NCBI GenBank assembly: GCA_017445845.1 | Contig: JAFSRY010000036.1 | Coordinates: 18,626 to 82,625 of the forward strand | Direction: 5' to 3' | DNA: 64,000 nucleotides | Source of the DNA: Prevotella sp. | GTDB taxonomy: Bacteria > Bacteroidota > Bacteroidia > Bacteroidales > Bacteroidaceae | Shown: piece by piece, positions 1 through 64,000 of the stretch | Numbering within the stretch: position 1 is the stretch's first letter | Layout of the letters: the number at the start of each line of letters is the position of its first letter | Position numbers and translations under genes: made by a program | The notes under the pieces: model-generated | Databases searched by the model: none | Seen by the model: only the letters and a program-made list of their open reading frames with translations | Told to the model about the DNA's origin: nothing

Positions 1-1208
1 CGTATGTCATCTACCCCAATGACAAACTGACCGTCATCTGCCTCGACGACAACCGCTACAGCGAAAACGAACGAGCCGGCGAGGCGCCTTCAGAGGACGA
101 CGTCCTTGTCACAGATGGCCGTATCACGAAAGAGACCCTTGAATGGATGCGTGGCGTTATAGCCAAGGCAGGAACTCGTAAGGTCATTGTTATGATGAAC
201 CATCTTGTCTCGGCACCTTTCGACGGATATGAAGTATTGGGTTCGCTTGTCAACAAGGAAAGCTCAGATATCGGCTCGTTCATCGGAGGTGACGAAGAAG
301 AGGATGGAGCCACCGAGCCTTACGAAGTGGACAATCAAGACATTCAGGATGCCTTCCTAAATATGGGCGTATGGGCAGTATTCTGTGGCGACCTTCAGTG
401 TTCAGACATTCAGAAAGTCATCTTTGAGGACTCCGATAACAGTTACTATCAGATAGTGACGGAGTCTTTGCGATCCATGTACAGCAGCTATCGTCAGGTG
501 ATCATCGACGGTGACGAGCTCACCATTGTCACTCGTCCCATCTTCAATAAGGCTGATGAAATCGACGGTGAAAACAAGTATCTTTCTGCAGAAGAATATC
601 TTGTAAATGCTGCTCCCATGGCCGTAGCAAAGACATGTGCCGAGAACTGGGAAGTCATCGATGCCATTTTCCAGGATAACTTCACCTTCGACTATGACCC
701 TGACGTCGACCCCTTCAACAAGAATGACTTCATGCGTCTGCCCGAGTCACCTGAAGATCTGGCCTCTCGCGTCAACAACACGCTCACTCAACCCATTCTC
801 AATGTCATCACTACATTCCGTGAAGGTAATGAGCCCCAGAAAGATGCACAGAAACTTATCGACGATGTGAAGGCCGGCTTCGATGCGTTCTTCGACTCGC
901 TGAACACCCTGCCCGCCGTCATTACCCCGATGATCAAGGAAGGCTTTGCCTCTGCCGGCCTTGACACCGACGCCCTTGCTGAGACAATTGTCGGCAGCAT
1001 TGCCAACGACTATGTCGGCGACAAGGACAACATCACCGACGACCACTTCGTCACCTTACCCTTTGCCAACGAGTTGATGTCTGTCAGCATCATTGCAGCC
1101 GAGCAGAACAGCAAGTCCCCACTCTACGACCTTCAGGGCCGTCGTCTGGGAGGTTATCCCTTGAAGGGAGTCTACATCCAGTCAGGCCGTAAGGTTGTGA
1201 AGAAATAG
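1..1208 (+). CDS. Secreted metallophosphoesterase-like protein with C-terminal sorting tail (5' partial)
   Basis: Frame is open from the window start (YVIYPNDKLTVICLDD...GRITKETLEWM...VIVMMNHLV...FCGDLQ), resembling calcineurin-like phosphoesterases. It ends in the Prevotella-type tail LYDLQGRRL...GVYIQSGRKVVKK. Confidence 0.6.
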   Translation, partial: YVIYPNDKLTVICLDDNRYSENERAGEAPSEDDVLVTDGRITKETLEWMRGVIAKAGTRKVIVMMNHLVSAPFDGYEVLGSLVNKESSDIGSFIGGDEEEDGATEPYEVDNQDIQDAFLNMGVWAVFCGDLQCSDIQKVIFEDSDNSYYQIVTESLRSMYSSYRQVIIDGDELTIVTRPIFNKADEIDGENKYLSAEEYLVNAAPMAVAKTCAENWEVIDAIFQDNFTFDYDPDVDPFNKNDFMRLPESPEDLASRVNNTLTQPILNVITTFREGNEPQKDAQKLIDDVKAGFDAFFDSLNTLPAVITPMIKEGFASAGLDTDALAETIVGSIANDYVGDKDNITDDHFVTLPFANELMSVSIIAAEQNSKSPLYDLQGRRLGGYPLKGVYIQSGRKVVKK

Positions 1209-1232
1209 ATAGAATTCACAAACTGACATCCA

Positions 1233-1278
1233 CCCACCCCCTAACCCCCTTCCGAGGTGTTAGGGGGTGGGCTTTTTG
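1233..1278 (+). terminator. Rho-independent terminator
   Basis: Stem cccaccccctaac / gttagggggtggg followed by ctttttg, just after the stop codon. Confidence 0.75.
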
Positions 1279-1450
1279 TTGCGAAAAGTCGTTAAACAGC
1301 AGGCGTTTTGGGGTTAAAAAAACAAAAAACGGTGTTTTCCATAAGGCTTTTTTATCGAATATATTTTGTATTTTTGCGATTACTCATCACCGCTGAGAGG
1401 CTGTGTCTTAGCGTGTATGGGCAAACTATTATTTATTAAATGAAAAAGCT

Positions 1451-1762
1451 ATGGCAAAGACAATTGAACTACAGATTGAAAAGAGTAAAAACCTGCAAAG
1501 TGGGCTTCTCCGCAACTTGAAAGAAGTGCAGAAGTATGGAGTCACGTCCGACGACTTGCGGACAATGGAAGCCGACATCGAAGCATTGAGTGCAGCCAAT
1601 GAAGAGTGTGACCGTCTGCGCGCCGAATTGGCTGCAAAAGTGAAGAGCATGAACCGTACGCTGGCTGTTGTCAAAGAGCAGTTCCAGGTTAAGAAACGTG
1701 TCATCAAACTGAACTTTCCACAAGAACAATGGCATGTCTTTGGCGTTCAGGACAAAAGGTAA
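1451..1762 (+). CDS. Hypothetical coiled-coil protein
   Basis: 103-aa ORF with an AT-rich initiation region and an upstream TAnnTTTG-like motif near 1369. Confidence 0.7.
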   Translation: MAKTIELQIEKSKNLQSGLLRNLKEVQKYGVTSDDLRTMEADIEALSAANEECDRLRAELAAKVKSMNRTLAVVKEQFQVKKRVIKLNFPQEQWHVFGVQDKR

Positions 1763-1783
1763 CTAAATAAAGTAGCTCCCTTT

Positions 1784-3796
1784 TTATCCGAACAGGTTGC
1801 CTTCTACGGGTTGGCTTTTGGGGGCGGGGCTTTCGTTGGCGAAGCGGCTGATGAAGTCGTCTTCGGAGATGATGGGGATGCCCAGCTGTTGGGCTTTCTG
1901 GTTTTTTCCTGATGTCGACGTTACATCGTTGTTGATGAGGAAGGAAGTTGAACCGCTCACGCTACCTGCCACTCGCCCGCCCTGGCTCTCGATGTAGGCT
2001 TTGAGCTCGTTGCGGTTCTTATAGTGATGGACGTCGCCTGTGATGACAAAGGTAAGTCCTTCGCACTGCTTTCCAGTGGGTGCCAGCTGCGGCTGCTGAA
2101 TGGTGATTTCCTGCATCAGCCGGCGCAGCATGGCCAGGTTGTCTTCGTTGCGGAACCAGCCGACGATGAGTGCCGACCGCTCGGGACCGATGCCATCGAT
2201 ATGTGGGAATACCTCCTCGGGAGGTGTCTCTGTCTGGCAGGCAGCGATCAGTGCCTCGATGTCGTAGTGACTGAGCAGTCGCTTGGCTACGTCGCCTCCG
2301 CACTTCGGGATACTCAGGGCGATGAGCAGATGTTGGGCGTCGACGTTGCGTGACTTCTCTATCGACCGCATGATGTTCGTTGCCGAGCGTTCGCCGAAGC
2401 CTTCCATCAGTGCGAGTTCGCGGATATGCCGATTCAGCCGGTAGAGATCGTCGTACTCACTGATCCAGCCGAGGTTGATGAATTTCGAAAGGGTCTGTCC
2501 GCTGATGCCGTCGATGTTCATGCCTTCTTTCGAGACGAAGCGGGCGAACTTCTTCAGCTGCTTAGCCGGACAGCCGGGATTGGTGCAGTGGAGGGTGCGG
2601 GTGCCGCTGGCTTCACTGGTAACGACGACGGTGTCGTGATGACATACGGGACATTGGGTCGGGACGAAAAAGGTGCCGATGGTCTCATCGACCTTGATGA
2701 CTTTCGGGATGATCTTGTTGGCTTTGATGACCTGTAGGCGTGTGCCTTTGCCGCCGATGCCGAGTCGTTCACATTCGCTGATGTTGCAGAGTGAAGCCCG
2801 TTTGACGGTGGTGCCTTCGAGTTCTACGGGGCGGAAGATGGCCACTGGCGATATCGTCGAGGCGGCACACGACCATTCCACTTCCTCGAGCTCGGTCGCG
2901 GCGGCTTCGTCCTGCCATTTGAAAGCCAGTCCAGCGCGCGTGGCATGATGTCCGGTGACGCTTCCTGTCCGGGCGTATTCCGTGTCGTCGTAGCTGATGA
3001 CAAGGCCGTCAACGGGATAAGGGCAGTGGTCGGGTTGCCAGTGGCTGATGACGTGCTGTAAGTTTTCGGCGGTGGGGTTGCTGATGAGTTCATTGTCGAC
3101 GGGTGTCAGCCCTTGCTTCTTGAGCCACTCCAACCCTTCGCCTTTCGATACGCCAATCTGTGGTGTGAGCAATGTGAAGGGTATCCATCGGATATTTCTG
3201 CGCTTTACCTCTTCGATATCCTTCAGCGTCAATGACCCTGATGCGAGATTGCGCGGATTGGCATAGTCCTCACCGCTCTCGATGAGGAAACGTTCGAAGT
3301 CATCGTAGGCGATGACAGCTTCGCCGCGGACAACGGTGTGCTCTTTGGCGGGTATAGTGGCGAGCAGTCCGTTGATGGCTGGTGCCAGGTGTGTGATGTT
3401 GGTGCCGATGTGTCCGTTGCCTCGTGTCACGACCTTGGTGAGGCGGCCATTGTCGTAGGTGACGACGAGTGTGAGTCCGTCGAGTTTCCACGACATCCAT
3501 ATCGGCCTTCCCTCAGCCCATTTTGCCAGCTCGCTCACTTGTTTGGTCTTTGCCAGCGAGAGTGCAGGAAACTCATGTGCTTCTTTCTGTCCCTCTACGT
3601 TGTCTTCGGACACGCGGTTGGTGGGTGAGTCGGGCAGTATGGTGCCTGTTGCTTCCTCCAGACGTTTGAGCTCGTCGAAGCGTGCGTCCCACTCATAGTC
3701 GGTCATCAGTTCGCTTTGTCCGTTGTAATAGGCATCGGAAGCTCGGTTGAGTTCCTCTACCAACTGCTCCATCCGTAGTTTTTGTTCTTCGTTCAT
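1784..3796 (-). CDS. ligA: NAD-dependent DNA ligase
   Basis: KLDG adenylation motif, TRGNG, NPRN, zinc finger CP.C...C.N..C, C-terminal BRCT (FVITG...GG.V..SVS). Confidence 0.97.
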   Translation of the reverse strand: MNEEQKLRMEQLVEELNRASDAYYNGQSELMTDYEWDARFDELKRLEEATGTILPDSPTNRVSEDNVEGQKEAHEFPALSLAKTKQVSELAKWAEGRPIWMSWKLDGLTLVVTYDNGRLTKVVTRGNGHIGTNITHLAPAINGLLATIPAKEHTVVRGEAVIAYDDFERFLIESGEDYANPRNLASGSLTLKDIEEVKRRNIRWIPFTLLTPQIGVSKGEGLEWLKKQGLTPVDNELISNPTAENLQHVISHWQPDHCPYPVDGLVISYDDTEYARTGSVTGHHATRAGLAFKWQDEAAATELEEVEWSCAASTISPVAIFRPVELEGTTVKRASLCNISECERLGIGGKGTRLQVIKANKIIPKVIKVDETIGTFFVPTQCPVCHHDTVVVTSEASGTRTLHCTNPGCPAKQLKKFARFVSKEGMNIDGISGQTLSKFINLGWISEYDDLYRLNRHIRELALMEGFGERSATNIMRSIEKSRNVDAQHLLIALSIPKCGGDVAKRLLSHYDIEALIAACQTETPPEEVFPHIDGIGPERSALIVGWFRNEDNLAMLRRLMQEITIQQPQLAPTGKQCEGLTFVITGDVHHYKNRNELKAYIESQGGRVAGSVSGSTSFLINNDVTSTSGKNQKAQQLGIPIISEDDFISRFANESPAPKSQPVEGNLFG

Positions 3797-3864
3797 GGGT
3801 TTTCTTCTTTTCTGCCTGCAAAGATACGAAAAAAATGAGAAATGAGGAATGAGAAATGAGAAAT

Positions 3865-4743
3865 TTACTTTTTCATTTCTTCAGGCACGATGGGCATGGC
3901 GCCGTTTTGTGTGCAGACGAAGGCTGATACGTTGACGGCCAGCTTATGGGCTTCGGGCACACTCTTGCCGTTGAGGATGGCTGCACAGAAAGAACCTGTG
4001 AACGAGTCGCCGGCACCGACGGTATCGGCCACTTCTACTTTCGGTGTCTCTTGGAACGACACATGTCCGGGCGTGAAGACATAGGAGCCATTGGTGCCGC
4101 AGGTGAGCACGAGCATGTCGAGGTTGTATTTGCCGAGGATGAGCCAGCACTTGTTCTCGATGTCCAGGCCGGGGTAGCCGAACATACGACCGATGATGAC
4201 TAACTCCTCGTCGTTAATCTTCAGTATGTTACAACGCCGCATCGACTCTTGTATAATCTCTTTTGTATAGAACTGCTGGCGCAGGTTGATGTCGAAAATC
4301 TTCACGCAGTCGGCAGGTGTGAGGTCGAGGAACCGCTGGATGGTCTCGCGCGAGACGACGTTGCGCTGTGCCAGCGAGCCGAAGCATACGGCGCGGCAGT
4401 TGCGCGCCACTTCTTCGATGTCGCTGTTCATGGGGATGTTGTCCCATGCTACATTCTCCTTGATGTTATACGACGGGATGCCTTGTTCGTCGAGTGTCAC
4501 CTGAACGGTGCCCGTGGGGTAGGGCACGCGCGGCATTATATACTTCAGTCCGTGTTCCTCGAGCGAGGCTATGGTCTCTTCGGCGAGTTTGTCTTCACCC
4601 AGTGCGCTGACGGCGAGTGTATTCTCCTGTCCGACGAACTGGCCGGCGTGATAAGCGAAGTTGGCGGGAGCTCCGCCGAGTTTCTTTCCTTCGGGCAGCA
4701 CATCCCAGAGTGCTTCGCCCAGTCCTACTATATATCTTTTCAT
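3865..4743 (-). CDS. PfkB-family carbohydrate kinase (fructokinase)
   Basis: GGAPANFA and DTVGAGDSF motifs; lies in a fructan PUL. Confidence 0.93.
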   Translation of the reverse strand: MKRYIVGLGEALWDVLPEGKKLGGAPANFAYHAGQFVGQENTLAVSALGEDKLAEETIASLEEHGLKYIMPRVPYPTGTVQVTLDEQGIPSYNIKENVAWDNIPMNSDIEEVARNCRAVCFGSLAQRNVVSRETIQRFLDLTPADCVKIFDINLRQQFYTKEIIQESMRRCNILKINDEELVIIGRMFGYPGLDIENKCWLILGKYNLDMLVLTCGTNGSYVFTPGHVSFQETPKVEVADTVGAGDSFTGSFCAAILNGKSVPEAHKLAVNVSAFVCTQNGAMPIVPEEMKK

Positions 4744-4823
4744 AATGAGTAATGAGAAATGAGTAATGAGTAATAAATTGTTTACTTGTCAACTCGTTTA
4801 CTTGTCAACTAAAATTTTCTTGT

Positions 4824-6002
4824 TTACTTTTTCACATTCTTTGTATAGAAGATAAGGTATAGCGTGGCGATGGCCAGCACGAAGACGGCTCCAGCCTGAC
4901 GGCCGACGGCATCGCTGCATATACCCATGAGCAGGGGGAAGACGGTGCCACCGAAAAGGCCCATGATCATCAGGCCTGACACTTCGTTCTGTTTCTCGGG
5001 CACAGAGAGCAGTGCCTGTGACATTATCATCGAGAAGACATTGGAGTTGCCGAATCCTACGAGTGCGATGGCTGCATAAAGCATCCACTGGTTTGTCTCA
5101 TAGGACAGCAGCAGGATGCCGAGTGCAATCATGACGACGCTGGCTATGTAGAACGTCCTTGTCTTCATGACGCGCAGGAAGAAAGACCCTGTCAGGCAGC
5201 CGATAGTGCGGAATATAAAGTATAGCGACGTGGCGAAGGCAGCGGCATTGAGGTCGATGCCGAGTCGTTCCATCAGGATTTTCGGTGCCGTAGTGTTGAT
5301 GCCCACGTCGGTGCCGACATGGCACATGATGGCGATGAAGGAGAGCAGGACAATGGGTTCGGTCAGCAGTTTCACGCTTCCGGCAAACTGTCGGCCGACG
5401 GATGCTGTTGTCTCCCGGTCTTCATTCTTTTCTTCTTCGATGGGTGTCAGCCCCAGCCACAAGGTGGCCACGGTGCCGATAATCAGGAAGATGAGGAAGA
5501 GTACTCTCCAGTCGAGGCCGAAGTCGGGGATGGCCTTCGTGGCGCCCCATGTGGCGAGGTAGGGTGCGGAGAAGGATGCAATGGCTTTGACAAATTGTCC
5601 GAAGGTCAGTGTCGATGCCAAGTTCTTGCCACCGGTGATGGCAGCTATGAGTGGGTTCAGTGAGGTTTGCATGATGGCGTTTCCGATACCGAGCAGCGAG
5701 AATGACAGGAGCATCACTGCGAAAGAGTTGCCGAAGATGGGCATGACAAGCGATACGAGGGTCACCAGCAGTGAGAGCATAACGGTCTTCTTACGGCCTA
5801 TTTTGTTCATCAGCACTCCCGTGGGCACTGAGAAGATGAGGAACCAGAAGAATACGAGTGATGGCAGGATGTTGGCTACGGAGTCGGAAAGTTGAAGGTC
5901 GTTCTTTACGAAGTTTGAGGCAATACCGACCAAGTCAACAAATCCCATGGCGAAGAACGCAAGCATCACGGGGATGAGCGTAAGGGTTTTGTTCTGTTTC
6001 AT
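4824..6002 (-). CDS. MFS sugar (fructose) permease
   Basis: About 12 hydrophobic segments, MFS loop motif LMNKIGRK, adjacent to fructokinase. Confidence 0.88.
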   Translation of the reverse strand: MKQNKTLTLIPVMLAFFAMGFVDLVGIASNFVKNDLQLSDSVANILPSLVFFWFLIFSVPTGVLMNKIGRKKTVMLSLLVTLVSLVMPIFGNSFAVMLLSFSLLGIGNAIMQTSLNPLIAAITGGKNLASTLTFGQFVKAIASFSAPYLATWGATKAIPDFGLDWRVLFLIFLIIGTVATLWLGLTPIEEEKNEDRETTASVGRQFAGSVKLLTEPIVLLSFIAIMCHVGTDVGINTTAPKILMERLGIDLNAAAFATSLYFIFRTIGCLTGSFFLRVMKTRTFYIASVVMIALGILLLSYETNQWMLYAAIALVGFGNSNVFSMIMSQALLSVPEKQNEVSGLMIMGLFGGTVFPLLMGICSDAVGRQAGAVFVLAIATLYLIFYTKNVKK

Positions 6003-6034
6003 TTCTTCCTTGTTTTGTTTTTGATATTTTTATT

Positions 6035-7729
6035 TCATTTTTTCATTACGATGGGGTATACGGTCGCCTTACCGCCCTTTACCCTTATATGGCTATAAGG
6101 CTCAGAGGGGAAGACAAGGTTGGTCATCGCCATGTGTCCTTCGGCATCGAAGGCCTCGATGCTGCAAGCGTCGATGAAGAGCCGCAACTGGCGCATCTGT
6201 CCACGAACGGGAGCTGTTGTCGTGCAGGCGAATGCATCACTGAATGAGGTGTCTCCACTGTCCGTGCGGTCTATCGCGAATGTGCGCTCCTTGTCGTCAT
6301 AGTGCATCACCACCTGCTCGCCTTTAGTGTTGGAGAGGATGATGTCGGCCGAACCCTTCATGTCGACCACTACTTCGCAGGCCTCCGTCAGTTGCTTCTG
6401 AGTTTTGCCGCGTGCGGCCGTCATCTCGCGGACGGGTGTCACACCGACGTAGGTTTCTCCTTCGTATTCAAAAAGGTCGAGGTCACGGGCGATGGTGTTG
6501 GCCGACCGGAACTGCTGGGTGGGCACCTGATTGGCATACTGCCAGTTCGACATCCATGCCACAGCGATGCGGCGGCTGTCGGGAGCATTGTCGAAGGTGA
6601 CGGTGGCATAGTGGTCTTTGCCATAGTCCATCCAGCGAGTGTCCTTGTGTTCACAGGTGAAGCGATGTCCGTCGAACTGTCCGACAAAATATTGTGTGGC
6701 AGAACCGCCAAAAGGTCCGCCAGGGTTGATGTTGCAGATGAGGAGCCACTTCTGCTCCGACGTGCCGCGTACCTGCAGCTTCATCAAGTCAGGACACTCC
6801 CATACACCGTCGTGACAGCCCAGTCCTTGTCCGAATGAACTCTCGTAGGTCCATTCCTTCAAGTCTGCCGATGAGTAGATGCGCATTTCCTGTCCGACGG
6901 CCAGTATCAAGTTCCAACGTTGGATGTCGGCATTCCAAAATGCCTTCGGATCACGGAAGTCGGGTTCTGGAGAGGTGAGGATGGGATTTCGGTCATATTT
7001 TGTGAAAGTAAGTCCGTTGTCCTTCGAAACTGCTGTCGACTGCGTCTGATGCTGACCAGCAGAAGTGTAGAAAGCCACCACCTCGTCGTGTTTCTTGTCG
7101 ACCACGCAGGATCCGCTGAAGATGGTTCCTTGTGCATCAGGTTCAATAGCGGTGGGCTGAGCAGTCCAATGGATGAGGTCACGGCTCGTTGAGTGACCCC
7201 AGGTCATGTTCTCCCATTGTGAGCCATAGGGGTTCCATTGGTAGTAGAGATGAAACTCTCCATCTTTATAGAACATGCCGTTCGGGTCGTTCATCCAGCC
7301 GTAGAGCGGCGTGTGGTGGTAGTGCGGGCGGAAGCGCTCGCGGTTGGTGGTGTCGTAGGTGTCGGTCTGTTTCATTTCTCGCCAACACACGAAGTCCTTC
7401 ACTGCCCCCGTTGTCCGGCGGTCACCGTGGAAGGTGATGTCGAGCAGTACGCTTTCCGATTCGAAGCGGCTGATGTCGAGAGGCACACAGTAGTCGGCCT
7501 TGTCGACAGCCAACCGTACATTGAGAGCCTGCACCTCGCGGTTGTCGACGATGACCCTGACGTGTGCATTCTCTTCACGTTCCTGAACCGGCAGAAGCAC
7601 ATATCGGCCGTTCTGCTGCAGGCGGAGTTGTGCATGGTGTTCGCCCAGCATCAGAGGTGTCTGTGCATGTCCAGTCGTCAGACCAGCCAGGGCGAAAAGA
7701 AGGAACAGTATTCTTGCTGTTGTTTTCAT
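6035..7729 (-). CDS. GH32 beta-fructosidase/levanase
   Basis: WMNDPNG, FRDP and WECPD catalytic motifs; signal peptide. Confidence 0.95.
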   Translation of the reverse strand: MKTTARILFLLFALAGLTTGHAQTPLMLGEHHAQLRLQQNGRYVLLPVQEREENAHVRVIVDNREVQALNVRLAVDKADYCVPLDISRFESESVLLDITFHGDRRTTGAVKDFVCWREMKQTDTYDTTNRERFRPHYHHTPLYGWMNDPNGMFYKDGEFHLYYQWNPYGSQWENMTWGHSTSRDLIHWTAQPTAIEPDAQGTIFSGSCVVDKKHDEVVAFYTSAGQHQTQSTAVSKDNGLTFTKYDRNPILTSPEPDFRDPKAFWNADIQRWNLILAVGQEMRIYSSADLKEWTYESSFGQGLGCHDGVWECPDLMKLQVRGTSEQKWLLICNINPGGPFGGSATQYFVGQFDGHRFTCEHKDTRWMDYGKDHYATVTFDNAPDSRRIAVAWMSNWQYANQVPTQQFRSANTIARDLDLFEYEGETYVGVTPVREMTAARGKTQKQLTEACEVVVDMKGSADIILSNTKGEQVVMHYDDKERTFAIDRTDSGDTSFSDAFACTTTAPVRGQMRQLRLFIDACSIEAFDAEGHMAMTNLVFPSEPYSHIRVKGGKATVYPIVMKK

Positions 7730-7770
7730 TCAGATATTTTTTAGGTTTAAGTTTTTTTGCAATGATGCTG

Positions 7771-7845
7771 CAAAGGTAATTATATTTGTTTTCTCACTAT
7801 AAAAAAACGTTCATTTCGTCGTATTATTGTTACAAAGTAACATTT
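7771..7845 (-). promoter_or_regulatory. Bacteroidota promoter plus candidate fructan-regulon operator
   Basis: CAAAGGTA (TAnnTTTG on minus) at 7771, then cgttca...tgttac...gtaaca, shared with the regions at 13826 and 20312. Confidence 0.5.
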
Positions 7846-8474
7846 TATTTTACGAGCACATCGTAGATGATGGTGGTCGTTACTTCCTGTTTGAGTGACC
7901 GGACTTTGAGGGTCTGGCTGACATGATGGATTCCTGTCTCCATGTCTTTGCCAACGGAGAAGGTGACGGGGATGTACTCCTGTCGGTTCCCTTCGTCGCG
8001 ATGTAGCACGACAATGCCGCGCTGTTTGGTCTCGCCCTTGTGCATGATGCCAAGGTCATAGTGGTTGGCTGACATGCGCAGGTCATCGTTGATGCGGATG
8101 GGAAACTGCCGTAGCAGCGTTTCCTCCGAAGTAATGCAGTTTCCTGTCAGTGACAACGCGATGCGCTGCGTCTTGTCGGAAACCCGATAGACAAGAGTGC
8201 CGGTTTCTTCAAAATCGCCACCCTTGCCTTGCGGGTTGAAGGTGAGGACAACGCTGGTGGAGTCGCCGGGTGCTACGACGGCATTCTTGTCGAAACCGAT
8301 GGTGGTGCACCCGCATGAGGTGTAGCCCTGCACCAGTCTGACAGAGTCGTTGCCTTCGTTGCGTAGCCAGAACGAGTGTTCCTTGATGCCGTCGGCCTCA
8401 TGGATTGTTCCGAGCGAGACGACGGCCGTTCCTATGACTACCAGCCACTGAGTCAGCGTGTCCATATTGTTCAA
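7845..8474 (-). CDS. DUF1573-like protein
   Basis: TSCGCT....V.PGDS motif typical of DUF1573. Confidence 0.8.
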   Translation of the reverse strand: MNNMDTLTQWLVVIGTAVVSLGTIHEADGIKEHSFWLRNEGNDSVRLVQGYTSCGCTTIGFDKNAVVAPGDSTSVVLTFNPQGKGGDFEETGTLVYRVSDKTQRIALSLTGNCITSEETLLRQFPIRINDDLRMSANHYDLGIMHKGETKQRGIVVLHRDEGNRQEYIPVTFSVGKDMETGIHHVSQTLKVRSLKQEVTTTIIYDVLVK

Positions 8475-8477
8475 TGC

Positions 8478-8654
8478 TTAGAAAATTTCATCGTCTGCGC
8501 CGACGGTGCCCGAGTTGGTGCTAATGCCCCAGTCGCTTTCGCCGTCCCAGTCGTTGTAATTCAGTGAGTGCAGGCTCTCCGATGAAGCGGTAAGCAACTG
8601 CTGTTCCAATGAGATATGGAAAACTTTGGTGTTTGGTTCAATATACTTTTTCAT
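8478..8654 (-). CDS. 58-aa small peptide (MKKYIEPNTKVFHISLEQQLLTAS...), absent from the ORF track
   Basis: Translated by hand. AT-rich initiation context, in line with the operon, and matches the Bacteroidales small-peptide pattern MKKY..P...V.....E..LL.AS. Confidence 0.75.
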   Translation of the reverse strand: MKKYIEPNTKVFHISLEQQLLTASSESLHSLNYNDWDGESDWGISTNSGTVGADDEIF

Positions 8655-8696
8655 AATTATATTTTATTTGGTTGCTTGGTTGTTCAGTCCAAACGA

Positions 8697-10228
8697 CTAT
8701 TGTATTACTTTCTTACCTCCGATGATGTTGACGCCCTTCTGCGGAGCCATGAGACGCTGTCCCTGCAAGTTGAAGATGCTTGGGTTTTGCGTTTTGAGAT
8801 TTGACGTTGCGAGTTCGCTGATAGCCGTCACTTCATCGTCGTCAATCGTAATGCTGAAGAACTTGGCAGGTGCGTCACCATCGAGCACGAGGAATGCTTT
8901 TCCGGCACCGACATTAGCATCGTCACCGAGCTGATAGAAACCAACCGTATCGTTCTTTTTACCTAAGACGTAGAGTGTCTTGCCTTCGTGGGCTGCCTTG
9001 AGTTCGCTGCCTGTGGCGGCAGTGGTTGTTCCGGCAAAGACATTGTCACCTACGGTCTCAGCTACGACGGGATAGAGCTGGAAGTCGAAAGCTGCGGCAG
9101 CATTGCCGACGAGCAGCACGCCCGTGTTGGCTGGGATGATGTTTCCGGCAATCTTCTTCAGGTTCAGGCTGCTGCCGTCACTGGTGGCACGGAAGGCCGT
9201 CACGCCTTCAGGGATGAGCGATGCCTTCTCTGCATAGAATGTTGCTGCATACTTACTGGTACCGATCTCTGCATTGGAGCTGAAGTTCACGCTGGCAGCT
9301 GTTGCAGGCTTGGTGAGCAGGTAGTTGATGGCATTCTTGGTGAACAGCTTGATGTTGTCGAGGAATGCGTTCTCGTTCACCCACTGGTAGGCTGCAGGAC
9401 CGCAGGTCAGCACGGTTCCCTTCCACTCTTCATCGTTGAACATGCCCGGCAGGAACTCCACGATGAAGGCTCCGAAGTAGTCGCCGATATGTCCCCAAGT
9501 GCCGAGGTCGATGCAGTTCCACGACTGCTCAAACTGGCGCAGCTTATTGGGGTCGTCGTTGTTCAGCCCTGTTGTCGTGTTCAGTCCTTCGCCCTTCGGC
9601 AGCAGGTCATTCCAACCCGTGTTGATGTCGGTATACCAAGAGGTGGAACTCTCGAAAGCAAAGCCTTCAGCGCCGATACCATCCGTATTGGCAGTGCCGA
9701 TGCCGGCATAGATGGGGTGTGCGGTGCGGTCGAAGGTGTTGGCAAGGTTGGCATTGATGACCCACTGCTTCAGTGTGCCTTCAGAGTTGGTGAATCCGCC
9801 GTGACCTTTTTCAGTGGGTTCGCACATGCGTCCGATGAGGTTGACCATCGGAACAGCCTCTTTCGTGAGCAGCAGTGAGCCACCGTTCTTGACGAAAGTC
9901 TTTAAGGCGTTCACGAAAGCCTCGTTGTTGTAGAGGGCTACATTCTCGTCATACGAATTGGCGGGTCTGTCGACGTTCAGCCATACAACACTCACGTCAT
10001 CCATCTTGCCGTCGATGTTGTTGATGAACTCATTTGTATCCAGAAACTTTCCGATGCTCTGAGGGCATGTCTCGAAGGTTTCATTCACAAAGTACTGGTC
10101 GAAAAAGGTCTGTGCCTTTTCCATCTCGCCCGTGTTCTGGTTGGTCAGATTCCAGATGTAGGCCACCTTCTGAGAGAAGGTGTGCTTGTCAGCAGCAGTG
10201 CTGCCATCATTGTAAAAATCTTTTTCAT
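8697..10228 (-). pseudogene. DUF4960-like secreted protein with sorting tail; 1-nt frameshift in the signal peptide
   Basis: ATG at 10228 gives MKKIFTMMAALLLTST, like the paralog at 11317, but is out of frame with the 8697..10166 ORF. Adding one G near 10180 restores TAFSQKVAY. Could be a sequencing error. Confidence 0.7.
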
Positions 10229-10342
10229 AATTGTTATTTATTAATTGTGGATTAGTCGTTTGGTGGTTTGGTAGATTGGGAATACATCCTTGTCAGGGAG
10301 CAATCTTTCCGAAACGACCAAACGGCTAATCTTCTAAAACGA

Positions 10343-11317
10343 CTAATGTTTCACTTTTTTACCATTCACAATCGTGATGCCTTTGTAGCCCTCGTCTACG
10401 CACTGTCCCTGCAGGTTGTAGATGCCAGCCGGTTTCTCGATGTTCACTTTTAGCGTTTCACTGACGATGCCTGTGGTCATTGACTTCAGGTAGTCGAGCA
10501 TGTTTTTGGCAAATGCTTTGAAGTTGCCGTTGTAGTCGCACTGTCCCCAGTCGAAGGCTGCTAATCCGCAAGCGAGCACGGTGCCTTTGTAGGTGGTGGT
10601 GGGCATGAACTCAACGATGCCGGCACAACAGTAGTCGACGACGTGCTGCCAGGTTCCGAGGACGACAGCATTGGTCTTGTCTTCAAAGTCAGCCACCTTG
10701 TTGGGGTTCTCCGTCAGTCCGTAGTCGACAAGGTTCAGGTCCCACATGCAGTTGTGGTCGAACTTATGACCGTCGCCGATGAGGGCAAACGTCGGGTGTC
10801 CATAGGCATCGTTGCTTTCCAGTCCATTGTAGATGGGATGGGTGGTGTAGTCATAGATCTGACCTTCCACGTTGCCGATGACAGGCTGAATACCCCATTC
10901 ATCGGGATTGGCGTCACCATTGCCGCTGCCATAGATGCCCGGAGCATAAGGGCATCGGCCGATAGATACTGCCAACTGAGTGGCATGATTGGTCAAGAGC
11001 AGGTTGCCACCTTGTTCCACATAGTTCTTCAGCACCTTCTGTGCCTTCAGCTTCAGTCCATCGGGCAGGTTGCTGTCGCCAACAGCCATATTTGTCCGAT
11101 CTACCATCACCCACAGCACGTTGTAGTTAGCAGGGGTGAAGTCGTCACTTTCCAGTTGGTCGAGCGTAATCACATCGCCCAGACTGTTGTCCTGGAACCA
11201 GTCGAGTGCCTTCTGCTCCAATGTGCTGGGAGCAGAGAGTTTGAGCATGGCCGTCTTCTGTGCGAAGACCGAGCCCGTGAGCAGCAATGCTGCCATCAAA
11301 GTAAAAAACTTTTTCAT
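10343..11317 (-). CDS. DUF4960-like secreted protein with C-terminal sorting tail
   Basis: Shares GGNLLLTNHATQL, DHNCMWDLN and LGTWQHVVDYCCAGI with 14215..15417; tail YNLQGQ...KGITIVNGKKVKH. Confidence 0.8.
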   Translation of the reverse strand: MKKFFTLMAALLLTGSVFAQKTAMLKLSAPSTLEQKALDWFQDNSLGDVITLDQLESDDFTPANYNVLWVMVDRTNMAVGDSNLPDGLKLKAQKVLKNYVEQGGNLLLTNHATQLAVSIGRCPYAPGIYGSGNGDANPDEWGIQPVIGNVEGQIYDYTTHPIYNGLESNDAYGHPTFALIGDGHKFDHNCMWDLNLVDYGLTENPNKVADFEDKTNAVVLGTWQHVVDYCCAGIVEFMPTTTYKGTVLACGLAAFDWGQCDYNGNFKAFAKNMLDYLKSMTTGIVSETLKVNIEKPAGIYNLQGQCVDEGYKGITIVNGKKVKH

Positions 11318-11435
11318 AATTATAATTTTTTCGGTTGATAAGTCTTTTGGTGTTTGGCAGATTAGCAGATTGGGGATATTACCTTTTCAGGTTGGTATCT
11401 TTCCTAAACGACCAGACGACTATTCTCCTAAACGA

Positions 11436-13793
11436 TTAATGTTTCACTTTTTTACCATTTACTATAGTAATTCCTTTGTAGTTGTTGTCTACACGCTGTC
11501 CCTGCAGGTTATAGAGGTTTGATGCTTGAGCCTTGAGATTTGAAGCTTGAGGTTGGGCGATGGCATTTCCGATGGTGTTGGGGTCGAGGCGCCATGCGTT
11601 GAGCGACTTCACCGAGGTCTCCACCGTTGAGTAGGCGGCCACGTCGATGGCATCGGCATCGGTGGGGAAGAGTCGGACGGAGAAGGCGTAGGTATCGTCG
11701 GCAAAGACGTCAACGACGGAGTGGTCGACAAATACATTCAGTTTGAAGGTCTGCCCGGCACGCACGCGGGTGCTCACCGTACCGGTGTATTTCCCGTTGT
11801 AGTTGCCATCGTTGACGATGCGGTCCATCTGTCCGAGGTCTACGCAGACGGTGTTGCCTGAATAATAGATTTTGGCATATCGATTGCCGTTCTTGAAGAT
11901 TTGGAAGCCCATCTCGCCAGTGTTGACATTCTGAGAGGTTATTTCATATTCAGCCTGCAGTTCGAGCATACGACCCTTTATGCCCGTCAGTTCCTGCGTT
12001 CCGTTCAGCGTGATGTTATTGGTGTTGTAGGCGTCGGTAGCCTGCCTCATGGCCGAAAGCCCGCTGTAGGGACGCTGCACGAGGCCGTTGCCGGTGCTGT
12101 TGAGCTGAATCTCGCGGGGCAGAGAGAAGGTATGAGCCCAACCCATCTTGAAGTTCATGTCCGTCGAGAGGTGGTCGGGAACGATGCCCATGAGCAGCGT
12201 CTTATTGTCCTTTTGGTAGATGGTGGGCGAGAGCAGTCCGTATCCGTCCTTGCTCGTACCGTTCATCTCCAGTTGCTGCGGTGTGGCAGTGTCGGGCTTA
12301 AACTTGCCGTCGCCGTCGATGGTGCCAATCCAGTAGAGCGTGCGGACACCCATGTTCGTATTCATCGGTGTGCAGGTGAAGAGCCACTTGCTGTCTGAGA
12401 GGGCTGTGATGGTAGGCATTTCCCAGAATGTACCGTGCTGACTGGCAGAGGTGCCCTGGAAGAAAATGGTGCCGTCGTTAGTCCACGAGCCGTTCACCTG
12501 TCGGTGCAGCGTGCAGGCACCGATGCCGTTCTTACTTGTTCCCACGATGATATATCTATTGCCGCCAGCCTCGAAGTAGTAGGGGTCGCGGAAGTCGTCA
12601 GAGAGACCGGTGGGACGACCGTTGATGACGATGCCCTGCTTTGTCCAGTCGTTCAGTTCCTTGTCGTCAGCCTTTGCCTGGGCGATGGTGGCCCTGCCGT
12701 TGTCGACAGCCGTATATAATATATAAGGTGTACCGTCGGCTTCATAGACACATCCGCTCCAGCAACCTTTCAGGTCGTAGCCTTCCGAGGGTACGAGGGC
12801 GATAGGCTCTTCGTGCCACTGACAGAGGTCGCTGCTCGAGATATGCCCCCAGTGCAGACGTGCCTGATAGGGTCCGTTGGGGTTTTTCTGGAAGAAAACA
12901 TGGTAGCGGCCGTCGCTATAGATCATGCCGTGGCTCTCGTTGGTCCACGACCCCGAGGGCATACCGTGGAACAGCGGACGCCACAGACCATTTTGACCAT
13001 TGGTGTCGACGCTGTAGCGCGACGGCGGATAGTTGAAATCGGCACGGGGCAGCTCCCCTTCCGACGGAGTCGGTGTGATGCATTCGTTGTAGAAAGCAAT
13101 GTCGTCGATGAGTCCGCAGAAGGTGTTGATGAGGAAGGGGCCGAACCGCTTCTCGCTGGCATCCTTACCGATGAGGAAGTCACCGTCAGAATGTATGATG
13201 TCGGCCCGGCTCATACGTCCCGTTCCGATGCTTTCGCCGTTGAGGTAGAGGATAGCGGCGTTTTTTGCCTTGTCGAATACGACGCTGACGGTGTTCCATC
13301 GGCCGCACGGCAGTTTCTTATTGCCGTTGACGGTGTAGAGGAAACCGTTGGCATAGGCAGAGGCAAAGCGCAGGCGCAGGTCGCCCTGTGACGACAGCTC
13401 CAGTGCCAGTCCTTTCTTTCCTGCTTCGTCGAGGTTTCCGCAGATGGTGGCAAAGGTGGGCGTGGTTTCGGCCTCGCCGACATTCATCATGGGATAGCTC
13501 TCGGCAGCCAGCACCACTTTGAGTGTCAGCGCCGAAGTGCTCAGTGAGGCAGCAGGCAGTCCTGCCTCTACATAATTAGAATAGCCGTCGAAGCGCAGAG
13601 CTTCGCCATCGAGGCCCCGACCCGTGACGGGCGGCAGTTGTGAATGCACGGCATAGCGTGTGTTCGTTACGGTTTCGCTTATCATTCCGTCAGTTGTCAG
13701 CGACATGTCGAAGTGTGCCGCCGTCTGCTGAGCAGCGATTCCGAGGCTTTGGGTGGCCAAGAGCGAAACGAGCATTAGGTTTCTGAATTTCAT
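11436..13793 (-). CDS. Secreted GH32 with N-terminal LamG/ConA domain and sorting tail
   Basis: WTNESHG, FRDP, FWEMP; LamG-like FDG...LYLNGE...F.GLIDDI. Likely start MKFRNL at 13793, downstream of the promoter at 13826. Confidence 0.88.
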   Translation of the reverse strand: MKFRNLMLVSLLATQSLGIAAQQTAAHFDMSLTTDGMISETVTNTRYAVHSQLPPVTGRGLDGEALRFDGYSNYVEAGLPAASLSTSALTLKVVLAAESYPMMNVGEAETTPTFATICGNLDEAGKKGLALELSSQGDLRLRFASAYANGFLYTVNGNKKLPCGRWNTVSVVFDKAKNAAILYLNGESIGTGRMSRADIIHSDGDFLIGKDASEKRFGPFLINTFCGLIDDIAFYNECITPTPSEGELPRADFNYPPSRYSVDTNGQNGLWRPLFHGMPSGSWTNESHGMIYSDGRYHVFFQKNPNGPYQARLHWGHISSSDLCQWHEEPIALVPSEGYDLKGCWSGCVYEADGTPYILYTAVDNGRATIAQAKADDKELNDWTKQGIVINGRPTGLSDDFRDPYYFEAGGNRYIIVGTSKNGIGACTLHRQVNGSWTNDGTIFFQGTSASQHGTFWEMPTITALSDSKWLFTCTPMNTNMGVRTLYWIGTIDGDGKFKPDTATPQQLEMNGTSKDGYGLLSPTIYQKDNKTLLMGIVPDHLSTDMNFKMGWAHTFSLPREIQLNSTGNGLVQRPYSGLSAMRQATDAYNTNNITLNGTQELTGIKGRMLELQAEYEITSQNVNTGEMGFQIFKNGNRYAKIYYSGNTVCVDLGQMDRIVNDGNYNGKYTGTVSTRVRAGQTFKLNVFVDHSVVDVFADDTYAFSVRLFPTDADAIDVAAYSTVETSVKSLNAWRLDPNTIGNAIAQPQASNLKAQASNLYNLQGQRVDNNYKGITIVNGKKVKH

Positions 13794-14041
13794 ATTACTA
13801 TTCGGTTTTGGTTTGTTACTCGCTGCAAAATTAGTTTTATTTCTCATCATACAATTTAATAATTGTTTCTTCGCCTTATAAAAATCGTTCAATGTAACAA
13901 TAATGCTTTTAAATGTAGCGAATCTTATGACCGTTGGCAGCCATTAGAAAGGCTGGTTGTGTGAGGCGTGACATGCGAATGGCAATCGGTCTGCAGTGGG
14001 TTTGTCTTTTCCGACAGCGTCCTTCATTTTTGGTAATGGTG

Positions 14042-14127
14042 TTATCAACCATTGTTAACAGTATTATCAACCATTGTTAACAGCATTATCAACCATTGTT
14101 AACAGCATTATCAACCATTGTTAACAG
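14042..14127. repeat. 22-bp tandem repeat x4
   Basis: Unit ttatcaaccattgttaacag(c/t)a. Confidence 0.9.
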
Positions 14128-14154
14128 GTGTACCAGTTGGCGACGAGGTAAATG

Positions 14155-14192
14155 AAAAAGAGGAGCGAGGTCACGACAGACCTCACTCCTCT
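14155..14192 (-). terminator. Rho-independent terminator
   Basis: Stem gaggagcgaggtc / gacctcactcctc with an A-run on the left (U-tail on minus). Confidence 0.65.
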
Positions 14193-14214
14193 CGAAACAT
14201 AGTAACAAACCCAT

Positions 14215-15417
14215 TTATTTCAAATAGTTTATGCAGTTACTGGTGAAACGTTCCAACTGGTCTTGGTAGGCATTGGTGCCTTGGATGTCCCACTCGTAGG
14301 ACGCCAGTCCGACGGCTACGATGCGTGCCGGGAACGTGGTGGTGGGTTCGAAGTCGATGATGCCTGCGCAGCAGTAGTCAATGACATGGTTCCATGTGCC
14401 AAGCACTGTAGAGTTGGTGGTTTCCTCCCAAGTCTTCACGACGTTGGGATTGGGCACCAGACCGTAGGCATTGAGGTCCCACATGCAGTTGTGGTCACCC
14501 TTCACGCCGCTGCCCTCGAAGCAGTAGATGCTGCGCTCATAGAAGCCAGGCGTGAAGTCCATGCCTTCGTAGATGGGATGCTGTGAGTGGTCGTAGATCT
14601 GACCTTCCGCATTGCCGATGATGGGCTGCGAACCCCACACATCATCATTTTGTCCGCCGGGGCCACTGCCGAAGATGCCGGGAGCATAGGCCTCCGGAAT
14701 ACGTCCCAGAGGCACTGTGAGCTGTGTGGCATGATTGGTCAGGAACAGGTTGCCGCCGTCACCTGCGAAGGCTTTCAGGGCCTCGATGGTTTCGAGGTCG
14801 GCGAGTCCTCCAGGCAGATTCTGCCAGCCCCTCTCAACGCCGATACGGTCGCACATCACCCAGCACACACCCTGTTCCTCGATGTCGAGGTCGTCGATGG
14901 TGGCTGGTGTGACGACGATGCCGTCGGCAGCATAGTTCTGGCGGAACCAGGCAACGGCAGCCTTTTCGTCGTCGCTCTGCTCATAGTCGTCGGCTACGAG
15001 CAGGGCAATCTTCGACCCCTTGTGGAGCACATAGTCGAGATGGAAGCGAACGGTCTGTCCTTCGCTGACACGTCCGTCGTTGTAACGGGCTTTCACGGTG
15101 TAGGCAACGTCGACGTTGGCGGGAGCTTTCTTGATGAAGTAGCTGTTGATAATCTCATCGATGTTGGTGATGTCGGTGTTGTCCTTGATGATCTGGATGC
15201 CGCTCAGCCCTTCGGCCGTCGGGTTGGTCCACTGCAGCGTCACCTTGCGGCTGTTGTTGGTATAGTCGGCCTTGAGGTTGCTCACGGCTTCAGAGCGCAC
15301 AGCCTCCTCATATTCGACATCGGAGCAGGAGGTGGCTAAAGGTAAAAGGGTTAAAAGGTAAAAGGGGAAAGCCGCTTTCGCCAAGTTCCTTACCTTACTA
15401 TATATTGTTGTTTTCAT
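14215..15417 (-). CDS. PUL surface lipoprotein, DUF4960-like (SusE position)
   Basis: Lipobox LATSC, FN3-like N-terminal domain, directly downstream of susD. Confidence 0.8.
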   Translation of the reverse strand: MKTTIYSKVRNLAKAAFPFYLLTLLPLATSCSDVEYEEAVRSEAVSNLKADYTNNSRKVTLQWTNPTAEGLSGIQIIKDNTDITNIDEIINSYFIKKAPANVDVAYTVKARYNDGRVSEGQTVRFHLDYVLHKGSKIALLVADDYEQSDDEKAAVAWFRQNYAADGIVVTPATIDDLDIEEQGVCWVMCDRIGVERGWQNLPGGLADLETIEALKAFAGDGGNLFLTNHATQLTVPLGRIPEAYAPGIFGSGPGGQNDDVWGSQPIIGNAEGQIYDHSQHPIYEGMDFTPGFYERSIYCFEGSGVKGDHNCMWDLNAYGLVPNPNVVKTWEETTNSTVLGTWNHVIDYCCAGIIDFEPTTTFPARIVAVGLASYEWDIQGTNAYQDQLERFTSNCINYLK

Positions 15418-15449
15418 AATAATCAATTGTTAATTATCTATTTTCAATT

Positions 15450-17165
15450 TTAATATTGCTTATAGAGTCCGTTGGAGTTGTCTATTTCCTCAAGCGGCAC
15501 GGGCAGGAAAATCTCGTTGGCCGAGATGCTGCGTCCCTGATAGTAGGGGCGGAGGGCAGACTCCTGCTGCATGTAGGTGTTGATGGTGTTGAGGAGATAG
15601 TCGTCACCCCAGCGCACAAGGTCGAACCAGCGGTTGCCTTCCAGTGCGAGCTCAAGGCGGCGTTCCATCCGCAGGGCCATGCGGGCATATTCCTTTGTCC
15701 AAAGCAGGTTGCCGTCGCCGTCGGTAGGATAGAGCTCAACGTAATAGTCGGCCTTGCCTGGGTCGAGGTCGATGGGCATATAGCTTCCGTCGATGCTGTT
15801 TTGGGCACGCTGGCGCACCTGGTTGATGAGCTGACGGGCTTCCACCAGACCGTTGTCGGTAGCGGCATTGCTGCCCGTTGCCGTCTCGATGAGTGCTTCG
15901 GCCTTCAGCAGCAGAATGTCGGCATAGCGAATGAACATGAAATTGAGCGAGTTGCAACCCCAAGGCCACGATGCAAGAGCCTCTTCGGGAGCCGGCCAAG
16001 CCTTCTTGTTGGAGTATTCTCCGTAGGTGTCGTAGGCACGGCACCAGCCTTCCGTGTAGGTATATCCGCGCCAAGGCAGACCGATGCGTCCGACGGTGAA
16101 GTCGAGGCGTGGGTCGAGGGTGCCGTCGTAGAACTCAGTGACGTTGACATCGTTGAACGAGCCGTCGAGCAGGGGCAGACCTGATACAGGGTCTGTGCGG
16201 AAGGCGTTGACGAGGTTCTGCGAGCCATAGAAGAAGTCGTCGCCCGTTCCGTAGAGGTTTCCGTCGGAATAAGTGCAGTTGAGCAGATTCGACCAGTTGA
16301 TGTGCGCATTGTCGTTGGCGGTTGACGTCTGCAGGGCGAAGATACTCTCTGAACCGTTGTTATGGTCAATCTTCGAGAGGTCGCCGAAGTTGGCATAGAG
16401 ACTGTATTGTCCGCTGCTGATGACGGCACCGGCATTGTCGTTCACACCCTGCCAGTCGCCAGTGAAGGCGCAGACCTTTGCCAGAATGGCCTGGGCAGTG
16501 GTCTTGGTAATGCGTCCTGCAGCACTCTTCTGGGCGGGCAGCACACCGATGGCCTCGGTGAGGTCGCGCTTGATGAACGAGAAGATGTCCTCGCGTGAAA
16601 ATTCGTCATTGGCCTTTTCGCTGGCATTCTCGCTCTCGGTGAAGTAGGGAATGCGGTTGAAAATGCGGATGAGGTCGAAGTAGTACCAGGCGCGTAAGGT
16701 CTTCAGCTCGCCCATCAGTTCATCGGCATTGGCGATGCCGTTGGCAGCCTGAACAGCCAGCATGGCATTGTGGACACGCGAGATGGCGAAGAAGTTGTTC
16801 TGCCATTTATTCTTGCAACTGATGTTGTCGCTGTTGATTTCACTCACCTCCAACAGGTGAATGTTCTCTTCCATACCCGTGCCGCCACCGCCTTTATAGG
16901 CGTCGTCGGAGCGGACATCGAAAATCCAGTTTGTTGACGGGCCGGCAAAAGCCTCGTTGTTGCCAAAGAAGTGGGCCTCAAGACCTGCGTAAGCTGAAGC
17001 CATCAGCCCCTCCACGGATTGCTCGTCGAGTTGCTCGGCGGTAAACTGTCCCTGAGGAACGGTATCGAGCATGTCGCTGCAGGAAGAGAGAAGCCCCCCT
17101 CCGACTCCCCCGAGGGAGAGAGCAGTTAGCATGTATAATGCGTAGTTAAATATATTATTTTTCAT
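15450..17165 (-). CDS. susD: SusD/RagB family lipoprotein
   Basis: Lipobox LSSC; IRYADILLLKAEA and ERRLELALEGNRWFDLVRWG. Confidence 0.95.
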   Translation of the reverse strand: MKNNIFNYALYMLTALSLGGVGGGLLSSCSDMLDTVPQGQFTAEQLDEQSVEGLMASAYAGLEAHFFGNNEAFAGPSTNWIFDVRSDDAYKGGGGTGMEENIHLLEVSEINSDNISCKNKWQNNFFAISRVHNAMLAVQAANGIANADELMGELKTLRAWYYFDLIRIFNRIPYFTESENASEKANDEFSREDIFSFIKRDLTEAIGVLPAQKSAAGRITKTTAQAILAKVCAFTGDWQGVNDNAGAVISSGQYSLYANFGDLSKIDHNNGSESIFALQTSTANDNAHINWSNLLNCTYSDGNLYGTGDDFFYGSQNLVNAFRTDPVSGLPLLDGSFNDVNVTEFYDGTLDPRLDFTVGRIGLPWRGYTYTEGWCRAYDTYGEYSNKKAWPAPEEALASWPWGCNSLNFMFIRYADILLLKAEALIETATGSNAATDNGLVEARQLINQVRQRAQNSIDGSYMPIDLDPGKADYYVELYPTDGDGNLLWTKEYARMALRMERRLELALEGNRWFDLVRWGDDYLLNTINTYMQQESALRPYYQGRSISANEIFLPVPLEEIDNSNGLYKQY

Positions 17166-17212
17166 ATTTATCTTTATGCTTTGATTATGTATAGTTTGGT
17201 TAGGGTGAGGGC

Positions 17213-20200
17213 CTAAAAGGTTACGTTAAGACCTACGGAGAAGGTGCGTGCACGCGGATATGGTCCGTTGTCGATGCGGGCACCATAGACACCCAGGGGC
17301 ACTTCGGGGTCGAGGCCTTTATAGCCCGTCAGCGTGAAGACATTCTCCAACTGTCCGTAGAGGTTCAGAGCGTTGATGCCGACAGTCTTCATCCAGTTCT
17401 GGTCGAATCGGTAAGAGAGTTTAATGTACTTGCACTTCAGGTAGGAACCGTCTTCAATGAAGTAGGTTGACATACGGGTTTCGTTGTTGTCGTCGACGGT
17501 GGTCAGGGCAGGAATGGTGGCACCCGTATTCTGAGGTGTCCAGGCATCCAGCACGTCTTTGCCTCGGTTGGTGTAGAGGTTGCCGTAGGTCATGAACTCC
17601 AGCTGTTTGCGAGTACCGTTGTAGATGTCGAAGCCGAACTCGCCGGAGAAGAACGTCGACAGCGTCCAGTTCTTGTAGTTGGCAGTCAGCGTCAGACCCA
17701 TACCGAAGTCGGGATTGGGATCGCCGATGATGCAGCGGTCTTCTTCGTTGACGACACCATTGCCGTCAATGTCGCGATAGATGAGGCGGCCGATGCCCTT
17801 GCCTTCCTGAAGGGCGTGGTTCGACACTTGGTCGGCATCCTGGAAGATGCCGTCGTTGACGTAGCCGTAGTAGACACCCATCGGCTGGCCTTCGATGAGC
17901 CGGAAGTCGCCGCCGATGATGCTCACTTCGTCATTGAGCTTCACCAGTTCGTTGCGATACATTGAGAAGTTCAGGTTGCCGTCCCACGAGAAGTCACCGT
18001 ACTGGGGCGAGTGGTAGGCGAGGTTCAGTTCGAAACCATGGTTCTTCATCTCACCCGTATTCATGAACTTGGCCGCATTCTCACCAGCTACGGAGAGCAC
18101 AGGCGGAATAGTAATCATGTCCTTCGTGTTCTTCCAGTAGTAGTCGAGGCCGAGGCTCACGGCACCGTCGAAGAGATAGGCATCGATACCGAGGTTGGTC
18201 TGCGTGGTAGTTTCCCATTTAAGGTTGGGGTTACCGGTCGTGGCCACCTTGATGCCGCTGATGACGCTGGTGCCTGTTCCGTTGAGGTCGTAGGCTCCGT
18301 TGCCGAGGTCATACATATAGGTAGAGAAGGCGGCGTAGTTGTTGCTGATGGCGGAGTTACCGTTCTGTCCCCATGCGGCACGCACCTTCACATTGTCGAT
18401 GACATTGTTTTTCACCCAGAACTTCTCCTCGCTCAGACGCCATGCAGCAGAGAAAGCGGGGAAGACTCCTGAATTGTGGTCTTTATGCAGGCGCGAGGTC
18501 TGGTCGCGGCGCAGGGTGGCCGAGAAGAGGTAGCGGTCGGCATAGTTGTAGTCTACCTTGCCGAAGAGCGAGAACAGAGCCCACTCTTGTTTGCCGCCGC
18601 CATTGGTCATGGTGCCTGAACCGGAGCCAATCTGCATGTAGTCAGCATCCTCGAAGGCATAATTCTTGCGCATGGCCGAGAGGTCTTCGAAGACATATTT
18701 GATAGCTTCGGTACCGGCAAGCACCGTGAAGTGGTGGAGGGCACCGAGGTCGAAGAGATAGTTGGCGGTGTTAGTCCACGTCCAGGTGTCACCTTGTCCG
18801 TAGCCGCTGCTGACGGCGCGGTTGGCAGGGTCGTCGGTAGGACGGACGTTGCGCGTGAGGTTCTTGTTGAAGAACTGCAGGTGCTCGACACCGATGTTGC
18901 TCTTCAGCGTGAGACCCTTGATGGGCATGATGTCGATGTAGGCATTGCCGAAGATGCGCCACGATGAGTTCTGGTTGTCGCGGGCGTTATAGAGCGTCTG
19001 CACGGGGTTTTCAATATCGGAACCCAGCATGGCGACGGGGTCGGCAAAGGTGCTGGCAGCTGAATAGACGGGGATGGCGGGATGCTGGCGCATGGCGGTA
19101 TAGGGAATGCCACGGTCGCCGTTGGTATCGGCTCCACGATTGTCCCACTTGGCAATCATCAGGTTCTCGCCCACGCGTATGTACTTATTAAAGTTATAAG
19201 TGGAGTTGATGCGGGCTGACAGCCGCTTGTAGAATGTCTGGTCCATCAGGCCGTTCTGGTTGATGTAGTTGGCCGACATCATGTAGCTGCCCTTCTCAGA
19301 AGCATTGGAGATGCTGGCAGAGAGGTTCTGCGTCCAGGCGGCGCTGTATACTTCTTTCTGCCAGTCGGTGTCGGCGGTATTGACACCATTGACGGTCTGG
19401 ACAAGTTGGGGTGTGGTGCCGTTGCCATAGAGCGATTGGGCTGCTGTCGGTGCGATGCCGTTGTTGGCACAGGCTTGCCAGTAGGCTTGTCCCCACTGGT
19501 TGGCAGTGAGCATCTGATAGGACTTTGCAACCGTCTGCAAGGCTGCGTTGTAGTTCAGGTTAATGGCCATCTTGCCGTCCTTGCCTTTCTTCGTGGTGAT
19601 GATGATGACACCGTTGGCGGCACGGCTACCATAGATAGAGGCTGACGAGGCATCCTTCAGCACCTGAATGGACTCGATGTCGGCGGCATTCAGTGAGTTC
19701 AGGTTTTCGTTCGTGGCAACGCCGTCGATGACATAGAGCGGGTCGCAGGCATTCACCGTGCTCATACCACGCACTCGGATGGTCGAGCTGCCACCGCCAG
19801 GGGCTGCATCGGTCACGATGTCCACACCGGCCAGTTTGCCCTGCATGGAGTTGAGCATGTTAGGGTCGCTCTCGCTGATGGGACCCTTCATGTCCATCAC
19901 GGCAACGGCTCCTGTGAGGTCGGCCTTGCGCTGGACCTGATAACCGGTTACGACAACTTCGCTGAGTTCCTTCACGTTGTCGTTCATCACAACGTTCATC
20001 ACAGCTTCTGCTTTCAGCTCCAGCTGTTCGAAACCAATGTAGCTGAAAACAAGTGTGGCACCATTGGCCACCTTCAAGGTGAAGTTACCGTCGAAATCGG
20101 TTACGGCAGCGTTGGTCGTACCTTTCTCGATAACGGTAGCTCCGATGATGGTCTCACCCGTAGGATCGACCACGGTTCCCCTGACTTCCATCTGGGCATA

Positions 20201-20260
20201 CGTCAGTGTGCTCACTAACAGAAGGCAGGCAGAAAGAAACAATTTCCTTAGTTGTTCCAT
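17213..20260 (-). CDS. susC: SusC/RagA TonB-dependent transporter
   Basis: VLKDASSASIYGSRAANGVIIITTK, NPNLKWETT, C-terminal F. Confidence 0.97.
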   Translation of the reverse strand: MEQLRKLFLSACLLLVSTLTYAQMEVRGTVVDPTGETIIGATVIEKGTTNAAVTDFDGNFTLKVANGATLVFSYIGFEQLELKAEAVMNVVMNDNVKELSEVVVTGYQVQRKADLTGAVAVMDMKGPISESDPNMLNSMQGKLAGVDIVTDAAPGGGSSTIRVRGMSTVNACDPLYVIDGVATNENLNSLNAADIESIQVLKDASSASIYGSRAANGVIIITTKKGKDGKMAINLNYNAALQTVAKSYQMLTANQWGQAYWQACANNGIAPTAAQSLYGNGTTPQLVQTVNGVNTADTDWQKEVYSAAWTQNLSASISNASEKGSYMMSANYINQNGLMDQTFYKRLSARINSTYNFNKYIRVGENLMIAKWDNRGADTNGDRGIPYTAMRQHPAIPVYSAASTFADPVAMLGSDIENPVQTLYNARDNQNSSWRIFGNAYIDIMPIKGLTLKSNIGVEHLQFFNKNLTRNVRPTDDPANRAVSSGYGQGDTWTWTNTANYLFDLGALHHFTVLAGTEAIKYVFEDLSAMRKNYAFEDADYMQIGSGSGTMTNGGGKQEWALFSLFGKVDYNYADRYLFSATLRRDQTSRLHKDHNSGVFPAFSAAWRLSEEKFWVKNNVIDNVKVRAAWGQNGNSAISNNYAAFSTYMYDLGNGAYDLNGTGTSVISGIKVATTGNPNLKWETTTQTNLGIDAYLFDGAVSLGLDYYWKNTKDMITIPPVLSVAGENAAKFMNTGEMKNHGFELNLAYHSPQYGDFSWDGNLNFSMYRNELVKLNDEVSIIGGDFRLIEGQPMGVYYGYVNDGIFQDADQVSNHALQEGKGIGRLIYRDIDGNGVVNEEDRCIIGDPNPDFGMGLTLTANYKNWTLSTFFSGEFGFDIYNGTRKQLEFMTYGNLYTNRGKDVLDAWTPQNTGATIPALTTVDDNNETRMSTYFIEDGSYLKCKYIKLSYRFDQNWMKTVGINALNLYGQLENVFTLTGYKGLDPEVPLGVYGARIDNGPYPRARTFSVGLNVTF

Positions 20261-20343
20261 TAATCTTTCTTTTTTAAGGGTTAGTACTAATTGTTTTCAA
20301 AAAATCTGGCGCAAAGTTACCTCCTAATTGTCTTACAGGCATA

Positions 20344-20411
20344 AAATAATCGTTCATCGTGCCCGAAAAATGTTTCATGTAACATTTTTCGGGCACGATG
20401 AACGATTATTT
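20344..20411. promoter_or_regulatory. Perfect 31-bp inverted repeat overlapping the candidate operator upstream of susC
   Basis: aaataatcgttcatcgtgcccgaaaaatgtt-tcatgt-aacatttttcgggcacgatgaacgattattt. Confidence 0.75.
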
Positions 20412-20427
20412 GAATGGAACCAAACGG

Positions 20428-22617
20428 CTAACGTGCTCCTAACTCGGATGGGCTGATGCCGAATTCGTCTTTGAAGCATTTGGTGAAGTAGCTGGGTGCC
20501 GTGAATCCTACCTCGTACGCTACTTCGGAAATGGATTTGCCCGTTGTTTCCAACAGTTTGCGGCCGCGGTTCAGACGGGCCTTGCGCAGCAGTTCAACGG
20601 GCGATGAACCGGTGAGAGCCTTGATTTTTCGGTAGAGCTGGACACGCGAAAGGTTCATCTCGGCACTGAGGGCTTCAACACTGAACTCGCTGTCGGTAAG
20701 GCGCCCTTCGATTGCTTTCCTGAACTTCTCGATGAACTCCTGGTCGTGAATAGAAAGGGTTTCCTCCCCTCTTGGTGTGGGTTGTGACGGGGTTGCGGGT
20801 TCCAAACTGTCTTGTTTTCCCTTGAACAGGTTGCGGAGCTGACGGCGGTTGCGCAGCAGGTTGTCGACACGAGCCAACAGCACATCGGCCGAGAAGGGCT
20901 TCGTCAGATAGGCATCGGCTCCGCTTTGATAGCCCTCTATCTGATGTTTGCTGAGGGCGCGGGCAGTGAGGAGGACAACGGGAATGTGGCTCGTGACCGT
21001 ATCGTTCTTGACGCGTTGGCAGAATTCAAGTCCGTTCATGACGGGCATCATCACGTCGCTGACGATGATGTCGGGCACCTCCTGCCGGGCTTGTTGCAGT
21101 CCGTGTTCGCCGTTGTCGGCTTCGAGCACGATATATCGGTTTTCAAGGATTTTTCGCAGATAGGTCAGGATGTCGGCATTGTCATCGACGATGAGGATGG
21201 TGGGTCGCTCGGCGTTCTCGTTGGCATCGGCCGTCGGTTCAGCAGTGGGCAGCTCACTATCGGCCATTGTGTCGTCGGTGGCTTGTGGAGTCTCGTGGGT
21301 TTCAGCCTTCAGGATTTTGTTGACAAGTGATGTCAACTGTTGGGCGTTGCGGCGGACGATGTCGAACAGATGTTTCGTCTCGTTCGAGGCATCCGTCATC
21401 TCCGTGGTGGCAGCGAGTTGTGAGAGCGGACCTTCGATGAGGGTGAGGGGTGTGCGCAGTTGGTGGCTCACGGTGGTGTAGAAGTCGAGTTGCTGGCGTT
21501 CCATCTGTCGGCGTTCCTTGTCGATGCGTGTCCGCTGTCGCGTGTATATATATATAATAAAGACGACACCCAGCAACAGTAGGACCGAGCCGACAGAGAG
21601 AATGGTGATGACGCGCTGTGTGCCGAGTTGGCTCAGATATAGGTTTGACTGTTCGCTCAGACGGTCGATGTAGTTGCTCTGCCGTTTGGTCTCCTCACTC
21701 TGCATGAACAGCACGTTGGCGTTGTCACGAGTGACGAGCGCCGACTGCAGCTTCGTCTCCTTCTCATAGGGCTCTCCTTTGAGAATGTTGATGGCGAGGT
21801 CGAGCAACTGGTCGCCGTGGGTGGGATAGAGATAGGACGCATCGAGAATGCCGTCGCGTACCAGCTGTATGCCGCCACCTTCACCTGGCAGACCGTCGAT
21901 GCCGCAGAAATGAGGCAGTGGCTGGATGCCAGCTTCCATCAACGCCCTTCTGACACCCATCGCCATACGGTCGTTCTGGGCGAAGACAAAGTCTATCCGG
22001 GTATTGGCGGAGAGCCAGCCTCGGGTAGCTTCATAGGCACTCTCCTCCGTCCAATCGCCCTGCAGGGTGGCTGCAAGTTGTATGTCGGGATGACGACCTG
22101 TGGCATCGGCAAAGCCATTGTGACGTTCGATGGCGGGCGACGACCCTTTCAGTCCCATGATTTCCAGTACCCGCCCCTTACCGTTGAGGCGCGAGGCGAT
22201 GTATTCGCCCATCAGACGTCCCATCTCGTAGTTGTCGGTGCCGATATAGGCGGTATACTTCTGCGAGTCGGTCTTTCGCTCAAACACGATGACGGGGATG
22301 CCTTGGTCGTAGGCACGGTCGATGGCAGGGTTGATGGTGTTCACCTGGTTGGGTGCCACAATGAGCAGGTCGATGCCGCCGGCGACAAGGCTGTCAATCT
22401 GTTGTCGTTGCCGTTCGTCGCTGTCGAGGGCCGAGGTAAACCGCAGCTCCACGTCGTCGTGGAAGTAGGTCCCCATGCGCATTTCACGGTTCTGTTTCTC
22501 GCGCCAGATGTCTTCTGAGCATTGGCTCACACCAATGACATATTGCTTTCGCTGCTGATGGCACGATGAGGTCAGTAGGCTTAATAGCAGGATTATGTAT
22601 AAGGCTTGTTTTTCCAT
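20428..22617 (-). CDS. Hybrid two-component regulator with periplasmic sugar-binding domain (BT1754-like), lacking HATPase_c
   Basis: PBP domain, TM helix, SHQLRTPL, receiver (IVDDN...SDVMMP...KPF), AraC HTH. Confidence 0.9.
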   Translation of the reverse strand: MEKQALYIILLLSLLTSSCHQQRKQYVIGVSQCSEDIWREKQNREMRMGTYFHDDVELRFTSALDSDERQRQQIDSLVAGGIDLLIVAPNQVNTINPAIDRAYDQGIPVIVFERKTDSQKYTAYIGTDNYEMGRLMGEYIASRLNGKGRVLEIMGLKGSSPAIERHNGFADATGRHPDIQLAATLQGDWTEESAYEATRGWLSANTRIDFVFAQNDRMAMGVRRALMEAGIQPLPHFCGIDGLPGEGGGIQLVRDGILDASYLYPTHGDQLLDLAINILKGEPYEKETKLQSALVTRDNANVLFMQSEETKRQSNYIDRLSEQSNLYLSQLGTQRVITILSVGSVLLLLGVVFIIYIYTRQRTRIDKERRQMERQQLDFYTTVSHQLRTPLTLIEGPLSQLAATTEMTDASNETKHLFDIVRRNAQQLTSLVNKILKAETHETPQATDDTMADSELPTAEPTADANENAERPTILIVDDNADILTYLRKILENRYIVLEADNGEHGLQQARQEVPDIIVSDVMMPVMNGLEFCQRVKNDTVTSHIPVVLLTARALSKHQIEGYQSGADAYLTKPFSADVLLARVDNLLRNRRQLRNLFKGKQDSLEPATPSQPTPRGEETLSIHDQEFIEKFRKAIEGRLTDSEFSVEALSAEMNLSRVQLYRKIKALTGSSPVELLRKARLNRGRKLLETTGKSISEVAYEVGFTAPSYFTKCFKDEFGISPSELGAR

Positions 22618-22738
22618 ATATGGTAGGCTCGAAACATTTTATTTTCGCTGCAAAGATAAATAAAAAATAAGTAAAAATCAAAGAAAGGTTGACAAAAAAA
22701 TAATATTTCTTGGATAATATTTCTCATTTCTCATTTTT

Positions 22739-22855
22739 CATTTCTCATTTTATTTTGTACCTTTTGATAAGATACTCTCGTTCTGCAAAACTAAAAAAAT
22801 CATAAACAAGTTTCTGATTTTTTGTTTTGCGCTCACTTATTCGTACCTTTGCACC
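22739..22855 (+). repeat. ~115-bp dispersed promoter-bearing repeat, copy 1
   Basis: Nearly identical to the reverse complement of 47908..48023; ends in tacctttgc. Confidence 0.85.
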
Positions 22856-23025
22856 GCAATTGGTTCACTCGTATGCAGTGATGAAAAGGGAATGGGGTGA
22901 GAATCCCCAACTGTCCCGCAGCTGTGAGCAGCCGATTATGAGGGGCCGAACAGGTGCCACTGACCAAGATACTGATGTCGGGAAGGCGCTCGGTCTCGGG
23001 CTGCAAAGTCAGAAGACCTGCCGTT
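22855..23025 (+). ncRNA. Cobalamin riboswitch
   Basis: AAAAGGGAA..GGTGAGAATCC..ACTGTCCCGCAGCTGT, GCCACTG, GGGAAGG and AGTCAGAAGACCTGCC; upstream of a btuB-like gene. Confidence 0.93.
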
Positions 23026-23085
23026 GCCGTTTGTGTCGCTCTGTCCTCGTGGATTGGGACGGAAGACGAGTATTGAAGTTGGCTT

Positions 23086-25104
23086 ATGACGGTGCGATTG
23101 AGCTTCATGAGACATGAGTTTCTGATCATGGCAGCTGTGTTGACGATGGTGTCCGTGCTGAAAGGGCGGGCACAGACTGATGTTGACACCCTTGCACATC
23201 GGATGTTGGACGATGTGGAGGTGACGGCTCATGCCCCTTCGCATAGTGTCACCTCGGCGATGCCCACCCGTGAGATCAGCCGTGAGCGGATGCGACGGCT
23301 GGGCCTGACGGCTCTGCCCGATGCCCTGCGCCAGCTGGCAGGCGTTGCCGTGCGCGACTATGGCGGCATTGGTGGCATGAAGACGGTGTCGGTGCGAAAC
23401 CTCGGAGCCCATCATACGGCGTTCAGCTACGATGGCATCGTCGTCGGCAACACTCAAGCCGGACAGATTGACCTTTCCCACTACCAGCTTGACAACGTCA
23501 GCCGGCTGAGCTTCGCCGTAGGACAAGAGACCTCGCTCTTACAGTCGGCGCGCCACTATGCCTCGGCAGGTGTGGTGAGCGTGGTGACCGACGAGGAACC
23601 CTCACCCCTGCGGGTGTCGCTGCGAGGCGGCGCATTCGGTTATGTCAGTCCGCGAGTGCGCTGCCACCGCCGTCTGTCCGATGCGACAGCGCTAACCCTC
23701 GACGGTGCTTTCCTGCGTGCCGACGGCAGCTATCCCTTCACCCTCCGTAATGGCCGATTCACCACCCGCGAACAGCGTCAGGGATCGGATGTGACGGTAT
23801 GGCAGGGCGAAGCCAATCTGCGTCATCACTTTGCCGACGGAGGCCGGCTGCATGTAAAGGCGCAGGGGCACCATTCGGAACGCGGACTGCCCGGTAGTGT
23901 CGTCCTCTATAACCCCAACAACCGCGAACGCATGTGGGATGAGAATTTCGCCTTCCAAGCCCTCTATATACGGGAGTTGGGAGCTAACCCTCAACCTTCG
24001 GCCTTCAACTCTCAAACCCCTTGGTCGTTGGCGGTGCGCATGAGATACGACCACTCGTGGAGTCACTATGACGACATCAATGTGAAATATGCCGACGGGC
24101 GGCAGACCGACCTCAACAGCCAGTCGGAATACTACACCTCAGCCACTCTGGCCTGGCAACCTCGGAAGTCGTTAGGCATGGCCCTCGCAGAGGATGTCAT
24201 CTACAACACCCTCCGAAACAATATCTATGACGGTGTGCGGCCCCATCGACTGACCTCGCTGACGGCCCTCACTGCCTTTGGTAAGTGGGACCGCCTGACA
24301 GCCAATGCTTCCCTGATGGCAACAAGAAGCCACCGCAGTCCCCAGGATGCTTACGAGGGACATTGGGGCACTTCATGTGGTCTTCTGTTTAGGATGGGTG
24401 GGGGAGCTTCCCTTCGGGCGATGATGAAGCAGACGTTTCGGCTGCCCTCGTTCAACGACCTCTACTACCGTCGCTTCGGCAATGTCAACCTGCGACCCGA
24501 AAAAGCTGCGATGTATGGCGTCGGCATCACCTGGAGCGGCAGTATATATAGAAATGTATATGTAGAAACAACCGTCGACGGCTACTACAATCACGTCCGT
24601 GACAAGATAGTGGCCTTTCCCACCACCTACGTCTGGCGCATGATGAACCTCGGGCGCGTCGACATCACAGGGTTAGATGCCACTCTGGAGGCGCAGTGGT
24701 CGCCCGTCAGCCGTTGGTCCGTCGACATCACCGCTGCCTACACGTTGCAACAAGCCGTCGACAAAACCGACCGCCGACAGTCCTTCTACGGACAGCAAAT
24801 ACCTTATACGCCCCGCCATAGCGGGACAGCATCGGCCGTCGTCAGCACGCCGTGGGTGGACATCGGATACAGCTTGCAGGCTTGCGGCGAGCGTTACAGC
24901 GCTCTCTTGCACAATGCCGATGCACGCATGAAACCCTATGCCGAACACAACGTGACGCTCTCGCGGAGCTTCAGGCTGCGACGCTGCCAACTCGCCCTCT
25001 CGGCAAGTCTGATGAACCTTACCGACGAACAGTTCGACATCATCCAGTTCTACCCGATGCCCGGGCGACACTGGCAGGCAGGAGTGGTGATGTCTTTTGA
25101 CTAA
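23086..25104 (+). CDS. btuB: TonB-dependent vitamin B12 receptor
   Basis: Plug motif DYGGIGGMKTVSVR, FRLPSFNDLY, YPMPGR; downstream of the B12 riboswitch. Confidence 0.85.
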   Translation: MTVRLSFMRHEFLIMAAVLTMVSVLKGRAQTDVDTLAHRMLDDVEVTAHAPSHSVTSAMPTREISRERMRRLGLTALPDALRQLAGVAVRDYGGIGGMKTVSVRNLGAHHTAFSYDGIVVGNTQAGQIDLSHYQLDNVSRLSFAVGQETSLLQSARHYASAGVVSVVTDEEPSPLRVSLRGGAFGYVSPRVRCHRRLSDATALTLDGAFLRADGSYPFTLRNGRFTTREQRQGSDVTVWQGEANLRHHFADGGRLHVKAQGHHSERGLPGSVVLYNPNNRERMWDENFAFQALYIRELGANPQPSAFNSQTPWSLAVRMRYDHSWSHYDDINVKYADGRQTDLNSQSEYYTSATLAWQPRKSLGMALAEDVIYNTLRNNIYDGVRPHRLTSLTALTAFGKWDRLTANASLMATRSHRSPQDAYEGHWGTSCGLLFRMGGGASLRAMMKQTFRLPSFNDLYYRRFGNVNLRPEKAAMYGVGITWSGSIYRNVYVETTVDGYYNHVRDKIVAFPTTYVWRMMNLGRVDITGLDATLEAQWSPVSRWSVDITAAYTLQQAVDKTDRRQSFYGQQIPYTPRHSGTASAVVSTPWVDIGYSLQACGERYSALLHNADARMKPYAEHNVTLSRSFRLRRCQLALSASLMNLTDEQFDIIQFYPMPGRHWQAGVVMSFD

Positions 25105-25242
25105 TTCAACTTCTTTAACTTCAACAAATTGAGCGAATACGAAATTTTAGTAACTGATTGATAATGTTGATAATGGAGAATGAGGGTGACCCCTGCCGGC
25201 GATATACTAACTGAAAAAGTCAAACTTTTAATAAATAAGGAA

Positions 25243-26331
25243 ATGAAAGTAAGAAGTATTCTTTATGCCACACTTTGTGGCTTGTTAGTGACAACGGGCT
25301 TTACGGCCTGCAGTGATGACGACGATAATGACGACAGCTGGAAGGAAGGCTCTAAGGTGGAACTGCCACAGTATCGTGCCTTCATCCTCTGCGAAGGTAT
25401 GCAGAAGCAGAACAATTCGCATCTGTTCTTCTACGACCCCACGGAGCAGAAGCTGATGACCGATGACATCTACGAGTTGCAGAACGGACGGAAACTCGGC
25501 GACACCGCGAACGACATCATCACAGCCAACGGCGACATCTACATCGTTGTCAACGTCTCGCAACTCCTCCTGCGTCTCAACGGCTCGGGGGTGGAGCAGG
25601 CTCGCTACGACCGCTTCGATGCAGACGGACTCGGTGAACCCCGCAATGCCGTCGTTGCTGATGGAAAACTCTTTGTCACCTGCTATGGCGGCTTCGTGGC
25701 ACGCTTCGACCTGAAGACGCTCGCCCTCGAGGCAAAGGTCACCGTCGATGCCAACCCTGAACAGATTGTTGAACTCGGCGACTCTCTCTACTGTGTGAAC
25801 TCCGGCTACGGAACAGGCCACACCTTGTCGGCCATCAACGTAAAGAAATTCGACAAGGCTGTGTCGCACGAGACGCTCTTCAACCCCTACGGGCTGCAGA
25901 AAGCCAACGGACGCCTCTATGTCTCTGCCTATGGTGCCGACTATAGCAATCCCGTCGGTATCTACGATGTGAAGACCACTGCCACGAAGAAAATCGGAAA
26001 TGCAGGCCGCGTGTTGGCATCGGGCGACCGACTCTACATGCTCAACTCTACATCGCCCGACTGGGTCACCTATACGACGACTTTCTCCGTCTATGATGCC
26101 ACCACTGAAGGCGTGTCTGCTTGGAATCTCAAGGGAGCTCCGGAGGCAATGACGACGGGAAAGGTGCCTTATTTCATGGAGGTAAACCCCGTCGACGGCT
26201 CGCTCTTCATCGGCTATACCGATTATTTCTCTGAGGGCACCGTCTATGTCTTCGATGCCAACGACAGCTACAAGGCCACCTTCACTGTGCCTGGCATCAA
26301 TCCCAATGGCATGGCATTCTTGGCGAGGTAG
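25243..26331 (+). CDS. BtuG-like beta-propeller surface lipoprotein
   Basis: Lipobox FTAC followed by acidic SDDDD, NGRKLGDTAND motif; follows btuB. Confidence 0.8.
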   Translation: MKVRSILYATLCGLLVTTGFTACSDDDDNDDSWKEGSKVELPQYRAFILCEGMQKQNNSHLFFYDPTEQKLMTDDIYELQNGRKLGDTANDIITANGDIYIVVNVSQLLLRLNGSGVEQARYDRFDADGLGEPRNAVVADGKLFVTCYGGFVARFDLKTLALEAKVTVDANPEQIVELGDSLYCVNSGYGTGHTLSAINVKKFDKAVSHETLFNPYGLQKANGRLYVSAYGADYSNPVGIYDVKTTATKKIGNAGRVLASGDRLYMLNSTSPDWVTYTTTFSVYDATTEGVSAWNLKGAPEAMTTGKVPYFMEVNPVDGSLFIGYTDYFSEGTVYVFDANDSYKATFTVPGINPNGMAFLAR

Positions 26332-26351
26332 GATGTTTTGATTTCTTTATA

Positions 26352-27476
26352 ATGAGCAAGCGGTCATTCATCATAACAAGCATCGTCGCAGCATTGCTGC
26401 TGGCAGTTCTTTGGAAGCTCCCAAGAAGTTCCCAAGAGTCCACCCCCCTGCCACTCACGAGTGAGGAGAGTAATTCCTCCCTCCTCACCATCACCCCTTG
26501 TGACCATTACTGGCAGGCTGACATCCGCGACCCTTGGAAGCAGGGGCGCACACTCCATCGCTACATCCTCGTCGATAGGAAAGACTCCACACAGGTGAAG
26601 GACCTGCCCGACGGCACCGTCGTCTATGTCCCCATCGAGCGCAGTGTTGTCTTCACCACTGCCCATTGTCAACTGCTTTGCTGGCTGGGAGCCCAGGATG
26701 CCATCACGGGTGTCTGTGACAAGAAATACATCCACATCCCCATCGTTCAGCAGACAGCCGTCGACTGTGGTGACGGTATGTTGCCGTCGATAGAGCGCAT
26801 CGTAGAGCTGCAGCCGCAAGCCCTCCTCGTGTCGCCCTTCGAAAACAGCGGTGGCTTCGGACCGTTGGAGAAAATCGGCATCCCCATCATCGAGACCGCC
26901 GACTACATGGAGACATCATCGCTCGGACGCGCAGAATGGATGCGCTTCTATGGTTTGCTCTATGGGCGGCAACGTCAGGCTGACTCGCTCTACCATGTCG
27001 TCGACAGCACTTATCATGCGCTGTGCCGACAGGCAGCAGCAATGCCACAAGGCCGTTCTGTGCTCACGGAACGCAAGACGGGCAGCACATGGTATGTGCC
27101 TGGCGGACAGAGCACCATCGGCACGATGCTCGCCGATGCCCATGCTGCCTATGCCTTTGCCGACGACAACCACAGCGGCTCGCTGCCCCTGTCGGTTGAG
27201 GAAGTGCTCGACAAGGCGGGACAGAGCGACCTTTGGCTCATCAAGAACAGTACGGGAAAGTCTATCACCCGCAACGACCTGCTGGCGGAATACCACGGCT
27301 ACAAAATGCTGAAAGCCTTCCGGAAGGGTGACGTCTACGTCTGCAACACCTCAGAGAGACCCTATTTCGAAGAGGTTTCCTTCCGTCCCGACTACCTCTT
27401 GCGCGAACTCATCCTCCTGTCGCATCCGGAATGCCTTCAGAACGACACCCTTCGCTATTACGAGTGCATGGAGTAA
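26352..27476 (+). CDS. B12/iron ABC substrate-binding protein (BtuF-like)
   Basis: ADYMETSSLGRAEW and WYVPGG motifs. Confidence 0.85.
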   Translation: MSKRSFIITSIVAALLLAVLWKLPRSSQESTPLPLTSEESNSSLLTITPCDHYWQADIRDPWKQGRTLHRYILVDRKDSTQVKDLPDGTVVYVPIERSVVFTTAHCQLLCWLGAQDAITGVCDKKYIHIPIVQQTAVDCGDGMLPSIERIVELQPQALLVSPFENSGGFGPLEKIGIPIIETADYMETSSLGRAEWMRFYGLLYGRQRQADSLYHVVDSTYHALCRQAAAMPQGRSVLTERKTGSTWYVPGGQSTIGTMLADAHAAYAFADDNHSGSLPLSVEEVLDKAGQSDLWLIKNSTGKSITRNDLLAEYHGYKMLKAFRKGDVYVCNTSERPYFEEVSFRPDYLLRELILLSHPECLQNDTLRYYECME

Positions 27477-27637
27477 ATAATTATGGCATTGTTTTGGACT
27501 TTTCTTCTTTCCTTAATTTTGCAGTGGGTTAATGTCCTTTAACCTCTTTGAATTCTTTAAATTCAACAAGGTGAGTAAAAACGGAACACACGAACAAGGA
27601 AAATGAATATTTTTGACAATGACTGCAACCATTTTTA

Positions 27638-27790
27638 TGACCAAAGGCTGGTCACGATGAGACCAGCCTTTGGTCACGATAAGACCAGCCTTTGGTCACA
27701 GTGAGACCAGCCTTTGGTCACGACGTGACCAGCAAGAGGTCATTTTTTTGGTCACGACGAGACCAATATCCGTTAACCATTTTGGTCACA
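27638..27790. repeat. 22-bp tandem repeat x4 plus degenerate copies
   Basis: tggtcacgatgagaccagcctt units at 27649, 27671, 27693, 27715; partial copies at 27749 and 27783. Confidence 0.88.
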
Positions 27791-27854
27791 TTGATAATTG
27801 TGAAACCCCTTTGTATAAAGGTGTTCCCGGAATGCGGGCGGTTTGTGGACAATA

Positions 27855-27895
27855 AAGAAAGCCCGACGTCAAGCGTGTTGACGTCGGGCTTTCTT
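27855..27895. terminator. Bidirectional terminator between btuF and pheS
   Basis: 18-bp stem aagaaagcccgacgtcaa / ttgacgtcgggctttctt. Confidence 0.8.
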
Positions 27896-27916
27896 ATGTT
27901 TGTTTTCAGCTGATTC

Positions 27917-28954
27917 TTATCGTGCGCTCTTGAACTCTTCGAGGAAGCGAATGTCGTTTTCGGAGAACAGGCGAAGGTCGCTGACGCGATATTTCAGATT
28001 GGCAATGCGCTCCACACCCATACCGAAGGCATAGCCGGTATAGACGCTGCTGTCGATGCCGCAGGCCTCCAGCACGTTGGGGTCTACCATGCCGCAGCCG
28101 AGGATTTCGAGCCATCCTTCACCCTTGCAGAGGGCACAGCCCTTGCCGCCGCAGATGGTGCAGCTGACATCCATCTCGGCCGAAGGCTCGGTGAAGGGGA
28201 AATAGCTGGGGCGCATACGTATCTTCGTGTCGGCACCAAACATCTCACGGGCAAACGTCAGCAGCACCTGCTTCAGGTCGGTGAACGATACGTTCTTGTC
28301 GATATAGAGGCCTTCCACCTGATGGAAGAAGCAGTGGGCACGGGCAGAGATGGCTTCGTTGCGATAGACGCGGCCGGGGCAGATGACGCGGATAGGAGGC
28401 TGGTGAGTCTCCATGTAGTGAGCCTGGTCGTTGGAGGTGTGTGAACGCAGGATGACGTTCTTCGCCACATCGTTCGGATAGGTCTCAATGAAAAAGGTGT
28501 CTTGCATGTCGCGAGCCGGGTGGTCGGCAGCGAAGTTCAGCTTCGTAAACACATGCAAGTCGTCGTCGATTTCAGGACCTTCGGCCAGGGTGAAGCCCAT
28601 TCGCGAGAAGATGTCGATAATCTGGTTCTTCACGATGGTCAGCGGATGGCGCGTGCCAAGGCGGACGGGATAGGGGGTACGTGTCAGGTCAAGGTCGTCC
28701 TGACTGTCGGTCTGGGTATCCACCTGTTCCTTCAGCTCGTTGATACGCTGCTGTGCCAGCTGCTTCAGTTCATTGATTTTGATGCCGACGACCTTTTTCT
28801 GGTCAGCGGCTACATTGCGGAAGTCAGCCATCAGCTGGGTGATTTCACCCTTCTTGCTGAGGTACTTCAGACGCAGTTGTTCTATTTCGTCGGCGTTCTG
28901 TGCCGTCAAGTTGCTCACTTCCTGGAGCAGGCTTTCAATCTTCTCGAGTATCAT
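27917..28954 (-). CDS. pheS: Phenylalanyl-tRNA synthetase alpha subunit
   Basis: HPARDMQDTF, FHQVEG, YFPFTEPS, GYAFGMGVER. Confidence 0.98.
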   Translation of the reverse strand: MILEKIESLLQEVSNLTAQNADEIEQLRLKYLSKKGEITQLMADFRNVAADQKKVVGIKINELKQLAQQRINELKEQVDTQTDSQDDLDLTRTPYPVRLGTRHPLTIVKNQIIDIFSRMGFTLAEGPEIDDDLHVFTKLNFAADHPARDMQDTFFIETYPNDVAKNVILRSHTSNDQAHYMETHQPPIRVICPGRVYRNEAISARAHCFFHQVEGLYIDKNVSFTDLKQVLLTFAREMFGADTKIRMRPSYFPFTEPSAEMDVSCTICGGKGCALCKGEGWLEILGCGMVDPNVLEACGIDSSVYTGYAFGMGVERIANLKYRVSDLRLFSENDIRFLEEFKSAR

Positions 28955-29090
28955 AATGATTAAAAATTTGACTGCAAAGGTAATAATTTTCTCTCAAAAA
29001 GGGGACATTATCGAAAAATAATTGTACTTTTGTGGGCAAAATAACTAAAAGGAAGGTAAAAAACAGGGAAAAGAAACCTTCACAGGTGAT

Positions 29091-29957
29091 ATGAAACTGA
29101 AGTCATATACTTTTTGTATGGTTTTCACGGCAGCATTACTGCTGGTCGGCTGTAAGAATGGCAGGCCGGCGTCTCCTTTCTCTGATGGGGAGGAGCGCCC
29201 GTCGGCTGAATTGCAGGATTCATCGTCGGTATTCTTTGGGGAAGACTTGTCGGAAACGGCTGAAGACGTGCCAATGCCACTGGCTGCCGACGAACTCTTC
29301 GATGACTTCTTCTTCAACTTTGCCGGAAACAGCCGCCTGCAGCGTCAGCGCATCCTCTTTCCCCTCAAGGTGACCGACGGCGACGGAAACATCATGCACC
29401 TGCAGCGAAACGAATGGAAGACCGACCCGTTCTTCATGGAACAGGACTTCTACACCCTTATCTTCGACACACCCCTGCAGGCGGAGGCTGCCAAAGACAC
29501 GAGCATCGTCCATGCTGTTGTAGAGCGTATCAATCTCGATGCCGACTTCGTATCGCAGTATGTCTTCGACCGGCAGCAGGGACGGTGGTTCCTCACCACC
29601 ATCCACCATGAGCCGCTCGCCGTGAACCACAACGCCTCCTTCCTCGAGTTCTATCAGCATTTCTCTACCGACAGCCTCTTTCAGGTGAACAGTCTGAATC
29701 CGCTCATCAACTTCACCGCCACCGACCCCGATGACGAATTCAATACCATCACAGGCACCATGGTCCCCTCGCAGTGGGAAGCCTTCCGACCGAGCGTCAT
29801 TCCCTCGGGAACCATCTATAACATCGTCTACGGCAATCTGTTACCCGAAGGTAGTGAAAAACTATTCGTCATTCATGGCATCGCCAACGAGATGGAAGCG
29901 CAGATGACTTTCCGTCGTCGGCATGGCGGGTGGAAACTGATGGGGTTCTCAAATTAA
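29091..29957 (+). CDS. DUF4348-like lipoprotein
   Basis: Lipobox LVGC; ADELFDDFFFNF...QRQRI.FPL duplicated domain. Confidence 0.7.
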   Translation: MKLKSYTFCMVFTAALLLVGCKNGRPASPFSDGEERPSAELQDSSSVFFGEDLSETAEDVPMPLAADELFDDFFFNFAGNSRLQRQRILFPLKVTDGDGNIMHLQRNEWKTDPFFMEQDFYTLIFDTPLQAEAAKDTSIVHAVVERINLDADFVSQYVFDRQQGRWFLTTIHHEPLAVNHNASFLEFYQHFSTDSLFQVNSLNPLINFTATDPDDEFNTITGTMVPSQWEAFRPSVIPSGTIYNIVYGNLLPEGSEKLFVIHGIANEMEAQMTFRRRHGGWKLMGFSN

Positions 29958-29966
29958 CAGCAAACA

Positions 29967-30971
29967 ATGGAGACTTTCTACAATAGCATCATCCCCAATA
30001 CCTTCGGCATCGAAGCGCGTTGCCGCAGGCTCTTTTTGTTCGCCTCCGAAGATGAGTTAACGGACATTCTGAAAAGCCTTAATCCTTCGGAACCCCTTCT
30101 CGTTATTGGGGCCGGCAGCAATCTTCTGCCTACTGGAGACTATGACGGAAGTATCCTGAAATCAACCATCAAAGGCATGGAGGTGCAGACCGACGGCGAT
30201 GATGTCTTCGTGCGATGTGGATCGGGATGGGAGTGGGATGCCGTCGTCAGCCTTTGCGTCGACAACGGATTCCATGGCTCTGAGAACCTGTCGCTCATAC
30301 CTGGCGATGTCGGTGCCTCTGCCGTTCAGAACATCGGTGCCTACGGAGTGGAAGCCAAGGATATCATCTGTCGCGTTGAAGCCATCGAAGTGGCAACAGG
30401 AAGGAAATATGTATTCTCTAATGCCGACTGCCAATATGCTTACCGATATAGTCGCTTCAAGGCCGACTGGCGAGGGCGCTTCGTCATTACCTACGTCACC
30501 TATCGGCTCAGCCGCACGTTCCTCCCTAAGCTCGATTACGGAAACATACGCAGCGCATTGGCGGCAAAAGGTTTCATCCATCCGACGGCAAAGGAGTTGC
30601 GCGAGACCATCATTGCCATCCGCCGTGCAAAACTTCCTGACCCAAAGGTGTTGGGCAACGGCGGAAGCTTCTTCATGAACCCCATCGTCAGCAGGTCTTT
30701 GTTTGAGTCGCTGGCAGCACGGTATCCTGCCATTCCTCATTACGATGTCGATGCCGACCGTGTGAAAATTCCAGCTGCATGGCTCATCGAACAGTGTGGC
30801 TGGAAAGGACGGTCGCTCGGAAGGGCAGGAGTCTACGAACGGCAACCCCTTGTCCTCGTCAACCTTGGAGGTGCCACAGGGCAGGAAGTGCTCGAACTCT
30901 GCCGGCAAATCCAACGCGACGTCAAAGAACGCTTTGGTATTGAAATCCATCCTGAAGTAAATATGATATGA
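29967..30971 (+). CDS. murB: UDP-N-acetylenolpyruvoylglucosamine reductase
   Basis: GAGSNLL, IPG.VGASAVQNIGAYG, GNGGSFFMNP, EVN. Confidence 0.97.
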   Translation: METFYNSIIPNTFGIEARCRRLFLFASEDELTDILKSLNPSEPLLVIGAGSNLLPTGDYDGSILKSTIKGMEVQTDGDDVFVRCGSGWEWDAVVSLCVDNGFHGSENLSLIPGDVGASAVQNIGAYGVEAKDIICRVEAIEVATGRKYVFSNADCQYAYRYSRFKADWRGRFVITYVTYRLSRTFLPKLDYGNIRSALAAKGFIHPTAKELRETIIAIRRAKLPDPKVLGNGGSFFMNPIVSRSLFESLAARYPAIPHYDVDADRVKIPAAWLIEQCGWKGRSLGRAGVYERQPLVLVNLGGATGQEVLELCRQIQRDVKERFGIEIHPEVNMI

Positions 30972-31750
30972 AGATAACATTCCTCGGAACAGGAACATCC
31001 GTCGGCGTGCCGGCCATCGGCTGCAACTGCTATACCTGTCGCAGTACCGATCCTCATGACAAACGGCTGCGGTGCTCGGCACTCGTCGAAAGCGACTGCA
31101 CCCGACTGCTCATTGATGTCGGACCCGACTTCCGACAGCAGATGCTGGCACAGCCCTTCAGAAAAATTGATGCCGTGCTGCTCACGCACATCCACTACGA
31201 CCATGTAGGCGGACTCGACGACCTGCGGCCCTTCTGTCAGTTCGGAGAAATCAATATCTATGCCGACCAGATTACTTCCGACGGACTGATGAAGACGGTT
31301 CCTTACTGTTTTGCCGAGAACCGTTATCCTGGCGTGCCTGCCATACAGCTGCACACCCTTACGCCCCATGAACCGATTATCGTCAATGAGTTCACCGTCA
31401 CACCCTTCACCGTGTGGCACGGAAAACTGCCCATCACCGCCTATCGCATCGAAGAACAAGGCGGACCGACACTGGTCTACATCACCGACATGAAGACCAT
31501 CGACGATGCCGAACTGCAATACATAAGCCCACCCCAGCCCTCACTCCTCGTCGTCAATGCCCTGCGCTTTGGAAAAGAGCATTACTCTCACCAACTCGTG
31601 CCCGATGCCATCGACTTCGTCCGTCGAGTGGAAGCTCCGCGCACACTTCTCATCCATAGCTGCCACGACATCGGACGACATGCCGAAGTCAATGCCCTGC
31701 TTCCTCACGACATCAAGCTCGCTTACGACGGCCAGGTGGTAGAAGTGTGA
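30968..31750 (+). CDS. MBL-fold metallo-hydrolase (PhnP-like)
   Basis: FLGTGTS.GVP.IGC.C..C and THIHYDH. Confidence 0.92.
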   Translation: MKITFLGTGTSVGVPAIGCNCYTCRSTDPHDKRLRCSALVESDCTRLLIDVGPDFRQQMLAQPFRKIDAVLLTHIHYDHVGGLDDLRPFCQFGEINIYADQITSDGLMKTVPYCFAENRYPGVPAIQLHTLTPHEPIIVNEFTVTPFTVWHGKLPITAYRIEEQGGPTLVYITDMKTIDDAELQYISPPQPSLLVVNALRFGKEHYSHQLVPDAIDFVRRVEAPRTLLIHSCHDIGRHAEVNALLPHDIKLAYDGQVVEV

Positions 31751-31784
31751 GTCCCGAAATAAAGGTTTCTTCAAAGATAACGTG

Positions 31785-31895
31785 ATGAGCAAGAAGTCAA
31801 TCCGTTTCTTCAACGACAGAGAGGTCCGTGCCGCTTGGGACGAGGAACACAGCGGTGGTGGTTCTCTGCTGCTTTTATCGTGCGGGCCGCTATCC
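31785..31895 (+). pseudogene. Truncated, frameshifted N-terminus of a Bro-N/Fic-type protein
   Basis: MSKKSIRFFNDREVRAAWDEEHS then, after a frameshift, RWWFSAAFIVRA. Sits at the left edge of the AT-rich island. Confidence 0.55.
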
Positions 31896-31930
31896 GGAGA
31901 ACTCGGGAAAGGATGACGCCATGATAGCCT

Positions 31931-32842
31931 TTATGATGGATTTCCTTCTTCAATTGTGAGGTCAAGTTCATGGATGAGCTTATCAAAGGCGCTATTGCAA
32001 GACGGCCCCATGTCCTGCAATGTCTGAAGTCTGCTTTGCTTGAAATTGCGGTAGAAAAGGATGTCGCGATGCAGATAATAGGACTTGTTTTTAATCTTCC
32101 CCCGATGCTTCAGGATCTCAATCCCAATCATGCCGCGCAAATTATTTCCTTTTTCATCCGTGAAGATATGTATTTGCTCATAATTGGTAAATCCGATGGC
32201 AACATCAGGATTGTGCATGTCGGCCCGGCTGCCGATATCTTTCAGCCAAGGCTTTATACAGAATCCCTCCCTCTCATTCCAAATATAGCAGGTCACCACG
32301 ACAGGAATGTTTTTACGGATAGCCAAGGAGCCTATGGAACAAAAATCTGCAGTAGTATCCTGGAGCAGTCTATAATACACTTCATCGAAAAAAAGAATCT
32401 TGATGCCCATAGTATCGATGAATTCCCCTATGAGGTCAACATTTTCTTGTTTATCATACCAGCTGGCCTTCATGATATACAAAGGAGACTCTTTCAGCTT
32501 GCCCAGGAATTCGGCACCCGCTTCCTTATATGCTTCTGACCCCTGGATGTCATGCAGATCTTCCGATTCTATGCTGCAGTAGTACGCAATCAACGACAAA
32601 AGGAATACCCTCTCGCAGGTATCTTCAAGCAATACTAACGTCGGCAACTTTTGGTCAATGGCAATATGGCATACCTGATGAACGACAAATGCCGTCTTAC
32701 AGCTATTCACCTCACCAATGACCGTTGTCACCTCTCCGGGATAATACCCCCTGATGGTCTTGTCAAGACACTCAATACCTGTATTTATAGGTGTTACCTT
32801 CTCGTGAATGATTCCGTCAATTATTTTACTGATGTGTTCCAT
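31931..32842 (-). CDS. DnaB-like helicase C-terminal (RecA-fold) protein, degenerate
   Basis: INTGIECLDKTIRGYYPGEVTTVIG....KT and IEILKHRG; Walker A is atypical (GEVNSCKT). Confidence 0.75.
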   Translation of the reverse strand: MEHISKIIDGIIHEKVTPINTGIECLDKTIRGYYPGEVTTVIGEVNSCKTAFVVHQVCHIAIDQKLPTLVLLEDTCERVFLLSLIAYYCSIESEDLHDIQGSEAYKEAGAEFLGKLKESPLYIMKASWYDKQENVDLIGEFIDTMGIKILFFDEVYYRLLQDTTADFCSIGSLAIRKNIPVVVTCYIWNEREGFCIKPWLKDIGSRADMHNPDVAIGFTNYEQIHIFTDEKGNNLRGMIGIEILKHRGKIKNKSYYLHRDILFYRNFKQSRLQTLQDMGPSCNSAFDKLIHELDLTIEEGNPS

Positions 32843-32877
32843 ATGCTAAGGGTTTGTTAGGAAAATACTAAAAATGA

Positions 32878-33102
32878 TTATGGGAAAAGTGGCAAAGACT
32901 CACCATTAACGATGTCAGCTGAACTATCCTCATATTCCTGAAAGAAAATGTCTGCTGTTGCGTCTTCCAATTCCCCATAGCTGATGTCTGCTGAAGTATC
33001 CTCCAGTTCTTGATAGTTGATGCTCTCATTGTGCAGAGCATCTGAAAGCTTGTTTACTAAGGTCTGAGCCTCTACGTCAATCTTTGAAATCTGAGTCGTC
33101 AT
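32878..33102 (-). CDS. 74-aa acidic protein with three 12-aa repeats
   Basis: YQELEDTSADI / YGELEDATADI / FQEYEDSSADI; promoter motif CAAAGTTA at 33177. Confidence 0.6.
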   Translation of the reverse strand: MTTQISKIDVEAQTLVNKLSDALHNESINYQELEDTSADISYGELEDATADIFFQEYEDSSADIVNGESLPLFP

Positions 33103-33222
33103 AGTATTATCAGTTTCATTCCCACCACTAAGCATTTGCAGCGTCAATCTCGAGGTGGTTTCGATGATTGACGCTGCAAAGTTAAGGTGAATTTCACAGT
33201 CTTGCAAGAAAAACAACCTTGT

Positions 33223-33249
33223 GAACGGTTCCTTTCTACTTGGAACCGT
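33223..33249 (-). terminator. Hairpin at the distal end of the CRISPR array
   Basis: aacggttcc-tttctactt-ggaaccgtt. Confidence 0.5.
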
Positions 33250-33250
33250 T

Positions 33251-33787
33251 TATGAAATCCTTATTCTAATGGAATATGCTCTTTGAGTCGGAGGAGCATT
33301 TGACGAAGACGGTCAATTCTTTTAGTCTTAATCCTTATTCTAATGGAATGAAGATAGAACAGTATTATTAACAAATAAAAAAATGAAAAGAGAAAGTCTT
33401 AATCCTTATTCTAATGGAATGAAGATAGAACCAATTTCTTATTAATTCATATTATGAAACTTAATTGTCTTAATCCTTATTCTAATGGAATGAAGATAGA
33501 ACCCTTATTGTTAAATTATATGGGAAAATTAGTATCGTCTTAATCCTTATTCTAATGGAATGAAGATAGAACAAATATTATTAATTAAAAACTACAATTA
33601 TGAAAACACTGTCTTAATCCTTATTCTAATGGAATGAAGATAGAACAAAACTCAATGAAAAATTTTTGAAATATGCTGCAAGTCTTAATCCTTATTCTAA
33701 TGGAATGAAGATAGAACAAAAAAAATTATTAAGTTTATTTTTATGCCATTCGTCTTAATCCTTATTCTAATGGAATGAAGATAGAAC
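33251..33787 (-). CRISPR. Type III CRISPR array: 7 identical 36-nt repeats + 1 divergent distal repeat, 7 spacers of 34-38 nt
   Basis: GTCTTAATCCTTATTCTAATGGAATGAAGATAGAAC at 33325, 33396, 33467, 33537, 33611, 33682, 33752. The minus strand ends in ATTAAGAC (type III 5' handle) and the AT-rich leader is on the right. Confidence 0.97.
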
Positions 33788-34200
33788 AATCCTTTTATCT
33801 AATGATTTAAAGAACATCATTGTCTTTTCTATCTTTCTTACGACCTTTATTCTCAACAATTTAACTTCCATAATCTCAGATTTTCGCAAATACTATGCTT
33901 TTTCATTGTCAAATGCTGGGTTTTTATACATTATAATTCTGCTATCTTATTAATTATCAATTGATTAACCTATCTAAAAAGTTCGCAAATGATTCGTTTA
34001 GAATCTGTTTGACGGGTTCTTGCGAAATCTGCTCACAATTTCATTGGGTTTCCACTATGCAAAATTAGTCATTTTTCGCAAGAAATCCAAGAATATTGTC
34101 ATTTTTATCTTTTGCGAAGAAAATCCATTTCATGGGAAAGTTCTCAAAAACTTAAGTTCCTCATAATGAGCAGAATAACCAAAAACGATTTTTCGCAAAT
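33788..34200 (-). promoter_or_regulatory. CRISPR leader
   Basis: AT-rich; CAAAATTA promoter motif at 34060; repeated TTCGCAA motifs. Confidence 0.7.
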
Positions 34201-34266
34201 GTTTTGCCATTCAAATGTGTACCAATAAGTCAAAGACCGCTTCAGCGAGTAAAGAATGAAAGCATA

Positions 34267-34682
34267 CTATATTACTACAATCTTAACTGGTTCTTTCATC
34301 TTCACAGGTGGGATGTACTCAATTCGTCTCCTTTCCCCGGTCTATATGCAAAACTGTTAGGGAGGAAAAGTCGTTCAAAACGTGGCTCAATAATCTTTCT
34401 GATGGCTTGTTGGACTATTTTATCCCTCACAGCAGCCATTCCCAAAACACGCATCTCATTTGGATCCTTTGTCTTCGGAATGGAAATTTGCAAATAGGGT
34501 TGCGGTTTCCATTCACCTGCGATCAAGTCTTCACGGAGTGTCCTAATATGTGTAATCTTCTCCTTGTTAAACTCCTCTATCGTTACCCCGTCAACACCCC
34601 CTGCCGAGCCTTTCGACTTGACAACATTCCATGCATCGTATAGCGTGGCTTCCTGACAGAGGGTGTTGAACTGAGTGGACAT
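34267..34682 (-). pseudogene. Truncated CRISPR-associated reverse transcriptase (RT-Cas1 5' part) joined to a probable cas2 3' end
   Basis: RT0-RT2 motifs (AW..VK..GSAGGVDG, IPK...R.LG...VRDKIVQQA, FAYRPGKG) break off abruptly; another frame continues RRIEYIPPVKMKEPVKIVVI*. Confidence 0.75.
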
Positions 34683-34686
34683 AAGG

Positions 34687-35748
34687 CTATTTGTTATTAT
34701 CTTCCAACGTGTCTAATGCTTGAGACAGCAAATTGTGGAGAGGAACCTGTGCTTTATCCACTTCTTTCAGCTTGTCCTTTTCATCAAGTCTTGTATCCTG
34801 ACTATAGTAGTACAATGACCGGTTGCCGTCAATAGCCATTAAAGTCATTAATGAACCGACGATACCAGTTCCTGGTGTTAAATTGAAATACAACCTATTG
34901 TCCTTTGTATCTTTTGCTTTAACATATTTGTCAACAATTTCAAAGCATAGGTCAAACTGATTATAGTCTGCCTCTTGTTCTGAGAACTTAATCTTAAGAC
35001 CATCAGGTATCCATTTCTTTTCAGGGAACATATCCATTGCAACCATCTTTATTAGATATTCCAGTTTTTCATTTATCGGTGCATTTGTTCCTAAAACTTT
35101 AGCCATAGGGTGTTCCTTTTTAGGCATCTTAATTAATATTTCTTTTAAGTATTGGTCATAGTTCCTTTTGATCTTTTCTTGTTCATTTTTATCAGAGTAA
35201 TAGCTGCTATTCAGCACATATAGTTCACAACTTGTATCTTTATCGTCAGTCAATTGAAGCATTCTGACAAGCGGTGTTAAGTTATGGTTAAAAGGGTTAA
35301 TAGCAGATATGCCAGATATGAAGACCTTTTGAGGGATCTTACTTTTCTGCTTACGACCGTCAGGGAAAAAACAGATAAGAGTAACCAATCCAAAAACACA
35401 AACACAAGTCGCTTTAATAGCATCCCATAGATTTTGATCAGGCATATACAGACTCATCATTGTATTTGTAAGCCATCCAATATGGATAACAAACAATAAA
35501 AGATAAATAGTACCAAGTCTTTTGGGGACTATAGCATTAGCAAGGAGTTTGGTAAGAATAACGCTCCTGAAATTAAAACTATAGTTGAAGCATTGCCCTA
35601 CAATCCATAGAACAAAAACACAAACAATTGTAGTTATTGCCCATGGCTCCCAGCAACTCCAGTTTCCTCGAATGCCCCTTAGGGCAAAATACTCACCTAG
35701 TATTAATAGAACAAGAGCTATCCAGCTATAATAATCACGATAATTCAT
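34687..35748 (-). CDS. Membrane-anchored CARF-like effector (about 4 TM + CARF)
   Basis: Four hydrophobic N-terminal segments, then KVFISGIS...LYFNLTPGTGIVGSLMTL...LYYYSQ (CARF-like); last intact gene of the cas operon. Confidence 0.65.
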   Translation of the reverse strand: MNYRDYYSWIALVLLILGEYFALRGIRGNWSCWEPWAITTIVCVFVLWIVGQCFNYSFNFRSVILTKLLANAIVPKRLGTIYLLLFVIHIGWLTNTMMSLYMPDQNLWDAIKATCVCVFGLVTLICFFPDGRKQKSKIPQKVFISGISAINPFNHNLTPLVRMLQLTDDKDTSCELYVLNSSYYSDKNEQEKIKRNYDQYLKEILIKMPKKEHPMAKVLGTNAPINEKLEYLIKMVAMDMFPEKKWIPDGLKIKFSEQEADYNQFDLCFEIVDKYVKAKDTKDNRLYFNLTPGTGIVGSLMTLMAIDGNRSLYYYSQDTRLDEKDKLKEVDKAQVPLHNLLSQALDTLEDNNK

Positions 35749-35756
35749 ATCACTAT

Positions 35757-36110
35757 TTAATATTCTCTAAACTGTACAAATTTAAATTCTGATATTTTCT
35801 TTCCATCAGGAGTCATGATGGTGTTACGTTCTGTAGTAGAAGCAATACAGATGATGTCCAGTTCCTTAAGGGCGCATACTATATTATAAGTAAATGTCAT
35901 TTCACCCATCACATGCACAACAGTTTTTTCTTCCTTAATTCCCATGATGACCTCTGTGCACTCTTTTACAAGGTAGAGTATTTCTTGCTTTGAATATGCG
36001 GGCTCAATAATTGGGAAAGAAAGATCAACAATTTCCCCATAGTAGTGAGCTGCTTGAATTTGCTCCTCACTCCAGTTTTCAGATGGATGGTTTGTCAGAT
36101 TGATGAACAT
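35757..36110 (-). CDS. Small CRISPR-associated protein, Csx15/Csx20-like putative ring nuclease
   Basis: MFINLTNHPS..W...Q, VHVMGEMTF, STTER, F.FVQFREY; lies between two CARF effectors. Confidence 0.65.
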   Translation of the reverse strand: MFINLTNHPSENWSEEQIQAAHYYGEIVDLSFPIIEPAYSKQEILYLVKECTEVIMGIKEEKTVVHVMGEMTFTYNIVCALKELDIICIASTTERNTIMTPDGKKISEFKFVQFREY

Positions 36111-36113
36111 AAA

Positions 36114-37487
36114 TTACGATTTTGAATAAGGTTGAAATATTCCTCTAAAAAATTTGAGCCCTTCTTTTAAGTCTTTGAGGATTTCAGAATAAGATTTAGG
36201 AGATTCTCTGTCAATATCATGAGCAATTGTGTTTCGGTCAAGATTGACATTATCGTAATAGCTATTGAAAAGACTAAATACTATATCTTCATTTTTCATC
36301 AAAGTTTCAAGATCCTTACGGAGTTTTTCAATGCTTTTGAGTCCTCGGTCTTCTTGGGCATAGTTGAGAGCTCTTCTAATTGCTTTCCTTTTTACATTTG
36401 GGAGTATTTCTCCTTTTTTATTTCTTTTCTGATAGCCTTTCTTATCTACAACTAATTCAGTAGGAATATAGTTATCTGGCACTAATTCACAACAAAAACT
36501 TAATGCTGATTCTACCAAGTTTATTAAAGCATAACCATAATTGTGATGTTTCTCATGCCACTCAGCCATACGAAATTGGTAGATATACTCGTTAAGTGAT
36601 AAAGGGAATCGTTTTGCAAACTTACTAATAATATCTGGTATCAATAATTTCCCAATATCAGGAAGATTCTTACAATCCATTAATAGAGAGAGTTCCTTTA
36701 TACCAGTTCTAAATTCGCGTAACTGATTTAAATTTTTTGCATCAGCAAATCTGAGAAGTTGCTTACCAGAATTAGTATAAAGTCCAGATGAATCTTTCTC
36801 GAGCAATTTGGTTATTTTATAGGTATTCCCAAATTCTTGAAAATTGTAAGCTCCTATTATCCAGTCGTTAACATCCAAAATAGTAGTCAAGTCAACAATG
36901 GGGGCATATCCTAATTCATTCCTCATCTCAAACATGCCATAGTAGATATGGGATACGGTAATGCCTTTGACATTTTTCAGGAAAATAAGCAGTTGCATGA
37001 TGTAAATGGGCAAGGAACGAAAAGAATGAGTTACATCTACAACCAATTCGTCATCTTTATTAAAATATTGTGCTAAGCCCAATATAATTCTTATGTTTTC
37101 CTTTATTTCCAGCTCATTTGAGCCATATTTAATCAGTACTATCTTGGATTCACTGCCCAAACTTTTTTCTACCACATCTTTGTGTGGAAATTCCAATGGG
37201 CTTTTTGAATTGGCTTCATCGCAGTACACACCCATCTCAATGTGAATATCGGGATCAAAATCTTGGGAAGGTGTGAAAATCTTATAGATTTCCTCCCACA
37301 TAGAATGTACGCTGCCAATCAAAACTATATTGTCAATTTTGAAATGCTCTTTTAACGCTGCACCTACGAATGAGTAATTTCCCAGGTCTTCATCATCAAG
37401 ATGATAGTGTATTGGAGAATATTCTCGCCTCGATTTATCAGCAAAGATACCTGTTCCCAAAAAAGAAATTAATACGCGTTTCCCCAT
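36114..37487 (-). CDS. csx1: Csx1/TM1812-family CARF-HEPN ribonuclease
   Basis: LISFLGTG, DVTHSFRSLP, YYGMFE, HEPN motif RNTIAH. Confidence 0.88.
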   Translation of the reverse strand: MGKRVLISFLGTGIFADKSRREYSPIHYHLDDEDLGNYSFVGAALKEHFKIDNIVLIGSVHSMWEEIYKIFTPSQDFDPDIHIEMGVYCDEANSKSPLEFPHKDVVEKSLGSESKIVLIKYGSNELEIKENIRIILGLAQYFNKDDELVVDVTHSFRSLPIYIMQLLIFLKNVKGITVSHIYYGMFEMRNELGYAPIVDLTTILDVNDWIIGAYNFQEFGNTYKITKLLEKDSSGLYTNSGKQLLRFADAKNLNQLREFRTGIKELSLLMDCKNLPDIGKLLIPDIISKFAKRFPLSLNEYIYQFRMAEWHEKHHNYGYALINLVESALSFCCELVPDNYIPTELVVDKKGYQKRNKKGEILPNVKRKAIRRALNYAQEDRGLKSIEKLRKDLETLMKNEDIVFSLFNSYYDNVNLDRNTIAHDIDRESPKSYSEILKDLKEGLKFFRGIFQPYSKS

Positions 37488-37489
37488 AA

Positions 37490-38596
37490 TTAAAGCACTG
37501 ATAATTTAACAAAACCCATTAATTGAAGTCCTTTATTGTATTCTACTATCTTGCGTGATTTATAAAGAGGTATCTTGGTTTCTGCCCCGTTAATATATTT
37601 TGTCCTATATCCCGTATCTATAAAGTCATCGTATTTCCAGTCGCCTGTAATAGAATGGAAGCCACTGCCTGCTGACATTTTCAGTATACAGTAAGAGTTC
37701 TTCTTTTGTACTAAATCCAACATATCTTCAATGAACTCCAGAATCTCGTCTGTTCTCTCTGCATCTTTGTAATGTTCAAAGAATTCCTTTTCTTTCAACA
37801 GATAATCCCATGTAATGTCATTGACGAATCCGAACAAAGATTCTATCCCGCCATTCAACAATTCTTTCTTAGCATCTGCATATTTGACTTTAAGACTTAG
37901 TTTCGGATCCTGTAGAACTGTTTCGAAAGCATCTGCAGAAAACTTAATGGTACCCCTACCTGATTGTCCAGGAGGGATGCACTCATAAAGGGTATTGAAT
38001 CCTGAGGGCTGATAATCTTTAGATGTGAAGTTGTTGGCATGTTTCCAACCTCCATGCCACTCATTCCTATTCCTTTCTTTCCACAAGTTGAAAAGTCTGG
38101 TATTCACAAGACTGGTAGATTGCATTTCAATATCACCTACTTGTATGAATTGCATAAAGTCAGTTCCGTACCTTTCTCTGATGCTACCTAAAACCGAAGT
38201 ATCGTTTTGCTCATCCTGCCTAAATCGGGAAAAAAGTATCGAGCGAAGTGCCCCTTTCAGCGAACTTCCTGCTACAAGGGGCTTATCGTGAAACTGGCTA
38301 CGGAGGAATGACTTTATAGGATTTACAGAAAGGGCAGGTAGGCAGAATATATACCTTGATGTATCATCCAACTGATTTCCCAACAATTCACAAATACCCT
38401 TTTCGTCAGCAGAGGCGAGTAATTTGGAAAGACAATCAATGTCGGTTCCATGGGCAACAGCTTTTTGTAAGTCCAGAATATAGACTTTGCCGTTTTTTAC
38501 AACATAATCAACGCCTCGAATCCATTCGTTTTCGTTACCAGCACCTACAGTAAGTGGAGTTAATACCTCCATGTTGATATCATATCTTTTATTCAT
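37490..38596 (-). CDS. csm5: Type III-A RAMP Csm5
   Basis: LTPLTVGAG, GSSLKGALRS, GSGFHSITG, MGFVKL. Confidence 0.88.
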   Translation of the reverse strand: MNKRYDINMEVLTPLTVGAGNENEWIRGVDYVVKNGKVYILDLQKAVAHGTDIDCLSKLLASADEKGICELLGNQLDDTSRYIFCLPALSVNPIKSFLRSQFHDKPLVAGSSLKGALRSILFSRFRQDEQNDTSVLGSIRERYGTDFMQFIQVGDIEMQSTSLVNTRLFNLWKERNRNEWHGGWKHANNFTSKDYQPSGFNTLYECIPPGQSGRGTIKFSADAFETVLQDPKLSLKVKYADAKKELLNGGIESLFGFVNDITWDYLLKEKEFFEHYKDAERTDEILEFIEDMLDLVQKKNSYCILKMSAGSGFHSITGDWKYDDFIDTGYRTKYINGAETKIPLYKSRKIVEYNKGLQLMGFVKLSVL

Positions 38597-39639
38597 AGGC
38601 GATTGTTGATAATTATAGGAAGTGTAATTGAGTGACCATTACGCCAGACTGGATGGTTAATACTGATGTCTTGAGCGTGTGGAGTCAGATCTATTATTCG
38701 TCCCATACTTTCCTTATTTTCCGTTCTACGGAAAACAGAGCCTGGCAGGAAAGCATACACAGCATTCTTTCGATAAGAATGATACGGATAGGTAGTTATC
38801 CAACCTCCACGACGAGTAAAGTCATAGGCTACATGTTCAGAGGCCAACAACTGACTCAATTGTTCTTTGGACTCGGGTATAAACATTGACAGCGACACCT
38901 GATGGTCTGCGCCAGATGGTGTTTCTATCTCCATCTTCAATGGAGTACCGTCCTCGCGTTTTGTTATCGTGTCAAAGAAACCAAAGCCCACATAACGGTC
39001 TGTACCGATTCCCTCCATTTCAAGAATTCTTATAGCTTTGTCAAGTCTTGAAGTGTCATCACCTGATACAAGGAAATATAGACCGGAAGCATCACAAAAC
39101 GTGATACGATCGACATAGTATGGTTTAGCATCGTTATGACCAGCCCTATCTTTAACAGCCACTCGTTGCATAACCTCTGATTTTATGAATTCTTTTGAGC
39201 CAGAAGCATCCTCTGGAAGCGAAGCCTTTGTCAGATACGTTCCTTGTATAAGATGAAGATCGTTTCCATTTCCATGAAAGAAGCTGTGTCCTTTCAGCAA
39301 CTGAGGATAGAGTCTGGCATCAACCCATCTTACTTTCTTCACCTTTTTGGCATTTGCAGGGTCGGAAAACTGCGGCAATGAGGACTGAAGAGGCATCGGC
39401 AAGAAATAGATTGCTTCACTTTTCTCGTCTTGTTGGTAGTATGGGAAAAGATCACTAATGATGCAACCCAAATTACCATTTTCAGGAATCTGCTCACCCA
39501 CCTTTGCCAAACAGGCTATCAGTGCAGCATGAAACGTGTCGGAATGTATCGTTTTCTGACTGACGCTTGCATCTTCACGTAAATCGCTGATATGCAGAGG
39601 GGCTTTGAAATGCAGTTTGTAGATTTTAAATTTTGCCAT
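38593..39639 (-). CDS. csm4: Type III-A RAMP Csm4
   Basis: IHSDTF..ALI, GIGTDRYVGFGFF, RRGGW, PGSVF. Confidence 0.9.
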   Translation of the reverse strand: MAKFKIYKLHFKAPLHISDLREDASVSQKTIHSDTFHAALIACLAKVGEQIPENGNLGCIISDLFPYYQQDEKSEAIYFLPMPLQSSLPQFSDPANAKKVKKVRWVDARLYPQLLKGHSFFHGNGNDLHLIQGTYLTKASLPEDASGSKEFIKSEVMQRVAVKDRAGHNDAKPYYVDRITFCDASGLYFLVSGDDTSRLDKAIRILEMEGIGTDRYVGFGFFDTITKREDGTPLKMEIETPSGADHQVSLSMFIPESKEQLSQLLASEHVAYDFTRRGGWITTYPYHSYRKNAVYAFLPGSVFRRTENKESMGRIIDLTPHAQDISINHPVWRNGHSITLPIIINNRL

Positions 39640-39653
39640 AGTAACACAAACCA

Positions 39654-40361
39654 TTAATACAGCTTGAGATTATCTTGAACTATACCTTCCCATTTAGTAT
39701 CTGTTGTATAGTCTTTTCTCTTGAGCTCGCCAAACTTTATCTGCCCATATCCACGGGAGCCACTTCCGCCAATATAATCTTTCTCGATGAGTCGAAGACC
39801 TTCCAAGAAGAAGTCTATAAGCTGTTGTTCAGACGGCATCTCTTTACCTTCTGCATCTTTGCCTTCAAAAATATTAATGATAAACTCAGAATGGAACTTT
39901 GCACCAGCAGGTACTCGTTCGATTTGTCGAGGATTACCTGCTGTTCCTTTCACACGATCAATAGTATTTTCAAACTTATTCTCTGTAAAAGGCATGTCAA
40001 GATTATCGCTTTCTTCTAACTCTCTCTTCGAATCAGATGTAAGCATGGCGTCTCTGACAATTAGACGAGATGGTTGTGCTGACTTGCTGCCAGCAGCAAA
40101 CCCGAATAGACTTTTTACCATACCACGATCATTTCCCTCTTTACCAATTTCGCTAATGCCATTAGCCTGCTCTAATAAACAACGCATCTTGCCTTTTAGA
40201 GAGCTTCCTGGAATATATGGCTGATTCTCTTTGGTAGCCAGTTTAATAACAGGGAGGTCAATACCACCGATTTCAACACTTTCCTTACTGCCACCAATAT
40301 GAAGCCCTGTAAGCAGTTCGATGGTGGTCTCTATCTTGATTTTCTTTACTAATTGTGCCAT
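39654..40361 (-). CDS. csm3: Type III-A RAMP Csm3
   Basis: TGLHIGG, IGGID (catalytic Asp retained), PYIPGSSLKGKMR, GGSGSRGYG. Confidence 0.95.
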   Translation of the reverse strand: MAQLVKKIKIETTIELLTGLHIGGSKESVEIGGIDLPVIKLATKENQPYIPGSSLKGKMRCLLEQANGISEIGKEGNDRGMVKSLFGFAAGSKSAQPSRLIVRDAMLTSDSKRELEESDNLDMPFTENKFENTIDRVKGTAGNPRQIERVPAGAKFHSEFIINIFEGKDAEGKEMPSEQQLIDFFLEGLRLIEKDYIGGSGSRGYGQIKFGELKRKDYTTDTKWEGIVQDNLKLY

Positions 40362-40385
40362 AATGAATACTTGTTTTAAGGGTTA

Positions 40386-40856
40386 TTACTCAGCTGCTTT
40401 ATGATAGGCTACAATAGCCTCAAAGATAGCTATAAAATTTTTGAAGGCCTGCTGTTTATCCGTTGTTTCTTTATCTGAAACAACGTCAATAGCATTTGAT
40501 AAGACATTATACAAATCTTCTATTTTGTAGTATTTCTTACCATCTTTTGCACGTCCTACAGCGTATGCTAATTTAGGCTTGAGAAGCAAAAAACTGCTCT
40601 CTTTGTAGCCTGTCATTTGTTGACGTTTGACTTCTCCAAAAAATTTGCGGAGCTGATTACTTGTCAGTTTTGACTCTTCAACAGGAGATGGCTCTTCTTT
40701 TTTTGTCTTAGGGTTATAGCGATTTTCCATATGTTTACCGTTTTTGGCAAGATGCTTCCCAAATCTCTCAGCAAACTGAATTGTAGAATCGGTCACCCCA
40801 TTCCTAATTGCTTCTGCAGGGATGTATTCATCCCATTGTTCTTTCCACTTTTTCAT
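40386..40856 (-). CDS. csm2: Type III-A small subunit Csm2
   Basis: QLRKFFGEVK, LKPKLAYAVGR, FEAIVAYHK. Confidence 0.93.
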   Translation of the reverse strand: MKKWKEQWDEYIPAEAIRNGVTDSTIQFAERFGKHLAKNGKHMENRYNPKTKKEEPSPVEESKLTSNQLRKFFGEVKRQQMTGYKESSFLLLKPKLAYAVGRAKDGKKYYKIEDLYNVLSNAIDVVSDKETTDKQQAFKNFIAIFEAIVAYHKAAE

Positions 40857-40870
40857 ATCTATATTGTAAA

Positions 40871-42526
40871 TTATAAGTTATTATCTTGTAAAAGGAGTTC
40901 CGCCCAACGAGCAGCAACTGCCATTAGTTCCAAATTTCGCCCTTTGTTTTTTGGTAAGTGTTCGTCTCTGAGGCTCAGACAGAAACCAAAGAGTTCCTTC
41001 TTCACTTCCTGTTTTGTTTCGTTTCGCTCATTTCCATATCCTTTGTATTTCTCCATAAAACGGGTCAGATAGTAGCTCATGTGCCACATGTAACTATAGT
41101 TTGGAGATTTGCCTTTCGACATTCGTTCCTTATTCATATCTGCAAGTTCAGCGTAAAGCATGATTTTGTGAAGAATACTCTTACTGAAACCATAGTCTTT
41201 GTTGTATGAGGTGATATATTTTACAAACTTATCTTTGTAATGCTCTACATAGGCATATTCGTGGTCAAAAAAATCTTTCTCGTTTGCATGATAGGGGCTT
41301 TGCTTGTTCCACGATATGGTTTTGCCGAACATGTGGAAGGCATTCTTCTCACCCTGTTTGGCAGCGTCCTCTGCCTCACCAGCCATCTCTGCAGCTTTTG
41401 CTATAGGATAATTAGGCTTGACGATAGCTACACCACCAGAGATACTGATACCCTCCTTAGAGAAACGCCTTTCAGTTTCGTCATGTATGAGTTTGGCAAA
41501 ATCTATCACTTTATCCCATCTTCCAACGATAAACAAATCGTCTCCACCCGCATAGATGACATTCATATATTTCTTGTAGGTTTCGTTGGTTCCATCAACT
41601 TTTGAATTCAACAAGTGATCTTCTACATCTTTTTCAAAGAAAAGACACAACTGATTTGAAAAGCTTTTATATGCAGCCAAAGAGTTAAAGCCTGTGATGA
41701 ATCGCTTACCCAATCCGTCAACGTCCATTCGCAGTATCGCCAAGTAGGTATCACCTTTGTTTCCTCCATCTGTGGTCGCATAGTCTTTGAAAGATCTGAA
41801 GCCTCTTAAGGGGTCATTTCGGAGTTGTTCTCCCTTTTCTATTTGACGTTTCACTGAAGGCAATACGATGATTGGCTCATCATCACCTCTAGCGGGGATT
41901 GTAAAATCCGCCTCCTTTAATCCTTTAGCATCGAACTCAATACTTGTTACAGCACAAACCTTGCGTTCAGAACTCATTATCAATTCTGAGCCTTTACCAA
42001 AGAAATTGTCATAGTTGTTAAGGATATACTCTTTAAATCTTTGATTCTTTTGCTGAGCAAAACCTGCACTGACAACTTTCCATAACTGACCAGGACCTTT
42101 CTTCTTGCCTTCAAAAGGAGGCTCGCCATACTTCCCCTCCACATTCACAATATCATCTTTTACATTGAAAGCAACATAGCTGATGTTGATGCCAAGTTGC
42201 CCATGGTGCTCCTTCCAAATATACTCCCTGCATGAACTCTGGCACTCATCCAAGGCTTGACAAACAGCCACTTTATTTGCTTCATTGATATTGGCAATGA
42301 AGAAGAACTTTCCTCCTGAGCAATACAGTTCGTCGTTTTCCGTGACAGTTCCACCTGCATTTATAACGGCATTCTTGGTTTTTTGATAATAGATTTCCTT
42401 CATATCTTCAGCCAATGACGCCGATCGACCTTTTAGACTGACAGCCGCTTTCCTTGAAGTAATGTTGTAGAGAAACTTCTGAATGCCAGAAAGGTCTCCT
42501 CCAATAAATAACTTATCGTATTTCAT
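40871..42526 (-). CDS. cas10: Cas10/Csm1 without HD nuclease domain, cyclase motif intact
   Basis: Begins directly at GGDLSGIQKFLY; RMDVDGLG; YAGGDDLF. Confidence 0.93.
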   Translation of the reverse strand: MKYDKLFIGGDLSGIQKFLYNITSRKAAVSLKGRSASLAEDMKEIYYQKTKNAVINAGGTVTENDELYCSGGKFFFIANINEANKVAVCQALDECQSSCREYIWKEHHGQLGINISYVAFNVKDDIVNVEGKYGEPPFEGKKKGPGQLWKVVSAGFAQQKNQRFKEYILNNYDNFFGKGSELIMSSERKVCAVTSIEFDAKGLKEADFTIPARGDDEPIIVLPSVKRQIEKGEQLRNDPLRGFRSFKDYATTDGGNKGDTYLAILRMDVDGLGKRFITGFNSLAAYKSFSNQLCLFFEKDVEDHLLNSKVDGTNETYKKYMNVIYAGGDDLFIVGRWDKVIDFAKLIHDETERRFSKEGISISGGVAIVKPNYPIAKAAEMAGEAEDAAKQGEKNAFHMFGKTISWNKQSPYHANEKDFFDHEYAYVEHYKDKFVKYITSYNKDYGFSKSILHKIMLYAELADMNKERMSKGKSPNYSYMWHMSYYLTRFMEKYKGYGNERNETKQEVKKELFGFCLSLRDEHLPKNKGRNLELMAVAARWAELLLQDNNL

Positions 42527-43230
42527 TCTGATATAGATGTTTTGTTTTCTTTATTCTGTAATCTTACTCGATGAATAGTTCCACACCCTATACTTGCATT
42601 CTTTCCAATACCCACATTGTTGGGGATGGAGAGGTTGCAGCAGAAGTCGGCATTGAAGGCCATCAAGGCAATACCTTTATTATATATAATGTAGTGTTCG
42701 CTCAACTGGGTAATCATGAGTAGGAGTTCATCTTCGAGATGAATACCCAACCCTTTCAACATTGATAAAAGGTTTGCCTTGAGGATATTTTCCAGTAGTT
42801 TCCTCTTTTCTCTATCATTGTCAGCCATTTTGTAGATTTGATAGTTCTTAGAATTTAGCGGAAGCCAGCGGTTGATATGATAGTTAAATGTCGTCTTCCA
42901 CGTCTGCATTAGAACTTTTACAGGGGCGACTCTACTGATATCACACGTAATCTCTCTTTCTCCGATTCTTAACATCCCATTTAATTCCGATAGGAATTGT
43001 CCAATGACATCGGCTCCTTCTTCAACACAGACAATGGCCGCCTTACCTCCTAATCGCTTATACTGGATAAGTGGATAGGCATATCTGAACTTTTCGTCAT
43101 CCAGGTGATTATGAAAATAAACATTGGGATGTTCGCCAAGGCTGTGTATAACCGCCCCTCGAAAAAGTGGTATTTCATTCTGGCGAATCTCCGCATCAGT
43201 TAAGACTGTTAGTGTTCGTATATATTTCAT
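42523..43230 (-). CDS. cas6: CRISPR endoribonuclease Cas6
   Basis: FHNH, YPLIQYK, WLPLN, G-rich loop GIGKNASIGCG. Confidence 0.92.
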   Translation of the reverse strand: MKYIRTLTVLTDAEIRQNEIPLFRGAVIHSLGEHPNVYFHNHLDDEKFRYAYPLIQYKRLGGKAAIVCVEEGADVIGQFLSELNGMLRIGEREITCDISRVAPVKVLMQTWKTTFNYHINRWLPLNSKNYQIYKMADNDREKRKLLENILKANLLSMLKGLGIHLEDELLLMITQLSEHYIIYNKGIALMAFNADFCCNLSIPNNVGIGKNASIGCGTIHRVRLQNKENKTSISE

Positions 43231-43396
43231 TTAGTAATTTATAGTTAGTTTTCATATCTTAATGATTGTTACGGCAAAAATACAATATATTTCTGACTTC
43301 AACAAGTTTTTGTGCATTTTTTTATGAAATGGTTGCTAATTTCGTTGATGACAGCAGCCAACTCGTCATCTTCTGGCCCAAGCATAGAAGAAGTGT

Positions 43397-43804
43397 GTGT
43401 TGATGATGGCCATAGCGTGCATGGCGAGTGCGAAGAGTTGGGCGCAGTATGATGGCCCGGTGATATTCCCTACGACGGAACTGTATGACAGCGGGGCAAT
43501 GAATGCCTATGTGCGGGCACTCGCTGAAACGGCATCGGCAAGAAGGGAACTCTTCGAAATCTATGCGGACAAGGCCTTGGAAGCTTTCCATCATGAACAG
43601 TGGTGGGATGTCATCAGTTATGTGGGGAAGGCCCTGGACACCAAGTGTTATAATGGTGACTTGTACTATGTCCGAGGGTATGCCTATGAGCAACTCGGTA
43701 AGCCGTTTGCTGCTAAGAGGGATTATAAAAAAGGTAAGAAGTATAATAGTTCTCTCGCCGCAGAGGCTCTGGAGGAGTTGCAGGAAAAGATGAAACGTAA
43801 GTAA
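43397..43804 (+). CDS. Secreted TPR-like hypothetical protein
   Basis: Signal-like N-terminus and TPR-like LYYVRGYAYEQLG. Start uncertain (atag aag aag may be a disrupted ATG). Confidence 0.6.
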   Translation: MLMMAIACMASAKSWAQYDGPVIFPTTELYDSGAMNAYVRALAETASARRELFEIYADKALEAFHHEQWWDVISYVGKALDTKCYNGDLYYVRGYAYEQLGKPFAAKRDYKKGKKYNSSLAAEALEELQEKMKRK

Positions 43805-43821
43805 ATAGAATTAAACTGTAA

Positions 43822-44322
43822 ATGATTATGAAAAAGGTAATGATGACACTGATGGCTGTCCTCTTCGCCATCGCAGCAAACGCTCAGTACAACACCAACT
43901 ATTACAATCAGTATGGCGGCAGTATCGGTTCCTCTACCACTCGTTCGAACTATGGCGGTGGCTACACTACAACCTACTACGACCAATATGGCGGCAGTGC
44001 AGGCAGCGCAACAACACGTTCCAACTATGGTGGCGGCACGACGACGAACTACTATGACCAATATGGTGGCAGTACGGGCAGTGCCACGACACGTTCTAAC
44101 TATGGTGGAGGTACGACTACCAACTACTACGATCAGTATGGCGGCAGCATCGGCTCGTCGACGACGCGTTCTAACTACGGTGGCAGCACAACCACTAACT
44201 ACTATGACCAGTATGGCGGCAGCATCGGCTCGTCGACGACAAAGAAGAATTATGGCGGTGGCACCACCACGACCTACTACGATCAGTACGGCGGCTACCT
44301 CGGATCAAGCACGAACCGGTGA
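43822..44322 (+). CDS. Secreted protein with six 25-aa YYDQYGGS repeats
   Basis: Signal peptide ending ANA-Q; repeat TTTNYYDQYGGSxGSxTTRSNYGGG with synonymous DNA divergence. Confidence 0.8.
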   Translation: MIMKKVMMTLMAVLFAIAANAQYNTNYYNQYGGSIGSSTTRSNYGGGYTTTYYDQYGGSAGSATTRSNYGGGTTTNYYDQYGGSTGSATTRSNYGGGTTTNYYDQYGGSIGSSTTRSNYGGSTTTNYYDQYGGSIGSSTTKKNYGGGTTTTYYDQYGGYLGSSTNR

Positions 44323-44469
44323 AAAGTGGGGTGGCCCCAATCTTCGGAGTCAAATGGGTAATTGACAATTATGATAACCCCTGCCGGCTAACGTCTGACT
44401 CTCAATCCTCCAAGCAATCAAACGACCAAGCGACCAAGCGACCAAACAGCCAATCTCCTAAGCGGCCCT

Positions 44470-45834
44470 TTAGTTTTGTTCAATCACTTTGCCTTCTCCG
44501 TTGTAGAGGCGGATGGGGCCGTCGAGTTCAAGGGCGATGACAGTGATGTCGGGGTCGAGAACGCGGTCGGGGACTGTGATGTAGAAGTTGCCGGGAATGC
44601 TGCTCCACGATGGCTGGTTCCACATCTTGTAGGTCAGCTCTTCGCCGGTGCCCACGACGTATGCCCGCCGGACCTTGCTCACCAGACCCTTTACTTCGAC
44701 CATTCCGTTCGGCCGATAGGGTAGGTAGAGGTAGAGTACGTCGCCCTTCTGATTGAGGGTGGTATATCCCTGGAAATACTGTGTGGGAATACCGGCCCGT
44801 GTCTGATAGATGGCTTCAGCGTGTTTCTTTGTCCATCGTCCGATGCCTTTCAGGGCAGCCATCTGTTCTTCGGGAATTGTTCCGTCTTCGCGCGGACCGA
44901 TGTCGAGGAGCAGGTTTCCACCCATCGACAGACAGTCGACAAAGAGTCGGAGCAGTTGGTAGACCGATTTGTAATTGGTGTCGGTAGGGTAGTAGCCCCA
45001 AGAGTCGTTGATGGTCTGGCAGAGTTCCCAATAGGGTATCGAGGGTCGTTCGGTGGGTATTCCTCGCTCGGGTGTGAGATAGTCGCCGTAGCCCTGGATA
45101 CGTGAGTTGACGACGCAACGTGGGTTATAGCTTCTCAGTAGTTTTATGATCTCCGGTGCCCGCCATGCTTCTGCGCTTTGTTCCCAGTCACCGTCGAACC
45201 ACCACAGGTCGGGATTGAACTGCGTGGCGAGTTCGGTGAGCTGTGCAAAATTAAAGTTGCAGAAGCGCTGCCAGCGTTGTTCGGCATTGTTTCCCCTTGT
45301 GTTGTCGGGGAATTTATACCGTTGAATGTTTTTCGTGTGGTTGGGATAGTCGGGATGCGACCAGTCGAGGAGCGAGTAGTATAGACCCACATGCAGTCCC
45401 TGCCGTCGGGCCTCATTGACGAACGGCGTGAGCAAGTCGCGACGTGCGGGCGTACATTTCTTCATACTCAGCTTACCTGCCTTTGTGTCCCACAGAGCCA
45501 TTCCGTCGTGGTGTTTGCTGGTGATGACGGTGTAGGTGGCACCGCTTTCCTTTATCAGGTCAATCCATTCCTTCGGTTCCCATCGTGAGGCGGTGAAGCC
45601 TTTCTGTTGTTTCATATACTCGTCGTAGCTCAGTCGCTCGTTGTAGAACGACCAGCTTTCAGAGACGCCTCTGACGGCATAGATACCCCAGTGGATGAAG
45701 ATGCCGAGCTTGGCTTGTCCGAACCACTCCATACGCTCCCGATAAGCGGTAGAGTCTGCCATGGCGATGCGCTGGGCTGAGGTTGTGATGGGGCCGAGTC
45801 CCAATAGCAGGAATAGGAAATACTTGACGTTCAT
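44470..45834 (-). CDS. GH29 alpha-L-fucosidase
   Basis: GIFIHWG, SKHHDG, LWWFDG, GGNLLLDIGP. Confidence 0.93.
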   Translation of the reverse strand: MNVKYFLFLLLGLGPITTSAQRIAMADSTAYRERMEWFGQAKLGIFIHWGIYAVRGVSESWSFYNERLSYDEYMKQQKGFTASRWEPKEWIDLIKESGATYTVITSKHHDGMALWDTKAGKLSMKKCTPARRDLLTPFVNEARRQGLHVGLYYSLLDWSHPDYPNHTKNIQRYKFPDNTRGNNAEQRWQRFCNFNFAQLTELATQFNPDLWWFDGDWEQSAEAWRAPEIIKLLRSYNPRCVVNSRIQGYGDYLTPERGIPTERPSIPYWELCQTINDSWGYYPTDTNYKSVYQLLRLFVDCLSMGGNLLLDIGPREDGTIPEEQMAALKGIGRWTKKHAEAIYQTRAGIPTQYFQGYTTLNQKGDVLYLYLPYRPNGMVEVKGLVSKVRRAYVVGTGEELTYKMWNQPSWSSIPGNFYITVPDRVLDPDITVIALELDGPIRLYNGEGKVIEQN

Positions 45835-45935
45835 AGGGTCGGAGTGTTTGATAGTTTGTATTTTGAAATTTTAAAAGGGGCCAGGGCTTCCCAGTTTTTG
45901 GAATGTCCCAGCCCCCTTACATGTATATTTGTCAA

Positions 45936-47879
45936 CTAAAAATCTTTCGTCATCTCAGCCACCTGGCTGTTGATGCGGTCGATGAACTCCTGAATGGGCA
46001 TGGTGGCCTGTTCGCCGCCGCCCTGCTGACGCATGGAGACCGTGCCGTCGGCAGCTTCCTGTTCACCCACGATGACCATGTAAGGCACACGTTTCAGCTC
46101 ATTGTCACGAATCTTTCGACCGAGTTTCTCGTTGCGCAGGTCGATGGTTGCTCGGACACCTTGCTTGTCGAACTCCTTGGCAACCTGCTGGGCGTAGTCG
46201 TTGTACTTCTCCGACAACGGCAGGATGGCCACCTGTTCGGGTGTGAGCCAGAGGGGGAAGTGCCCGCTTGTATGCTCGATGAGCACGGCGGTGAAGCGTT
46301 CGAGTGAGCCGAAGGGGGCGCGGTGAATCATGACGGGTGTCTTCTTCTGGTTGTCCTCGTCGGTGTATTCCAGTTGGAAGCGTTTCGGCAGGTTGTAGTC
46401 CACCTGGATAGTACCCAGCTGCCAGCGGCGTCCGATGGCATCCTTGATCATGAAGTCGAGCTTCGGGCCGTAGAAGGCGGCCTCACCGTATTCCACCTTG
46501 GCGGTCAAGCCCTTCTCCTGGCAGGCTTCGACGATGGCTTTCTCTGCCAGTGCCCAGTCTTCGTCAGTACCGACATATTTGTCGTGGTCGTTAGGATCGC
46601 GCAGGGAGATTTGTGCCTCAAAGTTAAATCCGAAGGCAGTGAGGACGATGTTGATGATGTCCATGACATTGAGGAATTCCTGCTTCACCTGGTCAGGACG
46701 GCAGAACAGGTGGGCGTCGTCCTGTGTGAACGAACGCACGCGGGTCAGTCCGTGCAGCTCGCCCGACTGCTCATAGCGGTATACAGTGCCGAATTCGGCG
46801 ATGCGCAGCGGCAGGTCACGATAGGAGCGGGGCTTGTTGGCGAAGATCTCACAGTGGTGAGGACAGTTCATGGGCTTCAGCATGTATTCCTCGCCCTCTT
46901 CGGGAGTGGTAATCGGACGGAACGAGTCCTTGCCATAGTGGGCATAGTGACCCGAGGTGACATAGAGCGTCTTCGAGCCGATATGCGGTGTGATGACCTC
47001 CTGATAGCCGAAGCGCTTCTGCACCTTGCGCAGGTGGTCCTGCAGGCGCAGGCGGAGGTCGGTGCCTTTGGGCAGCCAGATGGGCAGACCCTTACCGACT
47101 TTGTCGGAGAACATGAAGAGTTCCATCTCCTTGCCAATCTTGCGGTGGTCGCGCTTCTTGGCTTCCTCGAGCATGACGAGATATTCGTCGAGCATCTTCT
47201 TCTTGGGGAACGAGATGCCGTATAGACGCTGCATCTGCTCACGCTCAGCGTCGCCGCGCCAGAAGGCACCCGCCACATTGGTCAGCTTCACTGCCTTGAT
47301 GAGGCCTGTCGACACGAGGTGCGGACCGCGGCAGAGGTCGGTGAAGTTACCCTGGGTGTATGTCGAGATGGTACCGTCCTCGAGGTCCTGGTCGATGTGC
47401 TCGCACTTGTAGGTCTGACCGTCGGCATTGAATTCCTTCAGTGCATCGGCTTTCGACACCTCGTGACGCACGACGGGCTCGTCCTTACGGGCCAGTTCCA
47501 TCATCTTGGCTTCGATGGTGGGGAAGTCGCTCTCCTTGATCATCTCGCCGCCGGGCAGCAGCACATCGTAGAAGAAACCATTCTCTACGGCAGGACCGAA
47601 TCCGAACTGAATGCCTGGATAGAGTTCCTGCAGAGCCTCTGCCAACAGGTGAGCCGAGGTGTGCCAGAAGGTATGCTTGCCTTCGTCGTCGTCGAACTTA
47701 TAGAGTTCGATGGTGGCGTCCTCGTTGATGGGGCGGTTGAGTTCCACTGTTTCGCCATTCACTCCGCAAGATACAATGTTGCGGGCGAGAGCCGGCGATA
47801 TGCTCTCGGCAATTTGAAAACCAGTGACGCCCTGCTCATACGAGCGAACAGAGCCGTCGGGAAAAGTAATTTTAATCAT
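45936..47879 (-). CDS. thrS: Threonyl-tRNA synthetase
   Basis: TGS domain, [35 protein letters not shown]. Confidence 0.98.
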
Positions 47880-47907
47880 ATCTACAATATATGTTTGTTG
47901 TTAATCA

Positions 47908-48023
47908 GGTGCAAAGGTACGAATAAGTGAGCGCAAAACAAAAAAACAGAAACTTGTTTATGATTTTTTTAGTTTTGCAGAACGAGAGTATCTTATCAAA
48001 AGGTACAAAATAAAATCAGAAAT
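47908..48023 (-). repeat. ~115-bp dispersed promoter-bearing repeat, copy 2 (upstream of thrS)
   Basis: Reverse complement of 22739..22855 with very few mismatches. Confidence 0.85.
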
Positions 48024-48397
48024 GAGAAATTTTTCCAAGTGTGAGATTTTTATCAAATAAGTGAGCGGGTGACCAAATTTCTTCGTTTATTTCACTTCGC
48101 TTCCAAAATCTCAGGAAAGTAAGTTCGGTATCTTTGAATTTTTCATTTTTCAAAAAATCCGTGCGAGGATAAAATGAAAATCAAATGAGCAAAATATGAA
48201 GTTAAATTCTGTTAACGGGAATTTTCCGTCTGATTAAGCATTTTTTTTGCTTTTTATTTTGTCCTATAATACTTTTTTCTTAACTTTGCAGGTAGTTTTG
48301 TAAAATCGGATCCCACATTATTATATAATTTGGGTCTGAAAGACATATTACTATGTGGCTTTTTCAAAAAGTCCATCGTTTGATTCAACAGTAGAAT

Positions 48398-50092
48398 ATG
48401 ATGACGTTTAGGTTCAATTATTCATGCTTCTTCTTGCTGGCGGTTCTGTTGTTTCCTGTGAAAGTCCTTTCTCAGGAAGTCAAAGCTATGCCCGACTCCC
48501 TGCTGACCGTCGATAAAGCCTTTGCCATCCGATACGAAAATCGGGCGTTGGCAGAACAGATGCTTGCAGAGATTCGTTCCCGTAAATTAGATACTGAATA
48601 CGAAATTGACCATTGTCTGGCCAATATTTATTATAACTATATGGAGTTCCGCGAGGCTCTTGTCATTTACGAGCGCATGTTAAAGTCTAAAGCTGTCCGA
48701 AACGATGTCCAGAAAAAGATGGAAGTCCTTCAGGACATGTGTGACACTTACGATGTGCTTTGCGAGACCGTCAAGCTGCGTGACACCATTGACCAGCTCT
48801 ACAAACTTGCCATTGCTGAAAATGACAAGTACTACCAGGGACAGGCACTTTTTCTCTTGGGTGTGTCTCTCTTTAACAGCGGTGACTCCAAGGGCGGTAT
48901 CGCGCAAATCGAAGAGGCCGTCAAGTTGATGGGTGAGTCTGATCGGAGTGGAAAAATTCATGAGTTGTATGGCATGTTGAATACGCTCTCCAGCCAGTAC
49001 AATAAAATTGGTGACACAGAGAAGGCATTGGAAGTGTTGGACCGTAACGAGCGGCTCATCCGTTCCGAAAACCCCGTTAATACGGGCGATTTGATGGTCC
49101 TGCTGGCCAAGAAAGCCTCGATGTTGGTGCTTCTCCATCGTGTTGAAGAAGCCGACTCTGTCTATGCTGTCTGGGAGTCTTTGCCGAAAAACAACAGCCT
49201 TTGCCGGCAGTTTTACATCGTCGATTATTATCGCAATCGCGGACGTTTCCGTGATGCTCTCAATATTTACGAATCACAACTGAAGAGTCTGCGTGAGAAA
49301 GGCGACACGGTGTCTATGGTTGCCTATAATATGTATTGGGGAATGGCGGAAACCTGTTATGGTTTGAAGCAATACCAGCGTTCTGCCGATCTCTACCAGC
49401 GGGTTGTCGAAATGGGTGATTCCCTCAAGCGAATCGAGGCCGATGCCAATGCCAAGGAGCAGGCTACCATCTACGAAACCCATGAGAGAGAGCGTCAGAT
49501 CAACCGTCTGGAGTATTGGATTACGATATTATTCTTTATCATCGCCCTGCTGATTGTTAGCATCATCCTGCAGGTGCGTTATATGCGTACGTTAAAAGAA
49601 AGAAGCAAGGTGATGGCCAATACGGTAGATGAACTGATGATTTATCGTAAGGCGGCCCTGCAGGGGCATGATAGTCAAAAGCCTCGGAATGGTTCTGAAG
49701 GAGTTGTAGAAGATGATAATTCTGCCACTTCTGATGATGACTTACATCAACATTTCATCTCGGTGAATAGTGTTGTCGTCAATGGTCAACTCTTCCGACA
49801 GCCGGACTTCGACCGTGAGCAACTCATCCGTGCCACAGGCATAGAGAAAAACCGTCTCTCGACCATCATCAGCAGATGTGCCGGAACAAACATCCCCGGT
49901 TATATCAATAAGCTGCGTGTGTTATATGCTATTCAAATGATGAAAGAGCATCCCGACTATACCCTTCAGGCGATTGCCGAGGCCTGCGGGTTCGTCACGC
50001 AAAGCACCTTCATCCGTGCCTTCAAGATGGTGTTTGGAATGACTCCTTCTGAGTATCGGCAAAGATACATTTTACCCCCCCCCACAGCCTGA
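48398..50092 (+). CDS. Membrane-spanning AraC-family regulator with periplasmic TPR region
   Basis: Signal peptide, TPR-like helices, TM, C-terminal YINKLR...IAEACGF..STFIRAFK..FGMTP. Confidence 0.88.
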   Translation: MMTFRFNYSCFFLLAVLLFPVKVLSQEVKAMPDSLLTVDKAFAIRYENRALAEQMLAEIRSRKLDTEYEIDHCLANIYYNYMEFREALVIYERMLKSKAVRNDVQKKMEVLQDMCDTYDVLCETVKLRDTIDQLYKLAIAENDKYYQGQALFLLGVSLFNSGDSKGGIAQIEEAVKLMGESDRSGKIHELYGMLNTLSSQYNKIGDTEKALEVLDRNERLIRSENPVNTGDLMVLLAKKASMLVLLHRVEEADSVYAVWESLPKNNSLCRQFYIVDYYRNRGRFRDALNIYESQLKSLREKGDTVSMVAYNMYWGMAETCYGLKQYQRSADLYQRVVEMGDSLKRIEADANAKEQATIYETHERERQINRLEYWITILFFIIALLIVSIILQVRYMRTLKERSKVMANTVDELMIYRKAALQGHDSQKPRNGSEGVVEDDNSATSDDDLHQHFISVNSVVVNGQLFRQPDFDREQLIRATGIEKNRLSTIISRCAGTNIPGYINKLRVLYAIQMMKEHPDYTLQAIAEACGFVTQSTFIRAFKMVFGMTPSEYRQRYILPPPTA

Positions 50093-50264
50093 GGAATAAA
50101 CAGGAAGGGGCTTCTAAGACATGGTTACAGGAAACGAGGTTATGGACAATTTTTAAATTAGACGGACGAAATTAAAACCTTTTGAGGCGGACAAAATGAA
50201 AAGCGTTTACAGAGTTGTTGACTGTTGATAATTAAGGAATTATATATATTAAATAAAAATAAGA

Positions 50265-51653
50265 GTGAACGTAGATAGTATAATCAGAATGGTGCTTGCA
50301 CCGACGGCAGACACCACTAAAACAATGGTGGCGCACAAGCTGGGTCGATTGCTCATTGGGGCAATGGTCTTGGCTTTGCCGGTTCATGCCCTGACTGATG
50401 ATACGTTCGATACGACACCGCTTACGCAGGTGTCCGACACGCTCACCATAGAGGCCTTGAATAGTGAATCCGAAGCTGCAGAGCAGCAATCCGCCATGTC
50501 TGGTCAGCAACCTTCCGAAGGAGAACAGCCACAGGTGACCGCAGAACCGTCGAAAGCTGAAGAAGGTCAACAGTCAGAAGCTGCTTCCGTTTCACAGCCG
50601 GCATCCGAATCGTTGTCTGTCGCATCCCAACCGTCTGACCTTCCCCTTGAAGAAGGAGAAGACGAAGATTCTCACTTCCCCTATGGACCCGTCACTCTGG
50701 GTGTTCTGGCACTCCTCACGGGTGGCGGCTATATGTTGTGGCGTCGGACACAAGACGACAATGACGAAGAGGAAGAAGATACATCCGATCTTATCACTGC
50801 CAAGACGGGCCATCGCGATTATACACCCACTTCGAAGTTGAAGCCTTCCGCTCCAAAAACACCCGTAATCGTTGCCCCCGTGGCTCCCGTAGTGGTCGTA
50901 TCTGCTGAAGAAATTTCAGAGAAGCCCGCAGAGCCTACCGTAGAGCCCGAGACAGAGCCTGCCGGCCAGGCCACAAGCCCAACCTCAGAAAACGCCTCAG
51001 AACCACTGGAAAAGACTTCGGCCCCAGAAGCAGCGCCTGCACCAGAGCAGACAGAACAACCATCCGAGCCTTCAGCAGAAGCGCCAGCTCCTGCAACGAA
51101 ACCGATTTCGTTTGCCCACGATGCCTATCATGCCGCTCATGAAGTTTCCAATTCCTCTGAAGCTGCTGCTTCTGTTGCTGCTGCCGCAGCTGCCATCGCT
51201 CCAAAACCGGTGTCCACTCCTGTTGTTCCGAAAGTTGAACAGCCCTCCGTACAGCATCCCATCTCCTTTGAACAGAATGTGGCACCTGCCGTGCCGTATG
51301 AGTTGAGGGAGGCTTATGATAAGATTACGTCCCTTGTACAGCGTAAGCAGTTGTTCCTCAATGCCGATTTCGATCGTGACCAGCTGATAAAGGTCTCCGG
51401 CTACGAGAAAAACCGCCTTTCCGCTATTATCAGCAAGTGTTCCGGCACCAATATTCCTGGGTATATCAACCGGATGCGTGTGGAGTATGCAGCCCAGATG
51501 CTCAAAGACAATCCTGACAGCACGGTTCAGTCTGTTGCTGATGCCAGTGGTTTTGTCAGCCAGACAACCTTCATTCGTGCCTTTAAGAATGTCTTCGGCA
51601 TGACTCCGTCAGATTTTAAACTCGCCCTTGCCGCTGATTCGGATAAGGCGTAA
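50265..51653 (+). CDS. Membrane-anchored AraC-family regulator with low-complexity linkers
   Basis: TM segment and a C-terminal AraC domain paralogous to the upstream gene. Start uncertain. Confidence 0.8.
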   Translation: MNVDSIIRMVLAPTADTTKTMVAHKLGRLLIGAMVLALPVHALTDDTFDTTPLTQVSDTLTIEALNSESEAAEQQSAMSGQQPSEGEQPQVTAEPSKAEEGQQSEAASVSQPASESLSVASQPSDLPLEEGEDEDSHFPYGPVTLGVLALLTGGGYMLWRRTQDDNDEEEEDTSDLITAKTGHRDYTPTSKLKPSAPKTPVIVAPVAPVVVVSAEEISEKPAEPTVEPETEPAGQATSPTSENASEPLEKTSAPEAAPAPEQTEQPSEPSAEAPAPATKPISFAHDAYHAAHEVSNSSEAAASVAAAAAAIAPKPVSTPVVPKVEQPSVQHPISFEQNVAPAVPYELREAYDKITSLVQRKQLFLNADFDRDQLIKVSGYEKNRLSAIISKCSGTNIPGYINRMRVEYAAQMLKDNPDSTVQSVADASGFVSQTTFIRAFKNVFGMTPSDFKLALAADSDKA

Positions 51654-51718
51654 CATCCTTATTTTTCTCTCATTTCTTAGTCTTCTCTGGCGCATTTCAT
51701 AGTGTCCGTATTCGTATC

Positions 51719-51817
51719 TGTGCTTGGAAAGCCTATTAACAGTGCTTGTAAAGCCTATTAACAGTGCTTGGAAAGCCTATTAACAGTGCTTGATCATCCT
51801 ATTATCTGTGCTTGGAA
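51719..51817. repeat. 22-bp tandem repeat x~4
   Basis: Unit tgcttggaaagcctattaacag. Confidence 0.88.
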
Positions 51818-52208
51818 TCCGTTCTTTCACAGCCTGCTCATCGGAGCGACCCATTGATCTGTGTCAATATTCTTTTTACGTCCGTATAGGCATTATATAA
51901 CTGCTTTAATCGTCTGATTTTCATTACCTTCCTCCCTCTCGGCATCTTGCGGGTTTAACAATTCCTTGGCAAAGGCCCATTCTTCGGTATTTTTGTAGGA
52001 AAATGCAGACTGTTTTCGCAAACAATTACGATTTTATTTTTTCAAAATGTCCGTTATGGACAAATCGAAAAGGCAAATAGGAAGAATTGCAAAACCTGTC
52101 GGACAAATTTTAAAAAATATGAGCTATTTTATTATTTTTATATATAGTAAATGTTGTAATTTTGCATCTGTGTTTGAAAAGTTTTCGACATATAGGATCT
52201 TCAACAGG

Positions 52209-53900
52209 TTGTCTGCAACAACACAGAACGGAAAACGACTTCTTCCTGTTCTCAGACTTTCCCTGCTTTCTCTTGCACTGACGGTCGCTTCGATGACTAT
52301 TTCAGCGCGGATTGTTGTCGACCATGAATTAGTCGACGATGTTGTCGCAGTCGTTTTGGTTGATGAAAAGCAGAATCTTACTGTCATTCCCGATGACTAC
52401 GATTTGTCAGGTATCGGATTTGAAAAGGGCGATTATACCGATTTTCCTTACATCCGGATTCTGAAGGAGGGAGAGACCCCGAGCCTTTCAGACGAGGAGT
52501 TCTATGATATCGCCGGCAAGATGGTGTTTCCGGTGAACAAGTGGCATCTGCCGGCCAATGACCGTTTAGTCAAGCAGCTTCGCGAAGAGTTGTTTCCCTT
52601 GATTTGCAACGATAGTCTGCAACTCGTCGGTATGATGATTCGGGGCGCTGCTTCACCTGAGGGTCCGCTGCGCTTTAATAAGTTCCTTGGTGAACAGCGT
52701 GCCAAGACCTTGGTAGACTATCTTGGAGCAAACTGTATCAGCAAGACTCCCGACACCGAGTTCTTCCAACAGATTGATGTTGAAGACTACGGGACGCTCT
52801 GTATCATGATGAAGCGTGCCGGTGACAAGGACTATGAAATTGTCCAGTCGCTGTATGACAAATACATGCCGAACGGACAAATTGAAGATATGAAGCGCGC
52901 CCTTCAGAAGGAACAGGGCGGTCAGCTTTGGCGCCGTCTCTACCGCACTTACTTCCCGCAGCTCCGTTCGGCCCGTGTCGTCATTTTCCTGCGGGATCCT
53001 TATGGCAAGGTTCAGGAGACAAAACCCTATGAACCGCTGAAACCCATTGGCGGCGGTGATGCCAGCCAGTTCAATGAAATCACTGATTCTACAGCCGTCG
53101 ATACGCTGCGTCATCTTGAGGTCTCACAAATAGTAATCCGCGAGCCGCGCCGCGAGCTGCTCGCCGTGAAGAGCAACCTCCTCTTCGACGTGGCATACGT
53201 GCCGGGCTACGACCGCTGGTGCCCCATCCCGAACATCGCAGTGGAATACTATCCCATGCATGGCCACCTGACCTACGGCGCCTCCTTCGACTGCCCGTGG
53301 TGGCAGCACTACTGGGACCATAAGTTCTTCCAGATACGCAACTATCAGGTCGAGACACGCTACTACCTCCGCTCCGGCGACATCAACCGCACACCGCCCG
53401 GTGCCGGCGCCGCCTTTCGCGGACTCTACCTGCAGGCCTACGGCCATGTGGCCCTCTACGGCATCTGCTTCGACGAGAACCGCGGCTGGGAGGGCGAGGG
53501 TGCCGGCGCCGGCCTCGGCCTCGGCTACGTGATGCCACTGAGTCGCAACGGCCACTGGAGGCTGGAGTTCGGACTGCAGGCCGGCTTCTTCCTGACGAAG
53601 TACGACCCCTACCAGTACGAGAACCCCGTCAACCCGAACTACCGCGACCACCTGTACTACTACAAATGGACCGGCAAGCCCGACCTGTTCCGACGCCGCC
53701 AGTACCGCTTCACATGGTTCGGTCCCACCCGCATCGGCGTGACGCTGAGCTACGACCTGCTCTACCGCCGACAGGCAAAGCGGGGCAGCAGCTTCAAGGC
53801 CTATGAGCCGTATCATGCCGTGCCGGTACCCGTCAACCGTAACCCGCAGCAGTCCGTCATGACGTATAAGGCCGCACAGAGAGAGGAGGTGAGCGAATGA
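52209..53900 (+). CDS. DUF3575/OmpA-like outer-membrane protein of the fimbrial locus
   Basis: GAASPEG...N..L...RA and LAVKSNLLFD...PNIAVEYY. Start placed at TTG downstream of the promoter at 52157. Confidence 0.78.
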   Translation: MSATTQNGKRLLPVLRLSLLSLALTVASMTISARIVVDHELVDDVVAVVLVDEKQNLTVIPDDYDLSGIGFEKGDYTDFPYIRILKEGETPSLSDEEFYDIAGKMVFPVNKWHLPANDRLVKQLREELFPLICNDSLQLVGMMIRGAASPEGPLRFNKFLGEQRAKTLVDYLGANCISKTPDTEFFQQIDVEDYGTLCIMMKRAGDKDYEIVQSLYDKYMPNGQIEDMKRALQKEQGGQLWRRLYRTYFPQLRSARVVIFLRDPYGKVQETKPYEPLKPIGGGDASQFNEITDSTAVDTLRHLEVSQIVIREPRRELLAVKSNLLFDVAYVPGYDRWCPIPNIAVEYYPMHGHLTYGASFDCPWWQHYWDHKFFQIRNYQVETRYYLRSGDINRTPPGAGAAFRGLYLQAYGHVALYGICFDENRGWEGEGAGAGLGLGYVMPLSRNGHWRLEFGLQAGFFLTKYDPYQYENPVNPNYRDHLYYYKWTGKPDLFRRRQYRFTWFGPTRIGVTLSYDLLYRRQAKRGSSFKAYEPYHAVPVPVNRNPQQSVMTYKAAQREEVSE

Positions 53901-55054
53901 GACACGGCATGCTTTTCACCATCATGGCCACGCTACTGCTCTTCACCGCCGTGGCCTGTGAGCGCGAACCCCTGCTCCACCTCTACGACGAGGGGAACGT
54001 AGACCTTGAACTGCCGGTCGTCGACCTCGACCTGCAGGTGTACTGGGACTACGAGATGAGCTACGGCATCCACTACGACTGGCGCGCCGAGTGGTTCTAC
54101 GGCTGGGATGAAGAAGACAAGCGCATCTTCGGCGAGATGGGATACACTGCACCCAACGTGTTCAACCTGCGGCGCTACTACACCGGCGAACATCCGAACG
54201 CCCGCCACACCAGCGTGCTCCCCGCCACCGTCTACGGTACACACTTCAGGGGCAGCTACGACTGGGGCTACTGGGACATCCTCTGCTGGAACCAGGTGGT
54301 AACCATCGACGGCGTTCAGAGCCTTATCTTCGACGAAGAGACATCGCTCGACAGCGTCACCGCACGCACCAACCCCGGTATGCAGACAGCACGCTACCAG
54401 GCACCGAAGTACACACGTGCCTTCTACGAGCCTGAGCCCCTCTTCGCCGCCTACGACCCCGCCATCGAAATCAACCGCAACCTCGACGGCTTCACCTTCG
54501 ACAGCGAACGGAACGTATGGGTACGGAAACTCGACATGCTCCTCATGCCCGTCACCTACATCTACCTCACGCAGGTCATCCTCCATCATAACCGCGGACG
54601 CGTCGTCGCCGTCGACGGCACCTCCAACTTCTCGGGCATGGCACGCTCCACAACGCTCAACACCGGGGTGGCAGGCACCGATGCCATCACCGTAAACTAT
54701 TACAGCCGCCTGAAGAACGGATGTATGAAACACGATGAGGTCGTCGACATCGTCGGCGGACGTCTCCTCACCTTCGGCATCTGCGGCATCAATGCCAACC
54801 GCATCGACCGTGCCGAACAGGTGCACGACCCTAACAGTCACTATATGGACCTCGTCATGCAGTTCAACAACGGTATGGACTCCACCTTCGTCTTCGACAT
54901 CACCAGTCAGGTGCGGCAGCGCTATAAAGGTGGCGTCATCACCGTGGAACTCGACATGGACACGGTGCCGATCCCTCAGCGCAGGGGGGGCTCAGGCTTC
55001 GATACGGTCGTCAAAGACTTCGAGGACGGAGGCACCCATGAATTCGAAATGTAA
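53897..55054 (+). CDS. DUF5119-like (Mfa2/FimB-like) lipoprotein
   Basis: Lipobox VAC, C-terminal GGSGFD..V.DF; follows the DUF3575 gene. Confidence 0.72.
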   Translation: MRHGMLFTIMATLLLFTAVACEREPLLHLYDEGNVDLELPVVDLDLQVYWDYEMSYGIHYDWRAEWFYGWDEEDKRIFGEMGYTAPNVFNLRRYYTGEHPNARHTSVLPATVYGTHFRGSYDWGYWDILCWNQVVTIDGVQSLIFDEETSLDSVTARTNPGMQTARYQAPKYTRAFYEPEPLFAAYDPAIEINRNLDGFTFDSERNVWVRKLDMLLMPVTYIYLTQVILHHNRGRVVAVDGTSNFSGMARSTTLNTGVAGTDAITVNYYSRLKNGCMKHDEVVDIVGGRLLTFGICGINANRIDRAEQVHDPNSHYMDLVMQFNNGMDSTFVFDITSQVRQRYKGGVITVELDMDTVPIPQRRGGSGFDTVVKDFEDGGTHEFEM

Positions 55055-55196
55055 TCACAAATATATTCAACAACCCCTAACACCCACAAGCCTATGAGTA
55101 AAGAAAAGAAAAAAGAATGAATGTCAACAGAATGAGACAACAAACAGTGTGAGACAACAAATTTTTAACAACATTTTTTAATTTAATTCAACAACT

Positions 55197-57074
55197 ATGA
55201 AAAAGAAAATTTTATTCGCAGCCCTCACCGCCATCATGGCCGTCGGCTGCACCAGCGACGAGTTCGTTGGAGACAACAGCCCCAATCCGGTCGAAGCTGC
55301 AGACGGCGCTATTTTCTTCGGGTTCAACTTGAAGAACGCGACTCGTGCAGACCTTTATGGCTCATCAGCAGCTGCAAAATTAGGCAATAAGTTTGTCGTT
55401 TATGGCACGAAGCATGCATCGGCAGAGGATAAGTCGGCCTCCAATGATGCTGTAGTGTTCAACAACTTCCAGGTAAAATGGACTGCTTCTACAGCTGGAA
55501 CCACAGCTTCCAATACAAGTGATTGGGAATATGTAGGTTTACAGGCTTATGATGCTACGCCAACCAGTCAGGCTATCAAATATTGGGACCACAGCGCAAG
55601 TGCAGGCCATACGTTCTATGCATTCTCAAGTACTGACATTTCTTATCCCAAAGCAACAGCTGATAAAGTCCAGGTTACTAAGGTGACAGCAGATGAGACA
55701 TCCTTGTATAACAAAGGTTATAGTGTGACTGTAAAGCCAGCAGCGACGTTGAACAACCTATTCTTCGCTGACCGCGTTGAGGTTCCCGAGGCCAATTATG
55801 GTAAGACTGTGAGCCTTACATTCCGTAACCTCGGTGCCAAGGTACGTTTTGGTTTCTATGAAACAATCCCTGGCTACTCTGTCAAAATTGATAGATTCTA
55901 TATTGACAATGCCAACTCAGCTGCGGTTACAAACTTTGCTGTTATGAACGATGCTGTGACCGATGGCTTCTATGCATCTATCCAGAATGTAAAAAAGTCT
56001 GTTGATCAAACCATCAATGTTACCTATTACGATGCTGGTTCAGTTATCAACCGTCCGAAGGTTAGCAATCCTACGGGAGGTTATGACTATAACATTAAGA
56101 TAGGTACTGGTACTGGATTGCTGAATACGACATTGGCAACATCGTCTTCATCTCCCACATGGGCAGTAGCTGGTGGCGACTACACTCCTGTTTTCCCCTT
56201 CGAGGGCAACACCAATCCTCTTCTTGTAAAGCTTGACTTTACACTGACCTCTGATGATGGCAATGGTGACGAAATCCATGTTCGTGGCGCTCGTGCTATT
56301 GTTCCTGCAACTTATGTACAATGGAAAGGTAACTTCGCATATACCTATATTTTCAAGATTTCGGACAAGACAAATGGTACCACAGGTGAGGTGGATAGCA
56401 ATGGTGACCCCACAGATCCTGAAGGCTTGATGCCCATCACATTTGATGCTGTTGTGGTGGATGTGACAGAGGAATTGCAGGAGACCATTACCACTGTTGC
56501 GTCAAATAGCATTACTACTTATGCTGAGGGTGCAGTCGTGAATGAATACAAAAAAGCTAAGCCTATCTACATCGCTGTTACAAACAATTCCGCAACTCCT
56601 TCCACTGTGATTACACCTTCTGGCATTGGTACTGCTGCAGGTAATGCTCAGGTTTACAAGTTGTCTGCAGCCACAACTGAAGCTTCAGTTTTGGCTAAAT
56701 TGAATGGCGCTCCTCAGCCCTTCACAATGACAGCTACAACAGGTGGTGAAAAAGCAGAAATAGAGACAACAGTTCCTTTGGTTGATGGCACAAAACCAGA
56801 AATAGCTAATGTTAAATTTACTCCGGCTGATGCTGGCTATTATGCTTACGTTTATACAACAACAGCATATGTGGCTCCTACTTATAGTTCAGAGAGTACT
56901 GGCACTTATGACAGCGGTAAGACATATTACATGAAGAATGCATCAGAGACTTACTATGTAGTTTCAGTGCCTAATGCAGCTGCCTTCAACGACAATAAGG
57001 CAAAGCTTTATACTCGTGCTACGACAGGTACAGTGGGCGTTTATGATGTCAAGGTCATCAAGGTCGTTGAATAA
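55197..57074 (+). CDS. Fimbrillin-family lipoprotein (type V pilin)
   Basis: Lipobox VGC, ATRA processing motif, IKYWD, W...Y.Y.FKI, PITFDA. Confidence 0.8.
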   Translation: MKKKILFAALTAIMAVGCTSDEFVGDNSPNPVEAADGAIFFGFNLKNATRADLYGSSAAAKLGNKFVVYGTKHASAEDKSASNDAVVFNNFQVKWTASTAGTTASNTSDWEYVGLQAYDATPTSQAIKYWDHSASAGHTFYAFSSTDISYPKATADKVQVTKVTADETSLYNKGYSVTVKPAATLNNLFFADRVEVPEANYGKTVSLTFRNLGAKVRFGFYETIPGYSVKIDRFYIDNANSAAVTNFAVMNDAVTDGFYASIQNVKKSVDQTINVTYYDAGSVINRPKVSNPTGGYDYNIKIGTGTGLLNTTLATSSSSPTWAVAGGDYTPVFPFEGNTNPLLVKLDFTLTSDDGNGDEIHVRGARAIVPATYVQWKGNFAYTYIFKISDKTNGTTGEVDSNGDPTDPEGLMPITFDAVVVDVTEELQETITTVASNSITTYAEGAVVNEYKKAKPIYIAVTNNSATPSTVITPSGIGTAAGNAQVYKLSAATTEASVLAKLNGAPQPFTMTATTGGEKAEIETTVPLVDGTKPEIANVKFTPADAGYYAYVYTTTAYVAPTYSSESTGTYDSGKTYYMKNASETYYVVSVPNAAAFNDNKAKLYTRATTGTVGVYDVKVIKVVE

Positions 57075-57083
57075 TCCTCTCTC

Positions 57084-57118
57084 AGCTATGTGGGGTTCGA
57101 CTCCCCACATAGCTACCA
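57084..57118 (+). other. tRNA-minihelix-like hairpin, copy 1
   Basis: agctatgtgggg-TTCGACT-ccccacatagct-ACCA. Confidence 0.65.
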
Positions 57119-57227
57119 ATTAAAATAATAAGCGCGCATGCGAGGCCGGAGCCGAGCGGCGCAAAGGAAAAGAAAAGGCCAAAAGAAGTAAACAACAATT
57201 ATTATTAACGCGTTAATTTTAGAGACT

Positions 57228-59180
57228 ATGAAAATGAATGTTTTACCCCCCCCAGCCATGCGTAACATCACATTGTTCATGCTGGCTCTCGCAGCCCTCA
57301 CGGCCTGCACCAGCGACACCTTCGTCGGCTCCGAGGAAGAGGAACGCCTCGCCAAAGGAGAAACGCCCATCAGCTTCGGCTTCGATGTGCCGGCAGCAAC
57401 GCGTGCCAGTGGGGCAGAAGCAGCCACCGCACTGGGTAACCAGTTCATCGTGTATGGTGAAAAGAGTGAGGATGGAGCGACCGCTCCAGCAGCTGGCAAC
57501 TATGTGTTCCCCAACTATCAGGTGAACTATGCTGCCAACACCGCCTACACTACCACCTCCAACACCAAGAACTGGGAGTATGTAGGTTACACACACTCAT
57601 CTGAGTATCAGACAAACATCAAGACGAAAGACGGATCTTCTGCAGCCGTTGGTGCCAGTAATGCTGCCCAGACCATCAAGTATTGGGACTACAGTGCAAC
57701 GAACTATGTGTTTACTGCCGTGTCTGCACAACAGTCAGATATCTCAGCCGGCAATGTCACCATCCAGAAAAACACCTCTGGCTCGACAGTCTTTGACAAG
57801 GGTTATACCGTGACATTGAGTGACATTGCCGACCCCACCAAACTGTATTTCTCCGACCGTCAGGTGATTTCTTCGGGCTCAGGTACCGACCGCACTGCTC
57901 CAAATGCCTACGGCGGTAATGTAACGCTTACATTCCGTAATGCGGCATCTCAGATTCGTGTGGGCATGTATGAGACCATCGATGGCTACGAAGTGAAAAT
58001 CAAGAAGTTCTATTATCAGAAAGAAGCTAACCCCGCGTTCGCCACAATGAGCACACCGGTGACGACCAATTTTACGGCTAATGTCCCCAACCTGTCAACA
58101 GCGAATGCCGCCACGCTCACGGTCACATACTATGCTGATGGTACTCGTGTAAACCAACCCAAGATAGCGGTTACTGGTACAGCCGCTAACTACATCACCC
58201 TGGCAGGTTCCGGTCTGGCCGCGGATGTCACCTTGGCTACAGCTGCAAATTCGCCTACCTATGACAACTCAGGCAGTTTCACCACGGTGTTTCCCCAGGA
58301 GTCCAATGACAAGAATCTCATGCTGAAATTGGACTATCAGCTCTATAACTCAAAAACAGGTGAGACGATTAACGTCACAGGTGCTACCGCAGAGATTCCC
58401 GCTGCATACCTCCAGTGGAAGCCCAACTACAAGTACACCTATCTCTTCAAGATTTCTCGGAACACCAACGGTTCAACTGGTCAAGGGGTTGTTGGTCTCT
58501 ATCCCATCACCTTCGACGCCGTCTCTATCGAGGCAGAGAATGGCGAGGCAGAGTACATCACCACTGTCAGCGAGCCCAGCATCACAACGTTTGGCGTGAA
58601 GGCCGGTAAGTACCAGGTTGACAAGGATGAGTACGAGGCAGGCAGCGACATCTATGCCACGATTAAGGATGGCAGCAGCGTGGTTGACTTCACCCTCGGC
58701 ACCAATGTCAATGTCTATCTCGCTACCACCACCGATGCCACCAACTTCCCCATCACCGAGGCTTCTGTGGCCGAGTCGCTGGCTGAAATCTCCACCGGTA
58801 CGAAGAAGATTACCACCACGCTCAAGAACACCGACGGAACCACCAGCTTCACCGCAGCCCCCGCTAAGGTAACTACCGTGCCCACAGAGGACGGCTTGAC
58901 AACAACCATCAATGCCCTGAAACTGACGGGAGCTAAAGCCACAACGGCAACAACGGCATACGTCATCGAGTACATCAAGACGGCGGCAACGTATAACACA
59001 ACGGGTGACACCTATGTAGATCAGACAGCATTCGATGCCGCTGGCACCCTGTATTCTGACGCTGACGGAACGACCGTTGCTACTTATGCAGATAGTTCCA
59101 CCCCCTACTACAAGCGCGTCAGCTTGAAGACCATGGGTACGTATGCCTACAAGGTCATCCGCGTCGCAGCTGCACCTTAA
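57228..59180 (+). CDS. Fimbrillin-family lipoprotein, paralog of the upstream gene
   Basis: Lipobox LTAC, ATRA, QTIKYWD, LYPITFDA. Confidence 0.8.
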   Translation: MKMNVLPPPAMRNITLFMLALAALTACTSDTFVGSEEEERLAKGETPISFGFDVPAATRASGAEAATALGNQFIVYGEKSEDGATAPAAGNYVFPNYQVNYAANTAYTTTSNTKNWEYVGYTHSSEYQTNIKTKDGSSAAVGASNAAQTIKYWDYSATNYVFTAVSAQQSDISAGNVTIQKNTSGSTVFDKGYTVTLSDIADPTKLYFSDRQVISSGSGTDRTAPNAYGGNVTLTFRNAASQIRVGMYETIDGYEVKIKKFYYQKEANPAFATMSTPVTTNFTANVPNLSTANAATLTVTYYADGTRVNQPKIAVTGTAANYITLAGSGLAADVTLATAANSPTYDNSGSFTTVFPQESNDKNLMLKLDYQLYNSKTGETINVTGATAEIPAAYLQWKPNYKYTYLFKISRNTNGSTGQGVVGLYPITFDAVSIEAENGEAEYITTVSEPSITTFGVKAGKYQVDKDEYEAGSDIYATIKDGSSVVDFTLGTNVNVYLATTTDATNFPITEASVAESLAEISTGTKKITTTLKNTDGTTSFTAAPAKVTTVPTEDGLTTTINALKLTGAKATTATTAYVIEYIKTAATYNTTGDTYVDQTAFDAAGTLYSDADGTTVATYADSSTPYYKRVSLKTMGTYAYKVIRVAAAP

Positions 59181-59192
59181 CCCATCTCTCTC

Positions 59193-59226
59193 AGCTATGC
59201 GGGGTTCGACTCCCCGCATAGCTACT
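59193..59226 (+). other. tRNA-minihelix-like hairpin, copy 2
   Basis: agctatgcgggg-TTCGACT-ccccgcatagct-ACT; one compensatory base-pair change versus copy 1. Confidence 0.65.
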
Positions 59227-59293
59227 CAGAATAAAATGACAACTCGCGCTCACCTGAGGCCGGAGCCTCAGCGCGCAACAAGATAACAGAGCA

Positions 59294-60061
59294 ATGAACA
59301 AGACATGGCAAGGTCAAGGAGACAGTAACTGGCAAGATAGGTCCCATGAGTCCCATGAGCCCTATGAGTCCCATGAGTCCCATGAGCGCCGCCCGCTGGC
59401 GGCGCCGCAGCCCTTTCTCCCCAAGAAGGGAAACTACCGCGACCTGCTCGTCTATCAGAAGGCAGAATGCATCTACGACATCACCTTCTACTTCGCGCAT
59501 CACTATTTTGCTGAACGCAAGGATCGCACGATAGACCAGGTGATACAGGCTGCCCGTAGCGGCAAACAGAATATTGCCGAGGGGAGTGCCGCCAGCAGCA
59601 CATCCTCGGAGACAGAGCTGAAGCTCATGGGCGTGGCACGTGCCAGCATGCAGGAGGTTCTCGTGGACTATCAGGACTACCTTCGCACACGGGGCCTCAG
59701 TGAGTGGGGGCTCAACGACCCGCGGACCCGTCAGACACAGGACTACTGCAAACGACATTCTCGTCCCGAGGACTACACGAAGGACATCGAGCAGAGGTCG
59801 GCGGAGGCCATCTGCAATATCGCCATCACGCTCATACACCAGTTCGACCACATGATGGGCAAACTCATGAACCGCCTGCAGAGAGACTTCGTGGAGCAGG
59901 GCGGCATCCGCGAGCGCATGACCGCCGCCCGCCTCGGCTATCGCAGCAGTCAGAAGGCGGAAATAGAGCGTCTCACAGCCGAAAACCAGCAGCTACAGGC
60001 CACCATCGCCCGGCTGCAAGCCCGCATACAGCAATTAGAATCAATACTTAGCCAACAATGA
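59294..60061 (+). CDS. Four-helix-bundle (23S-IVP/Avd-like) protein with suffix domain
   Basis: YRDLLVYQKA, DQVIQAARSGKQNIAEGS, VARAS..E...DY.DYLR, F...GGIRERM. Confidence 0.88.
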   Translation: MNKTWQGQGDSNWQDRSHESHEPYESHESHERRPLAAPQPFLPKKGNYRDLLVYQKAECIYDITFYFAHHYFAERKDRTIDQVIQAARSGKQNIAEGSAASSTSSETELKLMGVARASMQEVLVDYQDYLRTRGLSEWGLNDPRTRQTQDYCKRHSRPEDYTKDIEQRSAEAICNIAITLIHQFDHMMGKLMNRLQRDFVEQGGIRERMTAARLGYRSSQKAEIERLTAENQQLQATIARLQARIQQLESILSQQ

Positions 60062-61362
60062 AAGAGAGAAATTTCACAGGAAGGAGAATGAGCCCCATGA
60101 GCCCCATGGGTCTCATGAGTCTCATGAGTCGCATGAGTCCCATGAGTCTCATGAGTCCCATGAGTCTTATTCTCTTCCTGCTCATCATACCCCTGCTGGC
60201 GGCCTGCTCCGGCAGCACCCCCGTGGAGCCTATGCCCACCGAGGAACAGAAGCCCATCAGCTTCTGCGGCACCATGCTGGATGAGGAGTCTATGACACCT
60301 CATGCACAGGCAGCCCCCGCCACACGTGTCGCACAAGGACTGGAAGAGGTGCTGACTGACAAGACCTTCCAGGTATGGGGCTACAAGAATGACGGCTACG
60401 AGGCCCCCAGCTACACCAGCTACCAGGTCGTGATGCCCGGCTTCACCGTCAACTGGGGAGCCAATACCGCCCACACCACCACGTCCAACACCGACGAATG
60501 GGAGTATGTGGGACAAGGTCCCGACCAGACCATCAAATACTGGGACTGGAGTGCCAAGGCCTACCGCTTCTTCGGTGCCACCAACTATGGGGGCGATGAG
60601 CCCCATGAGCCCCATGAGGCCAATAAGACCTATGGGGCCTATGGGCCTCATGAGCCCTATGAGACCTACACTCTCTCCGCGAGCGTCTCTGCCGATAACG
60701 TCGATGCGGCACCCTATTTCTCACGCCTCTGGTTCAGCGACGGCAACGCCGCCATCTACCCCACGCGTCAGTTCGGGTACCCCGTACAACTTGAATTCCT
60801 GAAACCCTTCGCACGCGTGCGATTCCTATTTACTTTTGTTGAAGGCCTCTCCTTTGACCGTGAATCCCTGAATAACATCAGGTTCTACCCCACGCCACCC
60901 GCCGGAGGAACTCCGCCCACCATCGCTACGGCCGGAACGGTTGCCGTCAGTTATCCCCTGAAGGGCACCGACACCGACGAGTCGTGGACCATCACACCCG
61001 GCTCCAGCACCTCCGATCATATCGACGCCTTCACCATCGACTACTATGAGACACCCGTACCCGTGCCCGCCGGATTCCCCGTAGATGCCCAGCCTACCAG
61101 CTGGCCCAACACGCCCGAACACTGGTACGTCGTGATTCCCGCACCAAGCCAGGGAAGTTACACCGCGGAAGTGGCTGTAGGCACAAACGAAATCAAAAGC
61201 GTCGTCATCCCCGCAGAATACATGAGCTGGAAAGCCGGCTACGAATATACCTATAAGTTCAAGATCACGGAAGGTGGCGGACTCAGTTTCGACATCATAC
61301 AGTCCGGCATCAATAATTGGACCAGCAGAGGAGCCAGCGACCATGAATTCTACAATTGGTAG
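60058..61362 (+). CDS. Fimbrillin-family lipoprotein
   Basis: Lipobox LAAC, ATRV, WEYVG...QTIKYWD, W.AGYEYTYKFKI. Confidence 0.8.
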   Translation: MKERNFTGRRMSPMSPMGLMSLMSRMSPMSLMSPMSLILFLLIIPLLAACSGSTPVEPMPTEEQKPISFCGTMLDEESMTPHAQAAPATRVAQGLEEVLTDKTFQVWGYKNDGYEAPSYTSYQVVMPGFTVNWGANTAHTTTSNTDEWEYVGQGPDQTIKYWDWSAKAYRFFGATNYGGDEPHEPHEANKTYGAYGPHEPYETYTLSASVSADNVDAAPYFSRLWFSDGNAAIYPTRQFGYPVQLEFLKPFARVRFLFTFVEGLSFDRESLNNIRFYPTPPAGGTPPTIATAGTVAVSYPLKGTDTDESWTITPGSSTSDHIDAFTIDYYETPVPVPAGFPVDAQPTSWPNTPEHWYVVIPAPSQGSYTAEVAVGTNEIKSVVIPAEYMSWKAGYEYTYKFKITEGGGLSFDIIQSGINNWTSRGASDHEFYNW

Positions 61363-61404
61363 GGACATGAGGGAAGGCTCACATACACAGAACAGTAACA
61401 TAGA

Positions 61405-62610
61405 ATGAAGATAAGATACGATATACTCCCCCTGCTGGCAGCAACGTGGCTGATGGTTTCCTGCAGCAGCGACGTTCCCGAGGACGAGTCCGCCGGGCAG
61501 TCCACGCCGCTGCATCTCATGCCGGCCATCTCCTCGCTGCTCGAGGTGTCGCCGTGGAGCGCGGCGCGGGGCGCCGGTGACGCTCCGGTGTCGTGGGGCA
61601 CGCGTGCCTCCTACGAGACAACGAAGCTCCCGACGGGCTATGTCGCTTTCCAGGCCCTGCACCCCGATGCCAATGCGTCCCTCACCACCATCGGCGCCTT
61701 CCTGACGCCCGATGCGGCGAACGCGGTGTGCAGCTTCGCTTATCAGAGCGACAACGACTGGTCCTCAACCGTACCCCTCACCGAAGGCCAGAAATACTAC
61801 ATCTACGGCTTCATGCCCCACTATGCGGGTGACGGCGCCACCATCACCTCGCTCAACGGCACCGGTGGCAGCGACTACGCCAACGGAGCCGTCATCACCA
61901 TTCCCGACTTCAGCACCATCACCACCGCCGACGTATGTGCCGTGGCGGGCGTGCGCAAAGGGGGCGGCGACGAACGCATCACCGCCCTGAAGGATAACCT
62001 GGTGCTGGGGCAGTTTGACTATCTGGTTGCTGCCGAGGGTGAGAACACCATCTTCGTGCTGCTGCGCCACCTCTATGCCAGCCTGCGCTTCCGCCTGAAC
62101 ATCGACCGCGAATACCACCGGCTGCGCTCCATCTACGTCACCAAGATTGAGCTGGAGGCCATGGACATCCCCGGCAGCGGCACGCTGACCATCACCCTCA
62201 ACGCCAATGACGACGGCGACGACCCCGTGACCTCCACCTTCACACCCGGCGGCGGAGCGCCGCAGGACCTCAGCATCACCCTCTACGATGCCCACCCGAC
62301 CGAGGGCGACTACACGCCCGACAACAAACCCGGCATGGACCTCCCCGAACTGACTCCCGAGGACTTCCTCGGATGCTTCGCACCGGGACAGTGCTCCAGC
62401 TTCCGTTTCAAGAGCACCTATGATGTCTACGACCGCAAGGGCAACCTCATCCGCCAGCAATGCACTGCCGAGAACACCTTCTCCATCCCCACCATCAGTG
62501 GGATGACGGCCGGCGATGTCTACACCCTTCACATCACCGTCAAGCCCACCTTCCTCTATGTCCTCTCCGACCCCGACCTGGACAATCCGACCTTCGAAAT
62601 TAATGAATAA
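61405..62610 (+). CDS. Fimbrillin-like lipoprotein
   Basis: Lipobox VSC, TRA, C-terminal P.FLYVLSDPDLDNP. Confidence 0.75.
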   Translation: MKIRYDILPLLAATWLMVSCSSDVPEDESAGQSTPLHLMPAISSLLEVSPWSAARGAGDAPVSWGTRASYETTKLPTGYVAFQALHPDANASLTTIGAFLTPDAANAVCSFAYQSDNDWSSTVPLTEGQKYYIYGFMPHYAGDGATITSLNGTGGSDYANGAVITIPDFSTITTADVCAVAGVRKGGGDERITALKDNLVLGQFDYLVAAEGENTIFVLLRHLYASLRFRLNIDREYHRLRSIYVTKIELEAMDIPGSGTLTITLNANDDGDDPVTSTFTPGGGAPQDLSITLYDAHPTEGDYTPDNKPGMDLPELTPEDFLGCFAPGQCSSFRFKSTYDVYDRKGNLIRQQCTAENTFSIPTISGMTAGDVYTLHITVKPTFLYVLSDPDLDNPTFEINE

Positions 62611-62612
62611 CC

Positions 62613-64000
62613 ATGATAAAGAATAAAATCGATAATAATGCCTATGAGGCCCAGAGGCCCTATGGGTCCCATGAGTCCTATGAGTCCCATGAGTCTCATG
62701 AGTCCCATGAGCCCCATAAGTCCTATGAGTCCCATAAGCCCAATTGCTCCTTCCTCCTCGCACTCCTATTCCTCCTCCTTGCCCCCAGTGTCCATGCCCA
62801 GATCACCATCGGTGGCAACATCTACGGCGGCGGCAACGAAGGCAAGGTGACGGGCAACGGCAGCGTGACCATCGTCAACGGCACCTTCACCGGCGACATC
62901 TACGGCGGCGGCAACAGGGGCGACCTCGATGGCCAGACCACCGTGACGCTGCAGGGCGGCGACATGCAGGGCGCCGTCTTCGGCGGATCACGCATGGCCG
63001 ATGTCGGCAAGTCGACCCTCGTCAACATTGACGGGCAGAACCAGGCTCACGATATTCTGTGCTCATGGGTCTTCGGCGGCAACGACATCTCGGGAACCAT
63101 CGGTGCGGCACTGACTGCCGGAGACCCCGTGCGCATCGCCACACCGGAGGTCAGCGCCGTGAACAACACCTTCCAGACCTACACCTACGCCACCAAGGAG
63201 AAAGACGCCGACCATCACATCTATGTCGGACAGCTGTTCGGCGGCGGCAACGGGGCCTACACCTTCGAACAAATCACCAACACGGAGGATGCCAACTACG
63301 GCCAGTACAACGTCATCCGTACCAGCAGCGGACAGACCGTCACCACCATACCCGCCTCTATGCTCCCCTCAGGTGCCACCGCGCTGCCCAAGCCCGACGT
63401 GGCCAAGAGCTACGTGCAGGTCAACGGAGGCATCTACGGCTATGTCTTCAACGGAGGCAACAATGCCACCATCACCGAGACGGCGGCCATCAGCATCAAC
63501 AACTCGAGTGACATCACCTCGAAGTGTACGCTGCCTTCGGGCATCGAGTTCGACCTGGACGACTACACCCATCAGGAGAACATCAGCTCGGCCTCATTGG
63601 ACAACCTGGTGGACAAGCGTCTGCTGAATATGGGTCTGAACCTCTCCACCTTCGAGACCGGCAACCACTTCCTCCGCGTCTTCGGAGGCAACAACCAGGA
63701 GGATATGGCCATCATCCCGACTTGGAACCTGAAGAAGGGTAAGATACGTGACCTGTATAGCGGCGGCAACAAGGGCGACATGACCAGCCCCGTGGGTATC
63801 CTCCTGGAAATACCCAAGACCTCCGAGGTAGAGGTCACCAATGCCTATGGAGGCTGCCGCATGGCCGACGTGCATCCAAAAAATGCCAACGGCACCGATA
63901 TTACCAGCATCAACAACCACAACTTCAATGTGGTGATGAACGGCGGCGAGACGGACCACGAGAAATGGACCGTCACCTACGGCTTCCCCGACAATCTCTC
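62613..64000 (+). CDS. Large secreted protein with GGNIYGGGN beta-helix-like repeats (3' partial)
   Basis: Translated by hand: MIKNKIDNNAYE(SHE)n...FLLALLFLLLAPSVHA-QITIGGNIYGGGNEG..., apparently open to the window end and so absent from the ORF track. Confidence 0.8.
   Translation, partial: MIKNKIDNNAYEAQRPYGSHESYESHESHESHEPHKSYESHKPNCSFLLALLFLLLAPSVHAQITIGGNIYGGGNEGKVTGNGSVTIVNGTFTGDIYGGGNRGDLDGQTTVTLQGGDMQGAVFGGSRMADVGKSTLVNIDGQNQAHDILCSWVFGGNDISGTIGAALTAGDPVRIATPEVSAVNNTFQTYTYATKEKDADHHIYVGQLFGGGNGAYTFEQITNTEDANYGQYNVIRTSSGQTVTTIPASMLPSGATALPKPDVAKSYVQVNGGIYGYVFNGGNNATITETAAISINNSSDITSKCTLPSGIEFDLDDYTHQENISSASLDNLVDKRLLNMGLNLSTFETGNHFLRVFGGNNQEDMAIIPTWNLKKGKIRDLYSGGNKGDMTSPVGILLEIPKTSEVEVTNAYGGCRMADVHPKNANGTDITSINNHNFNVVMNGGETDHEKWTVTYGFPDNL

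What the first reader, a model, noticed from the sequence alone, without database searches (positions are those of the whole stretch)
33325..33787. Type III CRISPR spacers look like translation-start regions, so crRNAs would be antisense to ATGs
Seen: on the + strand each of the six spacers between identical repeats is a nearly G-free A/T run, then an ATG at spacer position 18-28, then plausible N-terminal codons: ...aaaaaaATGAAAAGAGAA (MKRE), ...catattATGAAACTTAAT (MKLN), ...aattatATGGGAAAATTAGTA (MGKLV), ...acaattATGAAAACA (MKT), ...gaaatATGCTGCAA (MLQ, ambiguous), ...tttttATGCCATTC (MPF). They resemble the SD-less initiation regions of genes in this window (e.g. acaattATGAAA at 10228). Established: the ATTAAGAC handle and leader position put transcription on the minus strand, and Csm complexes bind complementary RNA, so crRNAs would pair across mRNA start codons. 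Inference: either RT-Cas1 acquisition from AT-rich transcript 5' ends, selection for accessible initiation regions, or co-option of a now-frozen array for translational control or transcript sensing. Caveats: n=6, and ATG is common in AT-rich DNA (two spacers also have a minus-strand ATG).
Basis: partly seen in the sequence, partly recalled or inferred. Interest (0 to 1): 0.9.

Follow-up and report, generated by a model that had tools for sequence, protein, structure and literature searches.

The report
CRISPR spacers straddling foreign gene starts
All six spacers between the identical repeats of this gut bacterium's type III CRISPR array read like the start of a gene, which is real and recurs in a few related arrays; it is likely the footprint of a now-deleted reverse-transcriptase spacer-capture enzyme sampling the A/T-rich front ends of probably viral messenger RNAs, not a new gene-silencing device.

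Summary
Observation confirmed. Seven identical 36-nt repeats hold six spacers (13-24% GC), each with a + strand ATG in a Bacteroidota-type start context. The signal exceeds composition shuffles (combined p 1e-5 to 1e-4; opposite strand 0.97). crRNA runs on the minus strand, so guides are antisense.

The locus is an intact-looking type III-A effector set (HD-less Cas10, Csx1, Csx20, membrane-CARF) whose RT-cas1/cas2 is deleted; a near-identical strain appears to keep it.

The pattern is array-specific. Among 23 other arrays with this repeat, three hold 15 of 30 start-like spacers and twenty hold 7 of 408. No protospacer was found. Host matches are at background, and the start contexts fit phage better than host.

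Best reading (0.55): RT-Cas1 captured A/T-rich, start-proximal RNA of an invader, the bias known for F. saccharivorans RT-Cas1. Against it: most other intact RT-Cas1 arrays show no such bias. Translational control is unsupported. Across the family there is no fixed ATG register. This scan noted similar arrays on other DNA (four notes).

The parts
33251..33287 (-). degenerate trailer repeat of the 37-nt type
   Evidence: 20-nt core identical to the repeat, 74 nt before the first exact copy; its other end resembles the 37-nt repeats of related arrays
33288..33324 (-). oldest spacer, 43% GC, no ATG; not start-like
   Evidence: sequence; also present in related strains
33325..33787 (-). CRISPR array: 7 identical 36-nt repeats, 6 start-like spacers
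33361..33395 (-). spacer 1 (ATG at 23 on +; start score 15.3)
33432..33466 (-). spacer 2 (ATG at 23; score 6.9; also a minus-strand ATG, 7.8)
33503..33536 (-). spacer 3 (ATG at 18; score 6.6)
33573..33610 (-). spacer 4 (ATG at 28; score 16.3)
33647..33681 (-). spacer 5 (ATG at 27; the ATG at 9 meets a stop after four codons)
   Evidence: exact copy in runs X1 and X2
33718..33751 (-). spacer 6, leader-proximal (ATG at 26; score 5.0)
   Evidence: exact copy in run X3
33788..34266 (-). leader and intergenic region, 31% GC
   Evidence: aligns with the region between cas2 and the array in intact loci L165 and L168
34267..34326 (-). cas2 remnant (residues 77-95)
   Evidence: 74% identical to L165 Cas2
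34302..34682 (-). RT-cas1 remnant (residues 1-118 of 754, 34329-34682), fused by deletion to the cas2 tail
   Evidence: TIGR04416 and PADLOC RT/Cas1_IIIb hits; 81% identical to L165 RT-Cas1
34687..35748 (-). membrane protein with a predicted C-terminal CARF domain (candidate cOA effector)
   Evidence: weak PADLOC CARF_TM hits; 285 homologues; no significant solved relative
35757..36110 (-). csx20 ring nuclease
   Evidence: family activity from PMC12409355
36114..37487 (-). csx1 (CARF-HEPN RNase), with an R-X4-H motif
37490..40856 (-). csm5, csm4, csm3, csm2
40871..42526 (-). cas10/csm1, 551 aa, GGDD intact, no HD domain
   Evidence: its residue 6 aligns to residue 253 of a full Csm1
42523..43230 (-). 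cas6b

Best explanation
This is a type III-A CRISPR array whose six newest spacers are antisense guides to likely translation-start regions of foreign, probably phage, mRNAs, likely captured from RNA by the locus's own RT-Cas1-Cas2 before that module was deleted. Shown: array, crRNA strand, effector genes, RT-cas1/cas2 deletion, start-like spacer content, no host target. Inferred: (1) the enzyme prefers A/T-rich, start-proximal RNA, as F. saccharivorans RT-Cas1 does; (2) in Bacteroidota, which lack Shine-Dalgarno sites, the A/T-richest part of an mRNA is the initiation region, so that preference lands on start codons; (3) only antisense copies give immunity and are kept; (4) on binding phage mRNA, Csm would cut it and Cas10 would make cyclic oligoadenylate for Csx1 and the membrane-CARF protein, reset by Csx20; (5) the module was then lost and the array stopped growing.
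For: RT-Cas1 remnant beside the leader, 81% identical to intact 754-aa RT-Cas1. Run X7 has contig ends at both deletion breakpoints that read, by eye, as the missing RT continuation and Cas2 middle (against the L165 proteins). Both same-repeat arrays with an intact RT-Cas1 beside them carry start-like spacers: L168 5 of 10, L165 2 of 9; L167 (no RT-Cas1 between effector and leader) has 8 of 11. Matrix-free test on 24 low-GC spacers of the four arrays: 21 have a + ATG (shuffle mean 10.8, 0 of 5000 reach it) and 7 a minus ATG; 12 of 24 scored ATGs follow ATT (6-7% in phage sense windows); A at -3 in 75% against 43-45%; upstream G 3.5% against 13-14%. A/T preference alone explains much: 43-46% (host) and 30-49% (phage BF698P1) of sense 35-mers with GC up to 0.24 span a start. 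The 19 of 24 observed exceeds that (binomial p 3e-4 to 2e-3 at 0.43-0.49). Window contexts fit Lak and crAss-type starts (log-likelihood +4.5, +4.6) better than host starts (-5.6). Precedent: A/T-rich, antisense, start/stop-proximal spacers for FsRT-Cas1 (PMC10828431, PMC6821258, PMC13501316).
Against: No protospacer was found, so neither a real start nor a phage origin is proven for any spacer. RT-Cas1 is not sufficient. Six arrays beside other intact Bacteroidales RT-Cas1 genes, picked by the gene, hold 4 of 93 start-like spacers (strand unproven for those with other repeats). G221 has 0 of 20, G141 1 of 30, G332 0 of 7, G236 1 of 14, L107 1 of 11 and G391 4 of 9. Twenty same-repeat arrays, several beside RT-cas1 remnants, are mid-gene (7 of 408), and no other Cas1 was found in most of those genomes, so the same enzyme clade probably wrote both kinds. 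Start-rich arrays are not one leader clade. The replicate arrays were picked after ranking; L167 survives correction, L168 is marginal and L165 is not significant alone. V. vulnificus RT-Cas1 has no start bias. RNA origin is untested.
Confidence: 0.55

Rival explanations
1. RT-independent, transcription-coupled capture from DNA just downstream of strong early phage promoters, as in S. thermophilus type III-A.
For: Type III-A spacers peak 10-50 nt downstream of start codons without any RT, and natural spacers map to early promoters (PMC8860593, PMC13575424). The 37-nt-repeat arrays, mostly beside stand-alone Cas1, show 142 start-like spacers on + against 27 on the reverse strand of 1700.
Against: That bias peaks inside the coding region, whereas these spacers are mostly upstream sequence. 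In the 37-nt class the rate is a homogeneous 8% (overdispersion p = 0.27) and partly an A/T artefact (18% of Lak sense 35-mers pass the score). The all-or-none arrays occur only in the 35-36-nt class.
Confidence: 0.15
2. Capture is unbiased, but only guides to the ribosome-free, unstructured initiation region protect against this particular invader, so selection filled the array with them.
For: Start-like spacers come in runs within arrays, next to runs of mid-gene ones (L165), as expected for invader-specific episodes. Start fraction correlates weakly with low GC of the other spacers (rho -0.22, p = 0.016, n = 123).
Against: Hundreds of same-repeat mid-gene spacers are kept in the antisense sense (195 of 278 coding-like on +, control 73%), so mid-gene guides generally work for these effectors. 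A/T-rich guides pair weakly. One search listed no title on such a requirement.
Confidence: 0.14
3. Composition only: A/T-rich spacers from an A/T-rich invader contain ATG by chance.
For: n = 6. ATG occurs in 56-62% of low-GC sense windows of A/T-rich phages. Spacers 5 and 6 are weak, and the array was singled out by eye.
Against: Shuffle-controlled p of 1e-5 to 1e-4, strand-specific. P(all six low-GC with a late ATG) = 1e-5 even for Lak DNA. Independent arrays repeat it (L167 p 4e-7 to 1e-5).
Confidence: 0.08
4. The frozen array was co-opted to block or sense translation initiation of host genes.
For: The adaptation module is deleted and Cas10 lacks the HD DNase. The best host near-matches of spacers 1 and 4 lie at host gene starts.
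Against: Best host matches have 7-12 mismatches, the same as foreign start-like spacers laid on this genome (7-15). Six true host targets would all be missed in a 75.5% complete genome with p about 2e-4. The Csm3 Asp loop, Cas10 GGDD and Csx1 HEPN motif are present (catalytic roles recalled). Spacers are not shared with any of 2301 family spacers, and strain X5 has a single repeat here. No self-match was found in G391 or G803 either.
Confidence: 0.04

Closest known systems
Fusicatenibacter saccharivorans RT-Cas1-Cas2 (Record-seq; Schmidt et al. 2018, seen only through passages of PMC10828431, PMC6821258 and PMC13501316)
   Same: RT-Cas1 with a type III system; A/T-rich, antisense spacers near start codons.
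   Different: That was a laboratory record in E. coli of host transcripts, near starts and stops, from a III-D system. Here it is a natural III-A array, apparently foreign-derived, with all six spacers over a start and the enzyme deleted.
Streptococcus thermophilus type III-A adaptation (PMC8860593, PMC13575424; passages)
   Same: Type III-A; spacer enrichment near gene starts, also in natural spacers.
   Different: No RT; captured from DNA in either orientation; peak 10-50 nt downstream of the start; a modest enrichment, not whole arrays.
Bacteroides fragilis type III-B with RT-Cas1 (PMC5704556 passages; PMC10600005 passages and supplementary table rows)
   Same: Same repeat family and identical 8-nt handle; about 755-aa RT-Cas1; Cas6b.
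   Different: Cmr effector with CorA/SAM-AMP signalling. The arrays of a genome with that repeat type (G332) are not start-rich (0 of 7 and 0 of 7).
Vibrio vulnificus III-D and Prevotella-type VI-B RT-Cas1 (PMC6821258, PMC11662929; passages)
   Same: RT-Cas1 that can take spacers from RNA.
   Different: Vibrio shows no bias to gene ends. The VI-B enzyme shows no overall GC or antisense bias. The bias is therefore enzyme-specific.

Membership tests
Type III-A CRISPR-Cas (Csm) | cas10/csm1 with csm2-5 and cas6 | tested here: met
Type III-A CRISPR-Cas (Csm) | Cas10 GGDD cyclase motif with cOA effectors | tested here: met
   GGDD aligned; Csx1, Csx20, CARF_TM hits; activity untested
Type III-A CRISPR-Cas (Csm) | Cas10 HD nuclease (canonical, not universal) | tested here: not met
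   551-aa protein begins at the first palm region; an HD-less variant
Type III-A CRISPR-Cas (Csm) | array with leader, 8-nt handle and guides antisense to transcripts | tested here: met
   handle equals the B. fragilis Cas6 product; family spacers read as coding on +
Type III-A CRISPR-Cas (Csm) | crRNA expression and interference | not testable with these tools
RT-Cas1 adaptation module | full RT-Cas1 fusion plus Cas2 beside the leader | tested here: not met
   only RT 1-118 and Cas2 77-95 remain; intact in L165, L168 and apparently run X7
RT-Cas1 adaptation module | acquisition from RNA (splice-junction spacers, RT dependence) | not testable with these tools
   needs an acquisition assay
FsRT-Cas1-like acquisition signature | A/T-rich, antisense, start-proximal spacers | tested here: met
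   by sequence likeness only; no protospacer mapped
FsRT-Cas1-like acquisition signature | general to arrays served by the enzyme | tested here: not met
   20 of 23 other same-repeat arrays and most intact RT-Cas1 arrays are mid-gene
Regulatory CRISPR-derived RNA (mini-array repressors; category recalled) | guide complementary to a host gene or promoter | tested here: not met
   host matches at background; genome 75.5% complete
Regulatory CRISPR-derived RNA (mini-array repressors; category recalled) | guide conserved across strains | tested here: not met
   no shared spacer among 2301; strain X5 lacks all six

The most novel reading that the evidence does not exclude
This RT-Cas1 clade writes two kinds of array: mid-gene spacers from DNA for ordinary phages, and start-codon-spanning spacers from RNA for invaders whose DNA it cannot reach (A/T-rich crAss-like or megaphages). 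Start-rich arrays would then be a sequence-only marker of RNA-derived immunity in nature, and each spacer would give a real gene start of an unknown phage.
Probability: 0.25. Interest if true: 0.7.

Novelty: new variant of a known kind. Interest (0 to 1): 0.42.

Why it matters
RNA capture by RT-Cas1 has been shown in laboratory assays, but natural RT-linked spacers are mostly unassigned (PMC5513706 passages). An all-or-none split between start-rich and mid-gene arrays with one repeat offers a testable handle on when RNA is the source in nature, and a Bacteroidota RT-Cas1 (intact in L165 and L168) as a candidate recorder of 5' regions. It does not point to a new silencing system.

Tried and rejected
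Protospacer searches, none successful:
- Own genome: best 7-12 mismatches.
- 400 genus genomes by BLAST, only 2 candidates scored per genome. The best hit was 24 of 24 nt of spacer 3 at a start codon in G778, with mismatched flanks. Its 40 homologues do not begin like the spacer, none lies in IMG/VR, and 1 of 301 genus genomes has a distant one. Treated as chance.
- INPHARED and PLSDB: partial, non-significant hits only, including a Lak-A1 gene start; best ungapped matches in 150 kb of Lak have 9-15 mismatches.
- IMG/VR exact scans: 0 hits for cores of spacers 3, 4 and 5, for two L167 spacers (50, 69) and for the repeat (17). A mid-gene positive control also gave 0, so these negatives say little. 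Spacers 1, 2 and 6 were not scanned there.

Ideas rejected or left weak:
- Ribosome-footprint register: rejected at family level and in the replicates, although the window's own ATG-to-end distances are tight (9-17 nt).
- Lineage-fixed enzyme bias: not supported by the leader tree (13 rows, L168 and short-flank loci left out, long branches).
- Trans-acting Cas1 as writer of the mid-gene arrays: no Cas1 found in 8 of 9 such incomplete genomes tested.
- A family-wide 8% start enrichment: not relied on, because the score is inflated by A/T richness.
- The sigma-70 promoter scan was uninformative (6 found, 6.0 expected), as was repeat folding.
- Spacers 1-4 were not covered in runs X1-X4; a filter drops some records, so this is no finding.
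- 60 relatives had no close copy of the leader-to-csx20 DNA.

Full report
Setting. The window lies in a 2.46-Mb, 75.5% complete, 52% GC genome. Its relatives by repeat are Prevotella and other Bacteroidales, and the locus occurs in gut metagenomes including cattle and sheep.

Observation. The six spacers, ATG positions and G-poor upstream runs are as described. A start-site matrix from 231 unambiguous host starts (a heuristic, noisy set) scores them 15.3, 6.9, 6.6, 16.3, 7.8 and 5.0, against a median of 6.4 for true starts. Composition-preserving shuffles give a combined p of 1.4e-5 and 1.1e-4, and 0.97 on the other strand. Spacer 5 recurs exactly in runs X1 and X2, and spacer 6 in X3. These runs are from one study that may include the source, but they argue against an assembly artefact.

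Strand. The degenerate repeat is on the left and the 31% GC leader on the right, homologous to the cas2-to-array region of intact loci. The minus-strand repeat ends in the same 8-nt handle that B. fragilis Cas6 releases (PMC10600005 passages and supplement rows; one scanned supplementary file could not be read). In same-repeat arrays 195 of 278 spacers with GC of at least 0.35 read as coding on the window's + orientation (control for true sense 73%), and 42 of 42 overlapping spacer pairs agree in orientation. So the guides are antisense to mRNA. Expression itself was not seen.

Locus. On the minus strand: cas6b, HD-less cas10 with GGDD, csm2-5, csx1, csx20 and a membrane protein with a weak CARF hit. 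Then RT-Cas1 residues 1-118 are joined to Cas2 residues 77-95. No Cas1 was found elsewhere. Runs X3 and X5 span the same deletion; X5 also has only one repeat, which is either real loss or assembly collapse. X7 has contig ends at both breakpoints that I read by eye as the missing RT and Cas2 sequence, so an intact allele likely exists in a near-identical strain.

Survey. 178 score as start-like on + and 30 on the reverse strand. That score is inflated by A/T richness (18% of Lak sense 35-mers pass while 6% span a start), so I do not rely on the family average. The informative result is the split. The 35-36-nt repeat class is strongly overdispersed (39 arrays, 0 of 2000 permutations) and the 37-nt class is not (91 arrays, p = 0.27). 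With this repeat, L167 (8 of 11), L168 (5 of 10) and L165 (2 of 9) are start-rich, with entirely different spacers, while twenty arrays hold 7 of 408. L079 (3 of 6) and L226 (4 of 9, not significant against shuffles) have related repeats. Matrix-free features of the 24 low-GC spacers in the four same-repeat arrays match real starts: ATT before 12 of 24 ATGs, A at -3 in 75% and upstream G at 3.5%. A at -3 and absence of Shine-Dalgarno sites are the Bacteroidetes signature (PMC6847099, abstract).

Source. No protospacer was found, and the IMG/VR positive control failed too (see Tried and rejected). Host matches are at background. The window's contexts fit Lak and crAss-type starts better than host starts by about 10 log units (small models, and L167 fits host better than Lak). 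A foreign, probably phage, origin is therefore inferred.

Mechanism. In a host or phage of moderate GC, 30-49% of the A/T-richest transcribed 35-mers span a start; in A/T-rich phages only 4-26% do; uniform sampling gives 2-6%. An A/T-seeking RNA-capture enzyme would therefore produce many start-spanning spacers, and 19 of 24 suggests an added 5' preference. That is the reported behaviour of F. saccharivorans RT-Cas1: A/T-rich, antisense, near start and stop codons (review passages PMC10828431; PMC6821258; PMC13501316; the primary paper was not seen). Both same-repeat loci with an intact RT-Cas1 carry such spacers. Against this, RT-Cas1 is not sufficient. Arrays beside eight further intact RT-Cas1 hits were fetched, and the six with a detected array give 4 of 93. 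Of the intact loci, only G391 leans this way. Long mid-gene arrays sit beside deleted RT-cas1 in genomes without detectable Cas1, and near-identical leaders carry opposite spacer types. The bias therefore depends on something besides the enzyme, most simply the invader or the RNA-versus-DNA route; this is unresolved. Rivals: promoter-proximal DNA capture (PMC8860593, PMC13575424 passages), selection, composition and regulation. A ribosome-footprint register fails.

Known and new. The system is a type III-A member with a lost RT-Cas1 module, and start-proximal capture is known. Literature searches listed no title or abstract start describing natural arrays dominated by start-spanning spacers in Bacteroidota, but most subscription journals are not held. 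PMC8482600 (passages) reports only the coding-strand bias of natural type III spacers. This scan's earlier, unchecked notes describe similar RT-linked arrays in other genomes and none in this genome. I had stated my reading before seeing them.

Verdict. A real, replicated, array-specific pattern and a natural, extreme variant of a known acquisition bias, with targets unknown and no support for translational control. Interest 0.42.

Noticed in passing
window 34267-34682; L161/L163, L174, L178, L185, L036; L101, L216, L167: RT-cas1/cas2 has been deleted repeatedly, with different breakpoints or complete loss, in loci of this repeat family while effectors and arrays stay. No Cas1 was found in this genome or in 8 of 9 similar incomplete genomes. 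This suggests selection against the adaptation module, perhaps from self-acquisition toxicity.
   Followed up: partly
L163 1-8177: Tandem units of [deleted RT-cas1/cas2, leader, array] share one deletion (90-98% identical intervening segments), yet the three arrays (39, 34 and 14 repeats) share at most one spacer. Spacers seem to have diversified after the adaptation genes were lost; the writer is unknown.
   Followed up: partly
window 34687-35748: Membrane protein with a predicted CARF-like C-terminus, 285 homologues, often fused to PF06941 (or PF27247) domains, and no significant solved relative; a possible uncharacterised cOA effector family.
   Followed up: partly
window 33251-33287; L159: The trailer repeat is of the 37-nt type typical of stand-alone Cas1 arrays while the active repeats are 36 nt; L159 mixes both types. 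This hints at replacement of one adaptation module by another.
   Followed up: no
window 33800-43230: The cas locus is 38% GC against 50% for the window, consistent with horizontal acquisition.
   Followed up: no
window 31931-32842: DnaB-C-like helicase-domain ORF (weak hits) directly beyond the array trailer; strain X5 has an insertion of about 1.9 kb near 32910.
   Followed up: no
L050 and L079 arrays: Two spacers in L050 overlap one gene start, and two in L079 cover variants of one N-terminus: repeated sampling of the same start.
   Followed up: no
L167, fourth spacer from the trailer: Its ATG is followed by TAG at codon 4, which would be open in the TAG=Gln code used by Lak and some crAss-like phages (code use recalled); a single case.
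   Followed up: no
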